Shown here: one piece after another, positions 1-20,000 of the stretch
Position numbering within the stretch: position 1 is the stretch's first letter
How the letters are laid out: the number at the start of each line of letters is the position of its first letter
Origin: an uncultured virus (IMG/VR IMGVR_UViG_3300013306_000447)
Lineage: Duplodnaviria; Heunggongvirae; Uroviricota; Caudoviricetes
Length of the DNA: 20,000 nt
Virus record (IMG/VR): IMGVR_UViG_3300013306_000447
Reading direction: 5' to 3' (one strand)
The notes under the pieces: generated by a model
What the model saw: the letters and a program-made list of their open reading frames with translations, nothing else
Database searches by the model: none
Told to the model about the DNA's origin: nothing
Made by a program: the position numbers and the translations under genes

Positions 1-915
1 ATTGCCGCTCTGCCCTGGCTTGATGAACACGGCGAAGAACGCAGACACCACCGCCGCTTCCAGCTCGGCATCGGTGTAGCGATCCAACTGTTTGAGCTTC
101 TCGATCACCGGCGCCAAGTACGGCACACCGCGTGGCTGGCCCACCCGACGACGCCGGTACACATGCAGCAGCACGCGACCGCCACGTTCATTGAAGAACG
201 GACGGTCATCCCAAACGCGCTCTTTGACGCCGAGTGCCCCGGGGTGACTGCGCAAAATGTGAGCTTTGATCGGTGCACCATCGGCGTCACGCTCAATGCC
301 GGCGGTGAGGGCTTCCGTGTCGGCCTTGTTACTAGGGTTACAAACCCGGTCAGCCTCAATCAGCTGGATGCACGCCGAGTAATGCTGGCCGGGTTGTTCT
401 TTGTGAGTCAGCAATGTAAAGACGTCACCGCTGCTCAGCACAGATCGCCAAGTCAGATCCTGCAGGCCATAGAAATTCTGCTCGCGGGTGATGTCGCAGC
501 TGGTGGTTTCCGCCCAGGACTTGAACAGCGATTCGGTTTTGCGCTGCCACTCCCTGGCCTGGCCTTCGTCCCAGCCCAAAATCGAGCGATTGACCACTGA
601 CTTAAGCGCCAGGCCGGTGCCGACCGTTTTAGTCGTCACCGTATTGATCGCACCACCACCGATGGGGTTGTTGCGCTCAAGGTCTCGGCAGCGTTCGCGA
701 AGCGTGGGCAAGTCGGGCAGCAGATCTGCTGCCGCACTGCCTGCCGTCGGGGTCCAGGCGCTCAACGTGCGCTTGGACTTCGACGCGCCGCTGTAACCAC
801 CCAAGGCGGTCATGGTCAACCGGGCGTGCATGCGCTTGGCGCCGCGCTCGGGGCTGAGCCAGGTGATGGCTTTATCCAGTAGCGTCGGCTCTGGCACTTT
901 CGGTGCGCGGCTCAT
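1..915 (-). CDS. Phage portal protein, lambda family (5' part, runs off window)
   Basis: Not in the ORF track. ATG at 915 overlaps the gpW stop (ATGA). Translates MSRAPKVPEPTLLDKAITWLSPERG...LRERCRDLERNNPIGGGAIN...VGTGL...RVGQPRGVPYLAPV, which are lambda-portal motifs. Directly follows terL and gpW. Confidence 0.93.
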   Translation of the reverse strand, partial: MSRAPKVPEPTLLDKAITWLSPERGAKRMHARLTMTALGGYSGASKSKRTLSAWTPTAGSAAADLLPDLPTLRERCRDLERNNPIGGGAINTVTTKTVGTGLALKSVVNRSILGWDEGQAREWQRKTESLFKSWAETTSCDITREQNFYGLQDLTWRSVLSSGDVFTLLTHKEQPGQHYSACIQLIEADRVCNPSNKADTEALTAGIERDADGAPIKAHILRSHPGALGVKERVWDDRPFFNERGGRVLLHVYRRRRVGQPRGVPYLAPVIEKLKQLDRYTDAELEAAVVSAFFAVFIKPGQSGN

Positions 916-1133
916 CGCGGCGTAATCCCACGCAGGACGATCCCCCGAGTACGACCGCTCTCCAGGCGATCAATTTGCTGTTGCCAGTAGTCGATCGTCT
1001 TGGTGATTTCGGCAAGGTCGGCGTATTCCAGTTGCCGGGTGCCGATGCGATAGCTCTGCTTTTGGCTGACCTTCATGCTCGCATCGAGCCAGGCTTGCAG
1101 CTGGCCCTGCGCTTGTTCCAGGGTGATAGCCAT
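912..1133 (-). CDS. gpW-like head-tail joining / head completion protein
   Basis: 73 aa between terL and portal; helix-hairpin-helix pattern (SYRIGTRQLEYADL). Confidence 0.85.
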   Translation of the reverse strand: MAITLEQAQGQLQAWLDASMKVSQKQSYRIGTRQLEYADLAEITKTIDYWQQQIDRLESGRTRGIVLRGITPR

Positions 1134-1136
1134 GAA

Positions 1137-3353
1137 TTAATTCCTGCGTTGAGAGAGCACGCGCATTGCACTACGGCGCCCAGAAACAACTCTCCCGCCA
1201 GAGGGCGGGAGATTGGGTGGTTCGACTGGTGTCGGTTCCGAGCTAGTCCCGTCCGTTTCGGGAACGGGTTCAGCCTCGGATTGATCCGGCTCGGGTGGGT
1301 CAAACAACGCACCCTGACGGATCTGTGCATCGAGCCCTGCCCAGTCTTGCTCCCGCATCAAATGCGTTTTCAGGGAACGGGCCGCGTGCAACGCATACGT
1401 CTCGCAGTCGGTACCTTCGTTCGGTTGACCGGCCTTTTTCTGCCAGACCTTGCGGTAGTGGTGTCGCCGGCTGGGCGCCTTCACTTCGGCGGTGATTTGC
1501 CGGAAATAATCCGGGCGCACCGTTTTGTAAAAGTGCATCCGACCAGGGCCATCACCGGTCAATGGCAGACGGCCCTCAATCCACAGATCCTTGGCCCGCG
1601 AGGTACCGACAATGTAAGGGCGCAGACCGTACTTCGAGGCCTTTTGCTCTTTGTCAGTGTCGACGCCTTGCCGAGGCGCGCTGAAGATTTCCCGGCGCTC
1701 ATCGTCGCGGGTGTTGCCACGTTCGCTCGCGCCTTTGATCGCCATCACGCCGTTGCGCTGATGCTTACGGCAAAACGCATACGCCGCGTCCTGGGTGATG
1801 GTGCCGTCCGAGGTATCCAGCGAAGTTGCCAGCACCCTCAGCTTGGCGCCGCAGGCGTGTGGGATCGGCGCAAACAGCAACTTTTCCAGGTCCAGCCAGA
1901 CGCCTTGGTCAGGCAGCACCACCTCGCCGTAGATCTCGCCCCAGTAGATCAGCCAGGATTCCTCGCCTCGGCCCCAGGCCCGCATCACCACCGCCAGGCG
2001 ATCGTGCTGCACGTCGACACCGGCGGTGATCACCAGGCCCCCCATGGGCACAAACATTTCCGGGTAGTCCTCCGCTCGCTCAGCCAGTTTATCGGCCTCG
2101 GGCAGATCGGATTTGTACTCGTAGGCACGGCCCTGTTTTTGGTTGACGAACTTGATCAGCAACGACAGGTTGCCAATCGATGCCTGGTGTTCGGCGTTGA
2201 GTTTCTCCCGCACGATGTCGGCCAAGCTGGTACCTGGCAGGCATGCGTATAGTTCGTTCAGCTCAATGAATCCGGCACGACCAGCAAAGGGTTTAGTCGG
2301 TACCCAGCCGCAATAAGGGTCGCCGGCGGCGATGGCGTTGTACACCGTATTGCGGATGTTCTCTTTGCGCTGGTAGTCGTCCCAGCAACTGCCACAGTGC
2401 GGGCAGGCGTAATAGGCTGTATCCGGAAGCGCTCGACCGTAGATTTCATGGGGCTGATCAAGTATTTGAGCAAGCTTTACGGCCCCTTTCCCCAGGCGCT
2501 TTAAATCCTTGACCAGATCGGCATTATCTCTAAGCCAATCATCATCACGTTTATCTAATGCCTCGAAATGGGACTGTTCGTCCTGCTCAAACCATTTGAT
2601 GTGCTCGAAATCCAAGACGTGAGATTTGCCACAATCCTGGCAAATAACCGGCAGCACCCGGCAGTCAGTCTGGGCCAGACGCGCCTCGGTCTTGCTCGCT
2701 CCCTTGATCGCCGGCGTACCGCCCACCAGCATCTTGGAGCCGGGGTAGCGTTTGCCGCGCTCCTCCAGCAGGGCGATCGCATCACCCTGCCCCTTTACGT
2801 CATCGCTGGTATCGTCCGGTTCTTCCACCACCGATAAGCCCACCGACGACGTGGACTTAACGTTGCCGGGTGAGTTCGACGCTACCAGTTTGAGGAACCC
2901 GCCCGGGAAGGTCTTATGGTCCCAACGGTTCCCCGAGGTGCGGCTTACATCGACCGGCATCAATTTGGCCACCTCAGTGTTCGCCGTCACGCCGAACTTG
3001 AGCTTTTCATCGTGGAAGTTTTTGCCGTCTTTTTCCTTGGCAAACAGGATCATGATCGGGCGCGGCAGGTGATGGATGAACTTGAACAGGTAACCGATCA
3101 AGAACCACGTCCAGCCGATCTGCGCCGCCTTCATCAGGTCGACCTCGCTCACCCGGGGATCATCCAGGGCAGCGGCAACGCCGAGGAAGTAAGGCGTGTA
3201 GTGGAAATCGTACAGGCCGTGCAGCACGCCGCTTTCAGCGGGCAGGTAAAACTCGGTGCTCAGGTAGTGCGCGGTCGGGATGTCACGCGGCGGGTTGAAT
3301 TCCCCCGCCGCTGCCAACAAGCTTCGCGCCAAGTTTTCGCGCGTAGCCTGCAA
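1137..3353 (-). CDS. terL: Terminase large subunit (lambda gpA family)
   Basis: Walker-A-like KAAQIGWT, Walker-B VVEEPD, coupling GGTP, CxxC...CxxC, nuclease GVDVQHDR and NEGTDC. ORF is open to 3446; the true start is uncertain (TTG candidates at 3377, 3353, 3332). Confidence 0.93.
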   Translation of the reverse strand: MQATRENLARSLLAAAGEFNPPRDIPTAHYLSTEFYLPAESGVLHGLYDFHYTPYFLGVAAALDDPRVSEVDLMKAAQIGWTWFLIGYLFKFIHHLPRPIMILFAKEKDGKNFHDEKLKFGVTANTEVAKLMPVDVSRTSGNRWDHKTFPGGFLKLVASNSPGNVKSTSSVGLSVVEEPDDTSDDVKGQGDAIALLEERGKRYPGSKMLVGGTPAIKGASKTEARLAQTDCRVLPVICQDCGKSHVLDFEHIKWFEQDEQSHFEALDKRDDDWLRDNADLVKDLKRLGKGAVKLAQILDQPHEIYGRALPDTAYYACPHCGSCWDDYQRKENIRNTVYNAIAAGDPYCGWVPTKPFAGRAGFIELNELYACLPGTSLADIVREKLNAEHQASIGNLSLLIKFVNQKQGRAYEYKSDLPEADKLAERAEDYPEMFVPMGGLVITAGVDVQHDRLAVVMRAWGRGEESWLIYWGEIYGEVVLPDQGVWLDLEKLLFAPIPHACGAKLRVLATSLDTSDGTITQDAAYAFCRKHQRNGVMAIKGASERGNTRDDERREIFSAPRQGVDTDKEQKASKYGLRPYIVGTSRAKDLWIEGRLPLTGDGPGRMHFYKTVRPDYFRQITAEVKAPSRRHHYRKVWQKKAGQPNEGTDCETYALHAARSLKTHLMREQDWAGLDAQIRQGALFDPPEPDQSEAEPVPETDGTSSEPTPVEPPNLPPSGGRVVSGRRSAMRVLSQRRN

Positions 3354-3780
3354 TTCGCTCGGTTGTAGGTCCAGCAATTTTGGCCACCACTGATCGATCA
3401 ACCGTGACTTTTTGCACGCTCTCGATTTCCTGAATGATGCGTTCAAGGCCGCCCAGGTATTCCCGGTTTGCGAAACTGGCCCAGTCGATAAGCACCCGAT
3501 CAGCCTCGCCAGCCGGAATCAATGAACGCAGTTTTTCGTGATACAGCAGGCGACCGTTAGCGGCCTTGACTCGACCTTCATCGATCCGCACAGCGTTAAG
3601 TTCTTCCAACTGGCTGCCTCCGCGCCCAGCGGCTTTTGCGCGCAAGTCGCGGATGTAAGCAATCCGGATTTCATCTAGGCAGGCTGTCTGCCAATCGCTT
3701 ATGCCGATTCCCTTCAGCACGTCGCGGGCGTTTCGCTCGCTCATGTCCAGGTGATCAGCAATTTCACGCTGTGTAGGCAT
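3283..3780 (-). CDS. terS: Terminase small subunit (Nu1-like, N-terminal winged HTH)
   Basis: MPTQREIADHLDMSERNARDVL HTH followed by a coiled coil; GGAG 6 nt before ATG 3780; overlaps the terL 5' end as in lambda. Confidence 0.85.
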   Translation of the reverse strand: MPTQREIADHLDMSERNARDVLKGIGISDWQTACLDEIRIAYIRDLRAKAAGRGGSQLEELNAVRIDEGRVKAANGRLLYHEKLRSLIPAGEADRVLIDWASFANREYLGGLERIIQEIESVQKVTVDRSVVAKIAGPTTERIAGYARKLGAKLVGSGGGIQPAA

Positions 3781-3844
3781 GCTCATCTCCAAGGTCGGGA
3801 CTAGGAAGCGGAACCCCCTATGTCGGGTTGAATCTGCAAAAAAG

Positions 3845-3889
3845 TCGGGGTTCGAATTACCCCGATGGCCCCGCTGCCTGGAAGGACCC
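3845..3889 (-). other. Putative cos site (cosN-like dyad plus cosQ-like heptamer)
   Basis: TCGGGGT-N7-ACCCCGA dyad at 3845-3865; GGGTCCT (lambda cosQ sequence) on the minus strand at 3883-3889, 17 nt away; just upstream of terS. Confidence 0.6.
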
Positions 3890-3989
3890 ATTGATTTTGG
3901 GTCGCAGGTCGGCCTGTCAAGCCAAAACCCCGACAACTCATTGAAAAATCAACGTTTTTTGAGAAAAAATGCTCCGAACCGACAAGAGG

Positions 3990-4727
3990 TCAACCTCGCT
4001 CCATCTCCCGTGCCAGGGCACGTCGAAAGAGCGGCTCGAACTCGGCCTCGGCCACTCGATTGGCGACACCGTAGAAGTCAAAGCGCCGGCGATACGTCGG
4101 GCGTTTGACGAAGATCAGGATGGGCCGTGCCCCGTTGCCGATACGCTCCCAGATACCCAAAGGGCCGGTGCCGTTGCCAGGCCGACCCACGAAATAGTCC
4201 GGTGCATTGCGGTTGCGGCGTCGGCTGCGCTTAGTGCGGTTGGCCATGAAGCCCGACACCCGCTCAGCTGCTCCGAGTGCGGACAGGATCTGCACGATCT
4301 GGCCGCGACTGATGTTGCCATTGCCATCCATCCTGGCGCGCCGACCAGGGACGGCGTACATGTCCGCTGGCATCAAGCCGTAGTGGATCAGCGCTTTCTC
4401 AAATCGCTTATGTGGTCGGTTGCCACCGTCAATGTGCACCGGCAAGTACTTGGACGCGGGCACACCTGAGCTTGCTTCGTCCTTGATCCACACACGGGCA
4501 AACAGGCGGCTGGTCGTGGCACTGCGCTTGAAGACCGAGTTGAGCGTCCAGCGCGTGGGCCGATCAAATACCCGCTCCAGCTCGGCCTTCTCTGCCGCCT
4601 GTACGCGTTCAGCGGTGAAGGTCAGCGCTTTGGCAGCGGCTATTGGCACCTTCGACTTGCTGAGCCCACGCATCTCCCTAACGATCTTGTCGATGTTGTC
4701 ACGCATCTCAAGTCGCATCATGGTCAT
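3990..4727 (-). CDS. Basic phage late protein, possibly gpZ/HK97-gp10-like tail-completion (neck) family
   Basis: 245 aa Arg-rich ORF with RBS between holin and terS; N-terminal AAAKALTFTA...VFDRPTRWT pattern. Function inferred. Confidence 0.6.
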   Translation of the reverse strand: MTMMRLEMRDNIDKIVREMRGLSKSKVPIAAAKALTFTAERVQAAEKAELERVFDRPTRWTLNSVFKRSATTSRLFARVWIKDEASSGVPASKYLPVHIDGGNRPHKRFEKALIHYGLMPADMYAVPGRRARMDGNGNISRGQIVQILSALGAAERVSGFMANRTKRSRRRNRNAPDYFVGRPGNGTGPLGIWERIGNGARPILIFVKRPTYRRRFDFYGVANRVAEAEFEPLFRRALAREMERG

Positions 4728-4741
4728 TGCCCCCTGGATGC

Positions 4742-5086
4742 TTATGGTCCAGCTTCACCGTTGGCTTGCGCTTCACGCAGACCAAGGCGCTTGGCCGCCC
4801 AGCGCTCGTACAGCCCGATCGCAACGTCTGCCCCTGCCATCGCCGTGAGGCATCCCAGCGCACCGGACGTCCAGATCGACATGCCTGCCGCATACAGCAG
4901 CATGATCGCCGATACCCCGCACACCACGCAGGCGCCGGACCGAAGGGCCAATCGTCGGATCAATGCCCAACCACGCGTCCCTTCCTTGTCCGCTCGCCAC
5001 ATCTCGCCCGACACACCGCCCACCAGGGCCAGGACGATCACTAACCAGATCGGCATTTCTGCCAGCGCTTGCTGTTCGTTCGTCAT
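4742..5086 (-). CDS. Phage holin (PA0614-like pyocin/phage holin family)
   Basis: 114 aa with about three hydrophobic segments and a basic C-terminus; GGAG RBS; first lysis/structural gene of the late operon. Confidence 0.85.
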   Translation of the reverse strand: MTNEQQALAEMPIWLVIVLALVGGVSGEMWRADKEGTRGWALIRRLALRSGACVVCGVSAIMLLYAAGMSIWTSGALGCLTAMAGADVAIGLYERWAAKRLGLREAQANGEAGP

Positions 5087-5104
5087 TGGCCTACTCCGTA
5101 AACG

Positions 5105-5130
5105 AAAAAGCCCTGCACTAGGCAGGGCTC
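5105..5130 (-). terminator. Intrinsic terminator after the DUF2513-like gene
   Basis: Stem AGCCCTGC (5109-5116)/GCAGGGCT (5122-5129) with a U tract on the minus strand. Confidence 0.8.
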
Positions 5131-5144
5131 AAAAACGTTGTTGT

Positions 5145-5444
5145 CTAGTGGATGGGTAGTTCACTGCTACGCGAACTCAACCTTCTACTTCTGTCGAGAT
5201 AGTTATATCCCGCATTGGTGACGCGCTGGATACGTATATCCGGAGCGTCCCCTTCAACATTGATACAACCCAAATCTACAAGCAGCTCGATATGGCCATC
5301 CACGACTACATCGGACCAATGGACACACTCGGCGCTGGAGAATTTGCTGCGAATATCCTTCGCCGATAAATTGAGCTTCCAGTCATCGGAGTCCTTGATG
5401 CAGACGTCTAAGATTTTCACCAACAGCTTCTGATCTCGTTCCAT
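5145..5444 (-). CDS. DUF2513-like winged-helix protein (moron)
   Basis: MERDQKLLVKIL...HIELLVDLGCI...RVTNAGYNYLD matches the DUF2513 pattern; AT-richer than its neighbours; flanked by terminators. Confidence 0.7.
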   Translation of the reverse strand: MERDQKLLVKILDVCIKDSDDWKLNLSAKDIRSKFSSAECVHWSDVVVDGHIELLVDLGCINVEGDAPDIRIQRVTNAGYNYLDRSRRLSSRSSELPIH

Positions 5445-5494
5445 TTCTCAGTTCCAAAATTGGCTGTACGAAGTAGTACGTCTGAGGAGAAATG

Positions 5495-5523
5495 AAAAAA
5501 ACCGGCGCAAAGGCCGGTTTTTT
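5495..5523. terminator. Bidirectional intrinsic terminator (tR'-like, just after the late promoter)
   Basis: AAAAAAACCGGC-GCAAAG-GCCGGTTTTTT. Confidence 0.85.
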
Positions 5524-5563
5524 GGTGAGGTCGCTGTTTGCGTACCTCTTTGAACATGACTGA

Positions 5564-5592
5564 TTTATACCCCTCCAGTCCGGTGGCAGCAA
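5564..5592 (-). promoter_or_regulatory. Putative late promoter (pR'-like)
   Basis: Minus strand TTGCTG (5592-5587), 17-nt spacer, TATAAA (5569-5564), pointing to the terminator and holin. Confidence 0.65.
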
Positions 5593-5607
5593 GAGCTCAG
5601 CGCTGCC

Positions 5608-5658
5608 ACCCTGCAATCAACGGTAATCAACGGCAATACACAGGCAATCAACGGACAT
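5608..5658 (-). promoter_or_regulatory. P-box-like tandem repeats (candidate PrtN binding site)
   Basis: Minus strand ATGTCCGTTG ATTGCCTGTGT ATTGCCGTTG ATTACCGTTG ATTGCAGGGT; fits the pyocin P-box consensus ATTGnn(n)GTnn(n) x4. Confidence 0.7.
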
Positions 5659-5699
5659 ATAACGTTACTGGCTCTAGCGCCGCAGGCATGGACCCTCTT

Positions 5700-5922
5700 G
5701 TCCCACTGTTTTCAAGAGAGGCGCGACGTCTGAAACACCGATGAATCAAAGCGGCGCCCCTCCGTCCTACTATTTATTACTTTTTCCATGTAAAGGGAGA
5801 ATTAATAAACGCTGCGCGTACGCGCGCGCGTATGTGGGTGTATGCGTCACATGCGGGAAAGATGCAAAAAAGGTGGGACGGTGGGCCATCATCAATTAAC
5901 ACGCGGCGCGCAGATGACCCAC
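5700..5922. other. Putative replication origin
   Basis: Convergent GTCCCAC/GTGGGAC-type repeats flank an AT-rich core and the palindrome TACGCGCGCGCGTA (5819-5832); downstream of the primase-helicase operon. Confidence 0.5.
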
Positions 5923-5964
5923 CCGCCAAAACACTGGCAGGCCGTACAGGGACGCGCCGCACCA

Positions 5965-6324
5965 TCAAGCTACGCGCTCCAGCAGCATGCCTGCGATCTC
6001 CAGATGTGCCGAATGCAAGCGCGCATAGAACTGCGTTCGACCACACCCGCAGTGCGCCCATTTCTGGCGTTCTACGCTTTCACGGTTCAGGTAATGCTCT
6101 TGCACCACTTGGGCCAGATGCCAGGACAGACGCTTGTTTACGATCACCTCAATGTCTGCACTCCATGGCAGCAGCATCTTCGAACCGCCGCGTGTGCCTC
6201 GAATCAATTCCCCCCGGCAATCGATCAATTGACCCAACATACTGCTGGCAGACCCGTCAGGGCCACCGCCACCGTGCATGTCGAGCGCCCACAATTTCAA
6301 CATCTCATCCATTTCCGGGATCAA
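5965..6324 (-). CDS. PA0613-like late regulator / Q-like antiterminator
   Basis: TTG start overlaps the primase stop (TTGA) with GGAG RBS; 119 aa (IPEMDEMLKLWA...EHYLN...HCGCGRTQFYARLH) with C-terminal HTH; occupies the Q position before the late promoter. Confidence 0.75.
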   Translation of the reverse strand: MIPEMDEMLKLWALDMHGGGGPDGSASSMLGQLIDCRGELIRGTRGGSKMLLPWSADIEVIVNKRLSWHLAQVVQEHYLNRESVERQKWAHCGCGRTQFYARLHSAHLEIAGMLLERVA

Positions 6325-8543
6325 AATGCGGTCTCCTGCCTGGGCACCGCCGACCCTCGCTTCCACTCCGGCGGTTTCACATACTCATAGCTGCGCACAC
6401 CACGCACACAGTTACCCTTGCGCCGGCGGGGCCAATTCATCCGATGCATAATCTTGCCGATGCGCATTTGCTCGGGTCTACCCCAGTGGCTTGGATCGAT
6501 GTTAAGCGCATGCTCAAGCAAGTGCGCGCCCGTCACCGTATCGCCAATATGCTTGTCGGCCAGATAGCCGACCACCAGGTCTTCCCACATATCTGCCTGA
6601 TAACGCTGATCCTGCTCAGCTGCGAAAACATCAGCCTCATCGCGCTCCACCCACCAGATGTCACCTGCGCGAAAACAGGCTAACGCTTCGGCCCAGAGTT
6701 GATCACGGTCGGCTCGCAGTCCCTCTAGATCAACTTTGGTACACATTACCGGCCAGTAACGGCGGTTGCCCGTATCGTCCTTCAGGTACTCATCCTGGTT
6801 GGTCGTGCCGATAAAAACGCTCTGCCGGGGAACATCCAGCATCCGCCGGCCATAGCTCTCGCGGTAGGTATCGATGGGCGATGAGACGAATTGCTTGGCC
6901 TTGGTCGACTCTGCCTTGTTCAGTGAGTCCAGCTCGGCCATCTCCACAATCCACTTGCCCCGGATCGCCTGATAGGCGTCTTTGCTGCTCAGATCAAATG
7001 ACGTATCCATGAACCACTCGCCGCCCAATACCCGCGCAGCCGTGGATTTCCCCTCGCCCTGCAAGCCTTCCAAAATCAACATTGAGTCAGCCTTGCAGCC
7101 AGGTCGACACACGCGTGCCACCGCAGAAATCAGCCATCGCTTGCCCACCTTGCGGGTGTACGAACTATCCATAACACCCAACCGATCCTGCAACCAACGC
7201 TCAAGGCGTCGCACGCCATCCCACTCAAGGCTATCTAGATACTCTCGCACCGGGTGGTAGGAGTTGTCATTCGCCACCGCACTGACAGCCTCAACAACGT
7301 GGGCAGTTTTCACCCGTAGCCCGTAAACATCAGCAAGCCACAGCGCCACCCTGATGTCGTCAAGATCGGTCCAGTCCCCCTTACCACCGCCATACGGAGG
7401 TGTACGCAGCTTGCGCGTCTTCGAACTGAACGAATCCCAGGCGATTACGCCGGCCCAGCGTTTATCGTTACCCAGAATCAATGCCACGTTGAATGGGTGT
7501 ACGATCAATCCTCCTTTTTCAGAATACTGCAGCTTCTCACGCCACCCCTCATCGGTAGAGGGTCGAACCACCGCCAACACCTGGCGGCGCACCGTGTCCA
7601 TGCCCTCAGCACAGTGCAAGTCGTTAAAATCCGTCCAGCAGTCTTCCCGGTCGTTGTCGAATACCGGCATAACCACCTGCCCACCGACCACAACCGACGC
7701 ATTGCCAGCCTTGATTACCCCCGCGTTATACGGGTGCCCATTCACTACAGTCTTCCAATCATCATCTGCGCAAAACACCAACTGCCGGCCGGGATACTTT
7801 GTGCGCATGGCTTGTGCCACCGGCAGCAAGTTGCCGGCATCAAAGCAAATGCACACCGTCAGTGAGGTCGCCATGTGCAGGCTGGCGCCTGTCGCGTATC
7901 CCTCTGCGATCAAAATCACGTCGCCCGGCTCTGGCTCGGGGCCGATCAGATGAAACGCGCCTTCTTTAGCCAAACCGTACGGCCAGTAGGTTTTGTTCCT
8001 GCCCGTAGCAGCCTGCTTTTCCGGGTACAGCACTTGTAGCCCGACAATATCGCCCTTCACATTGCGCATCGGCACGAAAGCCGTACCGCTCTTTGCCTTG
8101 TAACGCAGACCGATGCCGACTACCCGCTTGGCATCCAAGTAACGCGAACCGCCCTTTTCAGATAGGTGCTTCCACATACCAGCAGCGCGCCGGGCTGCAG
8201 TGCGGTGCTTTCGGTCCTCAGCCAGGGCGGCCTTGCGCTGGCCTTCCTCAGCCCTGGCGCGCATCACCGCTCGATCTTCAGCGCTCAGCCGCCCGCCCTT
8301 TGGCTTGATCTTCTGCCAACTGCCCTTTTCACCCTGACGCCAGTCGCCAAAAGCGCCGCAATACAGTGTTTTGCCGTCACCAGTCAGATGCTCATAGATC
8401 ACATACCAACCCGTTTTCTCCGGGGCCTTATCACCGTCGCACTCGCAACGCGTTCGCTTACCAATCACCAATGGGGTTTCTGGTTTAAGCCCGTAGTCCT
8501 GCAACTGGGCCAACACATCATCGAGTAGTTCGTGATTGGTCAT
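6321..8543 (-). CDS. Primase-helicase: Toprim domain plus VapE-family (SF3-like) helicase
   Basis: Toprim motifs IAEGYATG, CADDD, TDFND; Walker A GLQGEGKST, VEMAEL, FIGTTN, DDTGNRRYWPV. Confidence 0.92.
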   Translation of the reverse strand: MTNHELLDDVLAQLQDYGLKPETPLVIGKRTRCECDGDKAPEKTGWYVIYEHLTGDGKTLYCGAFGDWRQGEKGSWQKIKPKGGRLSAEDRAVMRARAEEGQRKAALAEDRKHRTAARRAAGMWKHLSEKGGSRYLDAKRVVGIGLRYKAKSGTAFVPMRNVKGDIVGLQVLYPEKQAATGRNKTYWPYGLAKEGAFHLIGPEPEPGDVILIAEGYATGASLHMATSLTVCICFDAGNLLPVAQAMRTKYPGRQLVFCADDDWKTVVNGHPYNAGVIKAGNASVVVGGQVVMPVFDNDREDCWTDFNDLHCAEGMDTVRRQVLAVVRPSTDEGWREKLQYSEKGGLIVHPFNVALILGNDKRWAGVIAWDSFSSKTRKLRTPPYGGGKGDWTDLDDIRVALWLADVYGLRVKTAHVVEAVSAVANDNSYHPVREYLDSLEWDGVRRLERWLQDRLGVMDSSYTRKVGKRWLISAVARVCRPGCKADSMLILEGLQGEGKSTAARVLGGEWFMDTSFDLSSKDAYQAIRGKWIVEMAELDSLNKAESTKAKQFVSSPIDTYRESYGRRMLDVPRQSVFIGTTNQDEYLKDDTGNRRYWPVMCTKVDLEGLRADRDQLWAEALACFRAGDIWWVERDEADVFAAEQDQRYQADMWEDLVVGYLADKHIGDTVTGAHLLEHALNIDPSHWGRPEQMRIGKIMHRMNWPRRRKGNCVRGVRSYEYVKPPEWKRGSAVPRQETAF

Positions 8544-8758
8544 GCCCGTACCCCACGCCGGTCTGCCAGCTCCTGGCAGTCAGTGCAACGCGTACAGCCG
8601 CGATCAAGCATTGCCAATCGCCGAGCCTCTAGGATGAAATCCCCGCAGTCCACGCACTCGAGCGTACATTGGCCTGGATTGGCACTAGGACGCGCGGCCA
8701 TCGCCACTGCAAGATTAAGAGCAATGACGTTATCAGCAACATCTGCGTTGTCAGACAT
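8540..8758 (-). CDS. TraR/DksA C4-type zinc-finger protein (PtrB/PA0612-like)
   Basis: N-terminal DxADxA motif; CVDC...RR...CTRCTDCQ. Confidence 0.88.
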   Translation of the reverse strand: MSDNADVADNVIALNLAVAMAARPSANPGQCTLECVDCGDFILEARRLAMLDRGCTRCTDCQELADRRGVRA

Positions 8759-9260
8759 AGGTCAGATCCTCCGCATGCATCTTGCGGAGCACTGCGCGCA
8801 ACTTGAACACCGCCTGCACCATCCGCTCGGCCAGCAGTTCAAACTCAGCCAGTTCGTCATCGTCCAATTTGTCATCGGACAATGAGGTCGATACATGCGT
8901 GGCTAACTCCCCCTCACGAGAAAGCAACTCGCCAATGCCTGCCATTAGCGACTGCGCCGTGTCGGTGTCGCTCAACTCGGAAACGTCGATTCCCACCCAA
9001 CCGATGGGATGCAGCAACGCGTCTACGATGCGCGGATCGCGCGTGGCACCCAGCACCAATTCAAGATCGCCAATGTTAGGCGTGTGGCTGGTGTTGGTCA
9101 GGCTCAGCTTATGATTGAGGGTGGTGGCGTTGCCGCCGTCGATAGCGGCAATGGCAGTGGCTCCGCCTGGATAATCACGTGCGGCGTGGAGCAAAGCTTG
9201 CGGTAGAGTCAACAGCGAACGCCGTGCGCGCTCAATGGAATTGAACTGTTTACGGTTCAT
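8751..9260 (-). CDS. cII: Phage regulatory CII family protein
   Basis: YPGGATAIA...TLNHKL...H pattern; downstream of cro. Confidence 0.8.
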   Translation of the reverse strand: MNRKQFNSIERARRSLLTLPQALLHAARDYPGGATAIAAIDGGNATTLNHKLSLTNTSHTPNIGDLELVLGATRDPRIVDALLHPIGWVGIDVSELSDTDTAQSLMAGIGELLSREGELATHVSTSLSDDKLDDDELAEFELLAERMVQAVFKLRAVLRKMHAEDLTYV

Positions 9261-9284
9261 GGCAAAACTCCAAAAACTCTGCCA

Positions 9285-9313
9285 GTGACCGCCGCATGCC
9301 TGTTTGGTACAGT
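9285..9313 (+). promoter_or_regulatory. Putative antisense (PRE-like) promoter
   Basis: GTGACC (9285-9290), 17-nt spacer, TACAGT (9308-9313) with extended TG; points back through cro towards cI. Confidence 0.5.
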
Positions 9314-9319
9314 TGCGCC

Positions 9320-9527
9320 GTGGTCACTCACAGGTGGTCGCATGCAGCCGGTTGCTCTGTGGTAGAAAACCCGGCTGCACCCCAATGGCAAGGCACACGC
9401 TCCGCATGTGCCCTGTCGTTACAGCCTGCAGACCGTGGTGGGTTAGCAGGCAACCCAGGGCATCCGTGCCTTGGGGGGTGGTGGAACGGCGCGTTGTATT
9501 GGTTTGCTCCGCGCCGCTCTGCCTTTT
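9320..9527 (+). ncRNA. Candidate structured antisense/small RNA with GUGGU loops
   Basis: Five consecutive hairpins; three contain G-U pairs that form only on the plus strand; five GTGGT motifs; promoter upstream and a hairpin plus TTTT at the end. Confidence 0.5.
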
Positions 9528-9533
9528 ACTTCG

Positions 9534-9722
9534 TTAAGCAGCCTGCTGGCTTGACGCTTTATCTGTCGCCCTGAGCTTTCCATCTGTAAGCACTTGAACC
9601 TGATACTGGCGTGACTGCGGCGGCTCACAGCCCCATTGCGATACTGCAGCGGGGGAGACTTTCAGAGCCGCAGCCACTTTAGATTTCCCTCCGAAGAAGG
9701 CGATTACTTCTGTCGTGAGCAT
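9534..9722 (-). CDS. cro: Cro-like repressor
   Basis: 62 aa MLTTEVIAFFGGKSKVAAALKVSPAAVSQW HTH; AGGAG RBS; divergent from cI. Confidence 0.9.
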   Translation of the reverse strand: MLTTEVIAFFGGKSKVAAALKVSPAAVSQWGCEPPQSRQYQVQVLTDGKLRATDKASSQQAA

Positions 9723-9748
9723 GGTGCTCTCCTGTTTTCCTGCCCAAT

Positions 9749-9821
9749 ACAGTAAGTACACTTAACTTATTTGGCAAGCAAATGAAGGACTCCAAACAAA
9801 GTAAGCCTTAAGCTAGCTTAA
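9749..9821. promoter_or_regulatory. OR region: PR promoter and two operators
   Basis: Minus strand TTGCCA (9777-9772), 17-nt spacer, TACTGT (9754-9749); palindromes TAAG-TACA-CTTA (9753-9764) and TAAG-CTAG-CTTA (9809-9820). Confidence 0.75.
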
Positions 9822-10477
9822 TGAATACTCCAGCAGAAAGAATCGCATACGCCATTTCCAAGTGCGGAAAGAAAGCCAGCGTCTTGGCGATAGAGTCCAA
9901 CCTGAGTGCTGCCAGAATTAGCCAGTTAGCGCAGGGAGACGGGAGCCTCAAGGCTGAAAATCTTTTCCTATTCGCACGCGCTACCGGGTTCTCAGCCCAG
10001 TGGCTTGCCGAAGGCATAGGGGACAAATATGACGCCGGTGCCCTCGAGGAGGGCCATGTGCTGATTCCCCAATTCACCGCCAAGGCGGGTGCAGGCCCGG
10101 GCCACACCAACCACCACATAGAAGACCTCGGCGGCCTAATGTTTAGGAGAGACTGGCTTACCCGAATGGGCTTGAAGGAAAAGAACCTCAAGGTCATCTA
10201 CAGCACAGGAATGAGCATGTTCCCGACCATTGCTGATGATGATGTGCTGCTGATTGACGAAGGCCAGCGCGAGCCGTTGAACGGCAGAATCTATGCAATT
10301 CAGCGCCCAGACGGAGACATCAGCATCAAGCGCCTAGTCCACACGCTCACCAACGGTTGGATAATTCGAAGCGACAACGAGGACAAACGCGCTTATCCGG
10401 ATGAGAGCGCTACTGATACAAGCATTGGTCATCTACTCATCATCGGACGGGCCGTATGGCATGCTGGAGCCCTCTAG
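9821..10477 (+). CDS. cI: CI-like repressor, HTH plus S24 autopeptidase (LexA/PrtR family)
   Basis: N-terminal HTH, AG cleavage site (AGAGPG), catalytic Ser (GMSMFPT) and Lys (IKRL), C-terminal IIGRAVW. Confidence 0.95.
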   Translation: MNTPAERIAYAISKCGKKASVLAIESNLSAARISQLAQGDGSLKAENLFLFARATGFSAQWLAEGIGDKYDAGALEEGHVLIPQFTAKAGAGPGHTNHHIEDLGGLMFRRDWLTRMGLKEKNLKVIYSTGMSMFPTIADDDVLLIDEGQREPLNGRIYAIQRPDGDISIKRLVHTLTNGWIIRSDNEDKRAYPDESATDTSIGHLLIIGRAVWHAGAL

Positions 10478-10502
10478 CTGTAGATCTCTTAACAAAATAT
10501 AT

Positions 10503-10540
10503 TAAGCTTTCTTGACTTAAAAAGTTAAGAGAACTTTAAT
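10503..10540 (+). promoter_or_regulatory. OL region: PL promoter with two operators
   Basis: TTGACT (10512-10517), 17-nt spacer, TTTAAT (10535-10540), overlapped by TAAG-N4-CTTG (10503-10514) and TAAG-N4-CTTT (10526-10537). Confidence 0.8.
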
Positions 10541-10576
10541 TGCCTCACTCTCCCACCACAGAGCGAGGCAATTCCC

Positions 10577-10747
10577 ATGCAAACCGCAACGTTGCACGTC
10601 CTACCAACGTGCCCAGAAAGCCGCGTTTTCGAGGTGCGCCGCCTAGCCATAATCCACGGCTGCGCCTTCGCCCCTACCAAACGCAAATCAACTACCAGCC
10701 CAACGCCAACCCCCTTCAATCCTGACGATGGAGGGCGTGCAGCATGA
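10577..10747 (+). CDS. Small early protein, first gene of the PL operon (56 aa)
   Basis: Below the ORF-track size cut-off: MQTATLHVLPTCPESRVFEVRRLAIIHGCAF...DDGGRAA; GAGG RBS; stop overlaps the next ATG (ATGA). Confidence 0.7.
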   Translation: MQTATLHVLPTCPESRVFEVRRLAIIHGCAFAPTKRKSTTSPTPTPFNPDDGGRAA

Positions 10748-11307
10748 GTAGACTATCTCTCAACGCCAGCGCCTACATCCGTCTACAGGCCCAGGTAAAC
10801 CTTAGCGGCACCTTCAATCACACCCTGCATTCGTGTGATGGCTGCCAATCCGTAGCGGCTCAGGTTGAGATCGAACAATGCACCGCCGGCATCACGGTGA
10901 TGGTGCGCATCTGCGGGACGCGCAATACATCAGTCACTCTCGATAAGCACCGCAAAAACAACGCCACGCGCGTTGCGAGCTTTATCGAAGGTATCGCCAA
11001 TGGCCGCAGCCCCACCGGTGTGCCCGACGTAGATGAGCATGAAGCTGTCAGCGATATAGAGGCCACTCTACGTCTGGCTATCCGGCGTGGGCGCGGCATC
11101 TACCACCTGATCGCCGACGAACTGGAGCCTTCTCTAAAGATACAGCGCAACCCACGCGGCGGTTTTATCGCCGTGATCGAAATAGACGACGACGCAGGCT
11201 GCCTACTCACCCTGCCCGCCGACAACCAGCGCGCTTACGCAATCTTGGTTGAAAACCTTAATCAATTCCTGCAGGGCTACCGCAACAGCCTCGCGGCCGC
11301 CGCGTGA
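10744..11307 (+). CDS. Hypothetical phage early protein
   Basis: 187 aa, GGAGG RBS, coupled start. Confidence 0.75.
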   Translation: MSRLSLNASAYIRLQAQVNLSGTFNHTLHSCDGCQSVAAQVEIEQCTAGITVMVRICGTRNTSVTLDKHRKNNATRVASFIEGIANGRSPTGVPDVDEHEAVSDIEATLRLAIRRGRGIYHLIADELEPSLKIQRNPRGGFIAVIEIDDDAGCLLTLPADNQRAYAILVENLNQFLQGYRNSLAAAA

Positions 11308-11316
11308 GGTGCCTAC

Positions 11317-11607
11317 ATGAGCATATCCCTCAAACGCGCAGCCCAACGCCTTGGTCTGGGTCACCGCGAATTGATGAAACGCATGCGCGACAAAGGTTTG
11401 CTAGATAAAAAAAACCTGCCAGCTAACCCAGCCGCAACCAAAGACTTTTTGGTCACCCGCGAGAGCCGCTGGTTTCACGAGGAATACGGGATGCAATACC
11501 AACGTACCACTCGTGTGACTGAGATCGGCATCTCCTGGCTAGCCAACCAGATCGGTATTGAATGCCCAGCACCACCCGCCGTGCCTGACCCGCGAGAAGT
11601 CGCGTAA
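11317..11607 (+). CDS. Antirepressor KilAC(ANT)-like DNA-binding protein
   Basis: SLKRAAQRLGLG...LMKRMRDKGLL...NLP...TTRVTEIGISWLA pattern; GAGG RBS. Confidence 0.75.
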   Translation: MSISLKRAAQRLGLGHRELMKRMRDKGLLDKKNLPANPAATKDFLVTRESRWFHEEYGMQYQRTTRVTEIGISWLANQIGIECPAPPAVPDPREVA

Positions 11608-11789
11608 TGAGACAGCCCGAAGCATGGCCGCGCCAGTACGCCCGCCAGATCACGGCGATGCGAACTCGCGAGGAACGCATCGCCGCGCTGGCAGAGGTAC
11701 CGGAGCACCTACGCGATCTTGTGCGCACCCACGTTGAGATCGCCTGGAACCACCCCCGAGGGAATACACATGGATCGCAAACTGATTGA
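11607..11789 (+). CDS. Hypothetical phage protein
   Basis: 60 aa; TAATG coupling with the previous gene. Confidence 0.7.
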   Translation: MRQPEAWPRQYARQITAMRTREERIAALAEVPEHLRDLVRTHVEIAWNHPRGNTHGSQTD

Positions 11790-12237
11790 CACCTTACTGA
11801 TCGAGCTGCTGAACCTGCCCGAAGAACGCCGTACCCCTGAGAAAATTCTGGCCAACCTGACATTAGCCGCGACCGCCGCCGGTGTTTCCCTCCCCATCAC
11901 TGGCGCACCGCTGCAAATCGAGCACCTGCAACTGGCGGCGGCTCTCGACCAACTCGTGATCGATCTCGGCCCCAACTACCGTGCTCGCGCCATGCTGCGC
12001 CTTGGCAGCGGCATTGAGGGCGTTGAGTTGGGGGCCGTTCTCGAACCGCTAGACAGCACCTCACCACTGCCGCGCTTCGTGGCCTTTGGCAATACAGCAC
12101 GCACAGCATTGGCAGCTATCAACCGCGATATTCGAGCCAGTAACCAACCACATGCCAAAGCAGCGCCGCAACGTAGGCCCGGAAAGCTGACGCTCGGCAC
12201 GCTCAAGGCCCAAGTAGATAAGGCGAACGCAGCATGA
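11770..12237 (+). CDS. Hypothetical phage protein
   Basis: Start reassigned to ATG 11770 (GAGGG RBS); ends with an ATGA overlap. Confidence 0.7.
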   Translation: MDRKLIDTLLIELLNLPEERRTPEKILANLTLAATAAGVSLPITGAPLQIEHLQLAAALDQLVIDLGPNYRARAMLRLGSGIEGVELGAVLEPLDSTSPLPRFVAFGNTARTALAAINRDIRASNQPHAKAAPQRRPGKLTLGTLKAQVDKANAA

Positions 12238-12554
12238 CGGCCTCTGTACAGCGCGAACTGCGCCTGCCGATAGCGCCCAGAAGTCAAACCGTTGACCTGC
12301 TGTACCGAACCCTCGGGGACCTGCTCGTACCCGTCGAACAGGTACGTGAACGCTACTTCAGCAATCTCAACCAGGACAACTTCACTCGCGCACTGACAAG
12401 CGGCCGTGTAGCGCTACCCATCACCACTCTGGATACCAGCGCCAAGCGCCCCCGTTTTATCGACATCCGCCATCTGGCCATCTTCATTGATACCCAGGCT
12501 GATGCCGCAGACGAAGAACTGACAAACACTCAACCCCAGCCAGACGAGCGATGA
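12234..12554 (+). CDS. prtN: Pyocin activator PrtN family protein
   Basis: TVDLLYRTLGDLLVPVEQVRERYF...LPITTLDTSAKRPRFIDIRHLAIFID is the PrtN signature. Confidence 0.85.
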   Translation: MTASVQRELRLPIAPRSQTVDLLYRTLGDLLVPVEQVRERYFSNLNQDNFTRALTSGRVALPITTLDTSAKRPRFIDIRHLAIFIDTQADAADEELTNTQPQPDER

Positions 12555-12643
12555 ATCTTTAACCGACACACTTCGATAACAGCTGCACCACCGCAACCGC
12601 TGCACCACCAGCCAAGCGGAACACAACAGTAGGAGCAAACCAC

Positions 12644-13042
12644 ATGACGGCATTTGAAATTCTCGCATTAATCAGCTTCGTAATTGCACTCGCCATTCTG
12701 TACTGGGTCGGGTACCGAGGCGGCTTAAGGGGCGGCTGGAGCGAAGGCTACGACGACGGCCACGCTAAGGGCTACATCCTGGGCATTGAGGAGGGCGAGT
12801 CATCGGGCGCTACTGCTCTCGAAAACGCCACACGGCGATGTGAACGCCTGGAACTGATTTTGATCAGGGAACCCCAGGACCGTCAGATCCTTCTGGCCAT
12901 CGCGGGAAAACTCAAACTCGCCGCCGATTTCTTCCACGCCATCAAATCGGAAAGCCACGCAACTCAAGCACTCATTTTACGTGACCACGCGTTGAACATG
13001 GCCGACGAGTTGAATTCCTTCTATCAGGAGGATGCAGCATGA
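12644..13042 (+). CDS. Hypothetical membrane-anchored protein with GxxxG repeats
   Basis: N-terminal TM helix, then GYRGG-LRGG-WSEG-YDDG-HAKG-YILG repeats; AGGAG RBS. Confidence 0.75.
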   Translation: MTAFEILALISFVIALAILYWVGYRGGLRGGWSEGYDDGHAKGYILGIEEGESSGATALENATRRCERLELILIREPQDRQILLAIAGKLKLAADFFHAIKSESHATQALILRDHALNMADELNSFYQEDAA

Positions 13043-13260
13043 GTCGCGCTATCCCAATGCTGCGTCTGACGCCCCAAGCCGCTGGAACACTGCAACAGCA
13101 GTACACCGAGGCCATGAAGGAACTGAGCGCATTAACACGCCACAACAAAGAATTCGACCGGCAGCTGAAAGCGCTGATTGGTTACGACGCACTCCGCGAA
13201 TTGCATAAAACAACTGACAACACCCTGCTGCTGGCCGATCTAGTGAAGGAGGCCGCATGA
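13039..13260 (+). CDS. Hypothetical coiled-coil phage protein
   Basis: 73 aa; ATGA overlaps at both ends; GGAGG RBS. Confidence 0.75.
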   Translation: MSRAIPMLRLTPQAAGTLQQQYTEAMKELSALTRHNKEFDRQLKALIGYDALRELHKTTDNTLLLADLVKEAA

Positions 13261-13799
13261 ACTGGATCCTCACCCACACCGGCAAGCGTTTTGATCTGTT
13301 CGAGCCTGACGCCGACATGATCGATCCACGGGACATCTCCCACTCACTGGCACACCTCTGCCGCTTCAACGGGCATACCCGCGAGTTCTACAGCGTGGCT
13401 CAACACAGCTGCATCGTCGCCGAGCTGGTGCCGGAAGAATACAAGCTCGCAGCCTTACTCCACGACGCGCCAGAGGCGTACCTGGGCGACATGACCAAGC
13501 CACTTAAGCAGTGGATACATGCATACCAAGACTTTGAAGACTGGGTATGGCAACGCGTGTGCCAGCGCTTCGACATTGCTGCGAAGCTTCCTGCATGCGT
13601 TCACCAAGCCGACTTGATTGCGCTGGCCACCGAACGCCGCGACCTCATGCCAACCGATCCGGCTATCTGGGATTGTTTGGTCGGCATACAACCCATGGCT
13701 GAAATCATCCGTCCATGGCCTGCCGCTGAAGCCCGACTCACCTACCACCAGCACCTGATGGACCAACTCGCTGTCGAACATCGGAGGAAAGCGGCATGA
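13257..13799 (+). CDS. HD-domain phosphohydrolase (YfbR/YfdR-like 5'-deoxynucleotidase)
   Basis: RFNGH...YSVAQHS...ALLHDAPEAYLGD...ADLIALATERRDL motifs. Confidence 0.88.
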   Translation: MNWILTHTGKRFDLFEPDADMIDPRDISHSLAHLCRFNGHTREFYSVAQHSCIVAELVPEEYKLAALLHDAPEAYLGDMTKPLKQWIHAYQDFEDWVWQRVCQRFDIAAKLPACVHQADLIALATERRDLMPTDPAIWDCLVGIQPMAEIIRPWPAAEARLTYHQHLMDQLAVEHRRKAA

Positions 13800-14077
13800 A
13801 GAATCAACAGGAAAATACCAGCACCCTGCCCGCTTTGCTCCGAAGCACCAGTGGTGTCGACACTTCAGAAACAAACAGTCTCTGCTGCGCAGCAGCAGGC
13901 ATTATTGCTCCTTCCAGCGCCACTGCCGAGGCACGTATACCCCACGAAAAGCTGCGCGGTGCAGCGGTCAGTGATGCAACGCTTACCGCTTCGGGACGCC
14001 CGCCCGCGCAGCCTGTCGTGGGGTATACGCACGCTTCGGGACATATAAGCATGGCTCAGCCGAGGGGGGCCGTATGA
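13796..14077 (+). CDS. Hypothetical protein
   Basis: 93 aa, low complexity; ATGA overlaps at both ends. Confidence 0.55.
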   Translation: MKNQQENTSTLPALLRSTSGVDTSETNSLCCAAAGIIAPSSATAEARIPHEKLRGAAVSDATLTASGRPPAQPVVGYTHASGHISMAQPRGAV

Positions 14078-14325
14078 CGGTCTTTCTTTTGCTGTACCTG
14101 TGCGCAGACGCCACCCGAACGAACTGCCAGGTATTGCCAGCTCAGCATTGGAATGGACCGGACGCGTACGAGCAGTGCATTGGCACCATTCCTGGGCTCA
14201 CCAAAGCACTGACAGCCCCCAACCGAAAACGGCATCGATTCGTTTGTGAGATCCAATCCGACGGAGCACAACCTGCAGAGCACAAGCTACTGCCGTCGCG
14301 CGCTCATCAATCGTTTCGGATGTAA
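14074..14325 (+). CDS. Hypothetical small Cys-containing protein
   Basis: 83 aa; hydrophobic N-terminus, four spaced Cys; coupled start. Confidence 0.65.
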   Translation: MTVFLLLYLCADATRTNCQVLPAQHWNGPDAYEQCIGTIPGLTKALTAPNRKRHRFVCEIQSDGAQPAEHKLLPSRAHQSFRM

Positions 14326-14371
14326 CAGGGAGATGGTCATGAACACATCATCTGGTAACGATGGAGGTTGT

Positions 14372-14845
14372 ATGAGCGAGTTCAAAATCGAAGATCGTTA
14401 CATCGTCATCAAACGTAGCGATCTGGCCAAGCACCACCCCAAGGAGCGGGAAATACTCGGACATGCCCTCACAGCAATCGGTAAACCACTGCGCCAATAC
14501 GTGGTCATCGAAAGCGACTGGCCAGAGTACCACCTGGTCTGGGCAATGCTTAAGCACCGAATGACCGGTAAACCGGTGCCCGACTTCTATCTTTGGCGCC
14601 GTGCAGATGAACTGCAGCAGCTCCTAAACGCAGCGGATGAGCGGGCGGATCTGCTGGAGCGAGATGCCGCTCGATACCGCTGGCTACGCGATCCTGAAAA
14701 TCGGGACGGACTAGAGCCTGAAGACCTTCTGATTGTCGGCATTGCCGAAGGTGAAGACATCGTGTGGCTTGAGCAGTTGGATAAAGCCATTGACGCGAAT
14801 CTGGAATCACTCAAGCCAACGGAGGGCGGCGGCGATGGCCTGTAA
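14372..14845 (+). CDS. Hypothetical phage protein with DAARYRWLR motif (Ead/Ea22-region type)
   Basis: Start reassigned to ATG 14372 (GGAGG RBS); RYIVIKRSD and VVIESDWPEY N-domain, coiled coil, DAARYRWLR. Confidence 0.7.
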   Translation: MSEFKIEDRYIVIKRSDLAKHHPKEREILGHALTAIGKPLRQYVVIESDWPEYHLVWAMLKHRMTGKPVPDFYLWRRADELQQLLNAADERADLLERDAARYRWLRDPENRDGLEPEDLLIVGIAEGEDIVWLEQLDKAIDANLESLKPTEGGGDGL

Positions 14846-15098
14846 GCATGAAGATTTCAAGGCAACCGTGGGTGTTGCTCGCATCGAAAACAAAGGGCGG
14901 TTCATGGCGGAAATTAGCATCGTATGCACGCAATGCGGCGTACCGATGCAATTCATGGGTCTCGAGCCTGGACTCAACTATGACGGTGCCACTGTCAGCC
15001 TTGATGGTTTCGAGGCACGCATTGGTATTCATCCTCGCGGCGAACGACCGAATCCCCTGCAAAAGCTTGCGGGCTATTCGATCCGCAATCACAACTGA
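14835..15098 (+). CDS. Hypothetical protein with CxH and CxxC motifs
   Basis: Start reassigned to ATG 14835 (GGAGG RBS): MACKHEDF...CTQCG. Confidence 0.7.
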   Translation: MACKHEDFKATVGVARIENKGRFMAEISIVCTQCGVPMQFMGLEPGLNYDGATVSLDGFEARIGIHPRGERPNPLQKLAGYSIRNHN

Positions 15099-15108
15099 GG
15101 CATTGTCC

Positions 15109-15447
15109 ATGACCAACAAGCAAACGAATGACGGCATGCCGAGGCGATACCGGGTCAGCATCGGCGAATGGGGTGTTTCTCGGCGTGAATCGGTATACCT
15201 GTGCTCTGACATTGATCGGATGAACACAGGCTTGTTTAAACCGGTTACGCAAACCGATTGCCGAACTGATGTCGGCGTTACGGTTGGGCTAATTGATTCG
15301 ATTATCACGATGGCGAGAGTTTTGTCTGGCCGCCTCCTTGATTCCGTGGAAGTTCAGGAGGCTTTACAGGATTTCAGGGGGGATGAGGATGTGCGCGCCC
15401 TGCTAGATGTGCCTGCTGATGGCGATGCTACGGGAGACCATCAATGA
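15109..15447 (+). CDS. Hypothetical protein
   Basis: Start reassigned to ATG 15109 (GAGG RBS); stop overlaps the next ATG. Confidence 0.6.
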   Translation: MTNKQTNDGMPRRYRVSIGEWGVSRRESVYLCSDIDRMNTGLFKPVTQTDCRTDVGVTVGLIDSIITMARVLSGRLLDSVEVQEALQDFRGDEDVRALLDVPADGDATGDHQ

Positions 15448-16430
15448 CTACGCACAACATCATTAGCCTCAGCGGCGGCAAAGACAGCACTGCCACCCTT
15501 CTGGTCGCCATTGCCCTAGAGGCACCCAACCTGCAGGCCGTCTTCGCGGACACCGGCAACGAGCACCAACAAACCCACGAGTACCTGAATTATCTAGAAC
15601 AAGCCACACGCACAAAAATAACCCGCGTGCACGCTGATTTCACCCAACGCATTGAAGGTAAGCGACGATTCATCGAGTCGAAATGGCGAGCGCAAGGCAT
15701 AGCAGAGGAGGTAGTGCTTGCAGCGTTAGATGTACTGCAGCCAACCGGCAACCCGTTCCTAGACCTGTGCATCTGGAAAGGCCGATTCCCTAGTCGCAAG
15801 GCCCAATTCTGCACCATGGAGCTTAAACGCGATCCTATGCTTGAACAGGTAGTCATGCCTTTGATGGATACCGGCGACATGATCCTGAGCTGGCAAGGTG
15901 TACGCGCAGAAGAATCGCTTAACAGGCGATATTTGCCCGAGTGTGACGAAGTGGGCGGCGGCCTATTTAACTACCGGCCGATCTTAAAGTGGGATATTCC
16001 AGCAGTGTTCGAGGCTCACCGCTACATGGGTATCAAACCGAATCCGCTTTATTCCCAGGGCCTGGCGCGCGTCGGCTGCATGCCTTGCATCAACTGCCGC
16101 AAGGATGAATTACGCGAAATTGCCCTGCGGTTCCCCGAAGCGATTGACCGGATCGATCGCTGGGAGCGAACCGTCCAGCAGGCCAGCAAACGCGGTGCTG
16201 CCACATTCTTTGCCGGATCTAACGCGAAACATCCGAAAGGCTCTATTTCAGGCATGACCGCCATTGAAGTCATGGAGATCGCAAGTATCCGCCAAGCCGT
16301 TGAATGGTCCAAAACAGCCCGAGGCGGCATCCAATATGACCTGATGATTGCTACTGACGCCTCTGCGTGCTCCAGCGCCTACGGGCTCTGCGAGTCGGCC
16401 TGGGAGCCAGTAACCTTGGAGGTAGCATGA
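15444..16430 (+). CDS. Phosphoadenosine phosphosulfate (PAPS) reductase family protein
   Basis: PP-loop SGGKDS, ADTGNE, GVRAEESxxR, RPILKW, NPLY, RVGCMPC. Confidence 0.88.
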   Translation: MTTHNIISLSGGKDSTATLLVAIALEAPNLQAVFADTGNEHQQTHEYLNYLEQATRTKITRVHADFTQRIEGKRRFIESKWRAQGIAEEVVLAALDVLQPTGNPFLDLCIWKGRFPSRKAQFCTMELKRDPMLEQVVMPLMDTGDMILSWQGVRAEESLNRRYLPECDEVGGGLFNYRPILKWDIPAVFEAHRYMGIKPNPLYSQGLARVGCMPCINCRKDELREIALRFPEAIDRIDRWERTVQQASKRGAATFFAGSNAKHPKGSISGMTAIEVMEIASIRQAVEWSKTARGGIQYDLMIATDASACSSAYGLCESAWEPVTLEVA

Positions 16431-16633
16431 GCGCAGCCCGTGTACTTGAGTTTGAAGACTTACAACGCGTAACCGGATACAGCCGCCGGGCAGACGTTGA
16501 AAAAGCGTTGCGCTCCCAAGGAATCCGAATTTTCAGTGGAAGAAAGGGACCCTGGACTACGGTGGATTTGATCAACCAGGCGGGCGGGCTAAAACCCGTG
16601 GATACCGAAAGCTACAGTACGGACATCGTATGA
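16427..16633 (+). CDS. DUF4224-like protein, probable excisionase/RDF
   Basis: Start at ATG 16427 (GGAGG RBS); LQRVTGYSRR...LRSQGIRIF pattern; coupled to the integrase. Confidence 0.75.
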   Translation: MSAARVLEFEDLQRVTGYSRRADVEKALRSQGIRIFSGRKGPWTTVDLINQAGGLKPVDTESYSTDIV

Positions 16634-17778
16634 AACGTGGTCGAAAGCGCCAACACAATCCAAACATCCCAGGGCACATTGACCAGGCGGCTTTGCCGCG
16701 CTCGGTGTATTTCGACCATAGAGGCGCTGGGTGCTGGTACATCCTGTATTTCAACGAGGCCGGGCGGCGACAGCGTCAGAACCTTTGCGCGGGTAACGTG
16801 ACGCTTTCAGAGCTTCACCGCCTCATCGAGGAGCGCAACGGCGTAGACCGCGACAGCCTGCAGTACCTCTGTGATGAATTCCACAAAAGCGATCAGTACA
16901 AGGGGCTCAGCCCCAAGACGCACGACGACTACGTTTACTCTCGAGACGTTCTGTTGGCGTTCCCTACCAAGCTCGGCAAGCCGCTGGGCGATTTGGCAGT
17001 GTTGAAGTTCACGCCGGCGCTGGTCCAGCGGATCATCGATAAGATCGCCCAAGAGGGCAAGCCATCGAAGGCCGCACACGCTCTGCGCTACCTGCGCCGC
17101 GTGATGCAGTGGGGGCGTAACCGTGGATTCGTGAAGGACAACCCAGCCAAGGGAATTGAGTCGCCGCAAGAACGCAAGCAGCGCAGGCTGCCAGAATCCA
17201 GCGTGATGGTGAACCTAATCAAGTTCGCCCACCAACAGGGTCAGTTGAAGCGCGGCGAGAAAGGCGCGTGCTCACCTTACCTATGGTACGTGATGGAAAT
17301 TGGGTACCTGTGCCGGCTACGAGGGATCGAGACGATAACGCTCACTGACGAGAACGAACTTGCCGAAGGCGTGCTCACTAACCGCCGCAAGGGCAGCCGG
17401 GATAATATTGTCCGTTGGACGCCTCGACTGCGCGCGGCCTGGGATGCGGCTAAGGCTGTGAGGACCAGCACTTGGGAGAGAATGAAGAAGCCAGTACCGT
17501 TCCGGCCTGGACAGCGCTTTCTGATTGTTTCAGCTAGCGGTGGACCGCTGTCGAAATCTGGCCTTGATACCGCATTTCAGCGGCTGATCAGCCAGGCAAT
17601 CGAAAAAAAGGTACTTACAGAAGAACAACGGTTCGGAATGCACGACTTTAAGCGCAAAGGTATTACCGACACTGTCGGCACTAGGGCAGACAAGCAACAG
17701 GCGTCTGGCCACAAAAACGAATCAATGCTGGACGTTTACGACTTGAGCGTGCCATTGGTTGATCCATCATCCCAATAG
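16630..17778 (+). CDS. int: Tyrosine integrase
   Basis: 382 aa; catalytic R (LCRLRGIE), K (RRKG), HDFKR, SGH, Y (VYD); NPA after the core-binding domain. Confidence 0.93.
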   Translation: MKRGRKRQHNPNIPGHIDQAALPRSVYFDHRGAGCWYILYFNEAGRRQRQNLCAGNVTLSELHRLIEERNGVDRDSLQYLCDEFHKSDQYKGLSPKTHDDYVYSRDVLLAFPTKLGKPLGDLAVLKFTPALVQRIIDKIAQEGKPSKAAHALRYLRRVMQWGRNRGFVKDNPAKGIESPQERKQRRLPESSVMVNLIKFAHQQGQLKRGEKGACSPYLWYVMEIGYLCRLRGIETITLTDENELAEGVLTNRRKGSRDNIVRWTPRLRAAWDAAKAVRTSTWERMKKPVPFRPGQRFLIVSASGGPLSKSGLDTAFQRLISQAIEKKVLTEEQRFGMHDFKRKGITDTVGTRADKQQASGHKNESMLDVYDLSVPLVDPSSQ

Positions 17779-17780
17779 GG

Positions 17781-18374
17781 TTACCCACGCGCAATCGCTT
17801 CTTGCATCCTACAAAAATGAATCGCTAATTTAAAAGATAAAAGGTAGTGCCCAATCTGGCTCAGAGAGGTCAGTTTTGTTTTTTCCTGATGAGCATCGAA
17901 GGCTTTATACGGGATCGACGTCGTTCGGTCCAGAAGCGCGACACCTTCTTCATCCATCCCCTGCCCCACAGGCAAAAAAAGCATACTCGTTATCTTTTGC
18001 TCACGAATAGCTTGAACTTTGGATTGAACGACCTGGTCATCGATCCCGCTTTTTTTCAAAACTGCGGTAAAGCCGGCCAAACCTATCACTGGGGCATAGG
18101 TAATATAAACGGGCAGTTCACGCTTATTTTCCGGAGATATATCACAGCTATTTGACAAGACCAAAACCCGGCCAGACTTGATTTCACGAGTAGCAAAGTC
18201 CATAAGCGGACTATGCCCCCAGAGATCACCCTGCAATACGTCTCCAGGAAAATCGGGAGTATAGAGATTGGTCTTGTCAGAAAAATCTCTCAGAGCTCCG
18301 GCCAAGCCAATTCTCTGTTCTTCTGTAAGGTAGTAGGGTAGAAAATCCTTGTAATCAAACCGATCAATGTTCAT
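17781..18374 (-). CDS. Hypothetical protein, possible divergent PemK/MazF-like toxin
   Basis: 197 aa; QGD...VLVLSNSCD...APV...LD...I...SL topology recalls PemK/MazF. Fold is inferred. Confidence 0.7.
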   Translation of the reverse strand: MNIDRFDYKDFLPYYLTEEQRIGLAGALRDFSDKTNLYTPDFPGDVLQGDLWGHSPLMDFATREIKSGRVLVLSNSCDISPENKRELPVYITYAPVIGLAGFTAVLKKSGIDDQVVQSKVQAIREQKITSMLFLPVGQGMDEEGVALLDRTTSIPYKAFDAHQEKTKLTSLSQIGHYLLSFKLAIHFCRMQEAIARG

Positions 18375-18383
18375 CCAAGAATA

Positions 18384-18725
18384 TTACCCTAACACCAGAT
18401 CCCAAAAATTTTCCTCGAGGACCTCAGAAAATTCAGCACCAAGCGGCTGCAACCCACCCGAAAAGCGGGTTACAAAAGCTTGGGATGCGTCTGCAAGGTA
18501 GCGATTTCCGTCAAAAGGAAGCACGTCACCCACGTTAACGCCGATCGTAGGACTCACACCGAATTCGCGGTATTTGCCTACGACCATCGTTGAAACATTC
18601 ATTCCCGCCTCGATGCTGTCCATAGCGTCTACCTTGGCTTGAGCGACCAACACGGCCGCGAGGATAAGTGCACTTGCTGCGGCACTATAGGTCGCAGGGG
18701 AGAGCTGAAGAGTGTAATTACTCAT
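18384..18725 (-). CDS. Hypothetical protein with hydrophobic N-terminus and acidic aromatic C-tail (possible antitoxin)
   Basis: Start reassigned to ATG 18725 (GGAG RBS, overlaps the upstream stop); 113 aa ending QPLGAEFSEVLEENFWDLVLG. Confidence 0.65.
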   Translation of the reverse strand: MSNYTLQLSPATYSAAASALILAAVLVAQAKVDAMDSIEAGMNVSTMVVGKYREFGVSPTIGVNVGDVLPFDGNRYLADASQAFVTRFSGGLQPLGAEFSEVLEENFWDLVLG

Positions 18726-19467
18726 AAACAGGCTCCAAATATTCCAACGCTGCCTTTGAAAAACAATCGAACACAACCTGCTTATTCGCAGAATGTAGCC
18801 GCTCGGTACGATTTGGCAATCTTTCCAAGAAAATCTGAGGGTCCTCGGCGTTGAGGGCCATAACTGAATCTACATCAAGCACTGGACCCGACAACATTCT
18901 TCCGTCAGCCAAGTTGTACTGCGCTGCAGACCCAACCTGAATGCTGTGCAAGAGATCACCCTCTCTAGACTCCATCCTGACATGAAAATTACTCCCCGTA
19001 GGAGAGCGACCACCAAGAGCCAGATCCAAATTAAAGCAGTCACTAGCTTCAAGTGGGACGCTGTCAAGAATATCCACATACTTTATAGAGCACCTGGTCA
19101 CCGACGTAACCATTTGCGTGCGCAACACTACGGCAAAAGCGGTTTGAATCGCCTCAGAAAATTTAGCCCAGCCTTGGTAAGGGAGCTTTGCAGCGACACA
19201 AAACACATGGTCTCCGAGCAAAATCCAAAAACCACCCCAGCTGATACGGCAGATTGGAGAGTGGATCAAATTAGGATCTTGGTCGCGAATTTCTTTCGGG
19301 AGAGAAATTAGCGGTAGATTTTCCATGGACTTTTCGCCCGACAGCTCACCATAAAGCATGCCTGGCCAGATCGATGCGACAGGCATATGGCTGTTGAACC
19401 GCATTTCGAACACTGCGTCAATAAGCGGCTCCTTACCCAGCTTGCTCGGCAAAGCTGCACCAGCCAT
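18718..19467 (-). CDS. TIGR04255 family protein
   Basis: Signature PLIDAVFEMRF...PYQGWAKF...RCSIKYVD...LDVD...LH...F; start reassigned to ATG 19467. Confidence 0.82.
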   Translation of the reverse strand: MAGAALPSKLGKEPLIDAVFEMRFNSHMPVASIWPGMLYGELSGEKSMENLPLISLPKEIRDQDPNLIHSPICRISWGGFWILLGDHVFCVAAKLPYQGWAKFSEAIQTAFAVVLRTQMVTSVTRCSIKYVDILDSVPLEASDCFNLDLALGGRSPTGSNFHVRMESREGDLLHSIQVGSAAQYNLADGRMLSGPVLDVDSVMALNAEDPQIFLERLPNRTERLHSANKQVVFDCFSKAALEYLEPVYE

Positions 19468-19569
19468 CTCGTAACCCACCTGCTTATGTCCTCCCATAGC
19501 GATTCCAAACCCTTCTTCAGCGAAAAGGGGTCTAAACCCGACACCCCACATGGAGGTTTTCGCGCGCGA

Positions 19570-19598
19570 ATTCTATAGCAGGCTGCCGACCGTGTCGA
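19570..19598 (-). promoter_or_regulatory. Putative sigma70 promoter of the three-gene cassette
   Basis: Minus strand TCGACA (19598-19593), 17-nt spacer, TAGAAT (19575-19570). Confidence 0.6.
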
Positions 19599-19768
19599 TC
19601 TACCCATACGCCATAGCGCGCGAACCATTTACTTAAATATGTCTGTTGCCCGAGTGTAGGAGATTGAGCGACCGAAGGCCACATCGAAATCTGCCCTCTA
19701 GATAGGAACCTTGTTCAGCCATCGTTTCCTACTGTGTAACGGCAACGTCGCTAAAATCTTGAGCACAA

Positions 19769-19837
19769 AACGACGTACAATAAACCTTTTGCTATCAGCA
19801 CATTGCAGGTTTACAGGTCATAACACCGTACAATCAA
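19769..19837 (+). repeat. Direct repeats, candidate integrase arm-type sites
   Basis: AACGACGTACAATAAA (19769-19784) and AACACCGTACAATCAA (19822-19837), 13/16 identical. Confidence 0.5.
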
Positions 19838-19866
19838 TAGCCTTAACCTATTGTTTTTTATGGCTG

Positions 19867-19921
19867 GAGCAATTGACTTGTAATCAGTAGGTCCCGGGTT
19901 CGACTCCTGGTGCCGGCACCA
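19867..19921 (+). repeat. att core: duplicated 3' part of tRNA-Thr(TGT), not an intact tRNA
   Basis: Anticodon arm ATTGA-CTTGTAA-TCAGT (TGT at 19879-19881), T arm GGTTCGACTCC, acceptor 3' strand and CCA; the 5' acceptor strand and D arm are absent. Confidence 0.9.
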
Positions 19922-19962
19922 TACAAGGTTCCATAGAAAGCTTTCAAAATCTCTGGAACCCC

Positions 19963-19993
19963 CGAAAAACCCGCCTTCTGGCGGGTTTTTTCG
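19963..19993 (+). terminator. Intrinsic terminator of the host tRNA locus
   Basis: AAAAACCCGCC-TTCT-GGCGGGTTTTTT. Confidence 0.85.
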
Positions 19994-20000
19994 TTTTGGC

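Follow-up and report, generated by a model that had tools for sequence, protein, structure and literature searches.

The cI/cro/cII switches that decide between lysis and lysogeny are textbook protein circuits. To our knowledge, the antisense RNAs of such phage switches (OOP, aQ, sar, c4) have been described only as isolated additions. The c4 RNA is cut from its target's own transcript by RNase P. In phages P1 and P7, at least two loops of c4 bind short sequences at and near the ribosome-binding region of the gene that opens the antirepressor operon, and this pairing blocks that gene's translation as well as the genes that follow (PMC12197685, in the part available to us). The same part of that source describes lambda aQ, made from paQ, as a CII-dependent antisense RNA that lowers lytic function, and lambda OOP as a transcript that is antisense to the cII mRNA. 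For the promoter pE of phage 186, the half-sites bound by CII are placed at -38 and -58 (PMC6593788, in the part available to us).

The stretch of DNA analyzed here, called the window, is 20,000 nt long and comes from a Pseudomonas prophage, in which a gap of 273 nt (9261-9533) separates cro from a cII of the phage 186 type. Beyond cII, the minus strand carries a DksA/TraR zinc-finger gene and a Toprim/VapE primase and, past terminators, the holin, terminase and portal genes. The plus strand carries cI followed by an operon that is made up of a 56-aa gene, an Ant-like gene, a PrtN/excisionase-like gene, a 132-aa gene (gene 12644) and the integrase gene. Upstream of gene 12644, the region 12234-12554 matches both the PrtN pyocin-activator family in Pfam and an excisionase family in PHROG, and a gene with a PAPS-reductase domain (15444-16430) adjoins the integrase gene. 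Palindromes of the form CTTAA...TTAAG, which are likely CI operators, are present between the -35 and -10 elements of the early-left promoter (10516-10529) and between cro and cI (9723-9820). All of the variable cro-like proteins end in Ala-Ala, as does the small first early-left protein (9534-9539 and 10742-10747 in the window, and in relatives), and the conserved cassette starts with those two Ala codons and the stop codon. We take these protein ends to resemble an ssrA-like tail for ClpXP. The primase operon has a strong bidirectional terminator (5496-5523) behind it, and farther on three copies of a 10-nt unit like CAATCAACGG at 5614-5655 form a candidate origin or iteron array.

We hold with moderate confidence that the gap between cro and cII encodes a CII-driven small RNA of about 205 nt on the plus strand, whose loop seeds would pair with early-left mRNAs and block their translation. 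The features on which this reading is built are collected in Table 1.

Table 1. Coordinates of the genes, signals and predicted RNA structures discussed in the text
Feature	Positions	Strand	Basis or match
cII, phage 186 CII family	8751-9260	minus	PF06892, E 1.4e-19; phrog_101 CII-like activator
Inverted repeat TGGCA-N15-TGCCA, presumed CII site	9260-9284	.	exact sequence match; 63/63 relatives
pE-like promoter: -35 GTGACC 9285-9290, 17-nt spacer, TG 9305-9306, -10 TACAGT 9308-9313	9285-9313	plus	
Predicted small RNA, about 205 nt, antisense to the cro-cII leader	9320-9527	plus	conserved promoter and terminal hairpin/U run as bounds
5' hairpin, 9 pairs including four G-U	9320-9341	plus	fold; begins at predicted transcription start
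Structured core P1-P4 of the cro-cII leader; GGA loops in P1/P3, ACCAC loops in P2/P4	9328-9477	minus	covariance models R1 and R2
Hairpin P4', apical part 9352-9366 complementary to early-left mRNA 5' end	9343-9379	plus	
Hairpin P3', loop GCUCCGC; minus-strand complement is a GGA loop	9384-9420	plus	fold
Hairpin P2', loop GUGGUG 9435-9440, complementary to loop CCCACCAC of the early-left leader	9424-9451	plus	fold
Hairpin P1'; minus-strand complement is a C-ACGGAU-G hexaloop hairpin	9454-9475	plus	
Terminal hairpin 9479-9523 and UUUU 9524-9527; loop region 9500-9510 complementary to the gene 12644 ribosome-binding region	9479-9527	plus	
cro-like gene	9534-9722	minus	Pfam PF14549 P22_Cro, E 1.4e-22
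cI, S24 repressor	9821-10477	plus	
Early-left (PL-like) promoter TTGACT-17-TTTAAT	10512-10540	plus	read by eye; absent from consensus-scan list
Early-left 5' leader: conserved CCACCACAGAGCGAGG stretch (proposed target a) and Shine-Dalgarno	10547-10576	plus	
First early-left gene, 56 aa, conserved, function unassigned	10577-10747	plus	phrog_35204
Ribosome-binding region and start codon of gene 12644 (proposed target b)	12632-12646	plus	
132-aa gene 12644	12644-13042	plus	

Relatives of the locus were found with a CII protein search and a covariance model in 151 Pseudomonas genomes, 27 of which contain a match to the model. They provide 63 distinct cassettes that fall into three types, all located between a variable cro-like gene and cII, and the element is single-copy in the nearest genome. 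A sample of 150 other genera of the class gave no match to the covariance model. Cultured phages gave no DNA match, their best CII protein match being 46% identical, and a loose DNA pattern scan of viral contigs returned mostly chance hits, with five model matches in 4 of 80 loci. Against Rfam 15, which includes C4 (RF01695), the region 8000-11000 of the window gave no relevant match at E values up to 10; the sole match inside the gap was to the CRISPR-DR29 repeat model (E 2.3, 18 bits against a threshold of 39). Three relatives that represent the three cassette types gave no Rfam match at E values up to 1. The sequence-only reading had named an existing Rfam family as what would remove the novelty of the element, and no family matched. 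A literature search, which covered main texts and not supplements, returned no description of a small RNA between cro and cII. We regard the putative RNA gene as a conserved and so far undescribed kind, with a logic as in c4.

Several other identities of the gap were considered and rejected. A dispersed host repeat of the REP kind is contradicted by the nearest genome, which holds one full-length copy, all other matches being at most 25 nt long with E above 0.04. A coding region is contradicted by open reading frames that differ in frame and length among relatives, and by the alignment, where there are indels of 1 and 2 nt and P4 shows a deletion of 15-16 nt. A replication origin with GTGGT iterons was set aside, the spacing of the repeats being irregular (14, 25, 76 and 43 nt) and the stems covarying; the array at 5614-5655 is a better iteron-like candidate.

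The promoter GTGACC-17-TACAGT with an extended TG, which had been proposed from the sequence alone, is present at its claimed place (as TGg), and transcription is predicted to start near 9320. It scores 8 of 12, which is under the threshold of the consensus scan, and hence it was not called. Every one of the 63 distinct cassettes carries TGGCA-N14/15-TGCCA beside a weak -35 element, followed by a spacer of 17-18 nt, TGn and TAnnnT. The sequence of the spacer varies among these relatives, while the hexamers, the spacing and the TGn are kept. In the window, the two half-sites (9260-9264 and 9280-9284) have their centers near -58 and -38 relative to the predicted start, and the repeat overlaps the cII start codon (9258-9260) together with its ribosome-binding site. 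Because this conserved geometry equals that of phage 186 pE, the plus-strand promoter is of the pE/PRE type and presumably activated by CII; the extended -10 element, found in 63/63 relatives, suggests some basal activity as well. Within 2 kb of cII there is a single CII-type repeat in 72 of 73 loci. Another copy of TGGCA-N15-TGCCA in the window, at 5584-5608, was rejected as a CII site: it has no promoter at the right distance, and 1.3 matches with at most one mismatch are expected by chance. When read as minus-strand RNA, the repeat at 9260-9284 can form a 5-bp hairpin that has the cII Shine-Dalgarno in its loop and abuts the start codon.

Downstream of this promoter, the plus strand from 9320 to 9530 folds into six elements with an energy of -110.1 kcal/mol (z -4.6), which none of 200 shuffles equaled. 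The sequence-only reading had described a row of hairpins that display GTGGT, and its description is accurate. Refolding gives the four middle hairpins at the positions claimed and, at the end, a terminal hairpin with UUUU (9524-9527) behind it. The loop GUGGUG appears on 9424-9451 in the plus-strand fold, and the five GTGGT copies lie exactly at 9320, 9334, 9359, 9435 and 9478. The complement ACCAC, which is present five times in 273 nt, reaches this count in 5 of 2000 dinucleotide shuffles (mean 0.87), and the P2' loop is kept across relatives. The G-U pairs that work only on the plus strand were likewise found: four are in the 5' hairpin, which for this reason would form on the plus strand only, and the inner stem of P2' contributes more, as does the terminal hairpin. 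Over the whole gap, the fold of the minus strand is at least equal in quality (z -5.55 vs -3.92 for the plus strand), so the strand cannot be told from folding by itself. Contigs from public RNA runs, four of 23 of which were compared with the locus, show neither strand nor RNA ends. One 123-nt contig of a soil metatranscriptome, which spans 9334-9456, has a depth of 633 vs 22.6 and 3.9 in the adjoining contigs; its ends are polymorphic sites and contig depth cannot rank parts of the locus, so nothing is drawn from it.

In most relatives, the predicted RNA would end at a plus-strand terminator. In 48 of the 63 relatives there is a canonical GC hairpin followed by T5-6, located 136-278 nt past the -10 element and right after the cro stop codon. 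Among the rest, two were flagged by the terminator scan at a distant site only, and 13, including the window, were unflagged. The window itself has a long hairpin of about 14 pairs followed by UUUU, and this was left uncalled by the consensus scan because it has four U only. In the cro-proximal part (34 distinct sequences), the plus strand gives a consensus fold of -42.5 kcal/mol vs -17.5 for the minus strand, and G-U pairs that are possible on the plus strand only occupy 180 cells vs 6. In this part the G-U pairs support the plus strand, whereas the sequence-only reading has to be corrected for the four middle hairpins, which covary better on the minus strand. A plus-strand regulatory RNA of about 200 nt, as first proposed, is nevertheless supported by comparison among the relatives, in which it would form a unit bounded by the conserved promoter and, in most cases, by the terminator. 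With the terminator standing ahead of cro, the RNA leaves unexplained how CII would raise cI.

Two regions of the early-left operon are complementary to loops of the predicted RNA. The segment 9354-9363 in P4' is an exact 10-nt complement of 10555-10564 in the leader of the operon, and the predicted duplex between the P4' apex and this leader has an energy of -21.6 kcal/mol, which 1 of 1000 random windows matched. The P2' loop GUGGUG would form a duplex of -16.6 kcal/mol with the loop of the same leader, as good a value being found in 4.4% of random windows. In the terminal loop, 9500-9510 is an 11-nt complement of 12632-12642, which comprises the Shine-Dalgarno and spacer of gene 12644; here the predicted energy is -22.6 kcal/mol, and 0.3% of 400 random windows were as good. 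Gene 12644 is the sole gene start in the window that has ACCAC beside its Shine-Dalgarno. An unbiased scan for complements of at least 10 nt in 9 kb of early-left DNA from 10 genomes returned the leader of the small first gene in 9 of the 10, the start region of a gene of 132-262 aa in 8 and the first codons of the small gene in 6. The promoter of the operon has a -10-like hexamer at the matching place in relatives. An additional role of the P1' and P3' loops as anti-Shine-Dalgarno seeds was rejected: they gave one 9-nt match, between P3' and the ribosome-binding region of the TraR-like gene (8769-8777), that by itself lacks significance, and their relation to the cII Shine-Dalgarno is inconsistent. 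The early-left leader is also surrounded by an inverted repeat (10538-10573) that can hide the Shine-Dalgarno of the 56-aa gene and whose arms change in a compensatory manner among relatives. The 5' arm of this repeat is probably upstream of the early-left mRNA start, so that only transcripts reading through from cI would be silenced by it.

The complementary segments change together among relatives. Of the loop-target pairs, 20 have CAAACC on both sides and 7 have CACACC on both sides, with no discordant pair, and the switch between the two is present in two different loop backgrounds. In one lineage, UUACCAC replaces UCCACCAC in the P2 loop and in the leader alike, and where AGAGCGA is exchanged for AGAGCCG, P4 and the early-left leader change together. 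In each of the 24 distinct pairs, the longest complementary run (10-15 nt) is longer than any found in about 200 random windows, a count that is biased in that the leaders were chosen by motif pattern. This covariation in trans amounts to few independent events, about three lineage switches, and is what an interaction between two RNAs would predict. The proposal that GUGGU-type loops act as repeated seeds is strengthened accordingly by their match to early-left ribosome-binding regions and by the joint change of loop and target. The analogy that had been drawn to C4 can be kept for the logic of the loop seeds, with the P4' and P2' loops matching the early-left leader and the terminal loop matching the start region of gene 12644; membership in the family was not borne out, there being no match to the Rfam C4 model.

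The strand that encodes the cro-cII mRNA has a conserved structure of its own. Within P1-P4, compensatory change is seen in 33 of 45 pairs with 96% of cells paired and 0 of 500 shuffles equal, on an alignment that was fitted to the model; on a MAFFT alignment the number of compensatory pairs is 17. The consensus energy is -49.5 kcal/mol on the minus strand vs -23.2 on the plus strand. When 53 distinct sequences are read on the minus strand, G-U pairs occupy 273 cells vs 38 for A-C, an imbalance that is strongest in P3. The P1 loop is C-ACGGAU-G in the window and in 36 of the 53 sequences and contains GGA in all 53, and the P3 loop contains GGA in 51 and ACGGAU in 15. The consensus of high-affinity RsmE sites is an ANGGAX hexaloop that sits straight on a stem, and in the hcnA and RsmZ SL1 sites this loop reads ACGGAU (PMC4005645, in the part available to us); at the level of sequence, P1 has this arrangement. 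Since the middle hairpins covary better on the mRNA strand and carry loops of the RsmE/CsrA type, this strand probably has a function of its own. A candidate pseudoknot between the P2 loop and GGUG in the joining strand was rejected, as it is not kept in two relatives. Seven relatives contain tandem modules, about 250 nt upstream of cII, with the CII box and promoter between the modules and an 11-nt stretch, GACCACCTGAC, repeated in both. Only the promoter-distal module would be transcribed as antisense there, so the small RNA could act on the second module through short patches.

The minus-strand covariation, the Rsm-type loops and the same-sense hairpins in the two early leaders are the reasons for keeping two readings that could either replace the small RNA or add to it. 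It is possible, if on the whole rather unlikely, that the cro-cII mRNA leader is a functional cis-regulatory structure in which P1 and P3 bind RsmA/RsmE of the CsrA family. The cII Shine-Dalgarno would be bound as well, because it lies in the loop of the TGGCA/TGCCA RNA hairpin, and cII translation, or Rho-dependent termination before cII, would be tied to the Gac/Rsm state of the host. The preference of the P1-P4 covariation for the minus strand and the near-universal GGA in P1 and P3 agree with this, as does the ACGGAU loop on its C-G closing pair, which matches the RsmE consensus (PMC4005645, in the part available to us); CsrA binding can moreover expose a Rho entry site (PMC4052769, in the part available to us). 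However, P1 precedes the cII start by about 210 nt and P3 by about 140 nt, which is far for a CsrA-type repressor, and as binding sites the two hairpins are predictions made by sequence and fold. GGA is missing from the cII Shine-Dalgarno in two relatives, the second module is without GGA loops in some, and the ACCAC loops, the plus-strand promoter and terminator and the early-left complementarity would go unexplained. An Rsm-controlled leader is in any case compatible with a plus-strand RNA. In lambda, nutL and nutR are found at the start of the early-left mRNA and in the cro-cII interval. Similarly, the CCACCAC hairpins of this prophage might be nut/boxB-like sites for antitermination, recognized by a phage or host RNA-binding protein or, as with HK022 put, by RNA polymerase itself, which would let early right transcription pass the terminators and reach the same-strand genes for lysis and head. 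A same-sense YCU-CCACCAC-AGA hairpin is indeed present in both early leaders (P2/P4 on the minus strand, and early-left), the covariation is on the minus-strand side, and the early, lysis and morphogenesis genes are all on the minus strand with strong terminators at 5523-5496 and 5130-5108 between them; the phage 186 record also lists anti-terminated terminators in the early operon. We nonetheless consider antitermination quite unlikely as the explanation of these hairpins. No boxA or arginine-rich N-like gene was noticed on reading the region, and Pfam and PHROG scans of the open reading frames name none. The early-left mRNA probably starts inside the 5' arm of its hairpin, which would leave a stem of 4 bp, and neither the plus-strand promoter and terminator nor the terminal loop, which matches and covaries with the unstructured start region of gene 12644, is explained by such sites.

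The plus strand also admits a simpler account, in which the transcript is a mere leader of a CII-dependent establishment transcript for cI, as at 186 pE or lambda PRE, the complementarities are incidental, and the hairpins and terminator form an attenuator or insulator. The architecture of the promoter equals that of 186 pE, where the transcript reads into cI and int. Given the weak terminator in the window, transcription could plausibly continue into antisense cro and cI, and since most loci have one CII-type repeat near cII, this promoter would be the only evident target of CII. We judge this account improbable, as it is at odds with the strong terminator before cro in most relatives and would not lead one to expect covariation between loop and target; it also leaves over a cassette of some 205-280 nt that phage 186, with 30 bp between apl and cII, does not have. 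Finally, both strands may act together as a two-strand RNA switch, which we think unlikely. The plus-strand RNA would silence the early-left operon, and the minus-strand leader, which has copies of the target motifs as well as high-affinity RsmE/CsrA hairpins, would titrate the small RNA and read the Gac/Rsm state of the host. If this were true, the balance between the early-right leader and the pE-like small RNA would set the threshold for lysogeny, and host physiology would feed into it.

For the CII-driven small RNA, which is the reading we favor, the following course of events can be proposed. CII made from the early right transcript would switch on the pE-like promoter, and transcription would run from near 9320 to the hairpin and U run at 9479-9527. 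The P2' and P4' seeds, GUGGUG and CUGUGGU, would pair with the beginning of the early-left mRNA, immediately before the Shine-Dalgarno of its first gene, and the loop of the terminal hairpin would pair with the Shine-Dalgarno and spacer of gene 12644. This pairing would block translation of both genes, and polarity would probably lower expression of the remaining early-left operon, including the Ant-like gene, the PrtN/excisionase-like gene and int. The RNA is also fully antisense to the cro-cII leader and could feed back on the right operon. Taken together, the early-left operon would be shut off in favor of lysogeny. We infer the production of the RNA, its activation by CII, the translational repression and the bias to lysogeny from comparison of sequences. 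Because hairpin loops match ribosome-binding regions of the early operon, an RNA layer is probably added to the lysis-lysogeny choice in these prophages. If this is confirmed, CII would work through an RNA effector besides, or instead of, cI transcription, and the picture of how lysogeny is established would change for this large group of Pseudomonas prophages (27/151 genomes). The natural variants of loop and target would serve as ready-made compensatory mutants, and the RsmE-type hairpins on the minus strand may offer a link to quorum and stress signaling in the host.

Set beside the described systems, the predicted RNA is like c4 of P1/P7 (Rfam C4, RF01695) in being a small phage RNA with loops that match the ribosome-binding region of a first gene, in an operon that holds an antirepressor gene there and an Ant-like gene here. 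Unlike c4, it has a separate conserved promoter of its own with a CII-type site instead of being part of its target's transcript, it does not match the Rfam model, and its gene lies in the cro-cII gap, a long way from the targets and on the other strand; over its whole length the RNA is in addition antisense to another mRNA. At about 205-280 nt with five or six hairpins, it also exceeds c4, which has 77 nt. Dependence on CII, which is predicted here, is shared with aQ, and the cII mRNA as antisense partner is shared with OOP. These two, however, are simple cis-antisense RNAs with no known seeds acting in trans and no sequence relation to the RNA described here, which covers the cII leader instead of the coding region. 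P1 on the minus strand resembles the RsmE/CsrA hairpins of hcnA and RsmZ in having an ACGGAU hexaloop directly on the stem, and so does P3 in one lineage (PMC4005645, in the part available to us). These hairpins differ in that there are two or three candidate sites, far upstream of the start codon and on the strand opposite to the proposed small RNA. With lambda nut and HK022 put, the locus shares a same-sense hairpin motif, CCACCAC, past both early promoters.

Phage 186 offers the nearest parallel for the promoter. Its CII site at pE, ATGTTTG-N13-CAAACAT, has half-sites 20 bp apart from center to center, the same spacing as here, and a TAAAGT -10 element stands at a nearly equal distance, so that a TAnAGT -10 is common to both. 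The annotated CII site of 186 also begins at the cII start codon, pE is convergent with the early right promoter, and the adjoining CII belongs to the same Pfam family (PF06892). The half-sites themselves differ (ATGTTTG there, TGGCA here), and the TGn of the extended -10 is absent in 186. The transcript of 186 passes straight into apl, cI and int, whereas here it would first traverse the structured cassette of about 200-280 nt, and in most relatives a terminator precedes cro. The cassette would thus join the CII circuit and antisense RNA, with a 186-type CII box driving a small RNA with multiple seeds.

Follow-up and report, generated by a model that had tools for sequence, protein, structure and literature searches.

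A predicted antisense RNA from the cro-cII gap of lambda-like Pseudomonas prophages with conserved complementarity to two translation starts of the PL operon

To our knowledge, early genes that are controlled by antisense RNA have been described for a small number of enterobacterial phages. The c4 RNA is encoded ahead of its targets, on the same strand and in the same transcript, and is processed out of that transcript, and the OOP RNA overlaps the 3' end of cII. In sections of a review from 2025 that covers small RNAs of phages, OOP (acting on cII) and sar (acting on ant) are described as short antisense RNAs that have a promoter of their own and overlap a transcript of the lysis-lysogeny decision (PMC12197685). 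A different type of RNA element is the put element of phage HK022, which, according to parts of one article, is about 70 nt long and forms two stem-loops, with putL just past PL and putR some 270 nt downstream of the start of PR (PMC9378689).

The window, that is, the whole stretch of 20,000 nucleotides that was analyzed, is a lambda-like Pseudomonas prophage. Its gap between cro and cII probably gives rise to a plus-strand RNA that is read backwards, here called asR (9320..9527, +). The predicted RNA has a length of about 208 nt, counted from a start that is deduced from the promoter, contains five GUGGU motifs, and is oriented convergently to cro and antisense to the cII leader. Like c4 of P1/P7, the CI RNA of P4, and the CA RNA of N15, asR has loops that are complementary to ribosome-binding regions of early genes of its own phage, and it shares with the c4 group the presence of several seeds in one RNA and the putative role as an immunity-type layer beside a protein repressor. 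The loop complementarity to early ribosome-binding sites that characterizes C4 (RF01695) is found for asR at 10555-10566, where 12 bp can form, and at 12632-12642, where 11 bp can form. In contrast to c4, asR has a predicted promoter and terminator of its own, it is located on the strand opposite to cro and cII, and its trans targets would be in the other early operon. Judged by sequence signals alone, its own promoter and terminator and the overlap with a regulatory mRNA, the cII 5' leader, resemble OOP and sar. However, OOP and sar act on the gene they overlap, whereas asR adds conserved and co-varying matches at two distant starts, and the overlap concerns the 5' leader of cII and not its 3' end, as is the case for OOP.

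The relatives used for comparison comprise 114 loci, which were drawn from viral contigs and species-representative genomes. Gap counts refer to 106 distinct cro-cII gaps, and the sense-strand fold alignment to 33 distinct sequences; two close copies of the window, G001 and G002, share 96-99% identity with it and add no diversity. A further copy that is nearly identical is located in the chromosome from which locus L037 was taken. A search for tRNAs and tmRNA found none, and no relevant Rfam family was matched. For C4 (RF01695) there were 0 matches at the gathering score in the whole window and in the related loci L060, L026, L006, and L033, and the C4 antisense RNA was absent from the Rfam matches to 9100-10700 up to E = 10. 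The comparison with a phage collection (blastn, distant mode) yielded short cI matches and an unrelated stretch only, and the cro-cII gap was never covered.

The candidate RNA of the original prediction is supported as a discrete unit on the plus strand. It has promoter and terminator signals, the covariation in relatives is strand-specific, and an RNA contig from the region is abundant, though unstranded. The predicted promoter (9285..9313, +) consists of a -35-like GTGACC (9285-9290), a TG (9305-9306), and the -10 TACAGT (9308-9313), and it falls into the loop region of the sense-strand hairpin that is the last one ahead of cII. The extended -10 motif TGnTAnnnT is present on the plus strand of 101 of the 106 distinct gaps and on the other strand of none (0/106), compared to 383 of 2120 shuffles (18%), and 92 sites share one offset from cII. 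The TG, the TA, and T6 are invariant, while the n positions vary, and this is the variation pattern of a promoter. The predicted terminator (9480..9527, +) is composed of a long G+C-rich hairpin (9480-9523) followed by TTTT (9524-9527), and its end is 7 nt before the cro stop codon; in L060 and L006 the region contains a single terminator-like site, and this site is on the asR strand. The asR sequence folds with a z-score of -4.6. In relatives, the cro-proximal 78 nt (65 distinct sequences) fold on the asR strand with -31.16 kcal/mol and 24 pairs, including 8 compensatory ones, compared to -12.05 kcal/mol, 14 pairs, and 3 compensatory ones on the other strand. The fold is a GUGGU-loop hairpin followed by the terminator. 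For the hairpin that contains seed 2 (see below), a strand test in relatives, based on a poor alignment, weakly favored the antisense strand (-11.5 versus -3.2 kcal/mol).

The RNA runs consist of unstranded Logan contigs, and uncovered parts of X1 carry no evidential weight. A soil metatranscriptome contig that covers 9334-9456 has a depth of 633, whereas the cro/cI contig reaches 22.6 and the cII side 0-3.9; the contig at 9334-9456 is unstranded, and its conserved core sums the coverage across related prophages. This contig ends near the predicted asR start, and the depth falls to 0 toward cII despite the conservation of that flank in relatives. In X12, X13, and X14 the whole stretch is contained in contigs of 24-35 kb with flat depth, which makes them uninformative on expression.

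The opposite strand of the same region is a structured cII 5' leader, the core of which (9330..9480, -) contains four hairpins in 33 distinct sequences. Two of them have (C)CACCAC loops, one has an ACGGAU hexaloop (9462-9467), and one has a GCGGAGC loop. The consensus fold of the sense strand has -61.96 kcal/mol and 40 pairs with 17 compensatory ones, compared to -18.64 kcal/mol, 26 pairs, and 5 compensatory ones for the opposite strand. A pair-table tally of the sense-strand stems gave about 133 G-U versus 12 A-C cells, and asR versions of the central stems would hold A-C mismatches in some relatives. A mixed-strand helix count was biased toward the predicted pairs of each strand and was superseded by these strand-wise folds. 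For the central hairpins, which contain the two loops that had been described as complementary (9354-9363 and the region of 9435), selection is seen on the cro/cII-sense strand. Therefore, whatever their part in asR, these hairpins are also structures of the cII leader, and both strands seem to be functional. In the hairpin at 9455-9474, the G-G-A of the ACGGAU loop is invariant in the 33 sequences, the other loop positions are nearly so, and the G+C-rich stem covaries. Sections of a study of RsmE report that it binds the ACGGAU hexaloop of hcnA and describe Csr/Rsm targets as an ANGGAN loop on a short stem (PMC4005645). The hairpin at 9455-9474 resembles these targets by its exact ACGGAU hexaloop and its G+C-rich stem, and is a candidate Csr/Rsm site. 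The Shine-Dalgarno (SD) motif of cII is also located in a hairpin loop. This likeness belongs to the cII-leader strand and is separate from the ACCAC sites.

The first of the two proposed trans targets is located at the beginning of the PL operon. A PL-like promoter (TTGACT, a 17 nt spacer, and TTTAAT; 10512..10540, +) was recognized by sequence reading and comparison with relatives, in which immunity-specific palindromes overlap the -10 of PL; its start is deduced. The PL leader element (10538..10576, +) is an inverted repeat (fold z-score of -6.1) with CCCACCAC in its center, and its 3' arm holds the SD motif GAGG (10565-10568) of the first ORF. This first PL gene (10577..10747, +; proposed target 1) encodes a 56-aa protein of phrog_35204 with no assigned function and no Pfam family. 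By eye, the protein does not appear to be arginine-rich, and one of its two sequence variants contains few arginines. It had been claimed that ACCACAGAGC (10555-10564) is exactly complementary to 9354-9363, and that the match can be extended into the GAGG. Both statements are correct, the longer match comprising 12 bp with one G-U pair between 10555-10566 and seed 1a (9352..9363, +), and the common word of seed 1a and the PL leader is kept in relatives. Seed 1b (GTGGTGGG, 9435..9442, +) is complementary to CCCACCAC (10552-10559) and also to the CACCAC hairpin loop of the second leader (12603-12608), so that seeds 1a and 1b together address 10552-10566. With a strict pattern, the PL leader element was found in 99 of the 114 loci. 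Three of the 15 remaining loci had less than 800 nt of upstream DNA, and the other 12 comprise 11 loci with a variant leader before a homologue of the small ORF and one without any.

The second target precedes the gene that follows the PrtN/Xis-like gene. This gene (12644..13042, +; proposed target 2) encodes a 132-aa protein with a hydrophobic N-terminus (phrog_28176, no assigned function). In its leader (12582..12643, +), GCTGCACCACC is present both at 12582 (12582-12592) and at 12599, the hairpin GCTG-CACCAC-CAGC occupies 12599-12612, and ACCAC (12639-12643) abuts the ATG at 12644, all in agreement with the original prediction. The pattern GYUG-(CC)ACCAC-CAGY, followed by an SD motif and ACCAC-AUG, is conserved in 62 of the 114 loci (57 distinct contexts), compared to 0 on the opposite strand. 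The ACCAC at the start is a linear form that flanks the SD motif and adjoins the AUG. A stronger match than those proposed earlier is that of seed 2 (TGGTTTGCTCC, 9500..9510, +), which is located in the apical loop region of the terminator hairpin and is complementary over 11 bp to GGAGCAAACCA (12632-12642), from the SD motif through 2 nt before the ATG at 12644.

A further site had been proposed at 11749-11762, and ACCACCCCCGAGGG indeed matches 9469-9482 at 13 of 14 positions. However, the ACCAC at 11749 on the plus strand belongs to the Asn-His codons AAC-CAC of a conserved peptide, AWNHP, at the end of the ORF 11607-11789. In 61 distinct contexts these codons are AACCAC in 39 cases and the synonymous AACCAT, AATCAC, or AATCAT in 22 cases. 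The site is a coding by-product and not a conserved RNA site. The suggested enrichment of ACCAC at early translation starts was analyzed with 80 dereplicated PL segments, a crude gene caller, and the 35 nt upstream of starts. ACCAC was present at 29 of 108 independent starts, whereas coupled starts had it in 24 of 283 cases and windows of 35 nt within coding sequences in 352 of 3644 cases (9.7%). The excess stems mostly from one orthologous site, the start of the gene after PrtN/Xis. Conserved sites were also sought at the starts of the ant-like gene (11317), the PrtN/Xis-like gene (12234), and int (16630), and none were found. The idea that one RNA controls several early cistrons is thus retained for two starts of the PL operon, at which complementarity is conserved and co-varies, and is given up for sites at ant, PrtN, and Int. 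Silencing of the antirepressor, PrtN, Xis, and Int could hold solely through polarity.

The start region after PrtN/Xis and one position of the gap share a word of 11-15 nt, which is GGAGCAAACCA in the window, GCAAACCACATG in one group, and GCACACCACATG in another group (24 distinct pairs); in the L026-like subgroup only 7 nt are common. Cognate pairings scored higher than shuffled pairings for the second leader (10.90 versus 8.83) as well as for the PL leader (11.87 versus 10.66), in both cases 0 of 2000 permutations reached the cognate value, and when the opposite gap strand was used as a control, the value was 5.9. When the gap word, the gene-1 start, and the second start were typed for A or C, 18 distinct loci were AAA, 15 were CCC, 11 were AC/C/C, and no distinct locus was discordant. 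This A/C co-variation may represent a single evolutionary event between two clades, and identical sense-strand words that co-vary would also be expected from gene conversion or from a binding factor common to the sites. The helices in the window are in the tails of the background (1.3% for the 12 bp at the 10577 start, 2.1% for the 11 bp at the 12644 start), and the start regions 5086 and 8543 of the PR operon score as high as the proposed targets with the contiguous-helix score. This score was used in place of whole-length duplex folding of asR with 60-nt start regions, which gave no signal, with the proposed targets at mid-rank, and was judged to be unsuited because it allows unlimited interior loops. 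Extended pairing beyond the core of 11-13 nt was tested through the direction of wobble, with a negative outcome; when the PL leader was compared with the best loop of the gap, 181 differences were in the wobble-intolerant and 64 in the tolerant direction, the sequences being related.

How else might these matches be explained? Chance, which the original prediction had named as a caveat, would mean that a short C/A-rich word, abundant on the plus strand through codon usage, matches fortuitously. ACCAC is indeed frequent in coding windows and on the plus strand, with 41 copies in 20 kb compared to 14 copies of GTGGT, 5 of which fall within 9320-9478, and the site at 11749-11762 is exactly such a case. 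For the sites in the two leaders the caveat is refuted by their conservation, because they keep a constant place outside of coding sequences in 99 and 62 of the 114 loci, they co-vary, and the opposite strand gives 0 for the conserved sites, so that chance is a highly improbable explanation for them. It is unlikely, too, that asR acts exclusively in cis on the cII leader, in an OOP-like manner, and that the words on the PL side are duplicated leader modules whose similarity is maintained by gene conversion or by a common translational property, with no regulation in trans. Such a cis-acting RNA would be in accord with the perfect complementarity to the cII leader, the selection of the central hairpins on the cII-sense strand, the short cores that lack extended or wobble-tolerant pairing, and the modest specificity obtained from the window alone. 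It is difficult to reconcile with seeds whose position is, in relatives, the loop of hairpins selected on the antisense strand and, in the window, the apex of the terminator hairpin, with matched words that span the SD motif and AUG of two independent starts and co-vary, and with the strict strand specificity of CCACCAC on the PL side (228 sense versus 8 antisense copies).

The same strand bias, together with that in the gaps (214 versus 0), would also be expected if the CCACCAC hairpins were same-sense cis elements of both early transcripts, located in the PL leader, the cro-cII gap, and the gap after Xis, that are bound by a phage or host protein or by RNA polymerase and serve antitermination or translational control. 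As in the case of lambda nutL/nutR and of HK022 putL/putR (PMC9378689), which are placed analogously, a short same-sense element is present past PL and between cro and cII, with PR terminators downstream. These are strong minus-strand terminators that separate early from late genes within the PR operon (5523-5496, 5130-5108, 3865-3845), and, in addition, the gap hairpins with CCACCAC loops are sense-selected and their stems covary. In contrast to HK022 put, compared here by position and architecture, the element at PL comprises one short hairpin of about 30 nt, with an SD motif and ATG directly after it, and not a 70-nt RNA with two stems. Compared to the lambda N/nut system, in which the first PL gene encodes the arginine-rich N protein, no N-like arginine-rich protein was recognized, the first PL protein, as judged by eye, included, and the sites overlap the SD motif and AUG, with the ACCAC beside the SD motif and against the AUG being linear. 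Moreover, each PL site has a gap word of its own of 11-15 nt with SD motif and AUG, which a single protein motif does not predict, and an antisense promoter and terminator would be left unexplained. The nut-like alternative of the original prediction is weakened by these dedicated, co-varying gap words, one of which reaches from the SD motif to the AUG, and it was demoted because of the promoter, terminator, and dedicated-word results; we regard it as quite unlikely.

With moderate confidence, we favor the interpretation that asR is a multi-seed antisense sRNA that acts on two start sites of the PL operon and on the cII leader. The DNA between cro and cII would then be used on both strands. 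With its G/U-rich segments, of the GUGGUGG type and UGGUUUGCUCC, asR could pair with the 5' leader and SD motif of the first PL gene (10552-10566), with the leader after PrtN/Xis (the CACCAC hairpin loop and 12632-12642), and, in cis and as a perfect complement, with the CCACCAC-loop hairpins of the cII leader. In a lysogen, asR would be made and would block ribosome entry at independent starts on leaky early transcripts. Once PR is active, the level of free asR would fall, owing both to transcription from the convergent direction and to a PR transcript that is its perfect complement, and translation of the PL operon would be released. The sequence signals, their strand-specific conservation, and the conserved, co-varying complementary words were observed here, whereas we infer the strand of expression, the pairing of the RNAs in vivo, the repression, and the titration. 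A more far-reaching interpretation, which is tentative, is that the 270-bp spacer forms a two-strand RNA switch, in which a structured cII leader with Rsm/Csr-type ACGGAU and CCACCAC hairpins lies opposite to a multi-seed sRNA that represses the two independent translation starts of the other early operon. PR firing would provide interference with the transcription of asR as well as a perfect sponge for it, and PL translation would be licensed by PR and tuned by Gac/Rsm. If this is true, translation of the PL operon would follow PR activity and the Gac/Rsm state of the host. Equally tentative is the associated view that an asR family, absent from Rfam, is widespread in prophages of Pseudomonas and Halomonadaceae.

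In the full-text literature (subscription journals being outside of the scope) and in the sections of the 2025 review of phage small RNAs (PMC12197685), no description of such an RNA was found. The signals point to a candidate undescribed antisense RNA family, which occurs in the lambda-like prophages of Pseudomonas from soil and plants and has variants in bacteria of the Halomonas type. Its geometry is unusual, as a putative RNA gene is located inside the cro-cII spacer and has seeds dedicated to starts in the other early operon, and the strand opposite to asR is itself a conserved structured leader. The pairs of asR seeds and targets are directly testable. Taken together, the sequence features suggest an undescribed RNA layer in the phage switch between lysis and dormancy and, if confirmed, asR would extend the lysis-lysogeny switch of a large prophage group by this layer.

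The window corresponds to the control region of a lambda-like prophage of Pseudomonas. On the minus strand, the PR operon comprises cro (9722..9534, P22_Cro family), a cro-cII spacer of 273 nt (9533..9261), cII (9260..8751, CP76 family) and a primase/helicase gene (8543..6321), beyond which lie small ORFs and then terminase and portal genes. The plus strand carries a cI-type S24 repressor gene (9821-10477), a PL-like promoter (TTGACT, 17 nt, TTTAAT; 10512-10540) and the PL operon, with a 56-aa ORF at 10577 as the first of its small genes, an ANT/KilAC-like ORF (11317), a PrtN/excisionase-like ORF (12234), a gap of 89 nt, an ORF at 12644 and further genes; an integrase gene is found at 16630. 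By eye, both early promoters are flanked by CTTAA/TTAAG-type palindromes (10486-10531 and 9730-9815), which are probably repressor operators, and relatives with other immunity types have different palindromes at the same place. Strong intrinsic-terminator-like hairpins on the same strand as PR (minus; 5523-5496, 5130-5108 and 3865-3845) separate the replication genes from the terminase/portal genes; no Q-like gene was recognised in the window. The first PL protein (10577-10747; homologues in 99 loci, 53-59 aa) is conserved and belongs to no Pfam family. Its N-terminus is conserved, its middle exists in two alternative versions, and its C-terminus ends in GG-x-AA, the terminal AA suggesting, as an idea only, a protease tag.

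Via the CII protein, 114 related loci were retrieved, 34 of them on viral contigs and the other 80 in species-representative genomes. The hosts are Pseudomonas spp. plus a few Halomonas, Aidingimonas, Salinicola and Billgrantia records, and CII identity ranges from 38 to 100%.

The + strand of the spacer has the signals of an RNA gene. An extended -10 motif, TGnTAnnnT, is present on this strand in 101 of 106 distinct gaps, compared to 0/106 on the other strand and 18% in shuffles. Its TG, TA and last T are invariant, the n positions are free to vary, and its offset from cII is constant in 92 gaps. In the window it reads TGGTACAGT (9305-9313, + strand), with a -35-like GTGACC at 9285-9290, and the predicted RNA would start near 9320. 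The putative terminator is a long hairpin from 9480, with UUUU directly behind it (9524-9527). The + strand alone can form the outer pairs of this hairpin, and in the related loci L060 and L006 the sole terminator-like site between cro and cII falls on this strand. For the cro-proximal 78 nt (65 distinct sequences of relatives), the + strand reaches a consensus fold energy of -31.16 kcal/mol with 24 pairs, 8 of them compensatory, versus -12.05 kcal/mol, 14 pairs and 3 compensatory on the other strand; the fold consists of a GUGGU-loop hairpin and then the terminator. One soil metatranscriptome contained a 123-nt contig at 9334-9456 with a depth of 633, which is unstranded and, in this conserved core, sums related prophages, and is thus a hint only. 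A contig through cro and cI had a depth of 22.6, and the cII side 0 to 3.9. Because the depth falls toward cII although this flank is conserved among relatives, the pattern resembles that of an RNA ending close to the predicted start.

A sequence complementary to the + strand RNA is identical to the cro/cII sense transcript, and this question of the strand nearly overturned the original prediction. In the central 150 nt (9330-9480; 33 distinct sequences), it is the sense strand that has the better consensus fold (-61.96 kcal/mol, 40 pairs, 17 compensatory), compared to -18.64 kcal/mol, 26 pairs and 5 compensatory on the + strand, and our own tally of the pair table gave about 133 G-U cells versus 12 A-C cells for the sense fold. 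Selection has thus acted on the CCACCAC-loop hairpins as elements of the cII leader, and for the core hairpins with the seed complements it counts against the antisense reading. As the 3' domain is selected on the + strand, the spacer is a mosaic, in which each strand is structurally selected in a different part. In seven loci (L026, L028, L029, L035, L044, L046 and L047) a promoter-bearing hairpin module adjoins cro, and further CCACCAC and GGA hairpins, forming a second set that lacks the promoter motif, lie toward cII; these loci thus keep the predicted antisense RNA gene apart from part of the cII leader. The leader hairpin at 9455-9474 (minus-strand sense) has an ACGGAU hexaloop (9462-9467), of which G-G-A is invariant and the remainder nearly so in the 33 sequences. 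It is identical to the hcnA hexaloop that RsmE recognises (PMC4005645). The loop of another hairpin is GCGGAGC, and a conserved UGGCA/UGCCA hairpin (9261-9290) carries the cII SD in its loop. Gac/Rsm may control cII via these leader hairpins.

ACCAC sites complementary to the candidate RNA had been proposed at four places in the PL operon. All quoted strings stand at the coordinates given, and three of the four sites proved real. GTGGT occurs 14 times on the + strand of the 20 kb, five times within 9320-9478. The PL-leader match grows to 12 bp with one G-U (10555-10566 versus 9352-9363), and the surrounding inverted repeat (10538-10576) folds with a z of -6.1. Its architecture, a central (Y)YACCACAGAG, a 3' arm with the SD and then the small ORF of 53-59 aa, was found in strict form in 99 of 114 loci; the upstream DNA was too short in three of the remaining 15, a variant leader precedes a homologous ORF in 11, and the last has none. 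For the two neighbouring sites after prtN (12582 and 12599; 12639-12643), a hairpin GYUG-(CC)ACCAC-CAGY followed by an SD, mostly with ACCAC adjoining the AUG, is present in 62/114 loci, many flanks being too short to reach it (57 distinct contexts; 0 on the opposite strand). The fourth site (11749-11762) did not hold: its ACCAC falls on the Asn and His codons within a conserved AWNHP peptide, and since 22 of 61 distinct contexts have synonymous, ACCAC-free versions, it was taken as a coding by-product. In a crude start-site test with 80 dereplicated segments, ACCAC was found within 35 nt upstream of 27% (29/108) of independent starts, compared to 8.5% (24/283) of coupled starts and 9.7% (352/3644) of CDS windows, but this surplus comes down to essentially one site shared among orthologues.

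Around 10535-10576, the inverted repeat of the PL leader has a 5' arm that begins inside or adjoining the -10 hexamer, and therefore RNA initiated at PL would probably lack this arm. Only transcripts reading through from cI could form the full SD-burying hairpin, an arrangement resembling the 'fold-back inhibition' of IS10. In relatives, the outer stem and the SD covary, and L074 (GAAG) and L086 (GAGU) show compensation, which several other loci do not.

The start region of the gene that follows the PrtN/Xis-like one has an exact word in common with one particular site in the cro-cII gap, some 250 nt ahead of cII. In the window this is GGAGCAAACCA (mRNA 12632-12642, complementary to + strand 9500-9510, the apical region of the terminator hairpin), in a second group of relatives GCAAACCACATG, and in a third group GCACACCACATG (24 distinct pairs); in L022 it takes in the whole 15-nt stretch from SD to AUG. 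In L006 and L060 the word contains, on the sense strand, an AUG behind a purine-rich stretch that by eye opens a frame of 19-24 codons; the window has no AUG there. Cognate pairing with the gap exceeded shuffled pairing for the second start region (10.90 versus 8.83) and the PL leader (11.87 versus 10.66), with 0/2000 permutations reaching the cognate value in either case and a control of 5.9 for the other gap strand. Typing of A or C at the gap word, the gene-1 start and the second start region gave 18 AAA, 15 CCC and 11 AC/C/C loci and no discordant locus, a co-variation that may go back to one event between two clades.

Several results speak against antisense pairing. Beyond a core of 11-13 nt, PL leader and gap loop differ mostly in the G-U-intolerant manner (181 versus 64), and the second start region has matches of only 7 nt to the gap in one subgroup. 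By contiguous-helix score in the window, the two proposed targets lie only in the 1.3% and 2.1% background tails, and the PR-operon start regions at 5086 and 8543 (minus) score as high (15 and 12 bp, G-U included). Whole-length duplex energies of the predicted RNA with start regions gave no signal, the method being judged unsuited. The sites could instead be same-sense elements in both early operons, like nutL/nutR or putL/putR, a likeness of position only (PMC9378689). This would agree with the strict sense orientation of CCACCAC in both operons (214 versus 0 in the gaps, 228 versus 8 on the PL side). That every target should possess a longer word of its own, extending over SD and AUG, is expected of a multi-seed antisense RNA but not of a single motif for protein binding.

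The original interpretation, silencing of several PL cistrons by one RNA, is partly supported: it retains the signals of a + strand RNA gene and the complementary, co-varying words, but not the fourth site, which is coding, and the core hairpins are sense-selected. In working principle, the c4, CI and CA phage antisense RNAs are closest, although the Rfam c4-type model gave no match and, unlike that group, the predicted RNA would have its own promoter, lie on the opposite strand and have targets in the other operon. OOP and sar, as described in a review (PMC12197685), are cis-antisense relatives in kind, and a full-text literature search found no description of this spacer element. With moderate confidence, and judging from sequence comparison, we regard a multi-seed antisense small RNA as the most likely explanation, which would act by pairing with two start sites of the PL operon and with the cII leader.
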